Below, in pieces: positions 1 through 64,000 of a stretch of 64,000 bases of DNA. Where the stretch lies: NCBI GenBank assembly GCA_043825875.1, contig JBDRRF010000076.1, positions 128,001-192,000 on the forward strand, given 5' to 3'. The notes under the pieces were generated by a model. It saw nothing but the letters and a program-made list of their open reading frames with translations. It was not told the DNA's origin and searched no databases. How positions within the stretch are numbered: position 1 is the first letter of the stretch; each line of letters begins with the position of its first letter. The position numbers and the translations under genes are program-made. This stretch comes from Pseudomonadota bacterium. GTDB lineage: Bacteria; Desulfobacterota; Desulfobacteria; Desulfobacterales; RPRI01.

Positions 1-862
1 ATTTACCGGAAAAATCGTCATCATCGGCTCTACCGCACCCAGTCTGTTTGACCTTAAGGCAACGCCTATGGCTAAAATTTATCCGGGAGTGGAAATTTTA
101 GCTACCGCCATTGATAATGTCAAACATGGTGATTATCTTCATGTCTGGCGCGGTTTTCTATCCTATGTATTTATCAGCCTGTTACTTATATGGCTCACAA
201 CCGCAGCTTTTTATAAGAATGCAGATCGCAACAAATTAAACAGGATTTTCAGTAGCAGCCAGATTATCTTACTGGTAATTTCTTATATCAGCATCAACAC
301 CACAAATACTTACATACCCTTGAGCGGCCCGGTCATTTGGGCTATTGCGTATTTCAGCATCGCTAAAGTTTATGCACTGGCCACTGACCTTGCTCTGCAA
401 CGATGGTTGGCATTTGGCGTAAAAACCGGCAAGGGAGAATCGCAGGCACTTATTATGCCTATTTTGGTGGAAAGCGAATATCCTTTAGGCGATGCGATGC
501 TTAAAAAACTAAAGCGGCAAATTGAACTTAATTGCCGCACACCTAATAATGTCGATATCCTGAAGGGTTCTCAAAGTGGTATTTGGGGATTATTTGGCGA
601 CACGATTGTTGTAAACTGGACTTATTCCGAAGCACTTGATCAATATGCACAAAAAGCAAAGCAGGATGCAGAGCAATTGGCCGGACAATTATCTGCAATA
701 TTGAAAAATGTTGGCTTACCCGACGATACTCAAGTATATTACTCTATGCATACAGGAGGATTGACAGGAGACAAGCCGTTAGCAAACCAATGGCGCAGCT
801 TGTTTGCCCAGGCCATTCTCAAATTAGAACATAACGGAAAGGTTAACCATGAAAATATATAA
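1..862 (+). CDS. CHASE2-domain membrane protein (5' end outside window)
   Basis: Frame is open from base 2: GKIVIIGSTAPSLFDLKATP...YPGVEILATAIDN matches the CHASE2 C-terminal motif, followed by three hydrophobic segments. Confidence 0.8.
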   Translation, partial: FTGKIVIIGSTAPSLFDLKATPMAKIYPGVEILATAIDNVKHGDYLHVWRGFLSYVFISLLLIWLTTAAFYKNADRNKLNRIFSSSQIILLVISYISINTTNTYIPLSGPVIWAIAYFSIAKVYALATDLALQRWLAFGVKTGKGESQALIMPILVESEYPLGDAMLKKLKRQIELNCRTPNNVDILKGSQSGIWGLFGDTIVVNWTYSEALDQYAQKAKQDAEQLAGQLSAILKNVGLPDDTQVYYSMHTGGLTGDKPLANQWRSLFAQAILKLEHNGKVNHENI

Positions 863-1355
863 AGCTATATTATTAGCAGCCTTATTACTGCCGGGATTAT
901 CCTTAGCAGGCGAAATGGGAAGTGCTCTTAAAGCGGATATCATTCGCGCGGAACCTTATTCCGATGCTAAAAAAACAGGTAGTTTTGCGCGTGGCGATAA
1001 ACTGGAAATTCTTAGCAAAAAAGGTGGGTGGCTAAAGATAAAAACCGCAAAAAACAGCGGATGGGTACGCTTATTATCGGTTAAACGCGGTATCAGCAAA
1101 GGCGGTAATGAGGCCACAGGCATTCTGGCATTAGCAAGTGGCCGTGCAGGCACAGGACAGGTGGTAGCAACAACCGGTATACGCGGTTTAAATGAGGAAG
1201 AACTTAAAAGCGCTGAATATAATGCAGCCGAAGTCAAAAAGCTGGAAAGCTATACCCAAACTTCTGAGCAAGGCCGGCAGTTCGCTCAAAGCGGTGGTCT
1301 TGAATCCGTCATATTTTCCTACTTGCCGGAATCACAAAATAAAGGAGATAAATAA
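849..1355 (+). CDS. Secreted SH3b-domain protein
   Basis: Signal peptide; LEILSKKGGWLKI...GWVRLLSV SH3-like motif; overlaps neighbouring genes. Confidence 0.75.
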   Translation: MKIYKAILLAALLLPGLSLAGEMGSALKADIIRAEPYSDAKKTGSFARGDKLEILSKKGGWLKIKTAKNSGWVRLLSVKRGISKGGNEATGILALASGRAGTGQVVATTGIRGLNEEELKSAEYNAAEVKKLESYTQTSEQGRQFAQSGGLESVIFSYLPESQNKGDK

Positions 1356-2254
1356 TGCGCTCACTTTATTCCATACTTATTTTTATGTTTGCCATCTTTT
1401 TACTGCAAGCATGCGCTAATGATTTTGGAGCTGCATTAAATGAAGTAGTCAAGAGCAGCACTTCTTGGGAAACCGGCACAGACAGTAAAGAAACTTCATC
1501 CACAAATACAGCAAAAAGCGAAAGCAAACCAGCGTTTAACTTATTAAGTCCCTCCAGGCAGGAAGAAATTCAGATAGGCCGCCAAATCACGGGCAATCTG
1601 CTGGGAGCAGCTCCACTTGTAAATGATGCAGAACTGCAAAATTATGTAAATAAAGTCGGACGCTGGGTAGCCAATCAGGGTGAACGCGCAGATTTACCCT
1701 GGCACTTTGGCGTAATCGAAAGCGAAGACATCAATGCCTTTGCCGCGCCCGGCGGCTATGTTGTCATCACCAAAGGACTTTATCGGAAATTGGAAAACGA
1801 AGCACAACTGGCAGGAGTGCTCTCTCATGAAATAGCCCACGTTATCAGGAGTCACCATCTCAAAATCCTGCAAAAAACCCAACTGCTGAATTTTGGTTCA
1901 GACTTACTGGGCAAGCAATTAGGCAGGGATAATCAGGTAATCCAAAAACTGATCGGCAGCGGTGCGGAAGTTTGCGCCCGCAGCCTTGACAAGAGTGCCG
2001 AATTTGAAGCCGACCGCATGGGTGTAGTACTAAGCACCAGGGCCGGTTACGAGCCTTTTGGTTTACCTGAAGTTCTGCAAGCAATCGGGCAAACAGGCAG
2101 GGATGAAAGCAGAGTGGCCTTGCTGTTTACAACCCATCCACATCCTGATGACAGATTAACAAAACTGGACGATGCCATTGGTAACAGGCTGGATAGTATT
2201 AAAGATGGAAAGACACTGGGTGAACGGTTTTATCGTTTGAAGAATCAGGAATAG
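1355..2254 (+). CDS. M48-family zinc metallopeptidase lipoprotein
   Basis: Lipobox LQAC; INAFAAPGG, HEIAH, EFEAD and THP motifs. Confidence 0.9.
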   Translation: MRSLYSILIFMFAIFLLQACANDFGAALNEVVKSSTSWETGTDSKETSSTNTAKSESKPAFNLLSPSRQEEIQIGRQITGNLLGAAPLVNDAELQNYVNKVGRWVANQGERADLPWHFGVIESEDINAFAAPGGYVVITKGLYRKLENEAQLAGVLSHEIAHVIRSHHLKILQKTQLLNFGSDLLGKQLGRDNQVIQKLIGSGAEVCARSLDKSAEFEADRMGVVLSTRAGYEPFGLPEVLQAIGQTGRDESRVALLFTTHPHPDDRLTKLDDAIGNRLDSIKDGKTLGERFYRLKNQE

Positions 2255-2370
2255 GCGGATTCACAAACCATCCCGACAGTTTCCCGATTGCCTTCTACTT
2301 TCATATCGCAACCAACATTTTTTGCACCTTTATTTGCGAAAAGAACAGCTACAGCCCTGCCCTGCCCCAT
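2245..2370 (-). pseudogene. Short-chain dehydrogenase N-terminal remnant
   Basis: Reads MGQGRAVAVLFANKGAKNVGCDMKVEGNRETV, which resembles an SDR Rossmann start; stops after 41 aa. Confidence 0.55.
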
Positions 2371-2424
2371 ATCTGAACACGATAACGCAGATATGGGGCA
2401 CAAGATGACGTTTATGGACGGACA

Positions 2425-2871
2425 CTATTTAGGCTCAATCTCTACCAGCGTTACATTGACGCCACAAGTAGCCTGTGGATCAAGTATATACTCTTTGAAG
2501 ATCTTAAACTTGTCTTCAAAATGATTCTTTATTGTTTCTTTGTCGAATTCAAGCAAATTTGCTGCAATGCCCATTTCCTGCGCTTTGTCACGTCCTGAAT
2601 CGGCGTTGTCTACTCCAAAAGCCACTCCGTATAAACCTTCTCCATGCTTTTCAAGATGTTGAACCATTCCCATGGCTAATGGATTGGTAGTTCCAGGCAA
2701 TGGTGAAAAAAGTTCTATTCCGGCTTCCCAGCTGATCGCGCATCTTACGCCAAAGATCTCTTCTACTTTAGCATCATGAAAAGTAACACCCAACAATTTT
2801 GAATAAAGTGCTACTGCTTTTTCAAAATCCCGTGCAACAATGTATACCCTGTTAACTCCTTTGACTTTCAT
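2425..2871 (-). CDS. VOC-family protein (methylmalonyl-CoA epimerase-like)
   Basis: IELFSP...HLEKHGEGLYGVAFGVD glyoxalase-fold pattern. Confidence 0.8.
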   Translation of the reverse strand: MKVKGVNRVYIVARDFEKAVALYSKLLGVTFHDAKVEEIFGVRCAISWEAGIELFSPLPGTTNPLAMGMVQHLEKHGEGLYGVAFGVDNADSGRDKAQEMGIAANLLEFDKETIKNHFEDKFKIFKEYILDPQATCGVNVTLVEIEPK

Positions 2872-3044
2872 GTTTCATCTCCTAATATTATAGTTTATTC
2901 TAATATTTCTTTATCTCTCTGATGCCTCTTTAGCGCTGTTCTCGCCTGCTATACGACCCGAAGGTTTAAATTTTAGCAGACATCTACATTTCCACCTCTT
3001 TTTTTAATGCAAGCATAATAGCTTTAGATGGGTTCTTTAAAAGT

Positions 3045-4616
3045 TCAACTAATTAATTTGCTAAAATCTATCCCCAAATCTTCCATAACTACTTGAATAC
3101 CGGCTCTTGCACCGCCAAATACGCCAGGTCCGGGATGCGTACATGATCCGATCATATATAATTTATCAACAGGTGTATGGTAATTGTGCCAGCCGGAAAA
3201 AGGACGGTTTCCGGACATCTGCAAATTATATGTTCCTATCTGGCATATGTCGCCATTCATCATTGTGGCATTATGTCTTTCATAAAATAAAGGAGAATGA
3301 ATGGCTCTTCCTAAAATATTATCGCTTCCCATGTTGGTAGCCAGATCCTGCAATTTGCCCAAAATATCATCTGCCACATCCGTTTCTATTTCATCCCATT
3401 TTTTAGGTCCGCCGTCTCTTAAAGCATAAGGTGCAAATGAATACAGGTACATGGTATGCTGACCTTCAGGCGCTCTTGTCGGATCAAGTTGTGTTGCAAC
3501 AAAGGATGAAAAAACATCATTTCTTGGAATCCCGTTATCAATAGCTTGAAAAGCATGCTGAAATTCATACGGGTCTGAATTGTGATATGCCATCCAGTGC
3601 GATTTAAATCCGTTTTTCCAGATCGGAGCTTCTTTTAATGCAAGATGCTGGTTTAAAGCGGAAAATCCGGAATGCTTTAATGTCCTCACATTTTCTACAA
3701 AATCTTCAGGCAGCTTACTTCCCGATACCATACCGGGAAATACTTGTTTAATGTTTAAAGTAGATAAAACCGCTTTTGATGCCTCAATCTCTTCACCGCT
3801 ATCAAGGACTATACCTGTTGCTTTGCCATCGGAAATCTTAAATTCTTTTACAGTGCTTGAAAGCTTTATCGTGCCGCCCATAGATTCAAAACACTTTGCC
3901 AATGCTACAGATAACATACCGGAGCCGCCAACAGGAAACCCACTACCGTATTTATGCTGCAATGGTATGAATAGAAAAAGATGAAGCCCGGTGCCTTTTA
4001 CAAAAGGATTGATCATTTGTTCTGCCGAAAAACGTGTCATAATAATGCGCATTTTATCACTTTCAAACCAGTCTTCGGCTATATCCCAGGCGCTTGACAA
4101 CAAAGCTTTGATAAGTATTCGGCCCGCAGGGTTTGAATCCATCATGGCCATTGTCTGCCCAAAACTTGGTGTAGGATTATACATTCCCATAAGCAACATA
4201 TCCAGTAACTGAAACGACCAGTCATGGAATTTACGATAGGCTTCAGCATCCCGTGGCGAAAACTGAGCTATGCTTTCACAGGTTTGATCAAGGCTTCGAT
4301 GTTGTGTAAAATACGAACCATCATCAAAGTTTACTCCAGCAAACGAATCAGGTGTAATATATTTCAACCCGAATTTGGATAATAATCCAAGCTCATCATT
4401 TTGTATCAGAGGATTCGGATAAATCAGGCCATGCCAGGTAGAGCAAACATCATGTTTGAATCCTGGCACTGTTATTTCATCGGTAAATACTCCGCCACCT
4501 ACCTTATTTCTGCTTTCAATCACACATACTTTAACACCCGCCTTTGCAAGATATGAAGCAGCTATTAAACCATTATGACCTGCGCCAACCACTACTACAT
4601 CGTATTTTTCCGCCAT
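3045..4616 (-). CDS. Phytoene desaturase-family FAD oxidoreductase
   Basis: VVVVGAGHNGL, DPTRAPEGQHT and C-terminal GSCTHPGPGV motifs. Confidence 0.9.
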   Translation of the reverse strand: MAEKYDVVVVGAGHNGLIAASYLAKAGVKVCVIESRNKVGGGVFTDEITVPGFKHDVCSTWHGLIYPNPLIQNDELGLLSKFGLKYITPDSFAGVNFDDGSYFTQHRSLDQTCESIAQFSPRDAEAYRKFHDWSFQLLDMLLMGMYNPTPSFGQTMAMMDSNPAGRILIKALLSSAWDIAEDWFESDKMRIIMTRFSAEQMINPFVKGTGLHLFLFIPLQHKYGSGFPVGGSGMLSVALAKCFESMGGTIKLSSTVKEFKISDGKATGIVLDSGEEIEASKAVLSTLNIKQVFPGMVSGSKLPEDFVENVRTLKHSGFSALNQHLALKEAPIWKNGFKSHWMAYHNSDPYEFQHAFQAIDNGIPRNDVFSSFVATQLDPTRAPEGQHTMYLYSFAPYALRDGGPKKWDEIETDVADDILGKLQDLATNMGSDNILGRAIHSPLFYERHNATMMNGDICQIGTYNLQMSGNRPFSGWHNYHTPVDKLYMIGSCTHPGPGVFGGARAGIQVVMEDLGIDFSKLIS

Positions 4617-4709
4617 TTTTAAAAACTCCTTTCTGTTTATAGTGTTTGTATATAAAACTCTGTGAAAGATTTGATTTTATAAGGTAGTTAAAATATAATT
4701 GTGAGTAAG

Positions 4710-5080
4710 CTACAGACTTCTGCCAGCATTAATATCCTTCATAGATTGCTTCATTACCTCACGTGGTGATAGACAATCTCCTGCATATAGTTCCCCAACG
4801 TTACCTCTCAAAGCATGGTAAAGTTGAATATTAGCCTTATTCCATGTTGCCAGAACAAACGAATCTACTTCTTCAATATTTCTTTCCTTGTGGGTAAAAG
4901 CATCAACTAAACAACCCTCGAATGCAAGTCGTTGGGTTTTAATAGGAATCCAGACCAGGTGGACTTTAAGATAATTTTTTGTATGTGCTCCACGTTGATA
5001 AAATCGCATAGTGAGACATTATAATCTTTTCTTCGCCTAAAGGCGATGGATTTCAACCATCCCTTAAAGAGGCATTAAAA
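4710..5080 (-). pseudogene. Chimeric remnant: IS200 tnpA N-terminus and IS end fused to the C-terminal remnant of a flavin oxidoreductase
   Basis: MRFYQRGAHTKNYLKVHLVWIP resembles a Y1 transposase start; VDSFVLATWNKAN...GDCLSPR resembles an OYE/NADH-oxidase tail; hairpins tcgcctaaaggcga and gatggatttcaaccatc at ~5033-5061. Confidence 0.6.
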
Positions 5081-5105
5081 GCAATTATTTTTTATATGAT
5101 TTTAT

Positions 5106-5121
5106 TGCTTAGATCATGCCA
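5106..5121 (-). promoter_or_regulatory. Possible sigma54 promoter
   Basis: TGGCATGATCTAAGC (GG-N10-GC) on minus strand; -12 element imperfect. Confidence 0.35.
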
Positions 5122-5334
5122 AATAATTAATATTAATTATATCAGGAAAATATACATATCCGAATATAAGGGGCCACGATAAAAAAGATGTTTTTGTGAT
5201 ATTTCATAATTGGTTTTATGCTATAATGCACAATATACTAAATATCATAAATAGAATTGATTTTTAGGATAGCAAAAGGAATGGACTGCCTATTTTTTGG
5301 AAACCGGATGAATTGTTAAACAGACATTCTGCTT

Positions 5335-6894
5335 TTACCCATTACTACCCTTTTTTATATAGCGATCTTTTAGTTCCCATTTCTGGATTTTTCCGGTATG
5401 AGTTAAAGGCATACTATCTATAAAATCAACAGACTTTGGGGCCTTATAACGAGCCAGATTATCTTTGCATAGCTTTATGATTTCATCTTCCGTAGCTTTT
5501 TTGCCTTCTTTTAAAACGATTACCGCTTTTACTGCTTCACCCCATTCAGGGTCCGGTACCCCGATTACTGCTACAATTTCAACGGCAGGATGTTTGTAGA
5601 TTATATCTTCTACCTGCTTTGGCGTAATATTTTCTCCTCCGCTTATAATAATATCTTTCTTCCTGCCGGTAATATAGATATAATTATCTTCATCCAAGTA
5701 AGCCATATCCCCTGAATGAAACCATCCATCCTTTAATACTTTTGCAGTTTCTTCAGGATTTCCCCAGTACCCTTGCATCAGATTGTCGCCTCTGTAAACC
5801 AATTCACCTTCTATCCCGCTTTCAACAAATTTACCTTCATCATTAATTATTCTTATATCACAACTGGGCATTTCCTTTCCGACGGACAACATTCTGCGCA
5901 TTTGTTTTTTGGTTCCGTTAAGCACATGATCTTTTGGCGGTAAAGCTGTGGCACAACCTGCAAGTTCGGTAAAGCCATAAAGATGAACAAACTTATTGCC
6001 GAATTTTGGAATTGCTCTTTCTAAAATTGAAAACGGCATTGGCGCACCGCCATATATATACCACCGTACCGAAGAGTGATCATATTTATCCAAGTCAGGA
6101 TAGTTCAACACCCGCAAAAGTGTAGTTAAAACAAAATGTGAAACAGCAGTAATTTTTTCTTTTTCAATAGCATTTAATATAAGATCAGGGTCAGGTCTTT
6201 TTATAAACACAAGACTTCCGCTCATATAACTTATTGCCATATTAAACCAGAAAAACGGGATATGAAAATAAGGACTAAATATCAAAAGATTGTCTTTTTC
6301 GGTAAGTTGAAATTTGATAACAACATCTCTTGAACCTGCCAGCCAGCTTTTATGAGTCCATATTACTTCCTTGGGCATACCGGTTGTGCCACTAGTATGT
6401 ATCAAGGCCGCTATATCTTCTTCCTTAACAACCACATCAGGCCGCTCATAAGTACTTTGAGAAATTAATGTTTCGTAATCGTAAGTATTATTGTTGCTCG
6501 TTTTCCCTACTGAAATAAATATTTGAACTTCTTTTACAGATGGCTTTATGGATTCCATTAACCGGCTGTATGTTTGCTCAAAAAATATCCCTTTAACGCC
6601 ACAACTTGTAATTAAATGGATTATCTCATCTTCAGAAAAGTGCGCATTTATGGGAATAACAATCATTGCTCCTGTTGTAACGGCAAGTACTATTTCCTGT
6701 GCTTCAATCATATTATGAGGAAACAAAAATGCTACCCTGTCTTCTTTTTTAAGCCCTAAACTTCGTAAAGCATTGGCAAGGCCGTATATCCTCTTTGCAA
6801 CTTCTTCAAAACTTAATCTCTTATCTTCAAAACATACAGCAGCCTTTTGTGGATATCTCCAAAGATTTCTGTCGATAACATCCCCGATAACCAT
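5335..6894 (-). CDS. Long-chain acyl-CoA synthetase / AMP-binding enzyme
   Basis: HTSGTTGMPK, YGFTE, GWFHSGD, GRKKDIIISGGEN motifs. Confidence 0.92.
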   Translation of the reverse strand: MVIGDVIDRNLWRYPQKAAVCFEDKRLSFEEVAKRIYGLANALRSLGLKKEDRVAFLFPHNMIEAQEIVLAVTTGAMIVIPINAHFSEDEIIHLITSCGVKGIFFEQTYSRLMESIKPSVKEVQIFISVGKTSNNNTYDYETLISQSTYERPDVVVKEEDIAALIHTSGTTGMPKEVIWTHKSWLAGSRDVVIKFQLTEKDNLLIFSPYFHIPFFWFNMAISYMSGSLVFIKRPDPDLILNAIEKEKITAVSHFVLTTLLRVLNYPDLDKYDHSSVRWYIYGGAPMPFSILERAIPKFGNKFVHLYGFTELAGCATALPPKDHVLNGTKKQMRRMLSVGKEMPSCDIRIINDEGKFVESGIEGELVYRGDNLMQGYWGNPEETAKVLKDGWFHSGDMAYLDEDNYIYITGRKKDIIISGGENITPKQVEDIIYKHPAVEIVAVIGVPDPEWGEAVKAVIVLKEGKKATEDEIIKLCKDNLARYKAPKSVDFIDSMPLTHTGKIQKWELKDRYIKKGSNG

Positions 6895-7225
6895 TTTAAT
6901 CCCTCCAGTGGTTGATAAGAACCAGCTTTATTATGTGAAAGATATAAGGAGATCACCCTTGGGTGTCAAGGAAATAATTGGAAGACAACCGGAATCGGAA
7001 TAAGTGAATAATATATTGATATTATAATCTATTAATCCAGATTTCATACAGAACCTCATAATTCTGCCCTTGCCTTCGAATAGTATTTATGTTTATGATA
7101 TTAACGATTAATAGAATTAACACACAGGGGACATTCATCCTATAAACATACGCCCATGCCGTGTGCGCACCTGAAAATTCACCGATCCCAAAAATCGGGT
7201 TGGTGATTATACCAATAGGAGCATC

Positions 7226-7783
7226 ATGAAAGACTATTATCGCCCAATACTTTTGTGGATTTTTGCTTTCCTGATCGTTTCATCAATCAGCACAAATGCA
7301 TACTGTGAAACAGCTGCTGTATCATTAGATCAACCAGGCCCAATCTTTAAGATGGAATTTAGACGCCATACATGCAATGTAATTTTAATGGAACTGACAT
7401 TTTCAACGGCACAGATTTCCCGGGAGGAAGAAGTCCAGCTTATTGGTAATGGATCATACCAGGCAGATACTAAAGAATTGATTAATCCAGGAATAACTGT
7501 GCCTCTTAGAATTCGAGTTGTAAAAATTGAATCAAAATTATTAGGGCAAGCAAAGGAAAGAGAAATTCGCTCGTGGGAATGCAAAACGCAGGGCATATCG
7601 TCGTTTTCACCAGGCCCAGAGAGGTCAGTAAGTCGAAGCGCAGGTTCAATAACTCTTCCGAGAGGAAAGTATCGAATTGAGGTATCATTACTTGAACCGG
7701 TTACCGCGCTAAAAGACATTCCAGCTTACTTTGGGTTTGGATCATCCTTTAAAATCAGCCCAAATCGTGAAGACTGCCGATAA
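7226..7783 (+). CDS. Hypothetical secreted protein
   Basis: RBS aggag; signal peptide; 185-aa ORF. Confidence 0.65.
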   Translation: MKDYYRPILLWIFAFLIVSSISTNAYCETAAVSLDQPGPIFKMEFRRHTCNVILMELTFSTAQISREEEVQLIGNGSYQADTKELINPGITVPLRIRVVKIESKLLGQAKEREIRSWECKTQGISSFSPGPERSVSRSAGSITLPRGKYRIEVSLLEPVTALKDIPAYFGFGSSFKISPNREDCR

Positions 7784-7869
7784 TCTTTAACTTGTAATGT
7801 ATCAAAAAATCGATGCGGCAGACTGACGGTTTTGCTATATACCTCAACAGGCATAGATAAAGAAAACAT

Positions 7870-8595
7870 ATGAATCCAAACGAATATACAAAACGGATTA
7901 AATCCAAAATACTCGACTGGGGTGCCGATTTGGTCGGAGTGGCGGATGCCGAACCCTTGAGAGAACTTAAAGTTAATCCACCTGATTTACTGGATGGTTT
8001 CACACATGCTGTTTCAATTGCTATTCAGTTGCCGGTAGCTGTATTTGAGACAATTACAGATAAACCTACACCGGTTTATAGCGCAATATATAAAACCGCT
8101 AATAGTATTTTAGATGAACTTGCATATCGCACCTCAGTACTGCTTCAAAAAGACGGATACCTCAGCCTTCCTGTACCGGCATCCCAGATTCTTGATCGTA
8201 AAAACTGGTATGCTGCAATCAGCCACAAAGCTGTGGCAAGAATGGCAGGTCTTGGCTGGCAAGGAAAAAATCTACTTCTTATAACGCCTCAATTCGGTTC
8301 CAGGGTTCGTCTTGTAACCATTCTCACACAAGCACCGCTAACAGCCGATACTCCTATGGAGAACCGGTGCGGAAGCTGTATGTTATGCCGCAATTCCTGC
8401 CCTGTCCAGGCGATCAGAGGAGTAAATACAGCAGACCATTACAAAGACAGGGAAGAAGCCTTACATTTTTCCAGATGTGTTGAAAAACTTATGGAAGAAT
8501 ATGCAAAACTACCTGATATCGGCGCACCTATCTGCGGCATCTGTATCAAGGTTTGCCCGTTTGGCCGTAAAACTGGAAAATTGCATGATATTTAA
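7870..8595 (+). CDS. Epoxyqueuosine reductase (QueG)-like 4Fe-4S dicluster protein
   Basis: SHKAVARMAGLGWQGKNLLLITPQFGSRVRL; CGSCMLCRNSCP and CGICIKVCP. Confidence 0.85.
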   Translation: MNPNEYTKRIKSKILDWGADLVGVADAEPLRELKVNPPDLLDGFTHAVSIAIQLPVAVFETITDKPTPVYSAIYKTANSILDELAYRTSVLLQKDGYLSLPVPASQILDRKNWYAAISHKAVARMAGLGWQGKNLLLITPQFGSRVRLVTILTQAPLTADTPMENRCGSCMLCRNSCPVQAIRGVNTADHYKDREEALHFSRCVEKLMEEYAKLPDIGAPICGICIKVCPFGRKTGKLHDI

Positions 8596-9199
8596 AAAAA
8601 AGAAAGATATATCAACATTAGATGATGTTCTCAAATCAAGCTGGAAAGAACTTCACAAAGGTGTTCGAAATTTCAGACATCCCTTTTACAGACCGGCCTT
8701 TACTACTATTACCAATAACAAACCGGAAGTGCGAACCATCATTCTGAGAGGTTTTTTGGAAGAAGACCGGACATTGATATCTTACTGCGATGCCAGATCT
8801 CCCAAAGTTTCTCAGATCCGAAATAATCCTAATGTGAGCTGGTTATTCTATCATCCTAAAAAGTGGCTACAGTTGCGTCTATCAGGAACAGCTACGGTCC
8901 ATATTGACGATAATACGTCTGAATCTCAATGGAAGAAAGTAAGCCAAACCAATAGAATCAACTACTGCACAGAAATGCCGCCTGGTTCGCCCACCAATAA
9001 ACCTACTTCCGGCCTGCCGGATTTTGCCCGTGATCAAGCACTTAAACTGCTTGATCATCCGGAAGCCTATAAAAATTTTGCCGCCATTGTCTGCCGGTTC
9101 AATGAAATGGACTGGTTGCTGCTGAAAATGACGGGGCACATCCGGGCGAAATTTCATTGGGAAGATAATCGCATAAATGCATCATGGGTAATCCCATAA
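8585..9199 (+). CDS. Pyridoxamine 5'-phosphate oxidase-family FMN-binding protein
   Basis: PEVRTIILR, DARSPKV, QLRLSG; start moved to ATG 8585 overlapping the upstream gene end. Confidence 0.85.
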   Translation: MIFKKKKDISTLDDVLKSSWKELHKGVRNFRHPFYRPAFTTITNNKPEVRTIILRGFLEEDRTLISYCDARSPKVSQIRNNPNVSWLFYHPKKWLQLRLSGTATVHIDDNTSESQWKKVSQTNRINYCTEMPPGSPTNKPTSGLPDFARDQALKLLDHPEAYKNFAAIVCRFNEMDWLLLKMTGHIRAKFHWEDNRINASWVIP

Positions 9200-9252
9200 G
9201 CATTAGTGGCGACATATAAAATGCCACCCTACGTTTGATGAAATACAGAAGA

Positions 9253-9297
9253 GTTACGGCAGATGAGATGCGAGGCGGGGTTTTACATCCCGCCCCA
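9253..9297 (-). repeat. REP-like palindromic dispersed repeat, copy 1
   Basis: GGCGGGATGTAAAACCCCGCC...CATCTGCCGTAACT; similar copy at 22255-22294. Confidence 0.65.
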
Positions 9298-9490
9298 CGT
9301 TTTATAAATGGATTTATCTCTTCTTCACTATTATCAAGTCTTGTTGGTGGGGGGGAGGTTCCGATGGTTAGGCAGTTATGAAAAATATAAATGCGGTTCT
9401 TTTTATTGAATAGCTTCCTGAAAGAAAGCATCCGACAACGTTGAGCTTGATCCACCATTTCAACCAGAAATCAATAAAAATAGGGAAAAG

Positions 9491-9706
9491 TGTCGGAATA
9501 GTTTACAAAATCAGTTTTTTTAAAATACCATCATATATAATTGTATTTCTTATATAAAAGCCGTGAAAGAGCAATTTTCCTCATATCAAGCGTAGGGATT
9601 CTTTACATAATTATTTATACGAATATCACCATAACTGCATGTTATTCTTATATTATAGATAACTATTACCCATTTTGGTGTTTGAAAACTGTCGGATTTC
9701 TTTACA
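9491..9706 (+). promoter_or_regulatory. PEP-CTERM box (PrsR enhancer-like) sites
   Basis: TGTCGGA-N4-TTTACA at 9491-9507 and 9690-9706; variant GTAGGGATTCTTTACA at 9592-9607. Confidence 0.7.
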
Positions 9707-9833
9707 AATTTAACCTCAACATTAAATTATTATTTCTTTCATCTGTGCAAATCAGACATTGCCATTTATGATTATTAATAAATATGAAGTGGTTGTAATT
9801 ACATAATATATAAGTAAGCCCTTGTTCGAGGCA

Positions 9834-9849
9834 TGGTATAATATTTGCT
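9834..9849 (+). promoter_or_regulatory. sigma54 -24/-12 promoter
   Basis: TGGTAT-AATAT-TTGCT upstream of the PEP-CTERM gene. Confidence 0.75.
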
Positions 9850-9896
9850 ATATTATCAACAAACATATAAAAACTATTAAAAAGGAGGATAAAAAA

Positions 9897-10649
9897 TTGA
9901 AGAAATATTTTATAGGATTGGCATCCGTATTATTAATGTTTTGTATAGTGGGGATAGCACAGGCAGATACAATTAATTTAACAGGAACAATACGTGATTT
10001 CAATTCCAGTCATCAACACTTTGAATCAAGTATTGATAATCTTGTTACGGGTTTGGTTGAAAACACCTTAGGAGCTGATAAAAATCCTGTGCGTACTACA
10101 AAGACTACAAGCTCAATGCCCGGTGATTTATCTCTATTTAACCAATGGTACAATGATGTTGCAGGGGTTAACATGGCCGACAGTCTTACCATAACCCTTG
10201 ACAATGGCGGCTCCGGCGATGTTTATTCATACAGCAATAATTCATTCTTCCCTATCGATAACCAGTTGCTTGGAAATGAAGGAAGATCTCACAACTACCA
10301 TTTTACATACGAACTTCATTCCAGCTTTACCTACCAGGGGGGCGAAATTTTCTCTTTCACAGGAGATGATGATTTATGGGTTTTTATTAATGATGAGCTT
10401 GCTGTTGACTTGGGTGGAATCCATGGTGCAGTAAGTGGAAGTGTGGCTTTGAACACATTAGGGCTAATATTAGGTAATGATTATGATTTTGATCTGTTTT
10501 TTGCTGAACGTCATACAACCCAATCAAATTTTAGCATTGAGACATCAATTCTGCTTAAAGAAACCACCGTCCCCGAACCCGCCACCATGCTGCTCTTAGG
10601 CCTTGGGATAGTTGGTTTGGCAGGGGTCAGGAGAAAGATTAAGAAGTAA
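9897..10649 (+). CDS. Fibro-slime/PA14-domain PEP-CTERM surface protein
   Basis: TTG start after AGGAGG; signal peptide; FTGDDDLWVFIN...DLGGIH...FFAERHT; VPEPATMLLLGLG...RRKIKK. Confidence 0.92.
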   Translation: MKKYFIGLASVLLMFCIVGIAQADTINLTGTIRDFNSSHQHFESSIDNLVTGLVENTLGADKNPVRTTKTTSSMPGDLSLFNQWYNDVAGVNMADSLTITLDNGGSGDVYSYSNNSFFPIDNQLLGNEGRSHNYHFTYELHSSFTYQGGEIFSFTGDDDLWVFINDELAVDLGGIHGAVSGSVALNTLGLILGNDYDFDLFFAERHTTQSNFSIETSILLKETTVPEPATMLLLGLGIVGLAGVRRKIKK

Positions 10650-10678
10650 CAAAAATATAATTCTATTTAGTTCCACAG

Positions 10679-10713
10679 AAAGGCAGGGCCAGAAATGGTC
10701 CTGCCTTTTTTAT
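10679..10713 (+). terminator. Rho-independent terminator
   Basis: AAAGGCAGGGCC-loop-GGTCCTGCCTTTTTT. Confidence 0.85.
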
Positions 10714-10943
10714 TGTATGTTTCAAACAGCATTCGTTACCTTTCGAAATTATTTATATTAACGTTTTGTAGGTGAAGCCGCCACATCTTCACAATCCCCC
10801 ATTTCCGCTATATTCAAACCGAAATTACAGATATAAACGCCGATCCGGATTTATTCAGACTCTCTGCTTTCCCGATGCAACACGGTTTCCGATTAAATAT
10901 CTTCTCTGCAATGATTTATGTTATCATGCCTGCAACATAAAAC

Positions 10944-11208
10944 ATCGGCCAGTAAAATTAAAAAGTAACAAATATGTTTATTTATTTGGTGAAATGCGGT
11001 ACAAAAATATCGGCCAATATATCGGCCAAAATCCTGGATGTTTTTCTGTTTATTTAACTGCAATAATTCGTTTTGACTTATTATTTTATTTTACTAGATC
11101 GGCCAATATACCGGCCAAACTTTCAATATAACCAATAATTCATATTTAAAAGAGTACTCACAATCAGTTAAAGCATAAGGATTTAATATCGGCCAAATTA
11201 CCGGTATA
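10944..11208 (+). repeat. Periodic A(T/C)CGGCCAA tandem pairs upstream of fic
   Basis: Units at 11009/11021, 11098/11110 and 11188/11200 (last degenerate); single unit at 10944. Confidence 0.8.
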
Positions 11209-11224
11209 TGCCTGGAGGGTAAAC

Positions 11225-12439
11225 ATGGAAGATGGTTTTTATACAAAAGTTTCGGAAATGGAACCAATGATGCCTATTGATCCTACGGGAGAACTCGACG
11301 ATTTGGCGATTGAGGTGATTCGTAAATCAGCCTGCATTAGTACCGCTGTTCATCCGGTTACCCGAAGAGGAGTAGTGGAATTAGTAAGAAAAATGAACAG
11401 CTACTATTCCAATTTAATAGAAGGGCACAACACTCATCCTGTAGACATTGATCGAGCTATGCGAGAAGACTTTTCCAGTGATCCTGCAAAAAGAGCAAGG
11501 CAATTGGAAAGTAAAGCACATATAGAAGTTCAGAAATATATCGAGACCCACATCGAAAATGCTCCGGAAACAGTCATTACGAGCAAGAGTTTTTTGTGCC
11601 TGATACACCAAGAATTTTATAAGCGTATGCCTGAAGAGTACCTTGTCGTACAACGTGCGGATGGAAAAGCTGAAAAGGTGATCCCTGGCAAAACAAGGGA
11701 ATTAGATGTTGAGGTTGGGAGGCATTTGCCACCTAAATCAGAATATATAAGCGCTTTTATGAAAAGATTCGAAGAAGTCTATAACCCTCAAAAACTGAAT
11801 GGTTTAAGTCAGGTTATTGCGGCGGCGGCATCTCATCACCGCCTGTCATGGATTCATCCTTTTATAGATGGCAATGGGAGAGTTACACGCCTTATGACTC
11901 ATGCCTACCTGAAAAAGGCAAAAATAGATGGCCACGGCTTGTGGACTGTATCCCGGGGTTTTGCAAGAAATCGGGAAGATTACCTTGCTTCCTTAGCAGG
12001 AGCAGACCAACCTCGCAGAGGAGACCTGGATGGCCGAGGAAATTTGACACAAGCCGGACTGTTGGAGTTTTGTAAATTCTTTCTTAAAATTGCTATTGAC
12101 CAAATTGACTTTATGTCGGCCCTTTTGGAATTAGATGGAATGCAGAAACGAATACAAGCAGCGGTTGATCGTCAAGTTTCTTTTGGTGAACTGAAACCTG
12201 AATCGGGGCATTTACTAAGAGATGTATTTTTACGCGGTGAAATCCCTCGCGGAGAAATCCCGAATATCATCGGAATGCCTGAACGTTCAGCACGTAGGGT
12301 CGTCAGTAGTTTACTGGTAAAAGGATATTTAGTTTCCAATTCGGAAAAAGGGCCTGTAATGCTCGGTTTTCCAGCATCCATAGTGGGGTATTATTTCCCT
12401 CACCTTTATCCTGAAGGAGTTGAATCCAATCTTGATTAG
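11225..12439 (+). CDS. Fic-family AMPylase (class II-like) with C-terminal HTH
   Basis: HPFIDGNGRVTR catalytic motif; SNLIEG inhibitory motif; C-terminal HTH-like segment. Confidence 0.92.
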   Translation: MEDGFYTKVSEMEPMMPIDPTGELDDLAIEVIRKSACISTAVHPVTRRGVVELVRKMNSYYSNLIEGHNTHPVDIDRAMREDFSSDPAKRARQLESKAHIEVQKYIETHIENAPETVITSKSFLCLIHQEFYKRMPEEYLVVQRADGKAEKVIPGKTRELDVEVGRHLPPKSEYISAFMKRFEEVYNPQKLNGLSQVIAAAASHHRLSWIHPFIDGNGRVTRLMTHAYLKKAKIDGHGLWTVSRGFARNREDYLASLAGADQPRRGDLDGRGNLTQAGLLEFCKFFLKIAIDQIDFMSALLELDGMQKRIQAAVDRQVSFGELKPESGHLLRDVFLRGEIPRGEIPNIIGMPERSARRVVSSLLVKGYLVSNSEKGPVMLGFPASIVGYYFPHLYPEGVESNLD

Positions 12440-12454
12440 CCCATGTACTACTTC

Positions 12455-13516
12455 TTATTTACTGCAAATCCGGCATCCAAGTAGGCATTGCGGGCACAAC
12501 AAGTGCAGCGAATCGCAAAACCCGACATTATATGTGCTTGTCCCGCATCCTTCACAAACTAACGGATCAATCGATTTGGTTGAAGGGTTATAGATCATGG
12601 CAAGTTTTTTTATTTTCCGGCCGATGGCTGCATTGTAGCTAATCTTAATGGATGGAGAATTAATGATCATGGCTCCGCATAATACAAGCCGTATCTTGAT
12701 GCTGTATTTTTTAAAAAGGTCATCTTTTTTTTTCTCAAGCTCAAGAGGAATTAATAGTATCTTTTCCCGTCGATCCGATTTTAACTGATCTGAAATACCC
12801 GGCCTTTTCAAGCTGTTTTCCATTTCCTGCTTTAGCCCGGTATAGTATTCATCTAAATTATCAACATCCCGTTTAAACCGTCTGTTCATGTTGCTCTGAA
12901 ATATTTTAATTTCATCGGCAAGAACAATAGGAACATTATTTTCGACCGCCTGAATCAACCTTTCAATTACGGTTTTTTCAATAACACTTTTCCTGTCCCC
13001 TGATTCATATTTTTTTTCGGTATAATAAAGAGCGTCTTCTATTCCTGCAACACAAGCTCCGGTTTCAAGATTAAAGCACAAAGACACCATGCCTTCTTTC
13101 TGTTCATCGCTTTGAGCTATATACCGACATGGAAGCACAATATAACGGGTTAATGTTTCAGCATGGTTTTCAACCGTACCTGAAGCGCCGTTAAACGAAA
13201 ATATATCCGTTATCAACTTGTCAAATCCCTGGCTTTTTATGTAATTAAAATGCAGTGAGCATTCCACCACCGGTATGGTATCACAAACATGGTTTAATAT
13301 TTTATCAAGAAACGCTGAGCCGTATGCAACGGAAAATTCTCCCTGGGCATCTTCTCCGGTTTGAACTTTAAAATGATCGGGAGTATTTAGTTGCTCCGCC
13401 AATGCTTCAGGAATAAGTACTTCCATCTGATTTGCATGACTTTCCGTTGCTACACCATAAATCCGAAAAAATTTATTTGCAAAATCTGTGAGCGTTTGGT
13501 CAGAGTTAGAGTTCAT
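12455..13516 (-). CDS. YqhG-like protein with C-terminal Cys cluster
   Basis: Coupled to an SNF2 gene; coiled coil LDEYYTGLKQE; CEGC...CDSLHLLCPQC...CRIC. Confidence 0.65.
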   Translation of the reverse strand: MNSNSDQTLTDFANKFFRIYGVATESHANQMEVLIPEALAEQLNTPDHFKVQTGEDAQGEFSVAYGSAFLDKILNHVCDTIPVVECSLHFNYIKSQGFDKLITDIFSFNGASGTVENHAETLTRYIVLPCRYIAQSDEQKEGMVSLCFNLETGACVAGIEDALYYTEKKYESGDRKSVIEKTVIERLIQAVENNVPIVLADEIKIFQSNMNRRFKRDVDNLDEYYTGLKQEMENSLKRPGISDQLKSDRREKILLIPLELEKKKDDLFKKYSIKIRLVLCGAMIINSPSIKISYNAAIGRKIKKLAMIYNPSTKSIDPLVCEGCGTSTYNVGFCDSLHLLCPQCLLGCRICSK

Positions 13517-15842
13517 AATTTTCTCCAAAAAGATTCTTGTCTAGTTCTCTGGTTTTTTCATGTTGTGTTTTTAAACGCTTCAAATGCGAACCAAGACCGG
13601 CAAATTCTTTTTCCCGTTCAGCCTGAGATGGTGCATTAACCCAGATATTATATACAATATCCTCGAATTCGGATTCTCCGTGGATACGGCCGATTATCAT
13701 ATCAATTTCACCAATAACCATTTCGAACATATTAATTTTACGGTCAAGGATCTCAAGTATATGATCCTCAATACTCCCGGCATTACACAGATTATAAATC
13801 ATCACCTGTTTGTCCTGACCTATTCTGTGAATTCTTCCTATACGTTGCTCGATTTTCATAGGATTCCACGGCAAATCGTAATTAACCATCTGACAACAAA
13901 ATTGGAGATTTCGGCCTTCTCCGCCAATCTCGGTAGTAATCAGAACATCCTTTTGTTCACGAAAAATACGGATTTGTTCATCTTTTGTAACATTGTCCAT
14001 ACTGCCGTGAAAAAGGACATGCGGAATATCGTACCAGGTTAAAAATTCGGAAATCTGCTCAAGTGAACCAATATATTTTACAAAAACTATGATTTTACCT
14101 TTTTGTTTCTGTATCAGCTTAAGAAGTGTTTTGTTTTTTCCCGTTTCTCCCATAATTGTGCGGCACAGATTGACTATTCTTCTTATTTCATCCTGATTCT
14201 CATCCGGCAGGTCTTTTTTGGCAAGAATCCGGTTCAGAGTGATTTCCAGTGCCCGCGGCGATGATCCTGCTTCAGCAAGCAGATTTTTCAGTAAAAGCCT
14301 GGCTCCGGCACCTTTTGTCCGGTTGATGGCATCAACCAGACAAACTACGCGTTCATACAACTCGTTTTCACTTTGCCCCGGTTCAACACGAATTGTTTGT
14401 GCAAATCTGGGTGGAATATCAATCTTAGCCAAAGCCCTGGTATTGCGGATCATCACCTGACCGAGAAGTTCTCTTAACTGCCTTTTGTTTTGAGGGCTGG
14501 CCGGATCACCTTTTGTCATGAATTCTTTTCGAAATTCCGTTTGTGTCTTTAACTGGCCGGGTTTTAACAAAGTAATCAGGTTGTATAACTCCATAAGGTT
14601 ATTTTCAACCGGAGTCGCTGTTAAAAGCAGCAAGAACCTTTTTTTAAGGGCATTGACCAGTTTCCAGTTAAGCGTGCTGCGGTTCTTTAAGTGATGCGCT
14701 TCATCAACAATTACAATATCATATTCTTTTTCCGTCACATGTTTGAAATTTTTTGGTGATTTGGTATGGTTGATGGACGCCAGAATAAACGGCCTATCCC
14801 AAAAATCATCACTGTTCTTAAATTCGGGGTCATCAGTAGACGTAACATCTATCCCGAATTTCACTTTCAGTTCTTCCCGCCACTGGCTGACAAGAGGTGT
14901 AGGGGTCAGGATCAATGCGTTTTTTACCATTCCCCGCTGCATATACTCCTTAAGCACAATTCCGGCTTCTATTGTTTTACCAAGACCTACCTCATCAGAC
15001 AAAAGCGCACGTCCTCTGAAGGTCTTTAAAACTTTTCTGGCTGTTTCCTCCTGATACCAAAATGATTTTATATTTTTTAAGGAAGAAAGGCAGATTAAAT
15101 TTTCAAAAGAATCCATAAAATGGAGCCGGTGTGCTTCCAGGATCAAATTGTAAAGATCAACAGCAGCCGTAGTCCGGTTTTCTGCAAGACTTTTTGTGAA
15201 AGATAAAGTGTCAATCGAAAATGTCGCCGGAATATCCGGCAAGTCCTGTTTTTGGGGTTTTGCAGGTTTTGCCGGAGGGTTCCTGTTGGAGTCAGCAGCC
15301 GGTTCGGGTTTTTCCCGCTTTATTATTGGCTTCTTTTCGATTTGAATCTGTTTAGACTTGTTTTTATGTTCAAGCATGAACAGGCAGTATTGCCTGGAAT
15401 CGGCTATTCGGGATTTAATCTTATTTTTTTTCTGAATATTCATTTCCGGCAAACGGACAAGAAGTACTTCCAGAATATTTATGGCATCCTCAAACCGTTT
15501 TTCTTTAACAAGGGTATCGGCATAAAGCGGCAGGAATTCATTCTCCAGTTTGTTCATGCGGTACAATTTATCCAATCCGATCAGCAAAACATCATTTCTT
15601 CCCATTTCACGCCCGATATAGATAATTTCATTTAAACAATCCTCATCAGCCGGGTTTAGCTTAATTGCTTTTTGCAGATATATTAAAGCCTTTTCATAAT
15701 TTTCGGACTCAATCTGCCACATGGCTTCATCATAATAGAATTCCGATTTCAGGCTTTTATTTTCCGCATGCTGCGCTTTACGCTTGTTTAGCTTTTTAGC
15801 CTTTTCCCTTGCTTTTCGTTTTTCTTCCTTTGTTTTCGCCAT
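13506..15842 (-). CDS. SNF2-family helicase (YqhH-like) with N-terminal TPR
   Basis: LSDEVGLGKT, DEAH, LTATP, GGEGRNLQ, QRIGRIHR motifs. Confidence 0.92.
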   Translation of the reverse strand: MAKTKEEKRKAREKAKKLNKRKAQHAENKSLKSEFYYDEAMWQIESENYEKALIYLQKAIKLNPADEDCLNEIIYIGREMGRNDVLLIGLDKLYRMNKLENEFLPLYADTLVKEKRFEDAINILEVLLVRLPEMNIQKKNKIKSRIADSRQYCLFMLEHKNKSKQIQIEKKPIIKREKPEPAADSNRNPPAKPAKPQKQDLPDIPATFSIDTLSFTKSLAENRTTAAVDLYNLILEAHRLHFMDSFENLICLSSLKNIKSFWYQEETARKVLKTFRGRALLSDEVGLGKTIEAGIVLKEYMQRGMVKNALILTPTPLVSQWREELKVKFGIDVTSTDDPEFKNSDDFWDRPFILASINHTKSPKNFKHVTEKEYDIVIVDEAHHLKNRSTLNWKLVNALKKRFLLLLTATPVENNLMELYNLITLLKPGQLKTQTEFRKEFMTKGDPASPQNKRQLRELLGQVMIRNTRALAKIDIPPRFAQTIRVEPGQSENELYERVVCLVDAINRTKGAGARLLLKNLLAEAGSSPRALEITLNRILAKKDLPDENQDEIRRIVNLCRTIMGETGKNKTLLKLIQKQKGKIIVFVKYIGSLEQISEFLTWYDIPHVLFHGSMDNVTKDEQIRIFREQKDVLITTEIGGEGRNLQFCCQMVNYDLPWNPMKIEQRIGRIHRIGQDKQVMIYNLCNAGSIEDHILEILDRKINMFEMVIGEIDMIIGRIHGESEFEDIVYNIWVNAPSQAEREKEFAGLGSHLKRLKTQHEKTRELDKNLFGENYEL

Positions 15843-15989
15843 ATTATAACACTCAAACCGATTTGTTGGTAAAATCTCCTTATTTAATAAGTCCTGTATG
15901 AATTATTGAAAGGTTGATATTAGAATAAATATATATATAATTTCAATGCAAAACTATATATAAAACCGGAGAAAATATATCATACAAAG

Positions 15990-16131
15990 GAGCCACTTTC
16001 AAAACGTTTCAGTTTGGTCAAGCTCAAGGCGGGAGAAAATTTAAACCACAGGAATACATTGAGTATTTCGAGGATTGAAATTTGAGCCCAACGCAGAGAT
16101 CAGCCAAAATGGGGCGTTTTGAAACTGGCTC
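15990..16131. mobile_element. MITE, 142 bp
   Basis: 17-bp terminal inverted repeats GAGCCACTTTCAAAACG / CGTTTTGAAACTGGCTC (16/17); AAAG duplicated at 15986-15989 and 16132-16135. Confidence 0.8.
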
Positions 16132-16144
16132 AAAGGAGCTTTTT

Positions 16145-17329
16145 ATGGATAGCATCTTTTCTGATCGAATTACTGATGTCCCGCGTTCATTTATCCGCGA
16201 AATACTCAAGGTTGCTCTCGATCCATTGGTAATTTCTTTTGCAGGCGGTCTTCCAAACAGAGAACTTTTTCCTGTTTATGAGATAAGAGAAGCTACAAAC
16301 AAAGTATTTGGCATACATGGAAGAGATATTTTCCAGTACAGCAATTCGGAAGGTTATCAGCAATTAAGAGAATACATAGCAGATCGCTATTACCAAAAAA
16401 GAAACCTTAACGTATCAATTGAAAACATACTGATCACAAGCGGATCTCAGCAGGGTTTGGATCTTTTAGGTAAGATTTTTCTCAATGATGGTGATGGCAT
16501 AATAATAGAGGAACCAGGGTATCTGGGTGCCATTCAGGCATTCTCGATATATAGACCGAAGTTTTTGCCGGTTCCGGTTTCCGATGAAGGAATGGATACT
16601 AAGCGGCTACAGGCAATTATCGCTTCTGAAAAACCGAAATTGATGTACACAGTACCCAACTTTCAGAATCCATCAGGCATTTGCTATTCACAAAAAAACA
16701 GAGTTGAGGTTTCGGAAATACTACAGGAAAGCAGTACAATTTTAATTGAAGATGATGCCTATGGCGAGCTGAGATTCACCGGAGAAAACAAGCAGTACTT
16801 TAAAGAATTACTGCCTGACAATACAGTGCTGTTGGGATCATTTTCAAAAACGGTCGTTCCCGGATTCCGGTTAGGATGGATTGTAGCTCCAAAACACATA
16901 ATGGACAAACTTATTATCGCAAAACAGGCATCAGATCTTCATACAAGCCATTTTCTACAAAGTATTATATATCATTATCTGAAGGACAATGATTTTGATA
17001 AACATATAGATAAAATCAGATACGCCTATGGGAAGCAATGCGCGTCTATGTTAAACAGCATACAGGAATTTTTTCCGGCCGACGTAACGTTTACCAGACC
17101 GGAAGGCGGAATGTTTGTATGGGCCGAACTACCACAAGGAACAACATCGCTTGAATTATTTGATGTTGCGGTAAAAGACAATGTCATATTTGTGCCAGGC
17201 GATCCTTTTTATGTGAATAAAACAAAGACACGCACTCTGCGGCTTAATTTCTCATGTGTCGATGAAGCAACTATTCGGATTGGGATCAGGAAACTGGGAA
17301 ATACAATTAAAAAGCTTATAACAAGATAA
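16145..17329 (+). CDS. PLP-dependent aminotransferase class I/II (LysN/Aro8-like)
   Basis: ISFAGGLPN, PNFQNPSG, EDDAYGEL, GSFSKTVVPGFRLGW; ATG 16145 follows AGGAG. Confidence 0.92.
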   Translation: MDSIFSDRITDVPRSFIREILKVALDPLVISFAGGLPNRELFPVYEIREATNKVFGIHGRDIFQYSNSEGYQQLREYIADRYYQKRNLNVSIENILITSGSQQGLDLLGKIFLNDGDGIIIEEPGYLGAIQAFSIYRPKFLPVPVSDEGMDTKRLQAIIASEKPKLMYTVPNFQNPSGICYSQKNRVEVSEILQESSTILIEDDAYGELRFTGENKQYFKELLPDNTVLLGSFSKTVVPGFRLGWIVAPKHIMDKLIIAKQASDLHTSHFLQSIIYHYLKDNDFDKHIDKIRYAYGKQCASMLNSIQEFFPADVTFTRPEGGMFVWAELPQGTTSLELFDVAVKDNVIFVPGDPFYVNKTKTRTLRLNFSCVDEATIRIGIRKLGNTIKKLITR

Positions 17330-17472
17330 AATCGATATTTTTAATGAAACGAATAGATTTTTATCACAAAAATGGCAATAAACTACCAATAAGGCAACAT
17401 CGGAATTATCCAATATTATAAGAATATTGTTCAATATATTGTCAGGCTTTATCCTTTCGGAGAAAAACAATA

Positions 17473-18093
17473 ATGAAGAACAAAGCAATCATTATCAACG
17501 GGGCCTTACGAATCAAAGGAAACACAGATTCCCTTGTAAACTGGATTATTGAAGGTGCTGCTGAATCAGACGTTGAAATTGATCTTATGACTCTCAGAGA
17601 ACTATCTATCGGTAACTGCACAGGTTGTTATAATTGTATGTCCAAATCCACTTGCTCTATTGAAGACGATATGACAGGAATTCGCACTTCTATGCTGAGT
17701 GCTCAATTATTGATATTTGCTTCACCCTTGTATTGGTGAGGAGTTACAGGTTTAATGAAAACGTTTTTAGACCGGCTATTCTTTTATTACCATCCGAAGA
17801 CAAAGCCCCGGATTTCCGGTAAGAAGGCCATCATTGTAACCCCCATGAACCAGCAAAATGTGTTTTATGAGTCTGAAATACTGGTCAGTTTCTATACACG
17901 ACTGCTCAACTGTCTTGGCATAAATAAAATAGATATGTTCTTTTTCGGTGATATTATGACCAAAAAGAACATTTTACAAAAGCCCAAATATCTCAAAGAA
18001 GCTTATGCTATCGGAAAAAACATTTTAAGTACAATTAGTAATGGTAATACCGAATTTCAAAAAACAAGCATCCAAATTATCAAAGGAGCTTAA
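17473..18093 (+). CDS. Iron-sulfur flavoprotein/flavodoxin family with one in-frame TGA at 17737-17739 (candidate selenoprotein or pseudogene)
   Basis: CTGCYNCMSKSTC; SPLYW*GVTGLMKTFLDR continues in the same frame. Confidence 0.75.
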
Positions 18094-18153
18094 CAAGGAC
18101 TTTCAATCAGTTTCATACTCCCTGTATAAACCCATTTATAACACTATTTCCTA

Positions 18154-18492
18154 TTACAAAACAATTGCCATATCCCCCAGCAGAACATCCGGAGGCACTG
18201 ATTCACCACGGGCATTTACCTGCTCGAAGTAATCATGGAATCCGGTCTTGATTACTTCCTGTTCGAAAAACACTGCTTTTTCCTTATCTGGCATTTGCCA
18301 TACGGCAATATATTTGAAATCGGCTTTATATTCCGTGTCTTCGTCGTTTATGGCAAAACTCAGTAATTTTACACCGGATTCAGTCAACATTCCAATTACA
18401 GGAAAAAGGCTGTCTATGAAAGATTTGCGCTCGTTATCCGAAAGTCCGATCCATGCCGGTTTTGGCTTCCATAATTCCACATAAATATGCAT
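18154..18492 (-). CDS. Conserved hypothetical protein (DUF6616-like)
   Basis: RBS ggag; YVELWKPKPAW...YFEQVNARG. Confidence 0.65.
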   Translation of the reverse strand: MHIYVELWKPKPAWIGLSDNERKSFIDSLFPVIGMLTESGVKLLSFAINDEDTEYKADFKYIAVWQMPDKEKAVFFEQEVIKTGFHDYFEQVNARGESVPPDVLLGDMAIVL

Positions 18493-18538
18493 TTGTGTCG
18501 CTCCTTATTTAAAATTGGTTCTATGGGCAAATAATATA

Positions 18539-19453
18539 TCATTTATTTGATAGAAGTTGATACACTACCTCATGGCATGGAACGCTAAGTCCATACTCTT
18601 TGGCACAATTTATTATGTATCCTGTGAATATATCAAGCTCCGTTTTTTTCTTTCTTTCAAAATCCATTTGCAGTGAAGATTTGGTTTCATATGGAAACAA
18701 GGATACCTTATCAACAGACTTTTTACAAATATCATCAGGAAGAATTATATTCTGATATTTTGAAATGCTTTCGACTTCTTTTAATAAACCCAACAAGAGG
18801 CTTTTACTTTCGGTATTCTCCATAATTTCGCCGAATGTTTTTTTGCAATAAGAAGTTGCGCTTGCAAGAGGAGAAACAAACATATATTTTTCCCATATAA
18901 CATTTTTTATGTCTTTGCGGTATTCGGCCTTTATGCCTGCATCTTTTAGCAGTTGTTCAATTTTTAAATATTCTTTACTTGTACTTTCACTTCCAAAATA
19001 GAATTTACATGATCCGCCCGATTGACGAACAACACCGGCATTTTCAATTGATGCACCGATATATACGCAACCGTCTAATATCCGAATATCAGGAAGCACA
19101 GCCTTTAAACGTTCTGCATTATCCACTCCATTTAATAAAGTAATTGCCACCGTGTTTTTATTCACACAATTTTTAAATAATTTTGCACTTTCTTCAAGAT
19201 CATAGCTTTTCACACAAAAAATTATTAAATCAAACAAACCGCAACTTTCCGGATCACTGCTTGCTTTGTAAGGTCTTGCAACAAAAGCACCCTCATCTGC
19301 AATTACTTTTAAGCCGTTTTTAATTATTTCTTCCAGATGTTTTCCGCGGGCTATAAATACTGTTTTTATATCGTTTCTGTTTTCAGAATATCTTGCCAGT
19401 TTCCCGCCAAAATATCCGCCCACACCACCGATTCCCATTATTGCGATTTTCAT
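18539..19453 (-). CDS. panE: 2-dehydropantoate 2-reductase
   Basis: GIGGVGGYFG, CVKSYD, LLNGVD, WEK, SSLQMD. Confidence 0.88.
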   Translation of the reverse strand: MKIAIMGIGGVGGYFGGKLARYSENRNDIKTVFIARGKHLEEIIKNGLKVIADEGAFVARPYKASSDPESCGLFDLIIFCVKSYDLEESAKLFKNCVNKNTVAITLLNGVDNAERLKAVLPDIRILDGCVYIGASIENAGVVRQSGGSCKFYFGSESTSKEYLKIEQLLKDAGIKAEYRKDIKNVIWEKYMFVSPLASATSYCKKTFGEIMENTESKSLLLGLLKEVESISKYQNIILPDDICKKSVDKVSLFPYETKSSLQMDFERKKKTELDIFTGYIINCAKEYGLSVPCHEVVYQLLSNK

Positions 19454-19459
19454 TTTAAT

Positions 19460-19753
19460 TCATGTAACCTCTGTAAAGAGATTTACCGACACTGAATCAA
19501 TAAACTCACCTGCTGTTTCCTTAAAACTCAGCAAATAAGGTTGCTGGCTGTGAAAGTCAAAAGATTTTCTATCAGCAAATTTTTCTATCATTGTAAACAA
19601 GTTTGGATTTTCAAGCCCTTCGTAAAGAACATAACTTATGCAGCCGTCTTCATTTCTGGTCGGTTCAATCAGGGCACTTAATGCATTTTTTAATTTTTCT
19701 GTACAACCTTCTTTAGCAGTAAATGTTGCAACGCAGGTAATATTTTCTTTCAT
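19460..19753 (-). CDS. ABM-family (putative quinol) monooxygenase
   Basis: LIEPTRNEDGCISY...H motif; ATG 19753 follows a purine-rich RBS. Confidence 0.85.
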   Translation of the reverse strand: MKENITCVATFTAKEGCTEKLKNALSALIEPTRNEDGCISYVLYEGLENPNLFTMIEKFADRKSFDFHSQQPYLLSFKETAGEFIDSVSVNLFTEVT

Positions 19754-19776
19754 TTCCTTACCTTCCTTTTTATTTT

Positions 19777-20382
19777 CTAAAGCCCATGGTTTAAAATTTT
19801 CTGATGGATATACCTGGATTTGCCCTGACAACTTAAACATTCTGATCCATCTTTTTGAGGATAGGCTTCTTTGCAGTTAGTACATACAATTATTGCACCT
19901 TTGCTGTGCTTGCCCAAATATTTACTATCAATAGTTATACTTTGTATTCCACAGATATCAGCGCCTGCTTCCTCGATTTGTTCTAAAAGCAAATCTTTAT
20001 TCTGTTCTTTTTTTGTTTTGAGCTTAAAAAGCCAGCTTTTAATCTCCGGATACTGTTCCAGCTTTTTCGGATCTAAAAAAACACGAACTCCTTCTCCGGT
20101 AAATTTATCATAAAGACTTAAGGCAAACAGGCCTAAATTGTTTACTGTAACCCTGCCGTTTCCTGTGGTACACGGTGTAAGGATCTGAATAGCGTCAGGC
20201 AGACAGCTTAATGTCTCACAAAGAGCCTCAAAAAGTACTCCTTCAGGCATATGCTGCATAGCATAATCGACCATTATTCCTCCGACAAGGATTCCCGGAG
20301 CTGGGTATCCATGAAAATCTTTGGCAGCAGCCACATACTCTTTAAAAGAATAACGGCCAATCATTTTTTTGTTATTTTTCAT
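19777..20382 (-). CDS. FmdE-family protein
   Basis: FHGYPAPG, CLPDAIQILTPCTTGNG, C-terminal CxxC...CxxC. Confidence 0.88.
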   Translation of the reverse strand: MKNNKKMIGRYSFKEYVAAAKDFHGYPAPGILVGGIMVDYAMQHMPEGVLFEALCETLSCLPDAIQILTPCTTGNGRVTVNNLGLFALSLYDKFTGEGVRVFLDPKKLEQYPEIKSWLFKLKTKKEQNKDLLLEQIEEAGADICGIQSITIDSKYLGKHSKGAIIVCTNCKEAYPQKDGSECLSCQGKSRYIHQKILNHGL

Positions 20383-20532
20383 TACTTTTACCCAAATATA
20401 TTCTTATTAAAATTTTATATCGATACCAAAGGTGCTCTTTACATTTGCCTATGCTACATTACTTATGGAAGAATCTTTTTCAACAAATAATTCCTCTTTT
20501 TAAAATAATTGATACTAACGCATGGGTATATG

Positions 20533-20871
20533 CTATTCATCGGAGATTACAGGATCAAGTACAATAGCTCTATATGCACAAACCTTTGTGCATTTATTAC
20601 ATCCAACACATATGGAACCACGCTTTAGTCTTGTTTTTTTCAATTTCTCATCAAAGATGATGTATTGCTTTGAGCAAACTACAATGCACTTTTTGCAACT
20701 TTGACATTTATCAGATTTAATCCGAATTCTATAGGCTAAATGCTTCTTTGCCTGTGCTGCGGTATTCAACTGATACCTCCTCTTAACTCTGCTTGAAAAC
20801 AACCAAATCCGGCTTCCCCAGTTTTTGAAATCAGATAAATTTATATAATACCATATTGGATCAATTATCAA
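20533..20871 (-). CDS. 2x[4Fe-4S] ferredoxin-like protein (start uncertain)
   Basis: CQSCKKCIVVC and CVGCNKCTKVC. Confidence 0.7.
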   Translation of the reverse strand: MIIDPIWYYINLSDFKNWGSRIWLFSSRVKRRYQLNTAAQAKKHLAYRIRIKSDKCQSCKKCIVVCSKQYIIFDEKLKKTRLKRGSICVGCNKCTKVCAYRAIVLDPVISDE

Positions 20872-21048
20872 ATATAAATGTGCTTTATTAATAATATTGG
20901 TAGCTTTTTTATAATAAAATAAGCGGTAATATAAATTCGTAAAAGTTGAGATACTTGCAAGAATAGGAATATTGAAATATAAGAGAGTTGGATTTATGAA
21001 ATATAATAGTTGCTTTATTCAAGACCATCAAAAACTACGGAAATATAA

Positions 21049-22188
21049 ATGAAATCAAAAGATATCGGATTTAAACTTATTGCCATTGATCAATGCGGTG
21101 CAAGACTGGGCGAATTTAATACAGCTCACGGCATAGTACATACTCCTGCCTTTATGCCTGTGGGTACCGCCGGATTTGTACGATCTATTACTCCAAGAGA
21201 TGTTGCCGAAACGAATTCCGAAGTTGTGCTTGCAAACACTTATCATCTTTCCATCGGTGAAAGACTTGCTACGGTTAAACGATTGGGAGGTCTTCACCGT
21301 TTTATGGGCTGGGATAAAACCATACTTACCGACTCAGGCGGTTTTCAGGTTTTTTCTCTTCCCGGAAAAGAAATAAGCGATGACGGCGTTTCTTTTTCCT
21401 ATGAGGAAGGCGGAGAACGCATTTTCTTTTCTCCTGAGCGCTCAATGGAGATTCAGCGTGATCTTGGAGCAGATATCGTAATGGCTTTTGATGAATGTGT
21501 TGAACATACGGCTTCAAGAGAATATATACGACAATCGGTTGAGCGGACTACCGAATGGGCAAAACGCTGCCGAAAAGTTGGATTAAAAGAATACCAGTTT
21601 ATGTTCGGAATCGTTCAGGGCGGTATTTTTCCTGAACTTCGGCAAAAAAGTGCTGCCGGAATCACCTCAATTCCTTTTGACGGTTATGCGATAGGCGGAG
21701 TCAGCGTAGGCGAGGGTTTCGAGCTTATGAAAAAAGTGGTTGAAATCACAGCGCCTTTATTGCCGGAACATAAACCCAAGTATTTAATGGGGGTTGGACT
21801 TCCTGAAGATTTGCTTGCAGCGGTAAAAGGCGGAATGGATATGTTCGACTGTGTAATTCCTACAAGGTACGCCAGGCAAGGAACCCTTTTTACACGGATG
21901 GGTAAAATCAGAATTCTTGATAAAACCTACCGTAAAGACAAGTTTCCCCTTGATACAAAATGTCAGTGCTACACATGCAAAACATATCCACGAATGGTTT
22001 TGCGTTATCTGCTGTTTTCCCGCGATCCTCTTGCTGAAACACTTCTTACCATTCACAACCTGACCTTTTATCAGGATTTAATGAAAGACATAAGAAACGC
22101 CATAAAACAAAACCGCTATAACGATTTTTGCGAAGAATGGCTTGAAGTGTATAAGAAAAAAAGCAGAAAGAACAAAGATAGCGAGTAA
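21049..22188 (+). CDS. tgt: tRNA-guanine transglycosylase
   Basis: TPAFMPVGT, TDSGGFQVFSL, GIVQGG, DMFDCVIPTR, CQCYTC...HN. Confidence 0.95.
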   Translation: MKSKDIGFKLIAIDQCGARLGEFNTAHGIVHTPAFMPVGTAGFVRSITPRDVAETNSEVVLANTYHLSIGERLATVKRLGGLHRFMGWDKTILTDSGGFQVFSLPGKEISDDGVSFSYEEGGERIFFSPERSMEIQRDLGADIVMAFDECVEHTASREYIRQSVERTTEWAKRCRKVGLKEYQFMFGIVQGGIFPELRQKSAAGITSIPFDGYAIGGVSVGEGFELMKKVVEITAPLLPEHKPKYLMGVGLPEDLLAAVKGGMDMFDCVIPTRYARQGTLFTRMGKIRILDKTYRKDKFPLDTKCQCYTCKTYPRMVLRYLLFSRDPLAETLLTIHNLTFYQDLMKDIRNAIKQNRYNDFCEEWLEVYKKKSRKNKDSE

Positions 22189-22254
22189 AACTCAACCCGA
22201 AAAGCAGAGGGCCTCAGTAAAACCTCTATGGAAGGGGTATGCAAAGAAAAAGGC

Positions 22255-22294
22255 GGCGGGGTGTAAAACCCCGCCCTACACATCTGCTGTTACT
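22255..22294 (+). repeat. REP-like palindromic dispersed repeat, copy 2
   Basis: GGCGGGGTGTAAAACCCCGCCCTAC...CATCTGCTGTTACT. Confidence 0.65.
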
Positions 22295-22457
22295 GTAGAA
22301 ACAATCTACCGATCCTCGATATCATATCTTGTATCTTCCTTCGATATTCATTATTTTTTATTCGATATTCGATATTTTAATTACTTTTTAGCGCTTATGA
22401 CCCCCGGTTTCTGATACCTGCCCCCTGATCCTTGGACACTCTATTTAGTTTTTCTCA

Positions 22458-24143
22458 TCATATCCTTGTTAGCTGCCGGTATTTAATTCGGTGAGGCTGG
22501 TTTGCCGCAGCCCCTAAACGAGCTTTCATATCCGCTTCATATTCGGAGTAGTTTCCTTCAAACCATACTACTTTGCTGTTTCCTTCAAAAGCTAGTATAT
22601 GGGTTGCTATCCTGTCAAGAAACCACCTGTCATGACTTATCACAACCGCACAACCTCCGAAGTTCTCAAGCGCTTCTTCCAAAGCCCGCATGGTGTTTAC
22701 ATCAAGGTCATTTGTAGGTTCATCAAGAAGAAGTACATTAGCACCTTCTTTTAACATACGTGCAAGATGCACCCTGTTTCTTTCTCCGCCTGAAAGCAAT
22801 CCGACTTTTTTCTGCTGATCGGTTCCTGAAAAATTAAACTTAGACACATAGGCGCGCGAGTTTACTTCCTTGTTTCCTAACATAACGATATCAAGCCCTT
22901 CAGAAATTACTTCCCATATACTTTTTGACGGGTCAAGAACATCCCTGCTTTGATCAACATATGCCGTTTTTACGGTTTCTCCGATTTTAATTTCTCCCGA
23001 ACCAGGCTTGTCTTGCCCTACTATCATTCTAAACAACGTAGTTTTTCCGGCGCCGTTAGGGCCAACAACTCCGATTATACCGCCTGGAGGAAGAGAAAAA
23101 GTCATGTTTTCAATAAGAAGATTATTATTAAAGCCCTTAGATACATCTTTTGCCTCTATTACTATATTCCCGAGACGGGGTCCGGGTGGAATGTATATTT
23201 CAAGATCTTTCGCTCTTTTTTCAACTTCCTGGCCAAGAAGAGCTTCGTAAGAATTAATACGCGCCTTGGATTTGGCATGACGTCCTTTAGGAGATAACCT
23301 GATCCATTCAAGCTCTCTTTGCAATGTCTTACGGCGCTCGCTTGTTGTCTTTTCTTCCTGTGATAGTCTTGCCTGCTTTTGCTCAAGCCATGACGAATAG
23401 TTTCCTTTCCAGGGAATTCCGTGGCCTTTATCCAGCTCAAGTATCCATCCGGCAACATTATCAAGAAAATACCTGTCATGAGTTACGGCAATAATTGTTC
23501 CCGCATAATTTTTCAGATGATGTTCAAGCCATGCAACAGATTCTGCATCAAGATGGTTTGTAGGCTCATCAAGAAGCAGAATATCCGGTTTTTGAAGTAG
23601 TAATCTGCAAAGAGCAACACGTCTTTTCTCGCCACCTGACAACACCTTTACAGCTGTTTCTCCGGAAGGGCATCTAAGGGCATCCATAGCCATTTCAAGG
23701 CGTGCATCAAGATCCCAGGCATCAAGCACATCAAGTTTTTCCTGCACTACGCCCTGGCGCTCGATAAGCTTATTCATTTCATCATCTGACATAGGCTCTG
23801 CAAATTTTTCATTTATGCTGTTATATTCATTAACAACATCAACTATATCCTGCACTCCTTCTTCAACTATTCCCTTCACAGTCTTGTTTTCATTAAGTAT
23901 CGGCTCTTGCTCCAGCAAACCTATAGTGTGTCCGGGAGAAAGAATTGTCTTTCCAACAAATTCATTGTCAACCCCGGCAAGAATCTTAAGTAATGAGCTT
24001 TTGCCCGAACCGTTTAAGCCAAGAACTCCAATCTTTGCACCATAAAAATAAGAAAGATTGATATCTTTAATAATAGGTTTCTTGTCATAAAATTTACTTA
24101 CCCCAATCATGGAATATATTATTTTGTTAGGATCATTACTCAT
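22458..24143 (-). CDS. ettA: Energy-dependent translational throttle ABC-F ATPase
   Basis: Two ABC domains; GAKIGVLGLNGSGKS, LDEPTNHLD, PHRIKYR C-terminus. Confidence 0.95.
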   Translation of the reverse strand: MSNDPNKIIYSMIGVSKFYDKKPIIKDINLSYFYGAKIGVLGLNGSGKSSLLKILAGVDNEFVGKTILSPGHTIGLLEQEPILNENKTVKGIVEEGVQDIVDVVNEYNSINEKFAEPMSDDEMNKLIERQGVVQEKLDVLDAWDLDARLEMAMDALRCPSGETAVKVLSGGEKRRVALCRLLLQKPDILLLDEPTNHLDAESVAWLEHHLKNYAGTIIAVTHDRYFLDNVAGWILELDKGHGIPWKGNYSSWLEQKQARLSQEEKTTSERRKTLQRELEWIRLSPKGRHAKSKARINSYEALLGQEVEKRAKDLEIYIPPGPRLGNIVIEAKDVSKGFNNNLLIENMTFSLPPGGIIGVVGPNGAGKTTLFRMIVGQDKPGSGEIKIGETVKTAYVDQSRDVLDPSKSIWEVISEGLDIVMLGNKEVNSRAYVSKFNFSGTDQQKKVGLLSGGERNRVHLARMLKEGANVLLLDEPTNDLDVNTMRALEEALENFGGCAVVISHDRWFLDRIATHILAFEGNSKVVWFEGNYSEYEADMKARLGAAANQPHRIKYRQLTRI

Positions 24144-24164
24144 CTTCTTTAAATTTCTCCTTAT

Positions 24165-24890
24165 TCACAAAAGCCGCCTGGCATTTCTCTCAGGAAGCCC
24201 TGCTTTTATAATTTTATTTACTACAGAATTAATATCGTAAGAGATATATTTTACTTCAATTGAATCATTTAATGTATCCCATATAATATATTTGGCATGC
24301 TTGTCACCGTCTCTTGGCTGCCCCACGCTTCCGGCGTTTATTATATAGCGCTTATCGGCGCAAAGCTGCGTTACGCCTTTATCCAGAACGTTATGTGCTA
24401 TAGTACTTCCATCAATTTCAATTAATCTTAAGCTATGCGTATGACCTATAAAACATACCCTCTCCTCGTATTTTCCTAAAGCATCAAATATCCCTTTTTT
24501 GTCAAATTCAAACATATATTTTGTCGGCGATTCAGGAGGAAAACCGTGAACAAAACGAGAACTGTAAGTTAGTATGCTTTTCTTAAGGCTTTTAACAAAA
24601 CGTAAAGATTCTTCTTTTAGCATACCTATTGTGATTAGCATAGAACGGTATGCAGAAGGATTAAATCTTGATAGATACTCCCGATTGATAATACATAGTT
24701 CATGGTTTCCCAGGACAGTCGGTATTTTACGATCACAAATCATTTTGATGGTTTCATTCGGTTCAGGCCCGTAACCTATGACATCACCAAGACAAACTAT
24801 TTTATCTGCACCCGAAATATCGATATCGGCCAGAACTGCTTCAAATGCTTCTGCGTTGCCATGAATATCCGAAACAACTGCAAGTTTCAT
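24165..24890 (-). CDS. Metallophosphoesterase
   Basis: SDIHGN, GDVIGYG, GNHE, GHTH, NAGSVGQPRDGD. Confidence 0.92.
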   Translation of the reverse strand: MKLAVVSDIHGNAEAFEAVLADIDISGADKIVCLGDVIGYGPEPNETIKMICDRKIPTVLGNHELCIINREYLSRFNPSAYRSMLITIGMLKEESLRFVKSLKKSILTYSSRFVHGFPPESPTKYMFEFDKKGIFDALGKYEERVCFIGHTHSLRLIEIDGSTIAHNVLDKGVTQLCADKRYIINAGSVGQPRDGDKHAKYIIWDTLNDSIEVKYISYDINSVVNKIIKAGLPERNARRLL

Positions 24891-24907
24891 AAAGCTCCGT
24901 AAGAATA

Positions 24908-25204
24908 TCAGCGGTCTTTTTTCTGTGCCCTGTAAATGCTTTCGTTTACTTCAAGTTCAAACAGATTTTCGCCAAGTAAATTAAGAATCGCTTTCCCTTC
25001 TTCTGTTCCTGCAAGAACCGGATGCCTGCCTCTTAAATGAGCAAAATCCGTATATTCTAGGAAACTCTTAAGTCCTTCGATTTTTTCTTCCAACTCAGAA
25101 TCTGTCGATTCAGAATTTTCGAAAAATTCGGTAATGCTATTATTATATAGGCGCTTAGCCTCTGTTTCTATGCAATGCCCGGATAGATTCATTTTAATTT
25201 TCAT
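24908..25204 (-). CDS. Hypothetical protein
   Basis: 98-aa ORF within a same-strand gene run. Confidence 0.7.
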   Translation of the reverse strand: MKIKMNLSGHCIETEAKRLYNNSITEFFENSESTDSELEEKIEGLKSFLEYTDFAHLRGRHPVLAGTEEGKAILNLLGENLFELEVNESIYRAQKKDR

Positions 25205-25247
25205 AAGTACACAAGTTTATGATTTGTAAAATCTACATGATACCGGT

Positions 25248-25676
25248 TTAATAATGTGAGTTATATGCTTTCTTCCATGGATCACGACGAAGTGCTTCAG
25301 CATTTGCAAGCGCTAAATACAGCGCTCCCACAGCAAGCTCTGCACAATGAAAATGATTTTCGGGCAGAGTTTCAAGATATTCGGCCACAGCTTCAGGAGT
25401 AACATCCCAAGCCTTTTCCAGTGTTTTCCCCTCTACCATATCAATAAGCGTATTTGTACATGCAACAGTGTTAATACATCCGTTGATATGATATGAAGCT
25501 GTTTCAATAATATCGCCACGGGTTATTATAAAAAGCTCAATGGTATCTCCGCAATCGCCCTCTTTTTTGCCATAACCATCCGGGGTTTTAATGATTTCAT
25601 TTTTATCATTCATAAAAGCCATTTTCAGGAATTTATCAGAATGATTTTGCCAAAAATCAGATACTTCTGTGCTCAT
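25248..25676 (-). CDS. NifU/IscU-like Fe-S scaffold
   Basis: GDCGDTI, GCINTVAC, HCAELA. Confidence 0.88.
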   Translation of the reverse strand: MSTEVSDFWQNHSDKFLKMAFMNDKNEIIKTPDGYGKKEGDCGDTIELFIITRGDIIETASYHINGCINTVACTNTLIDMVEGKTLEKAWDVTPEAVAEYLETLPENHFHCAELAVGALYLALANAEALRRDPWKKAYNSHY

Positions 25677-25799
25677 TTTTTTCTCCAAAACAATTGTCTT
25701 ATAAATATTATATATTTAATTAAGTCTTTTAATAAAACCACAATAGCATTGCAAGCTTTATAAAAGCGGTAAACATGTTGCCTTTTGTCTATTTTCGTT

Positions 25800-26546
25800 T
25801 TATTCGTTAAACCATTTTCTTAATTGTGGGATATACTCATCGGGAAAAGCGTGTTCTACACCTGGCATTTTTACTATAGTTACATCAGGTTGCCAGCCCA
25901 TTGCGTGATTTGCATCCACAAAATCAAGCAAATGGCGCCGCCATTTGTATCTGCGGCTTCCGCCAACAAATTGGATAAAGCGCTTTTTTCGAACAACTAT
26001 TTTATGACCGCTTGTAATGTAACAACCTCCGTCTAAAAGATAGAAGCCTGAAAAATGTTTCATAATAAAAGGATCTACAGCCGAAACCAGCATTGCTGTT
26101 GTGTGTGCACCATTTGAAAATCCGCCAAACAAACTTCGTTTTGCATCAATATTAAAAACAGCATCAAATAAGGTCTTTAACATCTTCCGGTAACACTTGG
26201 AAATTATCAGCAGATCATCATATGCTCCTATCAATACACCTTTAAACATTTCTTCAGGATCAAGGGCTTTTTTAAAAAGCGGCAATGCTACTGCTATAAA
26301 ATCTTTATCAGCCGTCAGTTTACGGACGTAATTTAAATTCTCTCTGTTTATAATTCCGCCATCTCCGCCTGCAATATATACCAAAACGGGAAATAGTGCA
26401 TCCTGTGTATAGTTTTTGGGCAGACAAGCAAGCAGCCGGGGTGTTACCCTTTTGCCTTTTTTCAACCCATATAATGTATCCGGCAGTTCATCAAACGCGA
26501 ACTCCAGTACAGCTTTTGCTTTCAAAGGATTTTTGTTCTTATCCAT
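25800..26546 (-). CDS. Putative alpha/beta hydrolase
   Basis: GFSNG nucleophile elbow and GVEHAF; start uncertain. Confidence 0.6.
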   Translation of the reverse strand: MDKNKNPLKAKAVLEFAFDELPDTLYGLKKGKRVTPRLLACLPKNYTQDALFPVLVYIAGGDGGIINRENLNYVRKLTADKDFIAVALPLFKKALDPEEMFKGVLIGAYDDLLIISKCYRKMLKTLFDAVFNIDAKRSLFGGFSNGAHTTAMLVSAVDPFIMKHFSGFYLLDGGCYITSGHKIVVRKKRFIQFVGGSRRYKWRRHLLDFVDANHAMGWQPDVTIVKMPGVEHAFPDEYIPQLRKWFNE

Positions 26547-26663
26547 AATAAAATCCCGGCAAGAATGGAGTATTTTACATCGAAGCGATGAGAAACATAA
26601 TATGATATAAATATATAGAAGTCTATATTTTATAAACAAGGAAGTATTGAGCAATAACTATTC

Positions 26664-27278
26664 CTACCGCGATAAAGCAACAAGCCTGTAAACCAGTGCT
26701 CCTGAAAGCCAGGCTACATCTTCCGGTGAAAGAATATCGCCTATATTGTCATTGAATAATATATTTGCTTCAGATGGAAATTCTTCATCGCCATACCAGA
26801 TAATAAGCTGCAATGAAACATGCGGAAATAGTATAAACTCGAAAGCGGCATCACCTGCATCAAAGGCTTTTCCTTCTAAATATTTTGCAGCGTTAGCAAA
26901 TAAACTGATATTATTGCCGAAAATATCTTTTAAAGGATTTATGGCCCTGTTAACAAAAGCGGAATAATAAAAAGATGCTCCGGGAATTTCCCGAAATGAA
27001 ATCCAGTTTGAATAACCGGTTATTATTGCTTTTGCTAAAAGATAATGCAGTATAATAACCTGTTCCTGAATTGGCACTTCTTTTGGTTCAGGAGATTCAT
27101 CCTTAAATTCAAAATCTGGCCAGCTGACAATATAGAGTCTGTTTAAAAAAGGAACCCTTAATCTATTATTATCAACAAGTTCATATCCTGATCTATTTGC
27201 TATATCAGATAAGGTATCGTTTGAAAGATCCTGAACTGCGATTTTTTTTGCGTTAATATAATCATCAACACGCGCCAT
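26664..27278 (-). CDS. DUF3786-family protein
   Basis: ILHYL, WISFREIPG, GDEEFPSEANILF; located downstream of the acs cluster. Confidence 0.85.
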   Translation of the reverse strand: MARVDDYINAKKIAVQDLSNDTLSDIANRSGYELVDNNRLRVPFLNRLYIVSWPDFEFKDESPEPKEVPIQEQVIILHYLLAKAIITGYSNWISFREIPGASFYYSAFVNRAINPLKDIFGNNISLFANAAKYLEGKAFDAGDAAFEFILFPHVSLQLIIWYGDEEFPSEANILFNDNIGDILSPEDVAWLSGALVYRLVALSR

Positions 27279-27310
27279 TTTTTAACTCCTGGTGCCGGCG
27301 GTAAAACAAA

Positions 27311-27342
27311 TAAAAGCCTCACCTTATCAGGCGAGGCTTTTA
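27311..27342 (-). terminator. Terminator after acsE
   Basis: AAAAGCCTC...GAGGCTTTT hairpin. Confidence 0.7.
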
Positions 27343-27362
27343 TTATTTATTTATCTAAAAAA

Positions 27363-28244
27363 TTATACCTCAAGCCATGAATCCGAGTACAGAGTCTTGC
27401 CAAGAATTACATTAGTAGTCTTGACATAATCCTGCATTTCTTTTGAAAGACTTGCCATATCCGGCTCATTGCCATCCATGGTTGCATAGATCAGGTCAAT
27501 AATATCCTGACGTTTGCCTTTTGCAATTTCAGTCAGTTGCAAGTCAAGAGGATCCGAAATAACCGAATACATACCTTTTCTTCCAAGCATAACCATGTAT
27601 GTCTGATTCAGAATAGGACGCAGATGAACCGGCGGTCCATTTGAAATATTTGACAAACCACATGTGCTCTTTGCACCTGGAGCTATATCTTCGATCATTG
27701 CCTGAAACTCCATAAGGCTGATAAGCTGAGGCTGCTGGATATTAACAGGTGTTACTATGCCATCTACCCAGATTTTTTCATTCGGAATACCTGCTTCATT
27801 TGCAGCATATAAAAGTTCTACACAAAGTGCGGCGCGTTCATTCTCATCACGAGGAAGACCGTCAGGTCCCCACATGAGCGCTATAAAATCCGCATTATAC
27901 TCTGCTGCAAGAGGAATCATTTTCTCATATCTCTCAGGACGGCACATGATGGAATTGATAAGAGGCGGAAGTTTACAAACTTTTAAAGCCGCTTCAATTG
28001 CGCCTATGTTTGATGTATCTAAGACCAGAGGAACATCACTTACTACTTCCTGAACCACTTCAACAACCCATGGCATAAGTTCATGACCGTCTTTTTTTGC
28101 CGGCCCAAGATTTATATCGATATAATCCATACCCTTTTCTTTTTGAAAAAGAGCCTCTTCCTGGATCGGTTTCGGATCGCGTTCTTTGAAGGCCTTCCCG
28201 ATCTTTTTTGAAATAACATTTAAGCTTTCACCAATAAGTAACAT
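27363..28244 (-). CDS. acsE: Methyltetrahydrofolate:corrinoid Fe-S protein methyltransferase
   Basis: LIGESLN, IDINLG, GLSNISNG pterin-binding fold; cluster context. Confidence 0.9.
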   Translation of the reverse strand: MLLIGESLNVISKKIGKAFKERDPKPIQEEALFQKEKGMDYIDINLGPAKKDGHELMPWVVEVVQEVVSDVPLVLDTSNIGAIEAALKVCKLPPLINSIMCRPERYEKMIPLAAEYNADFIALMWGPDGLPRDENERAALCVELLYAANEAGIPNEKIWVDGIVTPVNIQQPQLISLMEFQAMIEDIAPGAKSTCGLSNISNGPPVHLRPILNQTYMVMLGRKGMYSVISDPLDLQLTEIAKGKRQDIIDLIYATMDGNEPDMASLSKEMQDYVKTTNVILGKTLYSDSWLEV

Positions 28245-28326
28245 ACGACCTCCCCGTTTATTTGCTAACGGTTGTTAATGGCAGCGGTTCTCCTGTTTGC
28301 AAAAGAAAACCGCCACCTTCTTATTA

Positions 28327-29667
28327 TTACATTGCCTTCAAAAATGCCGGAATATGTGCTGCTTCACGCGGACCAACCATAATTTTCCATCCGGGAAGCT
28401 CTTCTTCCATATCACCTGCAATTGCTGCAGCATAGCCAGGAATAATAATCTGCTGATGCTTTACCTTGTCAGTAATACCACTCTTTTTAACGAATACTCC
28501 GACATCATCGCCCGAAAATTTTCCGGCAGCCCATGCAGTCATAACCGAAAGGCCTTCTGAATCTTTTATCAACAACCATGCAGGAACCTTACTGCTTTCA
28601 ATTTCACCTGAAACGATAAAATAAGTAAGAGCAAAATTTGTTGTAATAAGCACGGGTGAATTTTCATCAGGATTCCCGATCGGATAAATTCCCTCTGTTA
28701 CAGTCATCGGTCTTTGTGGGTCAGTGAATATATTGAGTCTTTCAAGAAGAAGAGGAAATACGCTCTCGCTCTTGAAATCAGACATCACTACAATACCGCC
28801 ATATTTGGCTACATGCGTTGCAGCAATAAGAGTTTCCATATCAAGGTTTGAAGCCATCTCACATGGAAATGTTATTGTCGAAAAACCAAGAGATCTGTTT
28901 CCTGATTTAAGAGCTGCACGTCTTATAGCAACCAAATCTTCTAACGACTGCTTAATTTCTCTTGAGCCCGGATCAACTATAAGGTCTTTTAAACCCATTC
29001 CGGTCAGCTTATCAGTCAGAGGAATCAAGCCTTCAACGGAATTTGCCTTAACTGCAAGAGGCAGATCATTTGCTTTTGCTATCTCACCCATTGCATCAAC
29101 ATTGCCTTCTGTTGCAGCATATATTAAAGGTTTCTTAAATTTACATGCTTCTACTCCGGCTTTAATTACATCTGCGTTTTCACTCATAAGAATGAGATTG
29201 AATTCGGAAGTTTCGGCAATTAATTTTGCCTTCTTTGCGAATTCTTTTCCATCCCCTTTTGCATCCTTAAGAGCAATAATTTCAGGTCTTAAATTCAATC
29301 CAACCCTTTCATACTGAAAAGCATTCCAGACTTTAAGCTTATCTTTAAGCTCTGCATCCTTAATATCAGAATTAACAAGAGCAGCAAATGCTGTCGGGTT
29401 GAAAAATGTTTTTTCATGGCGGTATTGTACAGTCTCACCACCGGTCGTAATCGAACGGACGCCTTTACCAACAACAACAGGCCGTATAGGAGGCGCTGAA
29501 GCCGCTGAGAGTTGTTCTTTAGCTTCGTCAGAAACATATGGACAGCTATCAAGCTCAGCCTTGCCGGATGCCAAGTTCATGGCAAATGCAAGGCATGTGG
29601 GAACGCCACACTCCTTACAGTTGGTTTTTGGCAGGAGTTTGAATATCTGAATACCAGTTAATGCCAT
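28327..29667 (-). CDS. acsC: Corrinoid Fe-S protein large (gamma) subunit
   Basis: LPKTNCKECGVPTCLAFA, TTNFALTY, TAWAAGKF. Confidence 0.95.
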   Translation of the reverse strand: MALTGIQIFKLLPKTNCKECGVPTCLAFAMNLASGKAELDSCPYVSDEAKEQLSAASAPPIRPVVVGKGVRSITTGGETVQYRHEKTFFNPTAFAALVNSDIKDAELKDKLKVWNAFQYERVGLNLRPEIIALKDAKGDGKEFAKKAKLIAETSEFNLILMSENADVIKAGVEACKFKKPLIYAATEGNVDAMGEIAKANDLPLAVKANSVEGLIPLTDKLTGMGLKDLIVDPGSREIKQSLEDLVAIRRAALKSGNRSLGFSTITFPCEMASNLDMETLIAATHVAKYGGIVVMSDFKSESVFPLLLERLNIFTDPQRPMTVTEGIYPIGNPDENSPVLITTNFALTYFIVSGEIESSKVPAWLLIKDSEGLSVMTAWAAGKFSGDDVGVFVKKSGITDKVKHQQIIIPGYAAAIAGDMEEELPGWKIMVGPREAAHIPAFLKAM

Positions 29668-29723
29668 TTTTATCTCCTTATTTAATTAAAATACAAAAAA
29701 TTCTTATTTGCCGACTTTTTCAA

Positions 29724-31937
29724 TTATCCTAACAGCGAAGGCATGGTAAGAGCCGGGTGTCCAACTTTCTGAAGAAAAGGCATAATTTCTTCTTCGGTGA
29801 TTCCAACTGTCTCATCAGCGATCATATCATACAGATTGGGATATCCAAGCGCTTCCCCTCTTTTTATTATTCTGTCTTTGATCTCTTCTTTCAGACTCTT
29901 TGGCATCCAAACCATTCTTAATAGCCCACCATCACCTATGAGAAATTTTCCCTGAGTGATATTAAATTTTGAATGTCCCACAAATCCGGGAGATGATGCT
30001 CCTCCACCCATGACACCTGCCAGTGTAGTGAACTTCATACCACATGGTGTTTCACCCGAGTAGTCACGGTGAACAGTCATAACTCCGTTGCATGTAGGTA
30101 ATGTGGCTGCAATAGCTTCGCAGCAACCGCATGTTGTCATCGGATCTTTAATCATCGAGTAGAAATTATAGTGTGTAACAGCGCCTCTTGAGGCCTTGAA
30201 TACAAAGTCATTAACACCCTTCCATTGTCCAAGAACCGGATCAAGACATTCGCCCTTTTCAATCGGCTGATTTGGGCCGGTCGGATTAATTTCAAAAGAA
30301 GCCTTGCAGTCCATCCAGTTATATGCTCCACAAAGGCCTGTTCTTTCGGGGCTTACCGTACAAACATGGTTTGGAGCAAAAGACTGGCAAAGAGTACATG
30401 AATAATATGTTTCAACCGATTCATCGGTCATCTTTTCAACGCGCTCATCTCTGGTCCTGTATTCAGCTCTCGCACGTTTTGCTAGTTTTGCAACATCTTC
30501 TTTCTTTGTGTAAAGCGTTACCTGAACCTTGTCCACTATTTTCTGGAAATCCTGGTGGAACTTGGCATGAAGCACAACACCGATGTCTTTAAGAGAAAAG
30601 CCCTTGTCTACCGCTGCCTTGCTTACACGAACCCATGCAATATCTCTTTGTCCGATATGCATTATGCTCTGTATGTAGTTTACAAGGTGATGAATCTGAC
30701 GTTCTAAAATCGGCTCAAAATCGGCCTGGAATTCACGGCCGGCAATCTGAACATAGATTCCGAGATCAAATGATGCACCCGGCTTTACGTCTTTGATGTC
30801 AGGTCCGATAACTTCGACCTTGCCGTCTTCAATTTCATTCATCTCTGCCATTTTGACAAGCTCAATTGCCGTGCTCTTGCCACCACCCATCTGGCAGTAA
30901 AGATCGGCGCCTCTTACACGCTCGCCTTCATAAGCAGGACCAAAAGAGCATGGAATATCTATCTTTGAAACAGTTACCTTGAGGCCTCTGATTTCAACTG
31001 ATCTCTGCACCATTTCATCGTGAGGTACATTAGCCACAACATGCTCATATGTACATATACCGGTTGGAAGAATCTCAGGAATATCCGTATCTGCAAGAGT
31101 CGGAAAGCCCCAGTTAACACAACCTGCTGCTGCTGCTGCCCATTCGGCGTTAACATCGCCAAGAGCGTTAACGAAAGCAAAAACACGGTCCTTATTATAA
31201 AGAAGCATGCGCTTGTAATCACCCGGCTTGATTCCACCAAATGCCATAGCAGCCCTGTTTGCAAAACCAAGTGCAAAAATAGCTGAAGAGATATCAGGAC
31301 CGAAAGGCACTATTCTCGTATTCCAGCCTATCTGTACTCCAGCTTCAATAAGCTGTTCAGCAACTGTTGTTCCGTTCTGGTTTGCGGCCAGGAAGATATA
31401 AAGACTTCTTTTCTGGTATTCTTCAACAATTAATTTCGCAGTTTCCGGATCAGGTGCAGCACCGACAATAGCTGCAAATCCGGGAGCAGAGCCATCAACA
31501 AACTCAACGCCTCTTTTTCTGAAAACAGTGTCGTCCGCTGCTCCCAGCCATATTTTTCCTGCTTCCTGATCAATATCTTCGGAATGAAGATAAAAATCGG
31601 GAGTATTTAAATATCTTATTGCTTCTTCAATTTCAAAAGCAAAAAGGGCTGCCATACCTGCATCAAGAAGAGGTCCAAGATAAGGAAGATGATGGCTTCC
31701 TTTTACATGGGGAGGCAAAAGACCTCTTGCAAATTCCAGGGGTTTTTTCATGTCTTCAAGGGTTTCGACTTTCATGCCCAGAAGAGAATATATTACCGGA
31801 AGGTAATAAGCCGTATTGGGAAACCCGACTTTTGTGTCGGCACTATAGGTTGCAAGGGCCTTTTTGTATATACCTTCAACCTTTGATACTATATTATATC
31901 CGCCCTGAATGGCGGCAAATGCTACTAATCTTGACAT
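29724..31937 (-). CDS. acsB: Acetyl-CoA synthase
   Basis: SCTLCQSFAPNHVC, GLCGA, PMTTCGCCE. Confidence 0.95.
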   Translation of the reverse strand: MSRLVAFAAIQGGYNIVSKVEGIYKKALATYSADTKVGFPNTAYYLPVIYSLLGMKVETLEDMKKPLEFARGLLPPHVKGSHHLPYLGPLLDAGMAALFAFEIEEAIRYLNTPDFYLHSEDIDQEAGKIWLGAADDTVFRKRGVEFVDGSAPGFAAIVGAAPDPETAKLIVEEYQKRSLYIFLAANQNGTTVAEQLIEAGVQIGWNTRIVPFGPDISSAIFALGFANRAAMAFGGIKPGDYKRMLLYNKDRVFAFVNALGDVNAEWAAAAAGCVNWGFPTLADTDIPEILPTGICTYEHVVANVPHDEMVQRSVEIRGLKVTVSKIDIPCSFGPAYEGERVRGADLYCQMGGGKSTAIELVKMAEMNEIEDGKVEVIGPDIKDVKPGASFDLGIYVQIAGREFQADFEPILERQIHHLVNYIQSIMHIGQRDIAWVRVSKAAVDKGFSLKDIGVVLHAKFHQDFQKIVDKVQVTLYTKKEDVAKLAKRARAEYRTRDERVEKMTDESVETYYSCTLCQSFAPNHVCTVSPERTGLCGAYNWMDCKASFEINPTGPNQPIEKGECLDPVLGQWKGVNDFVFKASRGAVTHYNFYSMIKDPMTTCGCCEAIAATLPTCNGVMTVHRDYSGETPCGMKFTTLAGVMGGGASSPGFVGHSKFNITQGKFLIGDGGLLRMVWMPKSLKEEIKDRIIKRGEALGYPNLYDMIADETVGITEEEIMPFLQKVGHPALTMPSLLG

Positions 31938-31998
31938 ATGTTCCTCCTTCGTTGAGGATTATTCTAACCTCAGTATTAAATATGCAAACATGCCGCAA

Positions 31999-34038
31999 TT
32001 ACATTGCTTCCAGTTTCATACGGTCAGCCATATCCATGAGCACTCTGTCTCTAGCTTTGTCTATACCGAGAGCCTTGCGCTTTTTATCTATATGGGCAAT
32101 CATCTTGTGGGCATGTTTGATAGGATCAGCTTCGCAATCCCACATTCCGCCGTAAATCTTCTCAAGATCCTTGTACATATAGTCCTGGAAAACCGGCGCG
32201 CCGCTCATAGGCAGATGTAAGCCAAACACCGTATAGACGCCTGAAGTTACAAAATAGTGCCCTATACTGATGGCTTTTTCACTCATCCATTCGGGAGCGC
32301 TTCCGGCCAAGGGCAAATCACAGATGTCTTTCCCGAGACCGCCCGCCTTAACCACTTCGGTGGCGGCCAACAGCAGACGGCTGTTGTCAACACATGAACC
32401 CATATGCAAAACAGGTGGAATACCAACTGTTTCACAAACTTCGGCAAGTCCGGGTCCGCAATAAACCGCAGCGGTTTCAGGAGTTAAAAGACCTTCCATT
32501 GCGCATGCTATTCCGTTACAACCTGTTGTAAGAACAATTACATCATTTTTGATAAGTTCTTTAACTATAGCAATATGAGCTTCGTTATGGCGGGTTCTGG
32601 CGTTGTTACAACCTACAACACCTGCAACGCCGCGGATACGTCCGTTAATTATATTGTCATTTAAGGTATAATAATCCCCGCGGAACGTACCACCAAGTTG
32701 ATACTTAATTGATTCAACACTAAAGCCGGCAATCTGGGTAGCTTTCTGGCTTGGGATCATAACTTCAGCTCTTCTGTTTTTGAAGTTATCTATAGACATT
32801 TTCACAATGCGCTTTGCATCTTCCATTGCATGATGTTCATCAAACTCGACATGAATTACATTATCCTGCTCCATCTTTGCAATCGGATGTGTTGTGATAA
32901 CTTTGGTATGAAAACACTTTGCAACATTGGCAAGATTCTGGAAAATACACTGAACATCAACAACCATGGCCTCACACGCACCGGTTATAATGGCAAGTTC
33001 CTGCTGCAAAAATGTTCCTGCCGGCGGCACGCCATGACGCTGAAGCATTTCATTTCCCGTACAGCAGATTCCGCCAAGCTGAATTCCTTTTGCGCCAACA
33101 GATTTTGCATGATCGATCATTTCTTTTGACTGTGAAGCGGCGACTATCATCTCTGAGAGAATCGGCTCATGTCCGTGAATTATAATATTGACATGATCCT
33201 GCTTCATTATACCAAGGTTAGCCTCTGATTGGAGCGGAGAAGGCGTACCGAACATAACATCCTGAAGATCGGTTGCGATCATTGAACCACCCCATCCATC
33301 AGCCAATGAAGCTCTGGTGCATTGCTTTACAATGTTCTTGTAATCCTGATCAACTCCCATATGGGTTCTGTGCATGATTTCAACAGTTTCCCTGTCGATG
33401 TTTCTAGGAAGAACTCCAAGTTTTTTCCATCTTTCATATAAAGGCTCGGGGGCTCTTTTTAAATTAAGAAGCTCGCCTTCCGGTTTACCCCATTCATTAA
33501 GAGCTTTTTCAGCAACTTCAAGGGCTATCTCATCAATATTGCGGTCAACCTCTTTTCCGTCAACCGTAACTTTTGTTTCAACTCCGTAATGGGGAGCAAT
33601 AGCTATAAGCTTACCAGGATCTTTGATTTTATAATCTGCAGTCTCTTTACGGGCAACAGAAAGAAATACTTCAGCAACTCCACGTCCATGATCAGAGTGT
33701 GCAGAAGCACCGGCAGCTACCATTCTTGCAAAATTTCTTGCAGCAATCGTATTTGCAGTTGCACCGCAAAGGCCTTTTCTATCATCTTCGCCTTCAATTC
33801 CGGATTTGCCAAGAGGCAGGCGGCAAGGACCCATGGCGCAGTTTTTACAGCAGGTGCCCTGAATACCGATATTACACGGCTTCATATTTTCAGCTCTGTC
33901 AAAAACTGTTTCAACACCCAGTTCCTGGGCACGTTTAATCATAGTTTGAGTCGCAAGGTCCATGGATGCCGCAATCGGATCGGCCAGTTTTTTCTCCTTG
34001 GGTGCCTTTACGACCTTATCTTTTGTTTCTTCTGCCAT
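31999..34038 (-). CDS. cooS: Ni,Fe carbon monoxide dehydrogenase
   Basis: CCKNCAMGPC, HSDH, HGHEP, ICCTGNE, GCNN, GSCVDNSR. Confidence 0.95.
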   Translation of the reverse strand: MAEETKDKVVKAPKEKKLADPIAASMDLATQTMIKRAQELGVETVFDRAENMKPCNIGIQGTCCKNCAMGPCRLPLGKSGIEGEDDRKGLCGATANTIAARNFARMVAAGASAHSDHGRGVAEVFLSVARKETADYKIKDPGKLIAIAPHYGVETKVTVDGKEVDRNIDEIALEVAEKALNEWGKPEGELLNLKRAPEPLYERWKKLGVLPRNIDRETVEIMHRTHMGVDQDYKNIVKQCTRASLADGWGGSMIATDLQDVMFGTPSPLQSEANLGIMKQDHVNIIIHGHEPILSEMIVAASQSKEMIDHAKSVGAKGIQLGGICCTGNEMLQRHGVPPAGTFLQQELAIITGACEAMVVDVQCIFQNLANVAKCFHTKVITTHPIAKMEQDNVIHVEFDEHHAMEDAKRIVKMSIDNFKNRRAEVMIPSQKATQIAGFSVESIKYQLGGTFRGDYYTLNDNIINGRIRGVAGVVGCNNARTRHNEAHIAIVKELIKNDVIVLTTGCNGIACAMEGLLTPETAAVYCGPGLAEVCETVGIPPVLHMGSCVDNSRLLLAATEVVKAGGLGKDICDLPLAGSAPEWMSEKAISIGHYFVTSGVYTVFGLHLPMSGAPVFQDYMYKDLEKIYGGMWDCEADPIKHAHKMIAHIDKKRKALGIDKARDRVLMDMADRMKLEAM

Positions 34039-34117
34039 TAGAGGTTCCTCCTCATATTTTTTATTATTCAGGCATCATCACCAAAAAGGTGATAAAAACC
34101 ATAAATGATCACACAAA

Positions 34118-35674
34118 TTAAATTCTTTTGTGCATTCTGTTCAATTTTTCAAGTATTTTATCGGTTTCCGACTTCTGCTCGGCGGCAGCCGTCATTGCAA
34201 CCGATTTCTCAGGAGCATCTGTTTTAGCAGCAAGGCGATTTTCGCGTTCCTGTGCTCTTTTATCCCTTATCGCTTGCTCTTCGGCTTCTGCTTTTGATCT
34301 TGCTTCTGCTTCCGCTTTGGCCTTTGCATCGGCTTCTGCCTTTACTTTTGCCTCTGCATCTGCTTTTGCTTTTGCCTCTGCATCTGCCTTTGCTTTTGCA
34401 TCTGCTTCTGCTTTGGCTTTAGCATCTACTTCCGCTTTTGCTTTTGCCTCTGCTTCCGCATTTGCTTTTACAGCCGGATCTACTTCCGCTTTTGCCTTTA
34501 CTTCTTCTTTAGGAGCAGCAGGTGCTGCTGCTTTCGGCTCGGCTTTAGGAGCAGCTTTAGGTTCAGCCTTTGGCGCTTCCGTTTTTTTGGCTTCAGCTTT
34601 CTTTGCCGGCTCAGCTTTTTTAGCTTTTTCTTCTGGTATTGTGAGATCCGGTTCAGGCGATAAAGTTTTAAAATCAATAGCTACATCGTCCAGTTTTTTC
34701 TTAATCGGATCAACTGTCTGTAGTGAACCTCCATCTGCAAGACAGTCTATAAAAGACTTTACCATGCGAATAGCTTCAGGATGCCTCATAATCATTATAT
34801 TCGAACCTGCCAGAAGATAACTAACCGCACCGACAGCTTCCATAAGAATCCCACGTTTTTCGGGATCACCAAGAACGGGAGCTTCTTTTTCCGTCTGCTT
34901 TGCTTCTTTGCATTTCCAAACCTCGTTTCCAAGGTTATTAATTATAGGGTACTGCAACTTATCATCACCTTGAGCAAGTGCAGCCATTCTCAAACGTTCC
35001 ATAACGGAATAAGAATATTCCATTCCATATCCAAGACCGCCAGTTGTGGGATCAACAATAATTTTGTCAGATGATACACCCAAATTTTCAAGAAGGATGT
35101 TTATCTGTTTTGCAAGGTTAACATCGATAGGCGATGATGATATAATTGTATGGCCATATCCCATGGCACTTGCGCCTATTCCTTTGTGGTTCTTATCTTC
35201 GACGGGCCCCATCGTTAGGTTTTCACCCTGACATTCTTCAGCAATTTTCTTTAATACCGCCTCATCTTTCTGGGCGTTGGCACATCCCCAAATAATCAGA
35301 GGGACATTAATCGCCGCACTAACTTTTTTTACTGTTGCGGCAATATCTTCAGGTGACGCATCTTTACCATTAGGATCAGCGCTTTTTAATTGAAGAACAA
35401 TCATTTCAGCGCCATATGCATCAACACATTTTTTGGCCCAGGCTACAGGGTCGGAAACCACATCTTTAAAATAGCAAAGCACTGATTCCGGCCAGTCTTC
35501 CGGTTCAGTGTCCCAGATTTCCATTGCAATCCTGGGTTTATTTGGCATACTTCCTTCAAAAAGATAGAAAGGATAGCATGCCTCACCACCAACAGTAACG
35601 GCATTCTCGCCTTTTCCTAATGTAATGCCCTTTATACTGCCGGAATAAGATTCCTTATATATTTCAAAACCCAA
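34118..35674 (-). CDS. acsD: Corrinoid Fe-S protein small (delta) subunit with long Ala/Lys/Glu-rich tail
   Basis: DVNLAKQIN, DPTTGGLGYGMEYSYSVMER; C-terminal AEAKAKAD repeats. Confidence 0.93.
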   Translation of the reverse strand: MGFEIYKESYSGSIKGITLGKGENAVTVGGEACYPFYLFEGSMPNKPRIAMEIWDTEPEDWPESVLCYFKDVVSDPVAWAKKCVDAYGAEMIVLQLKSADPNGKDASPEDIAATVKKVSAAINVPLIIWGCANAQKDEAVLKKIAEECQGENLTMGPVEDKNHKGIGASAMGYGHTIISSSPIDVNLAKQINILLENLGVSSDKIIVDPTTGGLGYGMEYSYSVMERLRMAALAQGDDKLQYPIINNLGNEVWKCKEAKQTEKEAPVLGDPEKRGILMEAVGAVSYLLAGSNIMIMRHPEAIRMVKSFIDCLADGGSLQTVDPIKKKLDDVAIDFKTLSPEPDLTIPEEKAKKAEPAKKAEAKKTEAPKAEPKAAPKAEPKAAAPAAPKEEVKAKAEVDPAVKANAEAEAKAKAEVDAKAKAEADAKAKADAEAKAKADAEAKVKAEADAKAKAEAEARSKAEAEEQAIRDKRAQERENRLAAKTDAPEKSVAMTAAAEQKSETDKILEKLNRMHKRI

Positions 35675-36111
35675 AGCAACCTCCTTTTAACAAAAAAGTT
35701 AACCCACTGTATTACATGTTAATAAACATTATGGGATTAACAAAAATTATGGGTGAAAAAAAACAACCTCTGCCTTAAAAAATTAAATCAACCCCCCTTT
35801 CAATATATTTCCAATTTATTATAAATTTATCTACGCCGGTAGATTTATTGCTGTGAGCATAAAAAAAGAACGGTATTAAACCATCTTTAAAGCTCGCCTA
35901 TTAAATTTTAGCTTTCACATAACAAGTGGACAATGCATATCAAAATCCATTTATCATAACTACTTAACCATTCTTAACCGGTTAGATAGCCATCAATTTC
36001 ATGAAGTATTATTAAATATAAAATTCTATATGATTGCCATATATTGAGATTTTAAGTTTGTCAATAATTAACAATCATTAAATGTTTTTAAATTGAAGCC
36101 TTGAGAAAACG

Positions 36112-38055
36112 CTATCCGGCATTTTTGTGTTTTTCATCAAAACGCGCTTTAACTTTGGGAAATTTATTCATATCAGTATGTGGCAGAAAGAGAGCTGCAA
36201 TATAATTATCCATATAAGAAGCCGTTTCAGAAAGTTCAAAATTTGTCATCTTCTTAGTTACTTCAACAACATCTTTTCTCACGCGGTTTGTAAGGCAGCT
36301 CATTTTTGCTCCAAGCAATGAACCATTTCCAATAAATGTAATCTTTTCAAGGTCTATTTCAGGTAACAAGCCTATAGTTATGGATTTTTCAAGATCAACG
36401 TAACTTCCGAATCCTCCGGCCAGAATAACACGTTGAAGGTCATTTACTGTAAGGCCGACTTCTTCAAGAAGCGTCAAGCAACCGCTATATATGGCACCTT
36501 TTGCACGAATTAGATTGTCAATATCCGGTTCAGTGATAACTATATCCCTGTCAATCTGTGTCTCATTAGCCCATACGACCACATATTCATAAACCCCTTC
36601 TGTATCACGAATTCGTGGGATGTTAAGATCCCTGTTAAATTTTCCAAGATTATTTATAACTCCTGCTTCAAACAAAGATGCTACCATTATTATAAGACCG
36701 GAGCCGCATATCCCTTTGGGGCTTATATTGCCGATAGTAATATTCATAGGCTCAAACGTAACAGGATCTATTGAAAAATCCTCGATAGCCCCTTTTGTGG
36801 CACGCATTCCGAACTTGACGCCGCCACCCTCAAATGCCGGACCAGCCGAACAGGCGGCACATGCAAACCAATCTTTATTACCTATCACTATCTCTGCATT
36901 TGTTCCTATATCCATGTAAAGCGTCAGCTCATCCGAACGATACATTCCGGAGCCCATAACTCCTGCCACAATATCTCCACCCACATAACTTGAAATCTGT
37001 GGATAAACGAGAGCATTGACATGATCTCCAAGTTCGATTCCAAGAAAAGCGGCTTTTATAGGCGGATAAAGCGTGGCCGCAGGAACATATGGCGACCTGC
37101 GAATATACCTTGTATTAACTTTAAGCAAAAGCTGGGTCATTGTCGTATTTCCAGCAATGGTTATAGCTGATATTTCATCAGGATCTATTCCGGACCGTTT
37201 AATTATTTTTTTAATAATTATATTTATTGTTTTGATAATTACAGCATGCAGCTTTTCCAGCCCGCCAGGTTTTTCAGAATACACAATTCTGCTTATTACA
37301 TCTTCCCCATAGCTTATCTGAGCATTGAAATCTCCATGTTGCGCAAGCACCTCGCCACTAACTATATCAATTAACTGCCCATATACAGTAGTAGTCCCTA
37401 TATCCATTGCAATGGCATAATTTTGTTTAGTGGTGTCACCTTCCTTTATATTAATAATATGGGTCTTTCTTCCTTCATGAACAGGACGTGCCAGAGTGGC
37501 TGTTATTTTAAAATCGCCTTTTCTTAAAATATCGGATATTTTTCTTATTACCGGCAAATCGACTACAAGACGATGTTCGTCATAATTTGCTTTTAGATAG
37601 CTTACCAACCGTGAAACATCAGGAAGATTATCCTGTGCGGTTGGCTCCGGGAGTTCAAGATATCTTTTTTCAACCGGTGGAATAAATAATCCCTTTTCCT
37701 TAAGTTCATCAAAATTCATATCCTTGATACGTGCTGTTCGCCTGGGAGTGGGCTGCATGTTAAGTACGCTTGCGTCAATAGAGGATTCAACCGGAATTCT
37801 TACTTTCAGATCGCTTTTGATTTTTGAAAGGCAGGCCTGGCGGTAACCTTTATTTATATCATCATCACTAAGTTTTTCTGTAATTCCTCCTTCTACTTCC
37901 CCTTCCTCAATTATAACAAGGCATTTGCCGCAAACCCCTTCACCACCACATGAAGCATTAACATGTACACCTGCTTCCATCGCAAGTCTCAAGAGGTTAT
38001 AGCCTTTTTCTGCTGATATAGTAATATTATGAGGGTAAAAAATTACCTGATGCAT
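36112..38055 (-). CDS. ASKHA-domain reductive activator of the corrinoid protein (RACo/AcsV, DUF4445)
   Basis: N-terminal CGGEGVCGKC 2Fe-2S motif; DIGTTT, DIGTNAE, AGPAFEG. Confidence 0.9.
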   Translation of the reverse strand: MHQVIFYPHNITISAEKGYNLLRLAMEAGVHVNASCGGEGVCGKCLVIIEEGEVEGGITEKLSDDDINKGYRQACLSKIKSDLKVRIPVESSIDASVLNMQPTPRRTARIKDMNFDELKEKGLFIPPVEKRYLELPEPTAQDNLPDVSRLVSYLKANYDEHRLVVDLPVIRKISDILRKGDFKITATLARPVHEGRKTHIINIKEGDTTKQNYAIAMDIGTTTVYGQLIDIVSGEVLAQHGDFNAQISYGEDVISRIVYSEKPGGLEKLHAVIIKTINIIIKKIIKRSGIDPDEISAITIAGNTTMTQLLLKVNTRYIRRSPYVPAATLYPPIKAAFLGIELGDHVNALVYPQISSYVGGDIVAGVMGSGMYRSDELTLYMDIGTNAEIVIGNKDWFACAACSAGPAFEGGGVKFGMRATKGAIEDFSIDPVTFEPMNITIGNISPKGICGSGLIIMVASLFEAGVINNLGKFNRDLNIPRIRDTEGVYEYVVVWANETQIDRDIVITEPDIDNLIRAKGAIYSGCLTLLEEVGLTVNDLQRVILAGGFGSYVDLEKSITIGLLPEIDLEKITFIGNGSLLGAKMSCLTNRVRKDVVEVTKKMTNFELSETASYMDNYIAALFLPHTDMNKFPKVKARFDEKHKNAG

Positions 38056-38461
38056 ATATTTTTCCTGTTGAATTATTAGTAATGAATTATATTGAAACTT
38101 TTAAACCATATATCAAAACCCTATTTTAAGTCAACCTGTTCCAAAATTATTGAAATGCAAAGTTCATTATTTATAAAATATTTTTAATTTTTTCTTTTTT
38201 AAAACACATAATTCTTGCCAACATAAATAGTCCATGCTAATTGGAAAATTGTTTAAATTACAAAACAATATGGGATATTATACAACTATCTATATTTAAT
38301 AGTTATTTTAATCCTTGTTTGATTTATTGAAAGCTTAAAAACAGGCTAAGGATATATAATTCCAGCCTGTTATGAAGAAGGAACCATTTATATCTTAACA
38401 GGAACAGGCTTAATCTGTTCCAGAAAAATTAAACTATTAACAATTAAGGAGAATTTGAAAG

Positions 38462-40225
38462 ATGGCTTATGATGCAGTAAAAATGGCTGACTGGCAGATT
38501 TCCGAAGCAGCGGAAGCAAACATGCCGTCACCGGAACAATGGAGAGATAAACTTGGCCTTATGCCCGATGAAATTCTTCCTATGGGCAGGCTCGCAAAGC
38601 TTGATTTTCTTAAAATAATGAACCGCCTTGAGAAGGAAGATGATGGCAAGTATATTGAGGTTACAGCTATCACCCCTACACCGCTTGGTGAAGGTAAAAG
38701 CACAACCTCGGTCGGCCTTATGGAAGGCCTTGGTTTGCGTGGAAAAAATGTAGGCGGAGCTTTGAGGCAACCATCAGGCGGACCAACAATGAATGTTAAG
38801 GGAACTGCCGCAGGCGGTGGAAATGCACTTATTATTCCCATGACAGAGTTTTCATTGGGCCTTACAGGTGACATCAATGACATCATGAACGCTCACAACC
38901 TTGCTATGGTTGCATTAACAGCACGTATGCAGCATGAAAGAAATTATAATGATGAACAATTGGCAAGATTGACCAAGATGCGCCGGCTTGATGTTGATCC
39001 CACACGTGTTGAAATGGGATGGATAATTGATTTCTGCGCACAGGCACTTAGAAATATCATTATCGGCCTTGGCGGAAGAACAGACGGTTTCACAATGCAA
39101 TCCAAGTTTGGAATTGCCGTTGGTTCGGAATGTATGGCTATTCTTTCCATAGTCAAGGATCTTGCCGACTTAAGAAAACGTCTTGATGAAATAACTGTTG
39201 CGTTTGATAAGAGCGGCAAACCGGTTACAACCGGAGACCTTGAAGTTGGCGGTGCCATGACCGCTTTTATGAGAAACACTATTAATCCCACTCTTTTAAG
39301 TACAGCCGAATATCAGCCCTGTATGATTCATGCCGGACCGTTTGCAAACATTGCTGTAGGCCAATCATCTATCATCGCAGACCGCATTGGTCTTAAATTG
39401 CATGATTACCATGTTACAGAGAGCGGTTTTGCAGCAGATATCGGATTTGAGAAATTCTGGAACGTAAAGTGCCGCAACAGCGGTCTCAAACCCCATGTTT
39501 CAGTTCTCACCTCCACAATACGCGCTCTTAAGATGCACGGCGGCGGACCCAGAGTTGTAGCAGGAAAAGCACTTGATGAAGCATACACCAAGGAAAACCT
39601 CGCACTGGTTGAAAATGGTGTAGAGAACATGGTTCACATGATAGGCGTAATCCGCAAAGCCGGCATAAACCCGGTTGTTTGTGTTAACAGATTCTATACC
39701 GATACTGATGCTGAAGTTGCTGTTGTTAAAAGAGCGGCTGAGGCAGCCGGAGCACGCTGTGCCGAATCAAGCCACTGGGAAAAGGGCGGAGAAGGTGCTC
39801 TTGAACTGGCAGATGCCGTAATTGATGCATGTAACGAAGAAAACGATTTTAAATTCCTTTATCCGCTTGAGATGAAGCTTCGTGACAGAGTTGCTCTTAT
39901 AGCAAAAGAAGTATACGGAGCAGATGGCGTATCATGGAGTCCTGAAGCAGAAACAAAAGCCAAAATGCTTGAAAATGATCCCAAATACGCTGACTTCTCA
40001 ACAATGATGGTTAAGACTCATTTAAGCCTTACTCATGAACCGACTCTAAAGGGTGTTCCAAAAAACTGGACACTTCCGATAAGAGACATTCTGATTTATT
40101 CAGGCGCCAAATTCCTGTGCCCATGTGCAGGAACCATTAGTCTCATGCCCGGAACAAGTTCCAACCCGGCATTCAGAAGAATCGATGTTGATACAAGTAC
40201 AGGAAAAGTAAGCGGACTTTTCTAG
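38462..40225 (+). CDS. fhs: Formate--tetrahydrofolate ligase
   Basis: [27 protein letters not shown]. Confidence 0.96.
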
Positions 40226-40257
40226 AAACTATTAGGAATATATCATAATACCATAAT

Positions 40258-40297
40258 AAATGGGGCCCCAGGATTTTCCTGGCGCCCCATTTTTATT
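40258..40297 (+). terminator. Terminator after fhs
   Basis: AAATGGGGC...GCCCCATTTTT hairpin. Confidence 0.8.
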
Positions 40298-40523
40298 TTA
40301 AAATTGCAAAAATCGAATTTATGGTAACTACTTAGGTTGTTAGGTTCACAGTTTATTACCTTGAGCCCTTCATACGCAAATCCCGGTTTCTTTGTCATAG
40401 GATACACTTTTTTAGTCAATCCAAATGCCAGTCGGTAAGCCTCAATATCTTAAAAACATTCGATTTTCATCGCACCTTGAACCATGAACCATGGAACTGT
40501 GAACCTATAACCGTAAACTGCAT

Positions 40524-41180
40524 TTATATAATAACAAGTTTTTTTACCGCATCAACCACTTCTTCCGGATCATCCATAACCTGGAGTATATCAATATCGT
40601 CTTCTGAAATCTTATTCGATTCCAGCATCCTGGATTTAATCCATTTTTTGAGCCCACCCCAATAGTCTGATCCGACAAGAATAACCGGCAGCGGCCTTAT
40701 GCGGTGAGTTTGAATAAGCGTAACAGCTTCAAAAAGTTCATCTATCGTACCAAACCCACCAGGCATGATAATATATGCATAAGCATATTTTACAAACATT
40801 ACTTTTCGGATAAAAAAATATTTAAATTCAAGTTTTATATTAGAATATGGATTAGGCTCTTGTTCAAAAGGCAGGATTATATTAAGGCCTACGGATTTTC
40901 CACCTGCTTCGGCAGCTCCTTTATTGGCAGCTTCCATGACACCACCACCACCACCCGTAATTACAGAAAAATCGTTTTTCACAAAAAGGGACGCTATCAA
41001 TTCAGTTTTCTTATATACAGGATCATCCGGCTTGATTCTTGCCGATCCGAAAATACTTACAGCCGGTCCTAATTCATGAAGGGCCTCTATCCCTTCAACA
41101 AACTCGCCCATAATTCTAAAAAGCCGCCATGACTCCGATATAGACAATTCATCTATTAAATACTGTTTTTCCATTTTCAC
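40524..41180 (-). CDS. LOG-family (TIGR00730) nucleotide phosphoribohydrolase
   Basis: FGSAR, TGGGGGVMEA, PGGFGTIDE. Confidence 0.92.
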   Translation of the reverse strand: MKMEKQYLIDELSISESWRLFRIMGEFVEGIEALHELGPAVSIFGSARIKPDDPVYKKTELIASLFVKNDFSVITGGGGGVMEAANKGAAEAGGKSVGLNIILPFEQEPNPYSNIKLEFKYFFIRKVMFVKYAYAYIIMPGGFGTIDELFEAVTLIQTHRIRPLPVILVGSDYWGGLKKWIKSRMLESNKISEDDIDILQVMDDPEEVVDAVKKLVII

Positions 41181-41452
41181 CCCTAAAATATCGTCTTTAA
41201 TAAAATAAAAGCAATCAAATATACTCTTTTCGAAATAATATTTTAGTATAAATTATATTAAACCGAAACTCAAAGAAATTAAAGTTAAACAGTATATTTT
41301 TATACTAATTATTTATTGTTATGTCAATTGAACATTGACAAATACGTTACATATGATTAGATTGAAGAAATTATGGCTTGCAAATTTAACAATATTAAAG
41401 CTATTATTTTTTTGTTTAAAACCACCTTTCTTATCATTTAACTAATAACTTA

Positions 41453-41734
41453 ATGAATAAAAATTCCAACGATCTTCTACAAAAAACAACTATAGTAAAC
41501 GAACTTGGACTACATGCAAGGGCGGCAGCTAAAATTGCACACCTTGCCGCAAACGCTAATAAAAAAATCTGGATTATAAACGAAAGTGAAAAAATAGACG
41601 CTTCAAGCATAATAGATATCCTTACACTTGGTTATGCCAAGGGTACCCGGATAACATTTGAGGCGGAAAACGAGACTGATATTGATATTTTAAATCATAT
41701 AATAATCCTGGTTGAAAATGGGTTTGGAGAATAA
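41453..41734 (+). CDS. ptsH: Phosphocarrier protein HPr
   Basis: NELGLHARAA; DASSI. Confidence 0.92.
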   Translation: MNKNSNDLLQKTTIVNELGLHARAAAKIAHLAANANKKIWIINESEKIDASSIIDILTLGYAKGTRITFEAENETDIDILNHIIILVENGFGE

Positions 41735-41741
41735 ACTCAAT

Positions 41742-43499
41742 ATGTCTGAAAAAGAAAATATAGAAGAAATAAGATTAAACGGAATTGAAGCTTCACCCGG
41801 AATCTGTATTGGCAAAGCATATCTTGTTGATAAAGAAGGTGTGGATGTAGTTGAAAAATATTTTATCGACAAGAAAAACCTGGATCATGAACTAAAGCGC
41901 TTTAAAACAGCGGTAAAACAGGCTGTTAATGACTTAAAACAAATAATCGAAAATATACCTAAGGAAGTGCGCAACCATACCGGTATCATTGAAACCCATG
42001 TTGCTCTTCTTAAAGACAGGAAACTCTATGATAAAACCATAGAAACTATAAAAAACGAAAGAGTTAATGCTGAATGGGCGCTTAAAAAGGTTGTAGCAGG
42101 CATCATGGTGATGTTCCAGAGCATAAATGATCCTTATCTTAAGGAACGGTCTAATGATATTTCTTATGTTTCAGATCGTATTGTGAAAAAACTGATGGGA
42201 TCTGAAGAAGTAAATATCGGCAAAATAGACAAGCGCGTCATTCTGGTTGCAAAAGATCTTTCACCTGCCGATACAAGCCAGATCCAGTTGGATAAAATTA
42301 TGGGTTTTATTACCGACCGTGGCGGTAAGACTTCTCACACAGGAATCATAGCCCGTACACTTGAAATACCTGCTGTTCTCGGCTTGGGTAGTGCTACAAA
42401 AATAATACATAATGATGATACGTTAATAATAGACGGATCAACAGGGGTTGTAATTGTAAATCCCTCGGAACAAACACTTAAGAAATATAAAGAGATTGAA
42501 ACCAGAGAAGAAGAGCATAAAGTACATTTATCGTTTGAAAGCCATTTTAAGGCAGAGACTATCGATGGGTTTTCTCTGCCGGTTATGGGGAACATAGAGC
42601 TTCCTGAAGAAGTTCCTTCAGTGCTGAACCATGGTGGTGATGGCATAGGGCTTTACAGAACCGAATTTCAATATCTTACACGAAGCGATTTTCCAAGCGA
42701 GGAAGAGCTTTTTGATAAGTACAAAAATGTTGTTGAGTCGATAGCTCCGAAACCGGTGACAATCCGTACGCTTGACATAAACGGGGATAAAGCGCTTGTA
42801 TCTTCCAATGGTTTTGACGAACCAAACCCTGCTCTTGGACTTCGTGCTATAAGATACTGTCTGGAACGGCCTGAAATTTTTATAACACAATTAAAAGCAA
42901 TATTAAGAGCCGCTGCTTTTGGAAATGTGAGAATCCTGTTTCCAATGATATCAGGCATTGATGAAATACGCGAAACAAAAAAATACCTTAATGAAGCTGC
43001 TGATCTGCTTGAAAAAGAAGGAAAGGCTTATAATAAAAACATCCCGTTCGGAATAATGATTGAAGTACCATCCACAGTTATAATGGCCGATGCTATGGCC
43101 GATGAAGCTGATTTTTTCAGTATTGGTACAAATGACCTTATCCAATATACTCTTGCGATAGACAGGGTTAATATGGGAGTCGCCCACCTTTATCAACCCT
43201 TTCACCCTGCTATTTTACGCATGATCAAGCACGTAACTGATGTTTGCAAAGCAAAAGGCATAAAGGTTTTTGTATGCGGGGAAATGGCAGGTGATCCTTT
43301 GAATGTGCCGGTTCTGCTCGGGTTGGGAATAGACGGACTGAGTATGAATCCCCAGTCAATTCCGGCAGTAAAAAATATGATACGATCACTAAAGATCGAG
43401 GATACAAAAATATTTATGAAAGAAATTCTTAATAAGACCACCACAAATGACGTAGCAAAACTTGTTGAAGCCTCTTTCGGAAACATTATTTCAAAATAG
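41742..43499 (+). CDS. ptsI: PTS enzyme I
   Basis: GGKTSHTGI, GIGLYRTEF, SIGTNDL, CGEMAG. Confidence 0.95.
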   Translation: MSEKENIEEIRLNGIEASPGICIGKAYLVDKEGVDVVEKYFIDKKNLDHELKRFKTAVKQAVNDLKQIIENIPKEVRNHTGIIETHVALLKDRKLYDKTIETIKNERVNAEWALKKVVAGIMVMFQSINDPYLKERSNDISYVSDRIVKKLMGSEEVNIGKIDKRVILVAKDLSPADTSQIQLDKIMGFITDRGGKTSHTGIIARTLEIPAVLGLGSATKIIHNDDTLIIDGSTGVVIVNPSEQTLKKYKEIETREEEHKVHLSFESHFKAETIDGFSLPVMGNIELPEEVPSVLNHGGDGIGLYRTEFQYLTRSDFPSEEELFDKYKNVVESIAPKPVTIRTLDINGDKALVSSNGFDEPNPALGLRAIRYCLERPEIFITQLKAILRAAAFGNVRILFPMISGIDEIRETKKYLNEAADLLEKEGKAYNKNIPFGIMIEVPSTVIMADAMADEADFFSIGTNDLIQYTLAIDRVNMGVAHLYQPFHPAILRMIKHVTDVCKAKGIKVFVCGEMAGDPLNVPVLLGLGIDGLSMNPQSIPAVKNMIRSLKIEDTKIFMKEILNKTTTNDVAKLVEASFGNIISK

Positions 43500-43600
43500 G
43501 ATAAAATCGGCACAATTTAAATTATTTGGAAATATACGGATTGTGACAAATCATAAAGCAGGAGCTGTAAAACCGGAATTTAAGCATTTGGAAGAAATCA

Positions 43601-44059
43601 TTGGAAAATACCCGCAATAAAAATATCTCAGAAAACAGAAAAGCACGGCATGACTATTTCATTGAAGATGAATATGAAGCAGGCATGGTTCTTCTTGGAA
43701 CCGAAGTTAAATCTCTAAGGCTTGGCCGGGCAAACCTCAAGGATTCATACGCAAAAATTAAAAACGGAGAGATTTTTGTTCATCAAATGCATATAGGCCC
43801 CTGCCCATTCGCTTATTATGCAAATCATGATCCGTTGAGAATAAGAAAACTTCTATTAAACAGGCAGGAGATAAACAAGCTTACAAACAAGGTAAACGAA
43901 AAAGGACACTCCCTGATTCCTTTAAGGTTATATTTCAAAAACGGAAAAGTAAAAATTTCAATCGCACTCGCCAAAGGCAAAAGACAATACGATAAGCGGG
44001 AAGCTATCAAAAAACGCGATGAAAAAAGGGAAATGGATAGAGATAGAAGCGAAAGATAG
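43601..44059 (+). CDS. smpB: SsrA-binding protein
   Basis: NRKARHDY, GTEVKSLR, RKLLL, KGKRQYDKRE. Confidence 0.96.
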   Translation: MENTRNKNISENRKARHDYFIEDEYEAGMVLLGTEVKSLRLGRANLKDSYAKIKNGEIFVHQMHIGPCPFAYYANHDPLRIRKLLLNRQEINKLTNKVNEKGHSLIPLRLYFKNGKVKISIALAKGKRQYDKREAIKKRDEKREMDRDRSER

Positions 44060-44221
44060 CCTCTATTTGTGCACAGCAATTCCCGGTGGAATAATAAACT
44101 GTCTAATATAACCATCCAAAACAAAACTGAAATTAAAGACTATAAAGATTGCTGATTTCGGGAAATTTTGCTTGACTTTATAGCCATTCTTTATTAGATA
44201 AACAATTCTTTAAAAGACTGA

Positions 44222-44297
44222 TCCCCAGTAGCTCAGCAGGTAGAGCAAGTGGCTGTTAACCACTTTGTCCGCGGTTCGAGTCCGTGCTGGGGAGCCA
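44222..44297 (+). tRNA. tRNA-Asn(GTT)
   Basis: 76-nt cloverleaf TCCCCAG...CTGGGGA-GCCA; anticodon loop CTGTTAA; GGTTCGAGTCC T-arm. Confidence 0.97.
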
Positions 44298-44305
44298 AAC
44301 AAATC

Positions 44306-44343
44306 AAGGGCTTAGATAAGTTTTAAATCTAAGCCTTTTTTTA
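44306..44343 (+). terminator. Element-supplied tRNA terminator
   Basis: AAGGGCTTAGAT...ATCTAAGCCTTTTTTT. Confidence 0.7.
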
Positions 44344-44363
44344 TTCCCCACGTTATTCCCCAC
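44342..44363 (+). repeat. Integrase arm-type sites (left)
   Basis: TATTCCCCAC twice, 12-bp period; the same pair is at 52386-52407. Confidence 0.75.
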
Positions 44364-44450
44364 ATTTTAACTTGAAAATAAAAAAAGGCGGATGAAATCA
44401 CCCGCCCCCTTAAATTCTTTCAAAAGCCTTTCCGGATCTTTACGCTTATT

Positions 44451-44945
44451 TTATAATGCTTTTGGTGTATTCTTCCGCCGCATTCGAAAATCATCTAAAT
44501 TTAATACCGGTTCTTTTATTTTCAAATCCTCAATTTCAATCAACAAACTATCAAAGTCTTTTAGTAAAATTTGGCAAGCTGCAACGGGTGAAATGTCTTT
44601 TTCTGCTAAATCGTTCATTCTATTTATAATGCCATTAAGAAATTTATATTTATTTAAAACTTCCGCTGAAAAAAGCGGGCCATTTCGACGCATCTTTATG
44701 GCTGCAATTATATCTTTAAAAAACATGTTTGAGTATCTATCCCGCTCGGTTCGGATATTTTTTACATAATTACGATAGGTTTTTAACGTCGATTCTTTTA
44801 ATGGTTTCCCGTACTTGCTAACATGGTTTTTAAGCTTCTTTTTTATATTGATATATTTATTGATAACGTTCGTTCGGTAGTAATGTAATTTATGTTTAAG
44901 CTCAGCTTCAAGCTCATTTAAATCCATACTTTGATATTGTTTCAT
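44451..44945 (-). CDS. Hypothetical basic protein downstream of the c4-like RNA
   Basis: 164-aa ORF with G-rich RBS. Confidence 0.7.
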   Translation of the reverse strand: MKQYQSMDLNELEAELKHKLHYYRTNVINKYINIKKKLKNHVSKYGKPLKESTLKTYRNYVKNIRTERDRYSNMFFKDIIAAIKMRRNGPLFSAEVLNKYKFLNGIINRMNDLAEKDISPVAACQILLKDFDSLLIEIEDLKIKEPVLNLDDFRMRRKNTPKAL

Positions 44946-44961
44946 ATCTTACCCCCCCCTT

Positions 44962-45042
44962 AAAATAAAAAAGCCTGAAGGCGTCCCCGGTCCAGAGAAC
45001 CGCTCACAATATCACTATTGCAAGTACCTTCAGGCTTATTTT
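44962..45042 (-). ncRNA. c4-antisense-like three-way-junction RNA
   Basis: 11-bp closing stem AAGCCUGAAGG/CCUUCAGGCUU plus U tail; GUGA-tetraloop hairpin; CGGUUC-UCU-GGACCG hairpin; complementary CCCC...CCAGAGA upstream. Confidence 0.65.
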
Positions 45043-45121
45043 TAATATTTGTTTTCATGTCTCTGGCTTTGGGGTTTTTATATACTTATATACGTGTATA
45101 AGCATTGTCAAGCATTATTTA

Positions 45122-45150
45122 TTGACTTTTAAGTTTTAAATCCATATAAA
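45122..45150 (+). promoter_or_regulatory. sigma70 promoter, probably leaderless, for the RHH gene
   Basis: TTGACT-N17-TATAAA with ATG 7 nt after the -10; divergent TTGACA at 45111-45106. Confidence 0.6.
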
Positions 45151-45157
45151 AAAAGTT

Positions 45158-45322
45158 ATGAAAGAACGAAAACCCTTCACAACAAGTTTAAACATATTGC
45201 TACTTAAAGATATTAAGAAGCTTGCAATTGACCATGACAAAGGTGTTAATGATCTTCTCGAAGAAGCTATCCGGGATATTCTAAAAAAGTATGAATTACA
45301 GTCTCAAAAACCCACCAAATAG
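45158..45322 (+). CDS. Ribbon-helix-helix protein (54 aa, absent from the ORF track)
   Basis: MKERKPFTTSLNILLLKDIKKLAIDHDKGVNDLLEEAIRDILKKY. Confidence 0.8.
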   Translation: MKERKPFTTSLNILLLKDIKKLAIDHDKGVNDLLEEAIRDILKKYELQSQKPTK

Positions 45323-45478
45323 CATAACCTATTAACTAATTGAAATTGCTTATAATATCGGCTTAATTAGAGTCGTTTACAGCGTACTTTATGAAAAAGA
45401 CATGGTTTAGCATGCCTCGTTTACGGCCGTTTTTCAGTTTTGAACCCGGATTGCTACGCTTTACCCCAAAAACAGCTT

Positions 45479-45522
45479 GGGTCCTTCCAGAGGTCTTTCG
45501 ATATTAGGGGTAATTCGCACCC
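45479..45522 (+). other. cos-like site B
   Basis: GGGTCCT-N17-ATTAGGGGTAATTCGCACCC. Confidence 0.6.
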
Positions 45523-45579
45523 GTCTATTTTTCTACATGTGATGATTTTTCATAAGTACCTAATACCATGACATAATCA

Positions 45580-45933
45580 TTAATCCCCAAATTTAAAAAA
45601 ACCCAGATCATCATCTGGATCATCATCAACGTCATCATCCGGATCATCATCAAAGCCAAATTTGTTTATATTTACAGATAGTTCAGGATAATCATAAACA
45701 AAATCTATACACGAATTATTTTGTTTTGGCTGTTTCCGGTTTAACAGAAAGCTTTTGCGGCCCCACTCCTGCAAAGCAACTTCAAGATCAATTTTCTTTA
45801 CATTTTTTATATTAACAATAGAGTGGCTTAACTTGCCGGATTTAATCGCGGCGGAGATCCTTTGCCGTGATACTCCTATCAGCCTGGCAAATTGGCTGTT
45901 GGTTATAAAGATTCTATCTTTTTTTCGTGGCAT
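45580..45933 (-). CDS. Small-terminase (Nu1/Rpp)-like winged-HTH protein with acidic tail
   Basis: TNSQFARLIGVSRQRISAAIKSGKL...KIDLEVALQEW; lies between two cos-like sites. Confidence 0.6.
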   Translation of the reverse strand: MPRKKDRIFITNSQFARLIGVSRQRISAAIKSGKLSHSIVNIKNVKKIDLEVALQEWGRKSFLLNRKQPKQNNSCIDFVYDYPELSVNINKFGFDDDPDDDVDDDPDDDLGFFKFGD

Positions 45934-46014
45934 GGCATAACTTTTAAAAACTGCTGTTGTTTTTTCTTTAAAATTACAACCCGATTTTGTAACTTTGTGT
46001 CTAAAAAAAGGGCA

Positions 46015-46058
46015 GGGTGCGAATTACCCCTAATGGAAAAAAACTTTTAGGAGGACCC
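46015..46058 (-). other. cos-like site A (upstream of the terS-like gene)
   Basis: Minus strand GGGTCCT-N17-ATTAGGGGTAATTCGCACCC; identical blocks to site B, different spacer. Confidence 0.6.
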
Positions 46059-46071
46059 GCACCTTTTCCGG

Positions 46072-46818
46072 TTAACTTGCGCTTAAAGTTTCAAGGTATT
46101 GGTCATGCAATTCCGGTTGATCATGTATAACGGCACGAACAGCCTGTGCCATTGACATGTTATGTTCCGAAGAATACTGATTAACCGCTTCCATAAATGG
46201 CTCTGTCGTATGTTCTACCTTTGCCATAGGTTCACTCTTTGGCGCCTTGGCTTCATCTATCAGGTTGTTAACGTATGATTCATGCAGATCCGGGTTTTCT
46301 TCTGACACGGCACGAACAGCCTGTGCCATTGACAAGTTATGTTCTGAAGCATACTGATTAACAACGTCCATAAAAGATAGTTTGGTTTCTGTCTGGACTG
46401 AAGCTTTGCCTTCCTCTTTTTGTTTGAGACAGATATGATCCGTCCAAAGTTTCGGATATAGCTCTTGACATCTAAGCGTTGCTACGCCCTTTGATTGTTC
46501 TTGGTGTTCCCACTGATACCTTGAAACAGCCGCCTCAAAAGTCAAAGGGATTCCACCCGGGACACCTTGCTTGCCTGTATCCTTTACTTCTTCAGGCTCA
46601 ACGGCTGCATCTGTGCTTATTAAATGGTTAAAATAACTCTCACCGTTTGGGAATTGTTTCTGAAGCTCTTTATCGCGGAAAAACTCACGATCTGCACTTA
46701 TTTTTAGCAGTAATTCTGACCCTTTAATCTCGCTCGGTTCCCCATTTTCCAGAATATGCCGATAAAAGCTTAATGCTTCCATTGTGTTTTCTGCAGGACT
46801 CAAATTATTATCCATCAT
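46072..46818 (-). CDS. Hypothetical protein with 2-3 helical repeats resembling a phage scaffold C-terminus
   Basis: FMDVVNQYASEHNLSMAQAVRAV..NPDLHESY and FMEAVNQYSSEHNMSMAQAVRAV..QPELHDQY. Confidence 0.7.
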   Translation of the reverse strand: MMDNNLSPAENTMEALSFYRHILENGEPSEIKGSELLLKISADREFFRDKELQKQFPNGESYFNHLISTDAAVEPEEVKDTGKQGVPGGIPLTFEAAVSRYQWEHQEQSKGVATLRCQELYPKLWTDHICLKQKEEGKASVQTETKLSFMDVVNQYASEHNLSMAQAVRAVSEENPDLHESYVNNLIDEAKAPKSEPMAKVEHTTEPFMEAVNQYSSEHNMSMAQAVRAVIHDQPELHDQYLETLSAS

Positions 46819-46829
46819 AACCCCCTTTA

Positions 46830-47384
46830 TTAAATAAAATGTGAATGTTCGAATTTTCTAAAGACGTCATTCATTTTAAATCGCATGTTTGCATCAAGCC
46901 CGGAAAGTGCGTTGGTACTATCGGGCAAGCATTCATCCTGAATAATTTTTGCCATGGTTTTAAAAGCTGTTTGACGCTCTTTAATGAACTCGTTTATTTC
47001 ATCCACGAGCAAATCGCCATGAGGAAGAAGCCGGTCAGTCAACTTTTTTAAGATTTGCTGATTGATTTCAAAAATCTGCTGTTCGATTGGTTTTATCTGT
47101 GAGTCAATTTCTTCGGGAATGTCTTCATACTGCGGAAGTAATTCAAGGATACCGGTCAGCTTTTTCTGGATTTCGGGAACCTTGGCATCATTGCCATCGA
47201 CAAGAAGATCTTTTATTTGTTTTTTCAAGTCTTCTGCCTGCTTCTCATATCCAAGAATAGTGTCCTCAACTTTCTTCTTCCGCTCCATAATCTGCTCTTT
47301 GTTTTTGATAAGCACCTGTTTTTGTTCAAGTTCAGTTTTTACTGCTTCAATACATTGGTCCAGACAGCTGTTCTCTTTCTCCAT
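46830..47384 (-). CDS. Coiled-coil hypothetical protein
   Basis: RBS AGGAG; E/K/Q-rich heptad pattern. Confidence 0.75.
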   Translation of the reverse strand: MEKENSCLDQCIEAVKTELEQKQVLIKNKEQIMERKKKVEDTILGYEKQAEDLKKQIKDLLVDGNDAKVPEIQKKLTGILELLPQYEDIPEEIDSQIKPIEQQIFEINQQILKKLTDRLLPHGDLLVDEINEFIKERQTAFKTMAKIIQDECLPDSTNALSGLDANMRFKMNDVFRKFEHSHFI

Positions 47385-47423
47385 GGTCCAATTCTCCTAT
47401 TTTGTGTAATGGTTATTAAAATT

Positions 47424-47497
47424 TTGCCGTGTGAATGTGCCGACCGGAAAGGGTTTCGGTTGCCGGGCCTCACGGTTGCCGGATTCACACGGGCAAA
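47424..47497 (-). ncRNA. Three-way-junction structured RNA
   Basis: UGCCCGUGUGAAU/AUUCACACGGCA closing stem; CC-GUGA-GG hairpin; ACCGAAA-CCC-UUUCCGGU hairpin. Confidence 0.55.
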
Positions 47498-47727
47498 CTG
47501 TTTAAAGCTGTATTTGCTAAACTTATTAAAAAATTAACGTGATTTATTTCTTCTTGGTAATCATGCTTTAGCTTTTCTCTTTTCTTAAATTCTTTATAAT
47601 CAAGATATCCGCTCGGCAATTCAGAAAGCTTTGCTCTGGCATCTGCAATCCGCTTGTTATAATTTTCAAGATCAAGAACTGCTTCTTGTGTTAATTGTTC
47701 AGAAGTATAAAAAATAGTATTCGACAT
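47485..47727 (-). CDS. Small hypothetical protein
   Basis: Likely start MSNTIFY; helical; stop codon lies inside the RNA stem. Confidence 0.55.
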   Translation of the reverse strand: MSNTIFYTSEQLTQEAVLDLENYNKRIADARAKLSELPSGYLDYKEFKKREKLKHDYQEEINHVNFLISLANTALNSLPV

Positions 47728-47789
47728 TTTTACTTTTATCTTTTTTGTTTTTAAAAAAACACACAAGTGTGAATCTGGAAGATTCGCAC

Positions 47790-47957
47790 CCTTCTTAAGA
47801 CCTTCTTAAAAACATACTTATAATACCTTCTTAGGGGGGAATTTTTTCCCATGTTTTGGAAAAAATCTCCCATGTTCAGGGAAAATTTTCCCGTCATTAC
47901 GGGGAATTTTTTCCCATGCTCTTTTTTGATCTTATTTATTACAGGGAATTTTTTCCC
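47790..47957. repeat. Putative replication origin with five iterons
   Basis: GGGAA-N4-TTCCC-type 14-mers at 47837, 47858, 47879, 47902 and 47944; CCTTCTTA x3 at 47790-47833. Confidence 0.8.
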
Positions 47958-47968
47958 ATAAAAAAGCA

Positions 47969-48685
47969 TCATACCGCCACCCGATCTCTTAACTTTTGGT
48001 TTAAATAACCCGGCTTCCAATGCTTTTTTGGAATAAGAAAAACCCGCCAAACTCTTTCGCCTTCATAGGTATCATATGGTTCAATTAAAAAGTTCTTTTG
48101 AAGGCTTTTTATAGCATCCCCCACACTTCGCCTGTTGATTCCGGCAAATTCAGCTAACCGCCCAATTTCAGCACTACACAACTCCCAGCGTCGTTTTGCA
48201 AAACGCTCTTTGAACTCAAGGTTATCATATTCAACGTTCTCATCTTCTTCGGCATCATAATATGAGAAATATCTCATTACTGGATAAAGTGCTTTTGCTG
48301 TTGGTTTGAGTTCTGACCATGTGCCGCTTCTAATAATCCCATTATAAAAGAAGAACGACCGGCCATTTTCACCCTTTTGAGGAAATTTCAATTTATAGTA
48401 CTTACCCCGTTTTCCGTGCCGGGTCAGAAAATACTCCCATGTAAACCCAGGAAAACCGTCAAGGTCTTTAATACCTTGCCGTACGGTTTTAATATCTAAG
48501 CGCGATAGTGCAGCAATTGTTTCTTGACCCGGAAATGCTTTACCGTGTTCATCACAATGACAAGCAATTACAGGAAGAACCGCCTTTGCTGCTGTTGATA
48601 TATTTGACCAGTTCATATTCTCGTTCCATCTTTTATCGAAACGAAAAAACAGCGTCCAATCAATATCAGCCGAAAAATGATACAT
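47969..48685 (-). CDS. Replication initiator-like protein with tandem winged-HTH domains
   Basis: WSNISTAAKAVLPVI...AFPGQETIA..TVRQGIKDL and WSELKPTAKALYPVM...LAEFAGINRRSVGDAIKSL; adjacent to iterons; ATG 48685 after TGTGAGG. Confidence 0.75.
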   Translation of the reverse strand: MYHFSADIDWTLFFRFDKRWNENMNWSNISTAAKAVLPVIACHCDEHGKAFPGQETIAALSRLDIKTVRQGIKDLDGFPGFTWEYFLTRHGKRGKYYKLKFPQKGENGRSFFFYNGIIRSGTWSELKPTAKALYPVMRYFSYYDAEEDENVEYDNLEFKERFAKRRWELCSAEIGRLAEFAGINRRSVGDAIKSLQKNFLIEPYDTYEGERVWRVFLIPKKHWKPGYLNQKLRDRVAV

Positions 48686-48725
48686 TATTATCGCCCTCAC
48701 AGCGCAACCGCCCCACAAGAAGTAA

Positions 48726-48787
48726 TCGGAAGAGAAACGAGGTGTGAGGTTCCTTGCCTATCGGCGCGCGCCGCCTATCTCTTCCGA
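48726..48787 (-). ncRNA. Structured RNA motif (int-alpA-like), copy upstream of rep
   Basis: UCGGAAGAGA/UCUCUUCCGA stem; UAGG-hairpin-CCGAUAGG; loop CCUCACA complementary to the rep RBS. Confidence 0.65.
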
Positions 48788-48928
48788 AATTCAAAATCTG
48801 CAACTGGTTTTTGTTTTGGTTATTAAATGCGTCAAGTGAACGGTTTGAGCAACCCTGGGACATAGTATCAGGCTGACACATGCCGGAAGCTGAAAACCCG
48901 CTTCTTAGAACCTCTGGTGGCTTCATGC

Positions 48929-49126
48929 TTATGCACTCAACGACTTTTCAGGATCAATCCGGTGTGAGTCTATAAAAGACTCAATATCTTTAAGCCGGTA
49001 TCTGACAGAACGCCCGATTTTAATAAATGGAAGTCCACGGCTCATAAAACGATCATTTCGTAAAGTGAATACGCTTTTACCGATAATTTTTGCTGCTTCT
49101 TTTTCGTTGATAATTCCTAAGCTCAT
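48929..49126 (-). CDS. AlpA/excisionase-like HTH protein
   Basis: INEKEAAKIIGKSVFTLRNDR...GLPFIKIGRSVRYRLKDI; RBS AGGAG. Confidence 0.88.
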   Translation of the reverse strand: MSLGIINEKEAAKIIGKSVFTLRNDRFMSRGLPFIKIGRSVRYRLKDIESFIDSHRIDPEKSLSA

Positions 49127-49323
49127 ATTTACTCTCCTTTTTTCAATGTACTTCTTTTAAAAAACAAAAAAGCCACAAGATTATTTATCCTGTAGCTATA
49201 GAGTACTACTATTTTTTTCTAAGTCAATTATTTAAAATGATTATAGGAAGTTAGCTGATATTTTAAACTTTAGAATATCAGCTTTTCTTTTGATAAATAA
49301 GAGGGTTTTACAGTTATTAAAGT

Positions 49324-50370
49324 TTAAACCCTTTTCAGGTATAATGGTATATATATTAACCGGAGAGTGTTTTCGCTGAGGTATAAGTTGAACTTTTCAA
49401 TATGAACGGTATCTCTTGTTATGCTTTTAAGCAAAAAGGGGTTTCTTTTGATCTTTTGTAAAAAAGCATAAAGATCTATTGCAAAACCGCTATTGCTTTT
49501 AATCTTATAAGGTTTACTTCTCTCTTTTAATTTTATTTCACCTTTATTATTTGTAATTGCTTCATTTGCAAGAAAGTATTCTATAATTTTAAAAAGAATT
49601 TGATCTCTGGGATTAATTCTTATTTCTCGTTCTTTTTCTTTTTGCTTTATTTTTGCAATGCTTTTCTTTTTGCTTTCCAGGTATTTCTTTTCGGCTGCTG
49701 GCCGTAATTCATCACTTTCACTCATAAACCGATGTATTAAAAATGCGTCCATTTTTGCTCTATTAATTGTTGCTGCTCGTTTTGAGTACGTTCGGGCATC
49801 TTCAAGATACTTCATAGAAGAACTATCTTCTTCAAATCTCATACCTTCCACTAAAAAACTTTTTACAGAGAATATTGCCATTTCAATAGCAAACAGATTA
49901 AACAGTGCCTCCGAATCGATTTTTTCCCTCGCGCCTGGACTTACTCCATTAGTGCAAAGTGCCTCTCGCCATATTACCTCTTCTGGAATGCCACATTCGC
50001 CTTTCATCCCTGAATAGTTGTTACGATATCTTTTAAAAAGTGCTGCTGAAGCATTTAAACTATCCGTGTAAATAGAATCTGCTCCCCGTTTGTAAATAGC
50101 GCGTAAATCTTCAAGAAATTTTGCAGGAAAACCGATAAGGCTTTCAATAACCTTTGAGGAAGGCCAAAGAGAATTCCCTAAGCATGGCACGTTATCTTCA
50201 AGGTGAAAACAAACAATAAAATTTGTGCGGCATTCTCTTATAATTAAAAGGCATTCTTGGAAGTATTTACTTTCAATTTCCAAAGATTCCAACCGCTGAA
50301 TATCTCCAAATATCGGGCATCGTTCATTATAAAATTCTGTTTTATAAGGATTGTTTTCAAGTTTATTCAT
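49324..50370 (-). CDS. Hypothetical protein (element cargo or regulator)
   Basis: 348-aa ORF between the TA module and alpA; no motif recognised. Confidence 0.7.
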   Translation of the reverse strand: MNKLENNPYKTEFYNERCPIFGDIQRLESLEIESKYFQECLLIIRECRTNFIVCFHLEDNVPCLGNSLWPSSKVIESLIGFPAKFLEDLRAIYKRGADSIYTDSLNASAALFKRYRNNYSGMKGECGIPEEVIWREALCTNGVSPGAREKIDSEALFNLFAIEMAIFSVKSFLVEGMRFEEDSSSMKYLEDARTYSKRAATINRAKMDAFLIHRFMSESDELRPAAEKKYLESKKKSIAKIKQKEKEREIRINPRDQILFKIIEYFLANEAITNNKGEIKLKERSKPYKIKSNSGFAIDLYAFLQKIKRNPFLLKSITRDTVHIEKFNLYLSENTLRLIYIPLYLKRV

Positions 50371-50403
50371 TGCTTGTCCATTTGCAATGCGTCCTGAAAT
50401 TTA

Positions 50404-50460
50404 TTGAGGGAAGCTGGCAGGACATTTCCAGCTTATCGGCCCGTCGGCCTATCCCTCAAA
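50404..50460 (-). ncRNA. Structured RNA motif (int-alpA-like), full copy
   Basis: UUGAGGGA/UCCCUCAA stem; UAGGCC-GACG-GGCCGAUAAG; AGCUGG/CCAGCU hairpin with loop GUCCUG. Confidence 0.65.
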
Positions 50461-50471
50461 AGTATTTGTAA

Positions 50472-50828
50472 TCACATAAGCACCCGGTAATCAATCTTGA
50501 GTGCATCGCCAAATAACCGGGCATTTTTCCGGCCTATAACCCTTTTCCCGTTTTCCATTTCAGAAATGTGACGCTGAGGGATTCCGGTCAATTCGGAAAG
50601 TTGCCCTTGCGTCAAACCCTCTTTATGCCTTGCGCCTGATAGGGCGACACCGGGAGAATTGTCTTTAAATTCAGGAAAGGCATCTCTCCAGGGAATAGTA
50701 TCCGATGCATCCTTATAGCCGATAGACTTCATCAACTTGACGGCCTTATCTTTCTCCGACACCGGCCCGGAGAACGTTAATACAATGCTTTTAGTACGGC
50801 GCTTTTTCGTGTGTTCCAGCATAAACAA
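50472..50828 (-). CDS. XRE-family antitoxin (HigA-like)
   Basis: ARHKEGLTQGQLSELTGIPQRHISEMENGKR; overlaps the toxin 3' end. Confidence 0.85.
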   Translation of the reverse strand: MFMLEHTKKRRTKSIVLTFSGPVSEKDKAVKLMKSIGYKDASDTIPWRDAFPEFKDNSPGVALSGARHKEGLTQGQLSELTGIPQRHISEMENGKRVIGRKNARLFGDALKIDYRVLM

Positions 50829-51072
50829 CCTCGATCAATTGTATTTCATTATCAATAATCTGCCAAACCGCAACATAGGTCGGCTGACCCTTTTTTAAAT
50901 GGCAATGGTGCCTCTGATCTTTCAGTTTGCCATAATTTGGCCAGTTGCCCCTTATCGGCCCTTTGAGTTCAATCTCTCTCAACAGGGCAAAAAGAGATTT
51001 CTTCGCCCTGACAGGCAACCGGTCAATCATCTTGTTTATCCGCCTGGGAATTACCACCTGCCATTTAATCAT
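50791..51072 (-). CDS. RelE/HigB-like toxin
   Basis: GPIRGNWPNYGKL..HHCHLKKG.PTYVAVW..EVVYAGTHEKAPY; toxin-first arrangement. Confidence 0.8.
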   Translation of the reverse strand: MIKWQVVIPRRINKMIDRLPVRAKKSLFALLREIELKGPIRGNWPNYGKLKDQRHHCHLKKGQPTYVAVWQIIDNEIQLIEVVYAGTHEKAPY

Positions 51073-51162
51073 GATAATAATATACCTTTTTTTAGTATCA
51101 AATCAAGATTTATTTTTTATCGTTTACATTTGCCGCTTCTTATCGGCCCGTCGGCCTATCCC

Positions 51163-52332
51163 TCAAACTTCGTTTGCTGCTTTAACCTTTGATGTTTTGT
51201 TCGCTGGCTTGTTTATTATATCCCCTGCAAGCGCTGAGGCTCTTTTCAATGCGTCATCTCGCAAGTGTGCATACCTTTGAGTCATTAGCGGGCTCTTATG
51301 AGTCAGAAGCCTTTGCAAGGTGTATAAGTCAACTTGCCCAGAGCTTGCCAACACAGACGCATAAACATGACGGAGCCCATGCATCGGCCTAAATCCAACA
51401 GGAAGTCCAGCCTTGTTTCGGATACGGTCAACGCTTTTTCTATTCAAAGTAGTTAAATGAGATCCTTCCCTTTGCCCTGGGAAAATCCATCCATTACTTC
51501 CTGCTTTTTCTATTTTTTCTAATACAGCTAACGCAGAGCCGTTTAAAGGGATACTCTGATCTTGCCCGCCCTTTGGGTTACGGATTGTAATAAAACCCCG
51601 CTCAAAGTCAATGTCCTGCCATTTTAACCGGAATATTTCGCCCCGTCTCATGCCTGTATAAAGTGCAAGTTTCATAATACTTGCCGTTGTCTGATCTTCA
51701 TCTCTCTCTAAAACAGCCAGTAAAGATTTAATCTGATATTCTGTTAGATCTTCTGTTGTTTGGTTGTTCAATCTTGGGATTTCAATTTTAAAAGTAATAG
51801 GAGAAGTCTTGCCCTTTTTCACGCCATAATTGAGAGTCCGGCGAAGGATTTCAAGCACCCTTGCTGCTGTTGTCTTATGTCCCTTTTTTAATAACCCCAA
51901 ACGGAGCCGATCAACATCAAGCGGAAGAAGTTGACCCGGTTCTTTATCGCCAAGCACCTGCCTTATGTGAACATCGAATTTTCTTTTCTCCGCATTTATA
52001 ATTTTATTGTATGGATTATTTTCACAGTATGAATCCCAAAGTTTCGCAATAGTCCATCGGGTATTTACAGCTTCCTTCCTTGCCTTTTCAACTTCTCTTT
52101 TTTCTGTATTTGAAGTTTGATTCCCTTCAATTTTTTGTGCCCGGATACGCGCTGCCTTTGCAGGAGTCATATCATCTTGGAATTGACGCCCCACTTTTTC
52201 ATCAATTGCTTTCCCTGCTTTCCGATAACGGATATAATAAATCCTTTCCGGCCGGCCTGTAACTATTCCCTTGCTTTCAATATAATATACTCCAGGATAT
52301 TTTGTCTTGATTCGTAAAAATGATTTTGGCAT
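51163..52332 (-). CDS. Tyrosine integrase
   Basis: TGMRRGE, HGLRH, LLTHKSPLMTQRYAHL; N-terminal arm-binding domain; ATG 52332 after AGAGG. Confidence 0.95.
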   Translation of the reverse strand: MPKSFLRIKTKYPGVYYIESKGIVTGRPERIYYIRYRKAGKAIDEKVGRQFQDDMTPAKAARIRAQKIEGNQTSNTEKREVEKARKEAVNTRWTIAKLWDSYCENNPYNKIINAEKRKFDVHIRQVLGDKEPGQLLPLDVDRLRLGLLKKGHKTTAARVLEILRRTLNYGVKKGKTSPITFKIEIPRLNNQTTEDLTEYQIKSLLAVLERDEDQTTASIMKLALYTGMRRGEIFRLKWQDIDFERGFITIRNPKGGQDQSIPLNGSALAVLEKIEKAGSNGWIFPGQREGSHLTTLNRKSVDRIRNKAGLPVGFRPMHGLRHVYASVLASSGQVDLYTLQRLLTHKSPLMTQRYAHLRDDALKRASALAGDIINKPANKTSKVKAANEV

Positions 52333-52348
52333 TTTAAACCTCTTTTTG

Positions 52349-52407
52349 TTCCCCACACTACACAATAATTATAACCACTGCTTTTTATTCCCCACACTAT
52401 TCCCCAC
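52349..52407 (+). repeat. Integrase arm-type sites (right)
   Basis: TTCCCCAC at 52349; TATTCCCCAC at 52386 and 52398. Confidence 0.75.
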
Positions 52408-52532
52408 ACATAAATTAAATATACAGGTAATAAAAAGTAAGTCAATAAAAATAATACTCAATAATAATCTATTATTTCAAGGTATTTAATGACATAAATA
52501 AAAAGGAAGGTAAATTAAGGTAAATAGCTTAA

Positions 52533-52585
52533 AAGTGGCTGTTAACCACTTTGTCCGCGGTTCGAGTCCGTGCTGGGGAGCCAAA
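52533..52585 (+). repeat. att repeat (duplicated 3' part of tRNA-Asn)
   Basis: Identical to 44247-44299; lacks the 5' acceptor strand and D-arm. Confidence 0.95.
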
Positions 52586-52591
52586 AATTAT

Positions 52592-52621
52592 AGCCCGTTC
52601 ATTAATTGAGCGGGCTTTTTT
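52592..52621 (+). terminator. Probable original tRNA terminator
   Basis: AGCCCGTTCA-TTAAT-TGAGCGGGCT-TTTTT. Confidence 0.75.
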
Positions 52622-52781
52622 ATTGGATTTTATCATGTGATACGTATATATTAGTAATAGTTACGGTTTATAAATAACTTATGTTTTCGGAAATGCGTTC
52701 AATCCCATAAGGATGTATTGAAAAACCAAAATGGGAAAAGACGGAAATCGATACGAATTCAAATTCCCGTCTTTTTTTGTT

Positions 52782-53468
52782 TTATACTTCTTCAGCAGAT
52801 GCGCTTTCAGAACATAATCCGCGAGATGCTTTTTCCCAATCTTCTACTTCTTCGCCTTCTTCGATTTCTTCCCACCCGGTAATCATGGCCTTTATATGTG
52901 CAAAAATTGAGTGGCCGGTTGTAGTCATATAAACATGCACAACGATAAACGCGAGGATGGAGAATGCTCCGGCCAAATGAATCAGCGCCACAACGTTTAA
53001 AGAAAGAAAATCAAGTCCCCAACTCTCCCAGGAATTATATGTCCAGTAGAAAATTCCCGTGAACATCTGGATGGGCAAAAGCATTGCTGCCAGAAAGAGA
53101 TAGGTCAGTCGTTGTAATGGATTGTGTTTGGCGCCTTTTCGTTTCGGCACCGGGTGCGATTCGCCTTTAAAAATACCAAAACCATAGTAATGTACGACCT
53201 CCAACAGCTTTTTTGTAGTTGGAATATACTGTTTCCATTCACCGGTCGTAAATATCCAGAACACGAAAAACGCAAAAGCAATCAGCCAGGTAATGCCAAG
53301 GAAATTATGCACCTCAACAGCCCGTTCAAAACCAATTAGCGAGTAAACACCGTGGATTTCAAAACCTGTTATAAGCAGCAAAAAGATCAGAAGCATTTGC
53401 AGCCAGTGCCAGAAACGCTCGTAGCGGGTGTACAGATAGGTGGTTATAAGTTTTATTGAATGCATCAA
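52782..53468 (-). CDS. Cytochrome b (PhsC/hydrogenase b-type) membrane subunit
   Basis: RYERFWHW, HNPLQRLTY, His residues in four transmembrane helices. Confidence 0.9.
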   Translation of the reverse strand: MMHSIKLITTYLYTRYERFWHWLQMLLIFLLLITGFEIHGVYSLIGFERAVEVHNFLGITWLIAFAFFVFWIFTTGEWKQYIPTTKKLLEVVHYYGFGIFKGESHPVPKRKGAKHNPLQRLTYLFLAAMLLPIQMFTGIFYWTYNSWESWGLDFLSLNVVALIHLAGAFSILAFIVVHVYMTTTGHSIFAHIKAMITGWEEIEEGEEVEDWEKASRGLCSESASAEEV

Positions 53469-55100
53469 TTACTCCTCCTTCTTACGACCATTGGTAAAGA
53501 TCCTGCCCAGAGCGTGGAGAACAATACCACCAAATGAACATAGAACAATGGCCCATCCGGCAAAGTCGATAATATTGACTTTGTCGCGTCCCGGCATATA
53601 AAACCCAGCCAGATTGGCCAGACGGCTGTCAGGCCGTGTGTGACACTGACTGCATTTCAGCGCTTCTTCCCTGGGAGAAACCATATGGGTGCTTGGAAAA
53701 ACATAGGCAGTTTCTACAAAGTCAATTTTGCCGCTAAATGGCAGATCCAGATATTTTGCGCCCCGCTGAATGGAATCCTGCCAGTCAAAAGTGGTCCAGT
53801 ATCCATGTTCTCCTGATAAAAGCGGCGTTGTCATTGTTTTGTTTACCGTGTCATAGGGCTGTTTGCCCGAATGAATATTAAAGGGGAAAATACGTGCGTT
53901 TTTATCATTACGATTTCCATTCGGCCAGGCCAGTTTGACTATCTTGCTCGGATCAATCATATCTTTGGCTGTGACCCCTTTGATGGAACCGTTGAACCAC
54001 AGATATTTTGGGATCACATTTTTTTCCCATTTTGTATCTCCTTTGGTCGTTTGATATACGGGCTTTCCGAAAGGACCGTATACATCATAAGGCTTTCCGT
54101 CTTTTTTCTTTCCTGCCTTGGACCAGTCCCACCATCTTTGAACAGGTAAAACTTTCGCAATAACAGGAACATGACAGGCCTGACATGCAACCTTGTCCGT
54201 ATGGTCATTCATTTTACTGCTTAACGCATGAGGCTTGTCACTGTGACAGGATTCACACATAATTTTGGGTTCAAGATCGTGCTCAAGAAGGCTGTGACGC
54301 GTTTCAGAAGCCGGTGTTCCGTAAATCCTTCCTGCAACATGGTGCGCAATGGTTGTATGGCATCTGGTGCACTCAAAATCCTGGCCATCATATCCCATAT
54401 GAACATCGAGTTCTTTGTTGGGATTAATTAAAGAAGGATCCAGATCACCATGCTTAACACCATCTCCACCTCCACCGGAAAAATGACAGGTACCGCAGTT
54501 TTTGCGCGTTGGGCGTCCGATACTCTGGACAACTTCGTGGATTTCAGCCTGAGCGTCTTTGGCAAGAGCTTTTTCTTCCGGATCTTTTGACTCAGCAAAA
54601 TACTTATAATCTCCAAAAACCTCTTCCCAGTTGATTTTTTTCCGGCCATGACATTTCAGACAATCGATTTCTGTTTTCTTGCCTTCCTCATTCCATCCAA
54701 TGTGACATTCGTTGCAGTGATGATCATTCATTGCATTGGCTGAAATACAAAAATTGTTTACCGAATATCCGGCCTTGCCCATTTTATTATCCTTTGGTGA
54801 ATTGGGATCAAGCCACGTCCAGTGAAGCGTTTTTTTCAACTGGTTGGCCGCTTCTGTATGGCATGAAAGACAGGCTTTACTGATTTCGGGTCCTGATGTA
54901 AAATTTTGATTCAATGCTTTAAACTGTGAATGATCAGCTGTGGTAGTATTCTTTGCTTCTTTAACTACCTGCCGGGCAAGTTCCAAACCGGGTGCATCCT
55001 GATCCTGATTTGCAAATAAAAGTGTAGACGCAAAAAACAGGAAACATATCCACAGGAAGAATAATACATAACTTTTATGTGTTAATTTAAACCTCATCAT
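53469..55100 (-). CDS. otr: Octaheme tetrathionate reductase-family cytochrome c
   Basis: Eight CxxCH motifs; NNFC; GGGGDGVKHGDLD; C-terminal membrane anchor. Confidence 0.9.
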   Translation of the reverse strand: MMRFKLTHKSYVLFFLWICFLFFASTLLFANQDQDAPGLELARQVVKEAKNTTTADHSQFKALNQNFTSGPEISKACLSCHTEAANQLKKTLHWTWLDPNSPKDNKMGKAGYSVNNFCISANAMNDHHCNECHIGWNEEGKKTEIDCLKCHGRKKINWEEVFGDYKYFAESKDPEEKALAKDAQAEIHEVVQSIGRPTRKNCGTCHFSGGGGDGVKHGDLDPSLINPNKELDVHMGYDGQDFECTRCHTTIAHHVAGRIYGTPASETRHSLLEHDLEPKIMCESCHSDKPHALSSKMNDHTDKVACQACHVPVIAKVLPVQRWWDWSKAGKKKDGKPYDVYGPFGKPVYQTTKGDTKWEKNVIPKYLWFNGSIKGVTAKDMIDPSKIVKLAWPNGNRNDKNARIFPFNIHSGKQPYDTVNKTMTTPLLSGEHGYWTTFDWQDSIQRGAKYLDLPFSGKIDFVETAYVFPSTHMVSPREEALKCSQCHTRPDSRLANLAGFYMPGRDKVNIIDFAGWAIVLCSFGGIVLHALGRIFTNGRKKEE

Positions 55101-55198
55101 AGTATATCCATTTTTTTATTGCTGCCAAGGCACAAGAGACACAAATAAAGAAGTAGAAAATATGTCTTTGCGCCTTTCGACATTCATATCAAATAAAT

Positions 55199-55543
55199 CT
55201 ACTTGCATTTTGCCGGGGATGGAGAATCTGCCGCATGTTCATATAAATACGAATAAATGTCGTTCAAATCTTTTTCTGACAATTTGCTCCATTCTTCACT
55301 GCATTTAAACTGATCAAAATCTTTTTTTTCGAAAGTCCGCTTCCATTGGGCCTGTGTTTTTGAATCAGGACTCAATAGCGGTTTGGGAGAATCAATTTCA
55401 CCACGCTTGCTGCACGCTTTATAAACATTACGATACGTGTATTTACCTTTTCGCGAATTGCCGTCTTCACCGGCAAAACCAATACCGATAGAAGTAAATA
55501 CAAAACCAATTACCATTAAAGTTAATACTACTTTTTTTAACAT
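55199..55543 (-). CDS. Periplasmic cytochrome c-like protein lacking CxxCH
   Basis: Signal peptide; GNSRKGKY, SPDSKTQAQW, HAADSPSPAKC. Confidence 0.7.
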   Translation of the reverse strand: MLKKVVLTLMVIGFVFTSIGIGFAGEDGNSRKGKYTYRNVYKACSKRGEIDSPKPLLSPDSKTQAQWKRTFEKKDFDQFKCSEEWSKLSEKDLNDIYSYLYEHAADSPSPAKCK

Positions 55544-55589
55544 GTTACCTCCTTATATTTATTAAAAATTATATTGCTTAGGATTTTAA

Positions 55590-55904
55590 TTAAAAAACCA
55601 CATATCGATCCATGTTAGCCACCATTTCAGCATTTTTTGCCTGGGTGGCAAAGTCTTTGAAACCAACGCCAGGAACCTCATCTTCACGCCCGTGCAACCC
55701 ATTAGCTCTGAAACTGACATCACATATTGCCAGTTTTGCTTTTCCCACCAGTTTCTTAAAATCAGGTTTAAGCGTCAGAAGCACACCCTTTCCTGTAAAA
55801 AATATATGAACATCTTTTCCTTTCAAATGGGCGGCCCGTGTCAGGTTGACAACATAATCAAGATGCTTATCAGTATTTACAAGAATACCCAGCGTATCAG
55901 CCAT
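55590..55904 (-). CDS. DsrE-family sulfur carrier
   Basis: GKDVHIFFTGKGV, AICDVS, DRYVVF. Confidence 0.8.
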   Translation of the reverse strand: MADTLGILVNTDKHLDYVVNLTRAAHLKGKDVHIFFTGKGVLLTLKPDFKKLVGKAKLAICDVSFRANGLHGREDEVPGVGFKDFATQAKNAEMVANMDRYVVF

Positions 55905-55948
55905 AGCCTTTACTCCTTCCTAAAATTGATATTGATGTCATTTACTTG

Positions 55949-56122
55949 CTACCACCAGCAAATGACCTTATCGTGTAAAAAAATATCATCCACAAGCCCT
56001 TCCCAGTCAACATTGCCTTCATATAGCATTATAACAGATGACTGATTCTCTTTGGAAACAGCTTCGCCAAGTTTTTCAACGGTTTCATCCGGTTCTGATC
56101 TTAGGATATTAAGTACTTTCAT
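55949..56122 (-). CDS. Small DsrH/TusB-like protein (57 aa, absent from the ORF track)
   Basis: MKVLNILRSEPD...VDWEGLVDDIFLHDKVICWW; RBS AGGA. Confidence 0.75.
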   Translation of the reverse strand: MKVLNILRSEPDETVEKLGEAVSKENQSSVIMLYEGNVDWEGLVDDIFLHDKVICWW

Positions 56123-56133
56123 TTTATTATCCT

Positions 56134-56421
56134 TTAAAATGGTATTACAAGGTCAGCTTCATTGATTTTTACACCAACATCCGCCAGGGTAATATATTTA
56201 AAGCCGTATTTTTCCACATTGGCCGAATTATTTGAAAACCTTTCACCTTCCATTTCATCTAAAAATTCCATATTGTCACTATACGCCTCATCCATGTTGG
56301 AAATTTCATGGTGAAGAACAAACATCTGAACGTTTGTGTCCTCAAGCAAAAGACCCAGGCTGGTTCTAAGCCCCTCATACTGTTGATCTGTATCTTTGAT
56401 GATAACTGCAACTTTTTTCAT
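56134..56421 (-). CDS. DsrE/F-like conserved protein
   Basis: EGLRTSLGL...EADLVIPF. Confidence 0.7.
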   Translation of the reverse strand: MKKVAVIIKDTDQQYEGLRTSLGLLLEDTNVQMFVLHHEISNMDEAYSDNMEFLDEMEGERFSNNSANVEKYGFKYITLADVGVKINEADLVIPF

Positions 56422-56430
56422 GATTGACTT

Positions 56431-56676
56431 TTACCCCTTTTTAATAAAATATCTTGTGTGGCCTTCTGAAGAATCCAGCATGCCGATAAACTGATTTCCC
56501 CCTTTATTTCCAAAATCAGGTATGTCCTTTTTTGATCCCGGATCAGTTCCTAATATTTCCAGAATTTCACCGGATGCCATTTCTTTTAAGGCTTTTTTTG
56601 TCTTTAAAAGCGGCATGGGGCAAGTAAGGCCACGGGTGTCTAAGACATTGTTTGGTTGAATATTTTCAAGATCCAT
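56431..56676 (-). CDS. tusA: Sulfur carrier TusA/YeeD family
   Basis: LDTRGLTCPMPLL, TDPGS. Confidence 0.9.
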   Translation of the reverse strand: MDLENIQPNNVLDTRGLTCPMPLLKTKKALKEMASGEILEILGTDPGSKKDIPDFGNKGGNQFIGMLDSSEGHTRYFIKKG

Positions 56677-56700
56677 AAATATAACTCCTCTTTCCTGTTA

Positions 56701-57870
56701 TCAAAATATAACAAATTTTTCCGTTTCTTCATTCCACATGGCAACCAGAACCCAGACCAGAAAAAACACCAACATAAAAGGTATAGTAATTTGCCATGTA
56801 AGTATATCCGGTATAAACATGTCCTGGCCGAGTTTTTCATACAGGTTGCTGTTAAGCAAAACTTTAGACACTAGTGAATTGGTCAGCACAAATGTCACCA
56901 GAGTCACCATAAGCTTGGTTTGCCCTTCACCCACACGCCATAAAGTACCACTGGCACACCCTCCGGCCAGAATCATCCCGATACCGAAAATAAAACCGCC
57001 CATCAAGCTGCCTAAAACAAAAGGATGGTAAACACCCATAGACGGCTCCTGGAGATACGCCCATTTTATTACAGCTGTTCCCGTAAAATAAATGATAATA
57101 CTAATCACCACCACTTTTACCATTTTCGCCTCACCGGTCATGAATGGATCACGAAAGGGGCGCACAAAACAAAATCGCGAACGATGCATAACCATACCGA
57201 TTAAAAAGCCGAAAAAAAGCCATCCACCCAACTGTGTCTTGTTTAAAAATGCATAGGTATAAAAAACAACGATTATACCGATGGCCACCACCACCCCTAC
57301 ATACGGTTGGATTTTTAGCCAATCAAAGGTCTTGGGTTTTGTTGCATCTTTTGGTTTTGCATAAACCGTCTGGCTCGGAATATTCTCCATTTCCCAGAGC
57401 AAATAACGAAGGCCCACCCATGCACCTGCACCTAAGCCGATCATCATTGCAAATCCGCCTGCCGACATCATGACAACGGCAGAAAAGAAGCCGCCCACAT
57501 TACAACCCTTGGCCATTGAAGCCCCGGCGCCCATAAGTATTCCGCCCACAAGACCTTTTGCATATTCAAGTTTGGGCGCCGGATGGATTTTAAATTGACG
57601 TGCCATAAGTGCTGAAACAAAGGCTCCGGTTACGATACCGGCATCGGACAGTGAAACCGGATGAAGCCAGGATGCCACAGGACGTTCTTTGTATGCTCCC
57701 ACAAGATAGTAAAACCAGTCACCCCAGTTATTTAAACCTGCTGCAATTCCCCAGGGACTCTGCCAAAGGAACATCATAAGCGCAATGATGGCAACTAATA
57801 TACCAGCCAACCATGAGGGCCATTCCTGTTCAAAAACAGCAATGTAGTAATTTCGTATTTCCGTTTTCAT
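56701..57870 (-). CDS. YeeE/YedE thiosulfate transporter family
   Basis: GCNVG, RSRFCF and GGCASG Cys motifs; many transmembrane helices. Confidence 0.92.
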   Translation of the reverse strand: MKTEIRNYYIAVFEQEWPSWLAGILVAIIALMMFLWQSPWGIAAGLNNWGDWFYYLVGAYKERPVASWLHPVSLSDAGIVTGAFVSALMARQFKIHPAPKLEYAKGLVGGILMGAGASMAKGCNVGGFFSAVVMMSAGGFAMMIGLGAGAWVGLRYLLWEMENIPSQTVYAKPKDATKPKTFDWLKIQPYVGVVVAIGIIVVFYTYAFLNKTQLGGWLFFGFLIGMVMHRSRFCFVRPFRDPFMTGEAKMVKVVVISIIIYFTGTAVIKWAYLQEPSMGVYHPFVLGSLMGGFIFGIGMILAGGCASGTLWRVGEGQTKLMVTLVTFVLTNSLVSKVLLNSNLYEKLGQDMFIPDILTWQITIPFMLVFFLVWVLVAMWNEETEKFVIF

Positions 57871-57895
57871 ATTCAATAAATCTGTCCCCTTTATA

Positions 57896-59620
57896 CTACC
57901 AACGTAATGTAGCCGACAGATAAGCATTCCATACCTTGTCGACAACCGGGAATAAGGCATCAAAAGAAGTTAATTTATTGATTCTAACCGGCTCACCCAA
58001 TGGATTTCCACTTCCGGTATAGTCATAATCATAGTACTGACCGCCAAGTTGTATGAAAAAATTTCGGCCGACTATAGGCTGGTTATAATAGATTTCATAT
58101 ACCTGTCCACGGGTAGCAAGTTTGCTCCCGATAAGTGAATCTTCGGCACCGGTAAAATTAAACCAGTATTTTGATCCATAGTTATATTCCAGGCCAACCT
58201 TGGCATCCAGCGGCATGGGGAAAATGGCCCCCACATAGATCATGTATCCATCCCGGCTTTTCAAGTCTCCGTTGGAACTCAAAAGACCCTGACCCATAAT
58301 CTCATAAAATGGATTTTCCGAGATCTGTGATGGGTCCGTATGACTCCATGAACCGGATATAAAGAAATCGATATCTTTATCAAATTTCTCAGTAAGATTT
58401 GATCTTACAAGTAATGAAGCAGCTTGCCAGTCACCGATATTACTAGTTGGCTCAAGCCTGCTGATAAATCCCCCATAATTTTTTTGAAAATAATACTCAT
58501 TAACACCGTCATTGTTAAGATCGTCTTTATAGGCGATAAACGGCATAACCGTCAGACCCGTAAAACCGTCGGTAACATCCCATGCATAGGCATAATTCAA
58601 TACTGCACTGGTTGTATCGTTATTAAAAAGCGTTGCAATAAAACCAGCCATGTGGACATCATCTACATCCGCAGTACTGCTCAATGAAGCGCTGTTGCCA
58701 TATTCGCTTTCAAAACCCAAACCATAGCAGAATTTTAATTCAAAACCGGGAATGTTTGTGGCATCCTCTAAACCAAAGCTTAAAGAAGCACCATCAAATT
58801 GCCAGTTAATAAGCGTAGCTACGGGTGATCCGCCCTCAAGGCCGTTGTTACGGTATTCAAGCGGTGGACCTTCTGTGGAGGGTCGACGACCCAAAGACAG
58901 GTTAAACGGCACTGATCCCATATAGTTTTTATAATTAAAATATGCCCGTTCAAGACGAATAGTGTCTCCGTGGGGCAGGCTTGATGTATTGCCGTCAAAT
59001 GTAGCGTCTCCAAGGCTTCCATGGTTGAATTTGACACCGGTGCTGTCACCATATACCTTGTATGTTGCTAAACGACCGGCAAAAGCAAGGTTGTCATTAA
59101 CTTTGGCTTTCATTTCCAAACGTATCCTGTTGGTGTAAATGATGTCATTGTTAATATCGTATTGCTCAACAGGCGGAACCATACCGCCTGCTATCATACC
59201 AGCAATACCCGCTTGAGCCTGTGCAAGTGTTGCACCATTAAAGCCTGTTGGAGCGTTAACAAAAAAACCGTTTACCAGAGAGCTTGGCGCCACTCTGAGA
59301 TCCTGGTAGTGAATGCTTTCAGCCCTGGTTCTTAAATCAATGCCAAATGAGATTTTGTCGGTGGCCGTATGAAGTTCAGCCTTGTTGAGCCGACTATCCA
59401 TCTCTTTGATCTGGTCCTTTTTTTCAGACTCTGTTGTCTCCATGGCTTCAATTCTTTTCTGGAGTTCCTCCATTTGTTGAGACATGGTCTGAAGTTGCTC
59501 TTTAAGAGTCTGAATTTCGTTTTCAGCAAAAACATCAGATACTGAAAACAGAGACAACAGAAAGAACAGACCAAAGATTTCAGCAAAAATTTTTACCCTT
59601 AATTTTTTTTTCTGTTTCAA
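57896..59620 (-). CDS. DUF3373-like outer-membrane beta-barrel protein
   Basis: Signal peptide, N-terminal coiled coil, GRRPSTEG, KLATRG, terminal aromatic residue. Confidence 0.8.
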   Translation of the reverse strand: MKQKKKLRVKIFAEIFGLFFLLSLFSVSDVFAENEIQTLKEQLQTMSQQMEELQKRIEAMETTESEKKDQIKEMDSRLNKAELHTATDKISFGIDLRTRAESIHYQDLRVAPSSLVNGFFVNAPTGFNGATLAQAQAGIAGMIAGGMVPPVEQYDINNDIIYTNRIRLEMKAKVNDNLAFAGRLATYKVYGDSTGVKFNHGSLGDATFDGNTSSLPHGDTIRLERAYFNYKNYMGSVPFNLSLGRRPSTEGPPLEYRNNGLEGGSPVATLINWQFDGASLSFGLEDATNIPGFELKFCYGLGFESEYGNSASLSSTADVDDVHMAGFIATLFNNDTTSAVLNYAYAWDVTDGFTGLTVMPFIAYKDDLNNDGVNEYYFQKNYGGFISRLEPTSNIGDWQAASLLVRSNLTEKFDKDIDFFISGSWSHTDPSQISENPFYEIMGQGLLSSNGDLKSRDGYMIYVGAIFPMPLDAKVGLEYNYGSKYWFNFTGAEDSLIGSKLATRGQVYEIYYNQPIVGRNFFIQLGGQYYDYDYTGSGNPLGEPVRINKLTSFDALFPVVDKVWNAYLSATLRW

Positions 59621-59742
59621 TTTTCCCTCCTTTTTAAATGTATAACTGTACCCGATACTTTTGAGGCAGGTGCATGGTTAGTGCATCCAATATGAACCCG
59701 AAATATTATCAACACCCGGAACCAGCAGTAACAGATCACCAG

Positions 59743-59758
59743 AGCAATGATTGTACCA
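59743..59758 (-). promoter_or_regulatory. sigma54 promoter of the sulfur operon
   Basis: TGGTAC-AATCA-TTGCT; GTTAAC/TTTACA repeats at 59851-59892 as candidate enhancer. Confidence 0.75.
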
Positions 59759-60254
59759 AATGAAAAGAAAAAGATAAGCAAATAGTTAATTAATTGAAAT
59801 AATAATGCAATTTACCATCTTGTTTTTTTCTTGCATTATTCGGTTTTATTGTTATGTTAACAGGTGTTAACTTTACAGGTTTACAATTAAACGATAATTT
59901 TTTATCCGTTTAATTTCATGCATCAGACCAATAGCTCTGTTAGTGCACCCTCAAGAGGTTCAACCGGTCCAGGGTACAATATTTGGAAAGTGGTTATAGG
60001 TTCTTCCTTAAGGAAAGGCCCAAAAAATTAGGGATTAAGTAAAAAGAACCATTTGAAAACTGAAAAATTTTAACACATAAAAAAAAGAACTGCAAATATT
60101 ATGTAATTGTTGTTTCTTAATTTTGAAGTAAAACCATATAAGATTAACTTAGAATAAAGATCTGCATACCACCATCTCTGCTGATAATATATTGATCCTT
60201 ATGTTGTAATGTATTCATTCTTTATAAAAACTTCAGATTGGGGAGAAAATCGTT

Positions 60255-61640
60255 ATGGATATCGGAAAGCACTGGGAAACGATTATAGAAACCATACAGG
60301 ACGGAGTTTTGGTGATCGATCCGGAAGGTAATATTATGTCCGCAAATCCTGCGGCTGAGCGTTTGACAGGATATTCATCCAAAGAACTTATCGGTAAGTC
60401 TTGCCGTATTTTAAACTGCACGGGATGCAAAATTAAAGGAGGGGGTCCCGGGGAAGTATGGTGCAAACTTTTTGTAAAGGGCAAAAGTAAAAACAAGAAA
60501 TGTTTGATGACTCATAAAGATCGCCGCACTGTACACATTATCAAAAGCGCGACCGTTCTGCATGATAAAGACGGAGAGATAATTGGCGCCGTAGAAACCC
60601 TGACCGATGTTTCACAATTGGTGCGCCAACAACAAGAAATTGTATCTTTAAGAAAAACATATCACTTGGATGATGGTTATTACGGGATACTGGGCAAATC
60701 TGTAATTATGCAGAACATGTTTGAACTGATTGATAATGTTGCCCAGTCGGACGCTCCGGTCATGATTCAGGGTCAAAGTGGTACGGGCAAAGAAATGGTG
60801 GCCAGGGCAATTCATCAGGCCAGTGCTCGTTGTGATAAACCTTTTGTAAAAGTAAACTGTGCTGCTTTGAATGAAAACCTTCTGGAAAGCGAACTCTTCG
60901 GTCATATCAAAGGGGCTTATACCGGAGCCGATAAAACGAGAATCGGACGTTTCGAGGCTGCCCATGAAGGCACCATATTTCTGGATGAAATCGGTGACAT
61001 ACCCCTTTCGATTCAGGTAAAGCTTCTTCGTGTCTTAGAGGAAAAAGAAATTGAACGGGTCGGCGACCATAACCCTATTCCTGTTAATGTGCGTATAATT
61101 ACTGCAACAAACAAAAACCTTGAACAATTAATTGATAAGGGACTTTTCCGGGAAGATTTATTTTTTCGTATAAATGTTTTTCCGCTCCATTGCCCGACTC
61201 TTTCGGAAAGGATGGAAGATATTCCATTTATAGTTCAGAGTTTTATTAAGCAAAATTCAATCCGGAGCGGCAAAAAAATTCTGGGTGTCACACCTGAAGT
61301 AATGGAAATCTTCTCCTCCTATTCCTGGCCGGGAAATGTCAGAGAGCTTAGAAACGCTATCGAATATGCATTTGTGCTTTGCTCCGGCGGAGCAATTGGA
61401 AAACAACATTTACCACTAAAAATTTTAAAGGCCAAAGGAGCGAGTTCAAAATCAGCAATCTGCTCCCAGAACGATTCTGTGGAACGTGAAAAGCTCATAA
61501 AGATTCTTCAAGAAGCCAACGGGAATCAGTCCGAAGCTGCCAGGGTCTTAGGCATCAGCCGGGTCACAATTTGGAAAAGGATGAAAAAATACGGTATTAA
61601 ACCAACAATAGATTTAAATGGAGAAAAAAATTTAACATAA
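60255..61640 (+). CDS. PAS-AAA+-Fis sigma54 activator
   Basis: [34 protein letters not shown]; Cys-rich PAS domain. Confidence 0.95.
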
Positions 61641-62141
61641 ACCGGAAAATATTTTCAGACTTTCAATTCCCCTTTAAATGATATGAAGCTATCTAAAAAG
61701 CAGTATTATTGTTATTCATACGCAAACGAATATTTTTTTAACAATAAGTTAAATATCATAGAGTATAAGGCTGATTGTTTGCTTGTTTTCTTATCAATTT
61801 ATGATATATAGCTGATAAATTTATTTATATTTCAAAATAGCCGCGAATTTTTATAATTATAAAAGTTTTTTACAGAATCATGGGCTTGTTTTTTGCTTTG
61901 TTTTTCTAAACCTTAAAATTAGGTTTGTACCTTATATTGATGGGATACATGGTAACATTATTCAAATTCCTGAGGGCAATGCTTGATATATAATTATTTT
62001 AACTTTTTATAAATACTTAAGAATTACCGGAGTAATCGGCCCGGTTGGAAAGCCGATTTTTTTTACTCTTTTATATATATAATATGAACAACAGTATCAT
62101 TTTGTTATTCAAATGATCAAAAAAAGCTGGAGGTAAAAAAA

Positions 62142-62357
62142 ATGAGTCAGGAAGTGCGGTCTCCGATGCAGGGAGTTATTCTGGAGATTAAGGTTAAAGA
62201 AGGCGACAAGGTAGCTGAAGATGATGAGCTTTTTATTCTTGAAGCAATGAAAATGGAAAACCCTATATATGCCCCGTCAAACGGAACGGTAAAGGAGATC
62301 AAAGTTAAAAAAAAGGATAGCGTTGAAGTAGAACAGGTATTAATGGTCTTGGAATAA
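62142..62357 (+). CDS. Biotin carboxyl carrier protein
   Basis: EAMKME motif. Confidence 0.92.
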   Translation: MSQEVRSPMQGVILEIKVKEGDKVAEDDELFILEAMKMENPIYAPSNGTVKEIKVKKKDSVEVEQVLMVLE

Positions 62358-62502
62358 ACAAGAAATAAAGTGTATTTTATAAAGGTATTATAATTTACTG
62401 TTTTAATAAATTACAAAAATCAGCTACATTTAGCTGATTTTTGTAATTTATATATTTTGCATCTGCAACAGGTTTCAGCATTATTTTTTAAGGAGGTATT
62501 TT

Positions 62503-62649
62503 ATGGCTGAAAATATTTGGGTAACCGCAATCAGGATTTTTATATATGGCTTTGGCACAGTATGTACCAGTTTAATAACATTAATGTTTTGTATCAAACT
62601 AATGAGTGCTGCAATCCTGAGACTGAAAGGCAGTGAAAAAAATGGCTGA
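62503..62649 (+). CDS. OadG-like small decarboxylase subunit (48 aa, absent from the ORF track)
   Basis: AGGAGG RBS; one transmembrane helix; overlaps the beta-subunit start. Confidence 0.7.
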
Positions 62650-63790
62650 AAATTTTCCTTTATTGAATCAGATTATCTTTAATACAGGTTTTCTTCATTT
62701 GCAAATCGGCCACGTAATAATGTGGATTATTGCCTTTACCTTTATTTATCTTGCCATAAAAAAAGAATTTGAACCGCTTCTTTTGTTGCCTATCGGTTTT
62801 GGAATACTTCTTGTTAATCTTCCTTTAGCACCAATAATGGGAATGACTGAAGGAGCTGAAGGTCTGCAAAGAGATCTTGTTAAATGGTTTTATGACTTCG
62901 GTATAGCTACTGAGATTATCCCATGTCTGATTTTTATGGGTGTAGGCGCACTTACTGATTTTGGGCCTTTGATAGCAAACCCTAAAACTTTGCTTCTGGG
63001 AGCTGCCGCACAATTTGGAGTATACATAGCTTTTTTCGGAGCAATAATTTTCGGATTCAACCTGCAGGAAGCCGCATCTATAGGCATTATAGGCGGCGCT
63101 GACGGACCCACATGCATATATCTTACTTCAAAACTGGCTCCGCAATTGTTGGGCGCAAATGCTTTGGCTGCGTATTCCTACATGGCAATGGTGCCTCTGA
63201 TTCAGCCTCCTATTATGAGACTGCTCACCACCAAGGCAGAACGAAAAATCAAAATGAAACAAATGCGGCCTGTTTCAAAAACAGAAAAAATAATTTTCCC
63301 TTTAATTGGGACAATTCTTATCTGTATGCTTGTCCCTCCTGCAGCCCCCTTAATAGGTATGATGTTTCTTGGAAATCTTTTCAAAGAAAGCGGAGTTGTT
63401 GAAAGATTAAGCCATGCAGCACAAAATGAGCTTTTAAATATTGTCACTATATTCCTTGGCTTAGCAATTGGTGCCACAATGAATGCTGAAGCATTTCTTA
63501 AACCCCAACCTATTTTCATCTTCTTTCTAGGACTTGCTGCTTTTGCTTTCGGCACTGCAAGCGGAATAATAATGGCTAAAGTTATGAATCTGTTTTTAAA
63601 AGATAAAATTAACCCCCTTATAGGTTCTGCAGGTGTTTCAGCTGTTCCTATGGCAGCCAGGGTATCGCAAATAGAGGGGCAAAAAGCCAATAAGCAAAAT
63701 TTTCTATTGATGCATGCCATGGGGCCTAATGTTGCCGGGGTAATAGGCACAGCAATAGCCGCCGGATTATTTTTGACAATGCTTAAATAA
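62642..63790 (+). CDS. Na+-translocating decarboxylase beta subunit
   Basis: [36 protein letters not shown]. Confidence 0.95.
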
Positions 63791-63809
63791 AAATTATGGC
63801 AGAAACCTG

Positions 63810-64000
63810 ATGATAAATCAGAAAAATCAGGACAACTTAAAAATTGCAATGCTGGGTTCCTTTCCCCCGCTTCGCGGACTCAGCAGTTATTGTCTGGAGC
63901 TTGCCTTGTCTGTCGCAGATCTGACTGATATAGAATTTATCTCATTTAAAAAACTATATCCGGCTTTCATGTACCCTGGGGGTGATCTAAAAGAAGACAA
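63810..64000 (+). CDS. Glycosyltransferase family 4 (partial)
   Basis: LKIAMLGSFPPLRGLSSY...FKKLYP; runs off the window end. Confidence 0.7.
   Translation, partial: MINQKNQDNLKIAMLGSFPPLRGLSSYCLELALSVADLTDIEFISFKKLYPAFMYPGGDLKED

Follow-up and report, generated by a model that had tools for sequence, protein, structure and literature searches.

A candidate satellite of lambda-like phages with a tandem scaffold-tail protein, integrated in a tRNA-Asn gene of a Desulfobacterota genome

An element of about 8.3 kb occupies a tRNA-Asn gene in a Desulfobacterota genome and appears intact. We analysed it within a 64,000-nucleotide stretch of one contig (hereafter, the window; Table 1). The two att copies agree at 53/53 nt with a start-to-start distance of 8,286 bp, the arm-type repeats TTCCCCAC start at 44344 and 44356 on the left and at 52349, 52388, and 52400 on the right, and the target is the sole tRNA-Asn of the genome (ARAGORN, whole genome). 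The att pair and the arm sites at both ends had been proposed from the DNA letters (hereafter, the sequence-only reading), and both were recovered. The search for relatives at tRNA-Asn suggested by that reading was run. In a genome of the same genus (G003, locus L238), window positions 44148-44299 (96.7%) abut 52533-56000 (95.9%) at an exact junction, i.e., an empty site, and TTCCCCAC repeats also lie 3' of tRNA-Asn in two islands (L236 and L237). The att copies, arm repeats, and empty site show that the element integrated at tRNA-Asn. In the contigs of the source run, its read depth was 26.5, vs 27.6 and 27.0 for the flanks, and no attP or attB joint was among the contigs listed.

Table 1 Features of the element and its target, in window coordinates.
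Feature	Coordinates	Strand	Remarks
tRNA-Asn(GTT)	44222..44297	+	integration target, kept intact
att core, left copy	44247..44299	+	53 bp, in tRNA-Asn
Integrase arm-type repeats, left	44338..44364	.	two TTCCCCAC units
Terminator-like hairpin (intrinsic type)	44382..44411	-	end of leftward run; consensus scan alone
orf164	44451..44945	-	accessory position; no family over cut-off; related DNA in marine runs
Stable three-way-junction RNA/DNA structure	44971..45037	-	5' of orf164; folding z -5.27
Ribbon-helix-helix (RHH) protein, 54 aa	45158..45322	+	phrog_3180 E 1.5e-6
cos-like site 2	45479..45535	+	inverted, points into orf117
orf117, TerS-type winged-helix domain and acidic tail	45580..45933	-	phrog_57 E 4.7e-6
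cos-like site 1	46002..46058	-	~70 nt 5' of orf117, an arrangement also found in phage cos-terS units
orf248	46072..46818	-	tandem C-terminal three-helix domain of lambdoid protease-scaffold proteins; candidate scaffold mimic
cc184, helical coiled-coil	46830..47384	-	Psu/Sid-like by language-model features alone
Structured leader	47410..47497	-	5' of cc184-orf248; z -2.72, 2/200 shuffles as good
orf80/93, small helical protein	47485..47727	-	no family match
Origin	47790..47959	-	five iterons, then AT-rich repeats
Rep, 238 aa, tandem winged-helix iteron-type initiator	47969..48685	-	PF13730 E 1.4e-13; AF2 pLDDT 95
int-alpA-type RNA, copy 2	48715..48786	-	5' of rep; model built in this analysis
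AlpA-like HTH/excisionase-type regulator	48929..49126	-	PF12728 28.1 bits (cut-off 27); phrog_66
orf348	49324..50370	-	slot between int and alpA; no family match
int-alpA RNA (RF02996), copy 1	50392..50460	-	39.3 bits vs gathering 35.8
Toxin-antitoxin-like pair	50472..51072	-	93-aa ORF, then XRE-HTH antitoxin
Tyrosine integrase (int)	51163..52365	-	PF00589 E 4.7e-30; phrog_1; probable start 52332
Integrase arm-type repeats, right	52349..52408	.	three TTCCCCAC units
att core, right copy	52533..52585	+	53 bp

None of the 15 ORFs matched a capsid, portal, large terminase (TerL), relaxase, or primase-helicase family in Pfam, PHROGs, or NCBIfam at E <= 0.1, in agreement with the sequence-only reading, and searches of these databases also found no tail, holin, portal, or head-tail genes among the ORFs of the element. 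The order of the leftward gene run stood as described, with orf164, the plus-strand RHH gene, and the degenerate third repeat of orf248 overlooked. The slot between int and alpA is variable, as L270 has an unrelated 355-aa ORF where orf348 sits here; orf348 had no match among the gathered ORFs. A 29-bp direct repeat (50432-50460 and 51139-51167), which is the 5' part of the int-alpA RNA and includes the int stop codon, brackets the toxin-antitoxin-like pair. The sole match of its toxin is an unnamed family (phrog_32175), and by gene order and size it may be RelE/HigB-like. A copy of the RHH protein with 68% identity adjoins int in L035. The structure 5' of orf164 was equalled in 0/200 shuffles and had no Rfam family and no copy in the other loci compared.

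The replication genes fit an iteron-binding HTH initiator, as had been claimed. In Foldseek, the Rep model was closest to 2NRA, the Pi initiator bound to iteron DNA (E 5e-4), followed by RepE; the tandem winged-helix fold is common to all three, with a TM of about 0.49 and 13% identity indicating a distant relationship. Rep, an HTH_36 initiator, also matches phrog_1032. The adjoining iteron cores are at 47951, 47909, 47886, 47865, and 47844, and past them lie AT-rich TAAGWAKGT repeats (47800-47833). The iteron/AT-rich layout also occurs 3' of rep in six other loci (L009, L010, L017, L021, L024, and L026), with different iteron sequences. The proposed structured RNAs were likewise borne out. 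Copy 1 exceeds its gathering threshold, and copy 2, missed by the Rfam search at E <= 1 and matched by the model built here alone, belongs to an RNA-rep-iteron layout conserved in relatives, which gives the uncharacterised int-alpA RNA a fixed position at the 5' end of rep. The RNA model had no match in P4 (X51522). We infer RNA-level control by the int-alpA RNAs from their position and covariation.

The cos-like motif occurs twice in the window vs 0 in 100 shuffles, and the rest of the 4.77-Mb genome has no further copy; the two sites face one another with orf117 between them. The motif was present in 102 viral contigs, 80 of them with flanks. At 71/80 of these, a downstream same-strand ORF came from one cluster, whose tested members were phrog_15 TerL (2/2), and the first ORF 3' of the motif was phrog_57 TerS in 27/30 hand-picked cases. 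Lambda gpA matched at 27/80 and Nu1 at 16/80 contigs, all downstream on the same strand (0 upstream or on the opposite strand across the 80 contigs). By sequence, the inverted sites are the motif preceding terS-terL in lambda-like phages, which upholds the earlier call of two cos-like sites; a search for the cos cut site itself found nothing. The claim of a terS-like gene held in part. Residues 7-67 of orf117 align with positions 10-69 of the 199 in the phrog_57 profile, i.e., the N-terminal DNA-binding third only, and the remainder of TerS is unmatched; blastp hits to TerS of motif-bearing phages were confined to the first ~55 aa, and acidic, low-complexity sequence makes up the C-terminal half. 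AlpA-type HTHs also match phrog_57 weakly. We regard orf117 as a candidate Rpp-like packaging redirector or truncated TerS.

The main finding concerns orf248, which the sequence-only reading had listed as a repeat protein, missing that the repeats are copies of a lambdoid scaffold tail. It has 2-3 copies (residues ~87-134, degenerate, 141-184, and 200-244), and single repeats each match the end of phrog_976. A search of 1.84 billion representatives yielded 30 matches, 27 over the repeat region, of which 10 have a prohead protease domain. Within the class, profile A3 of the tail domain matched 22/401 genomes, source genome counted. The other A3 matches (n = 26) comprised 17 in lambdoid prophage head modules (with portal phrog_21, protease phrog_53, phrog_673, capsid phrog_1005, and TerL phrog_15) and 9 in 8 small elements. 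All 17 prophage cases had one copy, located terminally in the protease gene, whereas the domain was tandem in 7/8 small elements (L200 had one copy); the Fisher p value for this difference (1.7e-5) is overstated because 6 of the 17 single-copy cases are from one genus. The eight elements encode a primase or primase-helicase, and helper portal, TerL, and capsid had no tblastn match in them; att repeats close four of the eight (9.1, 9.9, 10.0, and 22.0 kb). A profile built solely from 11 prophage proteases (the last 60 aa of each) ranked orf248 first of the 48,045 genome ORFs (E 7.7e-21; next 0.17), a partly dependent test because the prophage tails were gathered with a profile containing orf248. 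Sequence comparison, made against prophages of the same class and not the cognate helper, thus shows both the likeness to the scaffold tail and a duplication specific to satellites.

A 190-aa tail profile matched lambda Nu3 (E 1.7e-4), which locates the tail domain at the terminus of a Nu3-type scaffold. The last-60 profile had no match to Nu3 (E 0.74), so a coat-binding role rests on analogy. In P22 and 80alpha scaffolds, the C-terminal domain binds coat. By analogy with these (PMC6893505), orf248 marks the part of the scaffold, the tail domain, that probably grips coat in this phage group. No solved fold matched the tail domain, and Pfam/PHROG scans gave no likeness of orf248 to CpmB/Rcm. 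In a 44-column tree, the satellite copies formed one group in 0/200 bootstrap trees, with 8 changes vs 11.2 when shuffled, and some satellite tails adjoined particular helper tails with weak support, a pattern that fits repeated capture from helpers. Tandem-tailed proteases P0071-P0089 could belong to phages. The neighbouring cc184 resembles Psu/Sid in language-model features (score 0.90, 179/256 features), which we treat as a lead only; PF07455 was unmatched, blastp to Sid and Psu was not significant, and tail coiled-coil families appeared only at E 0.4-0.8. The leader 5' of cc184 has no Rfam family.

The satellite nature claimed earlier, the iteron-binding initiator, the cos-type signals, and the structured RNAs each found backing in a separate test. 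On balance we favour a dormant satellite of lambda-like cos phages of Desulfobacterota with a CpmB/Rcm-like scaffold mimic. Packaging by a lambdoid cos helper is its most secure part and very likely. The packaging signals and scaffold-tail copies suggest that the element probably hijacks the helper head and may reshape or block it. Int integrates the element and presumably excises it; a helper would switch on alpA and the leftward run, with gating by the int-alpA RNAs that precede orf348 and rep. Rep would bind the five iterons, open the AT-rich repeats, and borrow a host or helper helicase, an activity predicted from its fold and the layout. Helper terminase would cut at the cos-like sites, to which orf117 may steer it, as Rpp does. 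By displaying its scaffold C-terminal domains, orf248 would compete with helper scaffold inside the assembling head. An effect of orf248 on helper head assembly is reasonably likely, and by analogy with CpmB/Rcm the outcome would be interference with helper heads and probably an altered head size. That it produces small heads is somewhat doubtful, and a size change is not required because EcCICFT073 (PMC6893505) and marine VEIMEs (PMC9618062) are carried in normal-size heads. More tentative still is that satellites of Desulfobacterota repeatedly captured and multiplied the scaffold tail and, with a Psu/Sid-like coiled-coil, thus shrink lambda-type heads, a lambdoid cos head-size switch that would join the SaPI (internal) and P4 (external) strategies.

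The closest competitor, which we consider unlikely, keeps the satellite and makes orf248 a decoy on portal, protease, or terminase docking, or an assembly poison, with concatemers packaged in full-size helper heads. The tail domain falls past the stretch of the scaffold that aligns with Nu3, L201 and L202 encode an entire S49 protease bearing tandem tails, and L196 and L198 retain the middle of the scaffold besides the tails, which suggests several uses of the domain; concatemer packaging without size change is also common (PMC9618062). However, CpmB (a copy of the helper scaffold C-terminus) and Rcm (scaffold-like) bind coat and shrink heads (PMC6893505, PMC12409344), and a long coiled-coil adjoins the tail-domain gene in 6/8 other elements (by eye). 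It is quite improbable that the locus is a decayed lambdoid prophage remnant, in which int, rep, and cos, together with a truncated terS and a scaffold scrap, are leftovers lacking any helper-directed function. Such decay would suit an orf117 without two thirds of TerS or a clear ribosome-binding site, the degenerate first repeat of orf248, the lack of any helper or amplification seen, and an HTH_36 initiator with adjacent iterons that is phage-like too (phrog_1032). Yet the att copies are perfect, the ORFs are intact without stops, the scaffold tail lies upstream of cos, unlike a head module, the duplication is missing from all the prophage cases, and seven other elements share the design with other replicons. 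The decayed orphan envisaged by the sequence-only reading is also at odds with the empty site and with pieces of orf164, cc184, orf248, and rep at 87-95% identity in two marine runs. Least credible is an integrative plasmid-like element spread by conjugative mobilisation or vesicles with cos and scaffold pieces as incidental cargo, since, despite the plasmid initiator fold of Rep, the toxin-antitoxin-like pair and RHH protein, and the iteron Rep used by SGI1-type islands for replication, relaxase families were unmatched, rep had 0 matches in 72,556 plasmids, two cos-like sites and the scaffold-tail gene cluster in late position, and TerS, TerL, or capsid genes occur in 7 of the 24 rep-family loci annotated.

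The favoured satellite has no gene-for-gene match to PICI, cf-PICI, or P4 elements, which supports the non-canonical gene set described before. It shares with Gram-negative cos PICIs such as EcCICFT073 (PMC6092414, PMC6739421) the co-directional int-alpA-replication-ori order, two cos sites, and a lambdoid helper, here a presumed one. With its small size and TerS-type winged helix, orf117 may correspond to Rpp (144-153 aa; same sources), in which a TerS-like winged-helix domain is joined to a dimerisation domain that pairs with helper TerS. Unlike cos PICIs, the element has an iteron initiator and no primase-replicase or capsid-like gene, its cos sites face each other around orf117, and it has a scaffold-tail protein. 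Of the five core PICI components (PMC10085698), the att-site integrase and alpA regulator are present, the primase-replicase and capsid-like gene are absent, with orf248 a possible non-homologous analogue of the latter, and the small terminase is matched over its DNA-binding third only; family scans would credit it with 2-3/5. As with CpmB/Rcm of SaPIs (PMC6893505, PMC12409344), a helper-scaffold copy sits in a late helper-exploitation cluster, and CpmB shares the C-terminal motif. Those proteins act on Firmicute pac phages, here lambdoid cos phages would be the target, and CpmB dimerises with a single motif on each chain, whereas orf248 has 2-3 whole three-helix domains per chain. No CpmB/Rcm-type mimic was found described for Gram-negative satellites in the literature searched. 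tRNA integration, an AlpA-like gene, and a structured RNA ahead of the replication genes recall P4 (X51522, PMC10085698), and cc184 may resemble its ~190-aa coiled-coil Psu/Sid; unlike P4, the element has no alpha primase-helicase, epsilon, or delta, and its helper would be lambdoid, not P2. The TerL, capsid, portal, and head-tail genes of cf-PICIs (PMC10085698; bioRxiv 2022.09.08.507074) are absent here and in part present in two rep relatives (L046 and L047, with TerL, capsid, and scaffold or portal genes). VEIMEs and PICMI (PMC9618062, PMC10803314) are also small and capsid-less, some VEIMEs with plasmid-type initiators; the excerpts describe them without capsid remodelling and mention no scaffold-tail gene.

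Review passages (PMC6893505, PMC12409344) name capsid-size switchers for P2, SaPI, and ICP1 helpers, with normal heads noted for the lambda-dependent E. coli PICI. A tandem scaffold-tail protein would be a cheap handle on head remodelling or blocking in lambdoid phages. Current models probably overlook such satellites because the primase-replicase is absent, and 'Desulfo' has 0 occurrences in the main text of a satellite survey (PMC10085698); the tail-domain and rep profiles provide two markers for satellites of Desulfobacterota. Against the favoured reading, searches for a helper phage gave nothing in this genome, nor in 17 congeneric genomes, where the control likewise matched nowhere; plasmid and phage collections had no match to rep, and 6/52 rep loci (L004-L007, L025, and L040) lie in a helicase cluster and have no integrase. 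The element is a mosaic, a point absent from the sequence-only reading, its replicon and late module having separate relatives and occurring together only here. Where genomes are named, the relatives of rep belong to Desulfobacterota/deltaproteobacterial MAGs.

The boundaries proposed in the sequence-only reading for this 8.3-kb candidate satellite held: two identical 53-bp copies are separated by 8,286 bp, with the first one lying in tRNA-Asn(GTT), and the arm sites noticed at both ends are present as TTCCCCAC arm-type repeats inside each end. The search for relatives at tRNA-Asn gave 14 stretches, 13 from same-genus genomes. In L238 (~96% identical) the tRNA is joined directly to the gene that here follows the right att copy, a precise empty site, and integration of the element was site-specific. 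At two other same-genus sites (L236 and L237), tRNA-Asn is occupied by different, large islands that bear the same arm repeats, and this tRNA is a hotspot of integration by a single type of integrase. The G+C content was 38% in the element versus 39% in the genome. In a possible source run, read depth of the element (26.5) equalled that of its flanks (27.6 and 27.0), indicating that it was integrated and quiet. Short contigs ~87–95% identical to orf164, orf248, cc184 and rep were present in two marine runs that are probably a single data set.

Positions of the element and its features in the window
Feature	Position	Strand
Element	44247..52585	
Branched structure 1	44971-45037	-
cos-like site 2	45479..45535	+
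orf117	45580..45933	-
cos-like site 1	46002..46058	-
orf248 (repeat protein)	46072..46818	-
cc184 (coiled-coil protein)	46830..47384	-
Branched structure 2	47410-47497	-
rep	47969..48685	-
Palindrome	49253-49283	

No relative of orf248 was found over its whole length; each of its two clear repeats aligns with the final 45 positions of a family of head-maturation proteases. An unfiltered search returned 30 hits, namely itself, 27 proteins matching the repeats (10 with a prohead protease domain, which belongs to either of two classes) and two very long proteins, which were dropped because they matched another part of orf248. A 15-row tail profile matched 22 of 401 genomes of the class, and all 26 matches besides its own were placed in genomic context. 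In 17 of them a single copy stands at the very end of a protease gene (15 genes whole, two cut by contig ends) in a lambdoid head module. All 11 of these proteases that were scanned are phrog_53, and among the ORFs submitted around them, portal phrog_21 was detected in eight cases, capsid phrog_1005 in nine and TerL phrog_15 in five. The other nine matches are spread over eight small elements (L195–L202), each with a primase or primase-helicase gene and, wherever the contig extends that far, an integrase; searches of these with helper portal, TerL and capsid found none. Att repeats close four of the eight, at tRNA-Arg, -Ala or -Leu. Seven have tandem tail copies, either bare (L195, L197, L198 and L199), with a scaffold middle (L196) or with a whole S49 protease (L201 and L202), and L200 has a single tail.

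A profile of the prophage tails alone ranked orf248 first of 48,045 genome ORFs (E 7.7e-21; next 0.17) and revealed a third, degenerate copy in it, and a longer tail profile matched lambda Nu3, the match stopping just short of the three-helix domain. AlphaFold predicted two three-helix units and a flexible linker. At the sequence level, orf248 is homologous to helper scaffold tails and the duplication is satellite-biased, from which we conclude that the satellite has copied and multiplied the end of the helper scaffold. In this it resembles CpmB of SaPIs, which shares the scaffold's C-terminal motif and binds the same coat site, shifting T=7 to T=4 (PMC6893505); Rcm is a second scaffold mimic (PMC12409344). 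Neither tandem scaffold-tail proteins nor a scaffold mimic for lambdoid helpers was found in the literature searched, mostly non-subscription.

The adjacent cc184 is helical, and the named Atlas cluster closest to it is PF07455 Psu (0.90; 179 of 256 features), with unnamed clusters nearer (0.94–0.95). Direct tests of the Psu likeness gave no support, and we treat it as a lead. Six of the eight other elements have a helical ORF of 198–259 aa next to the tail gene, with mutual likeness only between L201 and L202. These last two, elements of 9–10 kb from one genome, encode an entire S49 prohead protease bearing tandem tails (L201:9104-10330, L202:8955-10169) and have no capsid gene. A 22-kb att-bounded element at tRNA-Arg (L195 + L249; G507:C1, ~210,450-232,430) has TerS, a cos-like site and tandem scaffold tails, along with a decoration-like gene and a 953-aa tape-measure protein of its own; portal, TerL and capsid were not found in it, and it is read as a satellite that may also reset tail length. 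A small unnamed gene family is common to several satellite-type elements (L195:4480-4695, L196:4245-4523, L198:9020-9232, L017:10321-10677) and was not seen among the window's ORFs.

The cos-like sites noticed earlier match a motif that precedes terS–terL in viral contigs. The window contains two copies of the motif GGGTCCTYC-N14-26-GGGTAATTCG, against none in 100 shuffles, and the rest of the genome has no other copy. Extended by the window's next five letters, it was found in 102 IMG/VR contigs. In 71 of 80 flanked contigs a downstream same-strand ORF belongs to one cluster, both tested members of which are lambda-type TerL, and of 30 first ORFs after the motif, picked by hand, 27 are phrog_57 TerS. 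Lambda gpA and Nu1 match 27 and 16 of the 80, respectively, all downstream and on the same strand, and the letters 5' of the motif resemble those found in the lambda record after its 12-nt end. These comparisons identify lambdoid packaging-start motifs in the element, as candidate terminase cut sites. The 12 letters upstream differ between the two sites, which may reflect two helper specificities. Among 11 prophage stretches, 2 contain the first half of the motif, as do 5 of the 8 satellite-type loci. In four viral contigs (L080, L089, L133, L140; one tested), the motif lies 5' of a primase-type ORF, not terS, and these are possibly other satellites.

The proposal of a terS-like gene stood in part: orf117, which lies between the two sites that face each other, has a TerS-type DNA-binding domain, and the rest of TerS is absent. 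AlpA-type HTHs also touch the TerS profile that it matches. Rpp of E. coli PICIs has 144–153 aa and a TerS-type DNA-binding domain and pairs with helper TerS (PMC6739421); an Rpp-like role would be the likeliest model for orf117.

An iteron-binding HTH initiator, as had been suggested, agrees with the predicted Pi/RepE-like fold and the repeat layout. Modelled from a 50-row alignment (pLDDT 95), Rep shows two winged-helix units; the top Foldseek matches of the model were the iteron-bound Pi initiator (E 5e-4, TM 0.49), then RepE. Five iterons, then AT-rich repeats, lie 3' of rep. At least three exact 10-mers occupy the same place, each relative having its own iteron sequence, in 6 of 15 inspected relatives (L009, L010/L011 counted as one element, L017, L021, L024, L026), and AT-rich repeats are visible by eye in most of the rest. 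The element has an iteron-type replicon layout.

Matches to rep numbered 53 among 289 candidates, its own record counted. Its profile matched 8 of the 401 class genomes (own genome counted), with 52 loci fetched, and no rep match was found in plasmid and cultured-phage collections. Annotation covered 24 of these loci (150 of 202 listed ORFs scanned), seven of which contained genes for TerS, TerL or capsid (L016, L017, L019, L024, L046, L047, L053). Many other rep loci were bounded by a tRNA and integrase without such genes, or ended by a contig edge, and L270 keeps the order int-ORF-alpA-rep without the TA pair. This rep family serves both elements that have only TerS plus capsid and cf-PICI-like ones that have TerL, portal and capsid (L017:8213-10265, L024:2874-4831, L046, L047). 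In six loci (L004–L007, L025, L040) an integrase-less rep homologue sits in a conserved cluster with a 1,180-aa helicase, a HAD hydrolase and several uncharacterised ORFs, possibly a domesticated copy or defence locus.

Rfam detected an int-alpA RNA above threshold 5' of orf348, and a second copy lies ~30 nt 5' of rep. A model built here from seven copies had 14 matches across 69 sources and 2 across 9 further sources; those outside the training set lie just 5' of rep (L015, L028, L042, L267), 3' of int (L199, L266) or 5' of other ORFs (L003, L022), with zero in 11 prophage stretches and in P4. Two-sided changes affect 13 of 15 pairs in an alignment fitted to the model, and 0 of 500 shuffles had as many. 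Their position suggests that these RNAs regulate element genes. The 5' part of this RNA, int stop codon included, constitutes the 29-bp repeat that flanks the TA-like pair, so the pair was probably inserted with duplication at this spot.

The element would work much like cos-type PICIs. A helper would trigger excision, Rep would drive replication with a borrowed helicase, the helper terminase would be redirected to the element, and orf248 would bind the helper coat and may change head size. A monomer of 8.3 kb would be little DNA even for a T=4 head, so the element may be packaged either as dimers in small heads or as concatemers in full heads. A helper was sought in the element's genome and genus, and none was found.

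Relative to the PICI five-component model (PMC10085698), the element departs from two core components and a third is doubtful, and it is therefore not filed as a PICI. The cf-PICI and P4-like identities were rejected. The element is a mosaic, with replicon relatives that mostly use other packaging genes and late-module relatives that use primases. No description of Desulfobacterota satellites was found in literature drawn largely from outside subscription papers and supplements (SatelliteFinder tables, int-alpA description). The two stable branched structures gave no Rfam family and no copy among the gathered loci. Upstream of alpA, a near-perfect palindrome with 14-bp arms is a candidate operator or terminator.

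Follow-up and report, generated by a model that had tools for sequence, protein, structure and literature searches.

Among the PICIs of Gram-negative bacteria, which according to the available text of PMC6092414 are recognized by a conserved integrase/regulator/replication gene order, flanking att repeats at a site that prophages never use, absence of structural and lytic genes, unidirectional transcription, and excision, replication and packaging induced by a helper, and are "typically" 12-15 kb in size, the closest counterpart of the locus described here is EcCICFT073 of E. coli. The same text reports that both cos sites of EcCICFT073 are functional, that deletion of cos1 lowers transfer and deletion of cos2 raises it, and that cos2 alone supports transfer; in the available part of PMC6739421, RppA promotes cos1 only, and cos2 goes unmentioned in the available part of PMC9026076. 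In E. coli PICIs, a second cos that functions and yet raises transfer when deleted has been a loose end since 2018. We located the lambda-type sites of CFT073 at L038:22529 (+) and 23339 (-), where they enclose a 144-aa gene that is RppA (R21, T22, L51 and the length agree), and the deletion primers in the supplement of PMC6092414, as available, match this pair as cos.1 and cos.2. The word "orientation" is absent from the available main texts of PMC6092414 and PMC6739421 (Figures S1 and S5, which are images, may show it), "inverted" is absent from the available parts of PMC6739421, PMC9026076 and the two supplements searched, and the available part of PMC10111431 holds nothing on cos orientation. 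Our literature search returned nothing that discusses how the two cos sites of a PICI are oriented, their inversion, or the cos motif of the present locus; the facing orientation, the natural inversions, the recurrence across phyla and the cos family were not found in print.

The window, by which we mean the whole 64,000-nt stretch of DNA that was analyzed, carries CO dehydrogenase/acetyl-CoA synthase-like genes, which suggest a Desulfobacterota-like host, and contains an 8.3-kb att-bounded element integrated at tRNA-Asn. Two cos-like sites, A and B, lie inside this element, whose features are as follows (window coordinates).

44222-44297, + strand: tRNA-Asn, its 3' half overlapped by the att repeat
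44247..44299, + strand: att repeat copy 1 (53 bp), overlapping the tRNA-Asn 3' half
45479..45485, + strand: site B cosQ-like heptamer GGGTCCT, inverted; 3' of the enclosed gene, the cos2 position
45503..45522, + strand: site B cosN-like 20-mer; predicted cohesive end 45508-45520
45580..45933, - strand: 117-aa protein with TerS-type HTH N-terminus and acidic low-complexity tail, between sites A and B
45977..45982, - strand: GGGTTG motif, candidate cosB or leader element, 32 nt past site A
46015..46034, - strand: cosN-like 20-mer of site A; 46029-46017 is the predicted 5' cohesive end (13 nt), from the RcCronus alignment
46052..46058, - strand: site A cosQ-like heptamer GGGTCCT; 5' of the wHTH gene, the cos1 position
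46072..46818, - strand: 248-aa protein with two copies of a head protease/scaffold C-terminal domain (weak match to the C-terminus of phrog_976, head maturation protease, E 0.0015)
47831..47959, no strand assigned: three 22-nt repeats just 3' of the initiator gene, candidate origin iterons
47969..48718, - strand: HTH_36 replication-initiator-like protein (Pfam/PHROGs profiles)
48929..49126, - strand: AlpA/excisionase-like HTH_17 protein (Pfam/PHROGs profiles)
51163..52365, - strand: tyrosine integrase (PF00589, E 4.7e-30)
52533..52585, + strand: att repeat copy 2 (53 bp)

The element is a PICI-like satellite. Its gene order (integrase, AlpA-like HTH_17 protein, HTH_36 initiator with downstream repeats) is that of a PICI with the initiator replacing the primase, att repeats flank it, phage structural and lytic genes are absent, and transcription is unidirectional, the main ORFs all lying on the minus strand with the exception of a 54-aa RHH gene. 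Its size falls outside the typical PICI range, and the excised circle computed from the att repeats would measure 8286 bp. Further genes encode an HTH antitoxin-like protein and its partner, a coiled-coil protein, the RHH protein and a 164-aa protein without assignment. Among 13 ORFs scanned against Pfam and PHROGs there was no terL, capsid, tail or lysis gene, the protease/scaffold-tail domain of the 248-aa protein being the only such match. This repeated domain, which no Pfam family fits, matches the C-termini of longer proteins that are encoded between portal-like and capsid-like ORFs in same-order genomes, as read from translations, and the 248-aa gene occupies the same position as the gene before cos1 in EcCICFT073, which is a protease-tail fragment too. 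The tandem helical domain (window 46072-46386) also turns up at the C-terminus of various head proteases, S49-like ones among them, and in stand-alone genes of satellite-like elements from four same-order genomes. A search for viral relatives of the initiator found none. Two further repeat families were observed: an identical 29-nt direct repeat (window 50432-50460 and 51139-51167) flanks the toxin-antitoxin-like gene pair, and TTATTCCCCACA repeats lie just inside both att ends (window 44338-44364 and 52331-52408), where they are candidate integrase arm sites.

The sequence GGGTCCT-N17-ATTAGGGGTAATTCGCACCC is present at 45479-45522 (+) and 46058-46015 (-), the arms facing each other over a span of 580 bp, which bears out the two inverted sites proposed in an earlier note on this DNA. 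The 20-mer occurs twice in the window with up to three mismatches tolerated and in none of 100 shuffled controls, and a search of the 4.77-Mb genome gave no sites beyond these two. The pair forms the longest inverted repeat in the 35-60 kb part of the window (57-nt arms, 75%), and the longest exact inverted match of the element is 20 nt, a length that 100 simulated elements did not approach beyond 16. The earlier note had set identical blocks against differing spacers; the blocks are indeed identical, but the 17-nt spacers are not unrelated, being the same at 8 of 17 positions, and a non-consensus ATTA before the cosN block is common to both arms. GGGTTG follows site A at +32 and is not found after site B, so that the two sites are alike in cosQ and cosN and unlike downstream.

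The shared spacer positions and the common ATTA would suit a neutral origin of site B as the relic of an inverted duplication or of a captured phage end, the arms being kept alike by occasional conversion, as would the numerous single-site PICIs and an E. coli island (L336) with the same substitution in both cosN copies. We regard this origin as quite improbable, because the blocks of full identity coincide exactly with cosQ and cosN, in contrast to the differing spacer and downstream regions, and because a distant phylum has this layout too, there with another cosN and unrelated genes.

The two sites are very probably real cos signals. A search of IMG/VR with the 16-mer GGGGTAATTCGCACCC returned 35 loci, with GGGTCCT (at most one mismatch) 19-23 nt upstream of the cosN block in 31 of them. 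Phages do carry the motif near terminase genes, since terL lies downstream in 32 of the 35 loci, although many of these matches are self-hits because the terL references were 23 ORFs taken from the same loci; all six of these ORFs that were profile-scanned combine the GpA ATPase and nuclease. A scan of GTDB gave at least 120 matches, of which 80 were fetched, mostly from Alphaproteobacteria, where most of the cos family is located; among the matches listed, terL was found within 1.5 kb in 45 of the 80. The genome of phage RcCronus, whose terL is related, ends in GGGTCCT, 19 nt and then a 13-nt sequence that is repeated at the genome start, and this end is listed as a 13-base 5' overhang in the available part of PMC8601537. 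The RcCronus 13-mer is identical to GGGTAATTCGCAC at 9 of 13 positions, from which we infer cohesive ends at 45508-45520 and 46029-46017. The record ends of KLER1-1 and R4C are uninformative on the cut position; the RcOceanus record ends have no such motif, the 48-nt site had no BLAST match among cultured phages, and no phage with both the exact motif and mapped packaged ends was found. The earlier note's reading of the blocks as packaging signals thus gains from the motif's position directly upstream of terS-terL in many phages and from its alignment with the mapped RcCronus cohesive end. The analysis thereby supplies a large group of gpA phages with a cos signature, its predicted cohesive end being 13 nt long.

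Site A (46014-46030, -) has in addition the score of a T-tailed hairpin resembling an intrinsic terminator, directly after the scaffold-like gene, and read-through into the wHTH gene may consequently be limited. The hairpin, together with weak Cox/HTH_17 matches of the 117-aa protein in Pfam, could be taken to mean that the 20-mers are intrinsic terminators, or operators of the enclosed HTH protein, instead of cos. This is extremely unlikely given the constant distance from cosQ, the dozens of phages in which the motif precedes terS-terL, and its match to a genome end that has been mapped; site A may have a terminator role in addition.

The cosN here belongs to a gpA-phage family other than that of lambda. 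RcCronus (Cronusvirus) and gpA prophages of Rhodobacterales/Acetobacteraceae share with it GGGTCCT, the 19-23 nt spacing and a GGGT...ACCC-type block, and in the prophage family the exact 16-mer precedes terS-terL; unlike the present pair, their cos stands alone, with complete terS and terL genes behind it, and the ATTA before the block here departs from the family consensus. With lambda cos the sites have in common the cosQ heptamer, a similar spacing, a partly symmetric cosN, a T-rich stretch behind cosN and a gpA-type terminase, but lambda has a different cohesive sequence (12 nt versus probably 13 here) and its R3-I1-R2-R1 repeats are not recognized here. The description as lambda-cos-like needs correction for cosN. 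GGGTTG follows cosN in 38 of 102 distinct sites of the family, against a mean of 7.4 and a maximum of 14 in shuffled controls, and 33 of the 38 have it at +30 to +44; here, where it is present after site A only, it is a candidate cosB or leader element.

The gene enclosed by the sites encodes a protein of 117 aa whose N-terminal 60 residues match phrog_57 (TerS) weakly, at E 4.7e-6; for comparison, the value for the AlpA-like protein of the element is 0.088, and the best of 80 ORFs following cos sites of the family scored E 5e-4. RppA matches the same part of the phrog_57 profile at 4e-8, likewise in its N-terminal domain only. A profile built from 12 post-cos N-termini puts the 117-aa protein at the top of 38,196 six-frame ORFs from the genome (E 2.6e-6, with 0.023 for the runner-up), a ranking that is not independent because the 12 were picked for their resemblance to this protein. 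Searches for homologues returned only the protein itself, the ESM Atlas gave only unnamed or generic HTH clusters, a PDB sequence search gave nothing, BLAST against RppA gave no match, and a single-sequence AlphaFold model (pLDDT 42.5) was too poor to be useful, with no Foldseek match at E<=0.001. Like the Rpp proteins, the 117-aa protein has an N-terminal TerS-like wHTH domain and is encoded directly after cos; Rpp proteins are 139-154 aa long with a helical C-terminal dimerization domain and sequence similarity to RppA/B/C, versus 117 aa and an acidic low-complexity tail here. Rpp proteins also bind the TerS of the helper, inhibit packaging of the helper and favor that of the island. Of the small-terminase/Rpp-like gene envisaged at first, a weak TerS-type N-terminus is therefore upheld, and similarity to RppA and a helical C-terminus are not. 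We put the chance that the protein acts in an Rpp-like manner at about even, the label being a weak inference from position and domain.

Its acidic C-terminus and its lack of homologues also fit a passive hitch-hiker, in which the 117-aa ORF would be what is left of a terS after truncation or decay, with helper-type cos sites simply offered to the helper's own TerS-TerL. In support of such a hitch-hiker, 596-bp cassettes of E. coli (L213, L240, L274) keep convergent sites without an ATG ORF of >=60 aa, and the GGGTTG motif of the phage family is present at site A. We consider it unlikely, as 117 codons have stayed open at the rppA position, no helical TerS continuation is evident in other frames, and RppA is itself restricted to the N-terminal domain in its phrog_57 match.

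The convergent arrangement was at first thought unusual, a view that does not hold, since the model PICI EcCICFT073 has the same facing pair. Both loci consist of a protease-tail gene, cos, a small TerS-domain gene and an inverted cos in that order, without terL, and both have the identical cosQ, a cosN shared within the pair and different downstream regions. They differ in cosN family, in span (811 bp versus 580 bp) and in host, which is distant; the element here lacks capsid, decoration and primase genes, has an HTH_36 initiator, measures 8.3 kb, and encloses a protein unrelated to RppA of EcCICFT073 by BLAST and without a helical C-terminus. Six E. coli islands that we examined divide evenly into three with a facing pair and three with a single cos. 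A scan of IMG/VR for lambda-type cos gave at least 129 matches, of which 80 were fetched, and among the matches listed a pair of sites no more than 1.5 kb apart was present on seven distinct contigs, convergent in all seven; these islands are related and do not represent seven independent origins. Between the convergent lambda-cosN sites, L069, L070, L215 and L228 carry a full 180-aa TerL-binding TerS, whereas L213, L240 and L274 carry no gene and have a 596-bp span close to that of the present locus; both kinds, like the present locus, have the convergent pair and a GGT-rich motif past the gene-proximal site. The 596-bp facing-cos cassette without an annotated gene or ATG ORF of >=60 aa was seen in L213, L240, L274 and L334-L336, and such gene-less cassettes would represent packaging without an Rpp or TerS of the island's own. 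In L336 (1760-2355) both cosN copies share a one-base change from the lambda end, which may reflect a different helper or conversion between the arms.

Our preferred explanation, which we consider likely, is that the locus is a packaging module with two entries, carried by a PICI-type satellite that exploits a lambda-type (gpA terminase) cos phage. Upon induction by the helper the element would excise and form concatemers, the helper TerL would cut at cosN to leave 5' ends of ~13 nt, and a normal head would be filled by ~4-5 copies of 8.3 kb. Site A would be the main entry, probably chosen by the 117-aa protein with or instead of the helper TerS, in the fashion of Rpp, and site B a second entry with another downstream region, from which packaging would run in the opposite direction, serving another helper specificity or working without the island protein. 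Bidirectional packaging fits the published genetics; that the second site is beneficial cannot be read from them, as deletion of cos2 raised transfer in E. coli. That same increase (PMC6092414, available text), together with the retention of intact cosQ and cosN in many islands, could mean that site B is a decoy that wastes helper terminase at a cost to island transfer. The ability of cos2 alone to support transfer in the same source marks it as a working entry; we think a decoy distinctly unlikely.

For the two-entry module, the inverted geometry may be tolerated because exchange between the identical cosN blocks, via cohesive-end rejoining or recombination, would flip the gene and keep two whole cos, where direct repeats would delete it. 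As deduced from the geometry, each downstream region would after a flip join an identical cosN and cosQ, so that both sites survive and only the orientation of the gene relative to the island operon would be altered. An inverted partner within 1.5 kb was found at none of the 80 GTDB loci of the cos family (among the matches listed), and direct arrays of 2-4 sites occur on three contigs, which counts against this explanation since direct repeats evidently can persist.

Flipped segments occur naturally in the E. coli islands. The interior of L274 is the reverse complement of the L213/L240 interior, with flanks and outer spacers unchanged and the exchange point inside the shared block that holds cosN. 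The flipped junction was found in 31 of 5426 complete genomes (>=80% of the query covered); seven of the 31 were fetched, five with two intact facing sites and a flipped interior and two with no site passing the pattern. In MSB1_7A, RppA has the same accession as that of CFT073 and lies at the same phoQ site on the opposite strand, and an 813-bp piece aligns inverted to CFT073 at 99.4%. For the RppA-type junction, 68 genomes have the normal form and 15 the flipped one; the 15 do not differ from each other across the junction and probably belong to a single lineage. With flips in both RppA-type and gene-less cassettes, there were at least two events. L274, L334 and L336 are compatible with exchange at cosN, and in L339 the exchange appears 12-23 nt beyond cosN, which suggests recombination.

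The invertible segment foreseen in the earlier note is thus real in homologous islands of E. coli and was not seen at the present locus, where we hold flipping to be possible but doubtful. No joint from a strand change or an excision was present in the contigs of four runs, the probable source run included, although contigs drop rare variants; in the probable source run the element is a single contig of 8291 nt at a depth of 26.5, the flanks being at 27.6 and 27. A shared block of 20 bp is short for RecA-type recombination, and a flip here would for that reason more likely come about through terminase cutting or phage annealing proteins. A broader proposal, which we advance as improbable, is that facing cos pairs are a widespread, unrecognized invertible switch in phage satellites: the helper terminase would cut both sites, the cohesive ends would rejoin in either orientation, the flip would alter both how the packaging-redirection gene is expressed and which way island-specific packaging runs, and two heritable states differing in helper range or interference would result. 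If this were true, two phyla far apart would have acquired or retained the layout, each with a cos family of its own. With cos1 and cos2 facing, the rppA cassette in both natural orientations and the same geometry in a distant anaerobe, the role of the second cos becomes testable in a laboratory system.

Searches for a helper were made in the genome and its relatives. None of four terL Pfam families had a match in the genome, and no helper with the exact cos was found there. The motif was absent from all 60 genomes of relatives of the host, and a relaxed pattern across the class matched in 6 of 400 other genomes, all with one mismatch, the five loci examined being non-phage genes. The variant ATTAGGGGT gave two viral loci, neither with a terL match, and a DNA search of 300 genomes of the order gave short matches only. 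In same-order genomes there are gpA prophages in which cosQ precedes terS, their cosN sequences being different ones, and also satellite-like elements with one cosQ-type site. Among four scaffold-domain elements of such genomes, three have one cosQ-type site and none a facing pair, some of the contigs ending nearby. Two marine runs contain pieces of a relative that is ~90% identical, none of those listed extending across the cos sites. The locus is an indication that satellites of sulfate-reducer-like bacteria, too, engage in piracy of the lambda type.

Several other loci with cos-like sites were noted. A metagenome scan for the cos family gave one locus without terL (L194:1266-2212), a lone site directly after a replication-initiator-like gene and beside a tRNA-like sequence on a 6-kb contig, possibly a minimal satellite. 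Direct cos-like arrays of 2-4 sites without nearby terL occur at L153:1394-2005, L128:1501-2123 and L093:1501-2691; in L153, from Acidovorax, two cosN types (…GCACCC and …GAGCCG) alternate beside a primase-like gene, as might be expected of a multi-helper satellite. L383 (G548:C20:18000-33625) is a satellite-like element that encodes a protease-scaffold protein, a primase and an 886-aa tape-measure-like ORF and has one cosQ-type site, accompanied by a related block, GGGACC…CACCC.

Follow-up and report, generated by a model that had tools for sequence, protein, structure and literature searches.

The int-alpA motif, reportedly owed to Weinberg et al. (2017), has spread widely in mobile DNA: of 151 genomes sampled from the phylum, 18 contain it above the Rfam cut-off, and of 5426 E. 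coli genomes searched with one query, 28 have related int-motif regions. It is not named in the main text of PMC5737381, its Rfam entry (RF02996) is typed 'Gene; sRNA', and no function was found for it in the literature searched. Hereafter, P1 is the closing stem of the three-way junction, P2 and P3 are its inner arms, L3 is the loop of P3, and T1 and T2 are two downstream words complementary to L3, the second of which is displayed by a hairpin, P4. The consensus tail of the Rfam model already covers a T1-like word complementary to the consensus loop, and the model ends at this word, with no P4 or T2, no loop pairing and no function; it also lacks the self-complementary P2 loop and the two P2 length classes described below.

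CI of P4 and C4 of P1 and P7 are antisense immunity RNAs. CI, like the element analysed here, is a small structured phage or satellite RNA with duplicated complementary targets in its own transcript, and its processed form acts in trans (PMC4825925). However, the CI targets flank the RNA upstream and downstream and their pairing leads to transcription termination, whereas here both targets lie downstream, one of them over the ribosome-binding site (RBS), and no intrinsic terminator follows either copy B or copy C; docking by a palindromic loop is absent from the descriptions of CI taken from that paper. IsrK of the Gifsy-1 prophage likewise comes from a single locus and sets, in trans, the translation of the longer transcript of that locus (PMC4825925), but IsrK activates and its short form needs a terminator, which only four related loci have here. 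The Rfam scan of the window (the whole stretch of 64,000 nucleotides that was analysed) gave no hit to a C4-type RNA or to IsrK. In IncI1/IncB repZ, too, a replication initiator has a hairpin loop that base-pairs close to its RBS, in competition with a trans RNA (PMC8053102). The repZ pseudoknot, however, is an activating one that requires a leader peptide, and a separate antisense RNA blocks it, whereas the window motif has two tandem targets and no conserved leader peptide (an ATG or GTG behind T1 in 16 of 84 loci, and 0 homologues, in 400 genomes, of the ORF crossing copy C).

The P2 loops are of the same two types as retroviral dimer-initiation loops (PMC7357161): a six-base palindrome in copy C, as in the HIV-1 DIS, and GACG in copy B, as in MoMuLV and MoMuSV, the latter forming a two-base-pair kissing homodimer through it. 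The retroviral loops link genomes for packaging, and the loop design alone is in common, with no sequence kinship. T4-like homing endonuclease hairpins also restrain the translation of nuclease genes (PMC2988022), and several homologues of our motif lead HNH, AP2-HNH or EndoVII genes; the T4 hairpins, however, as that source describes them, consist of one stem each, which a late promoter eliminates, and they have no junction, decoy or self-pairing loop. The cargo genes behind the motif belong to no single family. A hammerhead or other ribozyme was rejected, with no Rfam hit and by comparison with the core motifs.

The motif copies lie on a satellite-like island of 8.3 kb integrated at tRNA-Asn (Table 1). 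Copy B stands between the integrase and the AlpA-like gene (order int, cassette, B, orf348, HTH_17), the position implied by the family name. Unlike that naming context, copy C follows the HTH_17 gene, leads the likely rep gene and falls below detection. No relative of rep in viral contigs was confirmed. Four homologues whose alignments begin at the same methionine support the start of orf348; its product matched nothing in Pfam, PHROG, NCBIfam, PADLOC, Atlas or Foldseek, and its structure model, from 5 sequences, has a pLDDT of 58. Purely as an idea of our own, orf348 might be an activator of the excisionase gene. The cassette between copies A and B is a putative toxin-antitoxin pair, judging from its size, gene order and HTH; its 93-aa protein is present in 38 of 201 genomes of the order and has no match in Pfam or NCBIfam.

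Table 1. Coordinates of the island features in the window.
Feature	Position	Strand	Remarks
att repeat, one island end (3' part of tRNA-Asn 44222-44297)	44247..44299	+	53-nt exact direct repeat
Three 22-nt iteron-like repeats, past likely rep gene	47959-47831		
Likely replication initiator (rep), 238 aa, behind copy C	47969..48685	-	Pfam HTH_36 E 1e-13; PHROG replication initiation protein E 4e-10
Copy C hairpin P4, presenting T2	48692..48704	-	
Copy C distal target T2	48701-48695	-	Shine-Dalgarno position; 7 bp, -9.6
Copy C proximal target T1	48711..48717	-	7 bp including one G-U, -8.7
Copy C three-way junction	48726..48787	-	Weakly defined inner arms
Copy C P1	48787-48778/48735-48726		
Copy C P2	48775-48763		Palindromic GCGCGC
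Copy C L3	48751-48743		In bulged P3
HTH_17 (AlpA/excisionase-like) gene	48929..49126	-	Pfam E 2e-6
orf348, cargo gene led by copy B	49324..50370	-	Four homologues
Mini-ORF MDKQ*	50367..50381	-	Overlaps orf348 ATG at 50370
Copy B hairpin P4, 6 bp	50368..50389	-	Contains orf348 start codon
Copy B distal target T2, GGACA	50379-50375	-	In P4 loop; 5 bp, -5.4
Copy B proximal target T1 (decoy)	50390..50396	-	7 bp with L3, -8.9 kcal/mol
Copy B three-way junction	50404..50459	-	RF02996 39.3 bits; fold z -3.5
Copy B P1	50459-50452/50411-50404		
Copy B P2	50449-50438		GACG tetraloop
Copy B P3	50433-50412		
Copy B L3	50427-50418		
Toxin-antitoxin-like cassette (93-aa ORF and HTH_3 protein)	50472..51072	-	Between copies A and B
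Promoter-like site	51101-51074		With the cassette
Copy A, 29-nt half copy	51139..51167	-	Exact duplicate of copy B 5' half
Tyrosine integrase	51163..52365	-	Pfam Phage_integrase E 5e-30
Second att repeat, other island end	52533..52585	+	53-nt exact direct repeat of 44247-44299

Copies B and C share the fold P1-UA-P2-GAUA-P3-P1' with different stem sequences, and both have the UAG after P1 and the GANA between P2 and P3; the three-way junction and these junction bases are those of int-alpA. An earlier sequence-only reading had noticed the two copies, their common architecture and their different stems, and all the sequence facts that it gave hold. Its comparison with int-alpA stands for copy B, which passes the RF02996 gathering cut-off (35.8 bits; model positions 1-71), but not formally for copy C, which fails that cut-off and has no Rfam hit even at E ≤ 10. 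With our own covariance model, built on a hand-set structure from 75 other copies with the window copies left out, copy C is the second best match in the window (18.3 bits, E 0.013). Copy C is thus a divergent relative of int-alpA outside formal membership. The fold of copy B is matched by 0 of 200 shuffles, whereas that of copy C is not clearly better than shuffles (z -1.6, 12 of 200) and its centroid retains only P1. Copy A consists of the P1 5' strand, UA and P2 with the GACG loop, without P3 or targets, and the integrase stop codon falls within its P1 strand. It scores 9.7 bits with the same model and is the only half-copy duplicate found among the parsed motifs (74 with at least 1 kb upstream). 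Copy A, T1 of copy C and the self-complementary P2 loop had all escaped the earlier reading.

That reading had also paired each loop with the RBS of its own gene. The complementarities are real: CCUCACA in L3 of copy C matches UGUGAGG, 9 nt before the ATG at 48685, which is in frame with the rep ORF, and GUCCUG in copy B matches CAGGAC (50396-50391), ahead of the mini-ORF that overlaps the orf348 start. The sites compared are not equivalent, however, since the first is the distal target of copy C and the second the proximal target of copy B; the Shine-Dalgarno-position site of orf348 is GGACA, not CAGGAC. When 87 loops were tried on the window sites, at most 6% of foreign loops paired as well as the own loop (own-loop percentiles 0.01 for T1 and 0.00 for T2 of copy B, 0.06 and 0.01 for copy C). 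The copy B loop reaches -5.7 on copy C sites via G-U pairs, versus -5.4 on its own T2.

Across homologues, each P3 loop has two downstream targets, an unpaired decoy, T1, located 4-15 nt after P1, and T2 over the Shine-Dalgarno sequence. We tested loop and target in a first set of 87 non-redundant homologues and a second set of 48 long-P2 copies. For the first set, 398 records gave 116 distinct parses, of which 5 were removed (L070, L216 and L388 as non-canonical, L123 and L352 for a long P3), leaving 111 and, at 80% identity, 102; 15 of these had no start at 24-50 nt and were left out, and three more (L019, L143, L392) lacked a target in one window. MAFFT alignments were out of register, and pair counts were therefore not taken from them. 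Own loops paired better than foreign loops with both T1 (-7.1 vs -2.9, z -19, n = 87) and T2 (-6.1 vs -3.3, z -13, n = 87), and the second set gave z -15 and -11, respectively. In swaps between nearest neighbours, the own loop won 37 of 42 comparisons for T1 and 33 of 42 for T2. Own-loop pairing was significant also for the 14 loops without an anti-Shine-Dalgarno (anti-SD) word, and the preference was not significant in coding and upstream control windows; the upstream window tested (-17..-3) showed no specific pairing with L3. At the sequence level, these comparisons show that L3 covaries with both T1 and T2 via the same loop bases, the two helices having at least 3 loop bases in common in 81 of 84 loci. 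Loop-RBS covariation had been set beforehand as the refuting test of the earlier reading, and the complementarity does covary. L123, with two repeated words poorly matched by its own loop, is a counter-example. Sites for a CsrA-type protein were excluded because the target words vary with the loop.

The two targets differ in their setting. T2 lies within a hairpin in 67 of 84 loci (34% after spacer shuffling) and T1 in 4 of 84; T2 is the better anti-SD match in 64 and T1 in 9, while T1 forms the stronger helix in 53 loci versus 19 in the first set and in 28 versus 13 in the second. An ATG or GTG stands behind T1 in only 16 of 84, near chance by our estimate. These counts bear on the mechanism proposed in the sequence-only reading, a single pseudoknot that hides the RBS and is melted by ribosomes from an upstream gene or mini-ORF, since in most loci T1, the partner of pseudoknot type, is not the RBS. 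Upstream stops do cluster about 7 nt before P1, alike for integrase, Fic, HicA, HTH and terminase genes, which would place a terminating ribosome at the foot of P1; in the window, the mini-ORF and the orf348 start overlap and an ORF of 86 codons runs across copy C, and the UAG of the motif doubles as the upstream stop in 3 loci. However, stops are depleted inside the stem (3 of 84 at -12..0 relative to the UAG, 33 of 84 at -17..-13), reading frames relative to the following gene are random (22/14/15), a -10 box without a nearby stop is seen in 8 of 42 long-class copies, and 400 genomes of the order yielded no homologue of the 86-codon ORF. The mini-ORF, with its 16 of 84 counterparts, is not a conserved part of the motif, and T1 and the palindrome are left unexplained. 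We consider this mechanism distinctly improbable. Joining of the upstream gene product to the cargo by readthrough or frameshifting was rejected, as the frames are random and mostly closed, and so was a general promoter as the cause of the stop spacing, the first set having only a weak TAnnnT excess; a TAnAAT box occurs in 9 of 102 members of the first set and in 13 of 50 long-class copies.

The apex of P2 is self-complementary more often than expected. Palindromic loops occur in 41 of 68 distinct P2 arms (null mean 10.6-16.9, maximum 28 in 5000) and comprise 11 different palindromes; 7 more loops are of the GACG type, and 20 of 68 are short loops with neither a 4-nt palindrome nor GACG. A targeted search for long P2 gave palindromic loops in 36 of 50. 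A self-complementary apical loop is thus retained despite sequence change, a feature that kissing-loop homodimers of the DIS/GACG type also have. P2 is also bimodal in length, 10-14 or 23-24 nt, with about one helical turn per dimer between the classes: Rfam-found copies have 10-14 nt (25) or 23 nt (4) and none 15-22, and in a search permitting 15-36 nt, 37 of 50 had 23-24 nt and none more than 25. Palindromes are found in 0 of 6 arms of 15-18 nt versus 32 of 38 of 22-24 nt (p 1e-4). The 23-mers, with a mean identity of only 50%, occur with both P1 types; the 23-24-nt class could nevertheless stem from one ancestral insertion, which would make the 10-11-nt step a single event. The P2 loop has no match in cis in the downstream region (z +1.8), and how strongly it pairs with itself is uncorrelated with the T1-T2 difference (rho 0.08). 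The palindromes and length classes together fit a phased homodimer.

RNase III prefers about two turns of duplex, and the length classes near 12 and 23 nt correspond to one and two duplex turns. Dimerisation might extend the P2 hairpins into a duplex that a nuclease such as RNase III cuts, the L3 pairings playing a secondary part. We regard such dimer-triggered decay as very improbable: the long-class palindromes are flanked by unpaired loop bases, as in kissing loops, so that an extended duplex would be mismatched; reads cross the motif without end pile-ups in one run; and the strong T1/T2 covariation would need a separate role.

We tentatively favour, at a little under an even chance, a reading in which each copy is a concentration-sensing leader brake. 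In a lone transcript, L3 would pair in cis with T1, since T1 is made first and usually stronger, and the RBS hairpin would remain usable. As transcripts accumulate, a second copy, either complete or reduced to a core that lacks the T1 tail, would dock through P2-P2 kissing, and its L3 would cap T2 and block initiation. T1 stays put in the long-P2 class with no outward shift, which agrees with a partner in cis. In this island, copy C would limit Rep in a copy-number-like feedback and copy B would limit orf348, and the differing loop sequences would keep the two channels largely apart. Because T1 is usually stronger, the swap to T2 would cost energy unless stacking gained by kissing pays for it or the partner has no T1. 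The weak T2 of copy B, the pairing of its loop with copy C sites and the poor folding of copy C alone also speak against the brake, as do the missing correlation of P2 self-pairing with the T1-T2 difference, the P2 loops of neither type and the rep homologues with a single-target leader or none. Of four RNA runs only X24, a stranded run from a relative, was informative; sense-strand reads run from int through the motif, and 19 extend into T1, T2 and the ATG. No trimmed core or read-end pile-up was seen, and an ordinary library would likely lose a 55-nt RNA.

The sign of control may be the opposite, as in IsrK, whose locus is activated by its own short isoform (PMC4825925). A lone RNA would then cap its own RBS through L3-T2 in cis, and dimerisation would move each L3 onto T1 of the other RNA, so that the RBS opens only at high transcript levels, following induction or in late infection. 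The usually stronger T1 helix suits this arrangement, as does the position of T1, which abuts P4 and could stack on it (49 of 67), and in four related loci a terminator separates T1 from T2 and would give an abundant T1-only short isoform; the palindrome and phasing data are compatible with either sign. However, T1 is transcribed ahead of T2, about 9 free nucleotides span 13 bp by our rough geometry, which makes T1 reachable in cis, and the T1 tether is no longer when the bridge gains a helical turn. We consider threshold activation unlikely. A purely intramolecular switch or timer seems unlikely as well, in which L3 would sit on T1 (on) and then on the T2 loop (off), or be balanced by a host or helper factor, the P2 palindrome being structural or incidental. 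Both pairings look sterically possible in cis with the same loop bases, T1 is made first, and in two rep homologues the leader has three arms, a single target and, on inspection, a P2 loop that is not palindromic; such a switch nevertheless leaves unexplained the 11 different P2-apex palindromes, the 10-11-nt step and the loss of palindromes at intermediate lengths.

More generally, we give an even chance to the proposal, drawn from comparing sequences, that int-alpA is a portable riboregulator by which an mRNA counts its own copies, a palindrome-made phased homodimer shifting L3 between decoy and RBS with no ligand, protein or separate antisense gene. It would set the dosage of Rep and cargo in satellites and of selfish nucleases in phages, with the loops as private channels. 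The comparison gives an orphan motif a specific and cheaply testable candidate mechanism. If the leader brake is correct, an mRNA leader paired with its own copy would be a rare functional RNA homodimer in bacteria, functional RNA oligomers being called rarely observed in a review (PMC7357161); satellites would gain compact control of Rep dosage, and synthetic circuits a recodable 90-nt feedback or threshold part. Two other rep homologues have no such leader directly before rep, and a further one (L313) carries the full motif with a different loop and two matching sites.

Copies B and C, the three-way-junction RNAs (arms P1, P2 and P3) ahead of orf348 and rep, were compared with collected homologues. 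On re-check of the sequence, the coordinates, complementarities, 9-nt spacing and mini-ORF of the sequence-only reading were all correct. Its suggested likeness to int-alpA (RF02996) holds for copy B, which scores 39.3 bits against the Rfam cut-off of 35.8, but not for copy C, which has no Rfam match at E≤10. Copy C has the same junction bases as copy B and, with a model from 75 other copies, is the second-best match in the window (18.3 bits, E 0.013, rough calibration). The feature is real: copy B belongs to a known orphan family, of which copy C is a divergent relative. In the full-text literature searched, which leaves most subscription journals outside, we found no published function of int-alpA, no mention of RF02996 and no paper on junction leaders of homing endonucleases; the main text of Weinberg 2017 does not name the motif.

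Homologous loci were gathered by Rfam search of two sets of 151 genomes, one drawn from the phylum and one from the order, and further loci by patterns fixing the junction only, never the loops. Since such patterns skew what is seen at P1 and at the junction bases, we claim covariation at neither. A structural parser yielded 137 motifs in 398 records, 116 of them distinct; dropping five left 111, clustering at 80% left 102, and 87 of these have an ATG or GTG 24‒50 nt after P1. In this set (n = 87), the P3 loop (L3) prefers its own leader at two sites, a proximal target (T1; own −7.1 vs foreign −2.9 kcal/mol, z −19) and a distal target before the start codon (T2; −6.1 vs −3.3 kcal/mol, z −13). 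Neither value was reached in 10,000 permutations, and own-loop pairing was not significant in coding and upstream control windows (z −1.5 and −1.0). The 14 loops without an anti-Shine-Dalgarno (anti-SD) word show the same effect (z −7.4 for T1, −5.9 for T2). Because kin are not independent, loops were also swapped between disjoint nearest neighbours, and the own loop was better in 37/42 pairs for T1 and 33/42 for T2. The effect recurs in 48 long-P2 copies collected separately, the ORF length of whose starts is unchecked (z −15 for T1, −11 for T2). The complementarity to the RBS, read earlier as a single sequestering pseudoknot, does covary with the loop in homologues, but each loop has two targets, and that reading had paired T2 of copy C with T1 of copy B as equivalent sites. 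Locus L047 likewise has an element with two copies, which lie 1.5 kb from each other and differ in P2 and P3 loops; each loop has its best fit at the T2 of its own copy. Locus L123 carries two tandem repeats at the T1 and T2 positions, which its long loop fits poorly, and is possibly a decayed or mis-parsed copy.

Of 84 copies, 67 place T2 within a hairpin (P4), vs 34% after spacer shuffling, and 4 place T1 in one. P4 begins at most one base from the T1 end in 49 of the 67, and the linker ahead of T1 is poor in G (32/641 bases). Since the two helices draw on shared loop bases (81/84 copies), one loop cannot hold T1 and T2 together. Because the anti-SD match is better at T2 (64 copies vs 9) and T1 is the stronger L3 partner (53 vs 19), with loop bases in common, T1 looks like a decoy. 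In four loci (L327, L336, L370 and L382) a hairpin resembling an intrinsic terminator separates T1 from T2/RBS and would yield short and read-through isoforms, like IsrK.

The P2 loop contains a 4-nt palindrome, of 11 different kinds, in 41 of 68 distinct hairpins (null models average 10.6 and 16.9, and none of 5000 shuffles exceeds 28). Seven more have GACG-type loops; in MoMuSV, a GACG loop forms a kissing homodimer of two base pairs (PMC7357161). In the window, the P2 loops are GACG (copy B) and GCGCGC (copy C). P2 length is bimodal: 25 of the 29 Rfam-found copies have 10‒14 nt, four have 23 nt and none 15‒22 nt, and a search permitting 15‒36 nt returned 50 non-redundant copies, 37 of them at 23‒24 nt and none above 25 nt. 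Palindromes occur in 0/6 loops at P2 lengths of 15‒18 nt vs 32/38 at 22‒24 nt. By A-form geometry, the extra 10‒11 nt would make a half turn per hairpin, flipping the loop in the monomer, and a full turn across a symmetric dimer, keeping the junctions in phase, although the long class may go back to a single origin. In the search on palindromic-loop dimers, no paper among the matches listed dealt with a junction leader of this kind.

Comparison of the homologues reveals two covarying targets, a hairpin that displays T2, a self-complementary P2 loop and P2 length classes. This architecture, richer than that first described, points to a putative self-pairing translational regulator, which may lower or raise output. 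In the model that we tentatively favour, and consider just short of probable, L3 would sit on T1 in cis in a lone transcript, a second RNA copy would dock via P2 and cap T2 with its L3, and output per mRNA would drop as the RNA builds up. T1 is taken as the cis partner because it is transcribed first, forms the stronger helix, does not shift position in the long class and, by rough geometry, lies within reach in cis, with about 9 free nt to span 13 bp. T2, on a long tether and displayed in a loop, is taken as the trans target. The weak fold of copy C, the short T2 of copy B, whose loop also cross-pairs with copy C sites, and a P2 strength that bears no relation to the T1/T2 balance speak against this model. 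Control of the opposite sign and a switch operating in cis only are unlikely contenders. Decay triggered by the dimer seems very improbable. The element would work like known antisense and RBS-occlusion systems (CI, IsrK, repZ and the T4 hairpins) but appears to lack their defining features.

A long co-directional frame ends within 300 nt upstream in 84 of the 96 copies with enough upstream sequence. Its stop precedes the motif UAG by 13‒17 nt in 33 of these 84, by 18‒22 nt in 15 and by 0‒12 nt in just 3; another 3 copies have the motif UAG as that stop. The commonest stop-to-P1 gap is 7 nt, roughly the minimum distance at which a helix escapes unwinding by a terminating ribosome. The distance peak is also present for non-integrase upstream genes. 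In the long class, 8/42 copies lack a near stop and carry a −10 box immediately ahead of P1. Both placements seem suited to leaving P1 folded, a point against ribosome relief as a general rule. Opening by upstream ribosomes, as first proposed, we consider quite improbable: the stops avoid the stem, and neither the mini-ORF nor the 86-codon ORF across copy C is conserved. Docking of a terminating ribosome at the P1 base is conceivable.

Expression data came from one stranded RNA run containing a relative of locus L387, not the window. All 84 reads on this relative (84/84) have the orientation of the sense strand in most such libraries. Coverage starts in the 3' end of int and crosses the motif, with 19 reads reaching T1, T2 and the ATG, showing that the motif of a relative is transcribed. 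No end pile-ups are listed, and the run says little on a short processed form.

On the minus strand, the island carries integrase, a toxin-antitoxin-like pair, orf348, an HTH_17 gene (AlpA/excisionase-like), an HTH_36 protein whose PHROG matches are replication initiators, iteron-like repeats and a weak small-terminase match. From this gene order, we label the layout satellite-like (PICI-like). Since a 29-nt exact duplicate of the copy B 5' half lies at the int stop, the toxin-antitoxin-like cassette is bracketed by a direct repeat.

Features of the island and of homologous loci (window positions unless a locus is named)
Feature	Position	Strand	Remark
Island, 8.3 kb, 53-nt att repeats	44247-44299; 52533-52585		at tRNA-Asn
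Copy B T1	50396-50390	−	
Copy B T2	50379-50375	−	hairpin also includes orf348 start
Copy C T1	48717-48711	−	
Copy C T2	48701-48695	−	
Promoter-like site, then close by terminator-like hairpin with U run	49267-49171	−	just upstream of HTH_17 gene; possibly attenuator of alpA-rep operon
Three 22-nt repeats and inverted arrangement	47831-47959		directly after rep; likely origin
57-nt inverted repeat, 75%	45479-45535; 46002-46058		flanks 117-aa ORF with weak small-terminase match; possibly packaging-related
Short repeats near both att sites	44338-44364; 52331-52408		resemble integrase arm-type sites
248-aa ORF, internal 105-nt repeat	46072-46818		no family above cut-off
Integrase gene directly behind motif, not ahead	L012:598-1770; L314:8637-9764		
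BREX genes in place of relatives' cargo and HTH genes	L403:3846-6110		E. coli island of same integrase group

A rep homologue occurs in 7/400 genomes of the order, and five of the matches extend far enough towards the N-terminus for the leader to be read. In L313 the leader is a complete copy of the motif, carrying another loop and again two sites that match it. The leaders of L310 and L312 also have three arms but a single anti-SD target, and inspection shows no palindromic loop; these lack the UAG/GANA junction and may be a separate or degenerate family. L309 and L311 have no such leader directly before rep, and in L311 the motif lies ahead of a 343-aa cargo gene, the copy B position. E. coli islands are arranged as int, motif, DUF6387 or hypothetical gene, and HTH regulator; elsewhere the motif precedes HNH-type nucleases, glycosyltransferases, integrases and many unrelated unknowns. 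Because the genes behind it are so varied, the motif behaves as a portable leader. HTH_3, Fic, HicA, RelB-like/DUF29 or 93-aa-gene relatives often lie just upstream of the motif (L010, L015, L049, L138, L267, L284, L312 and L675), and its 5' side may be an insertion hotspot; in L312, as in the window, a toxin-antitoxin-like pair lies between int and the motif.
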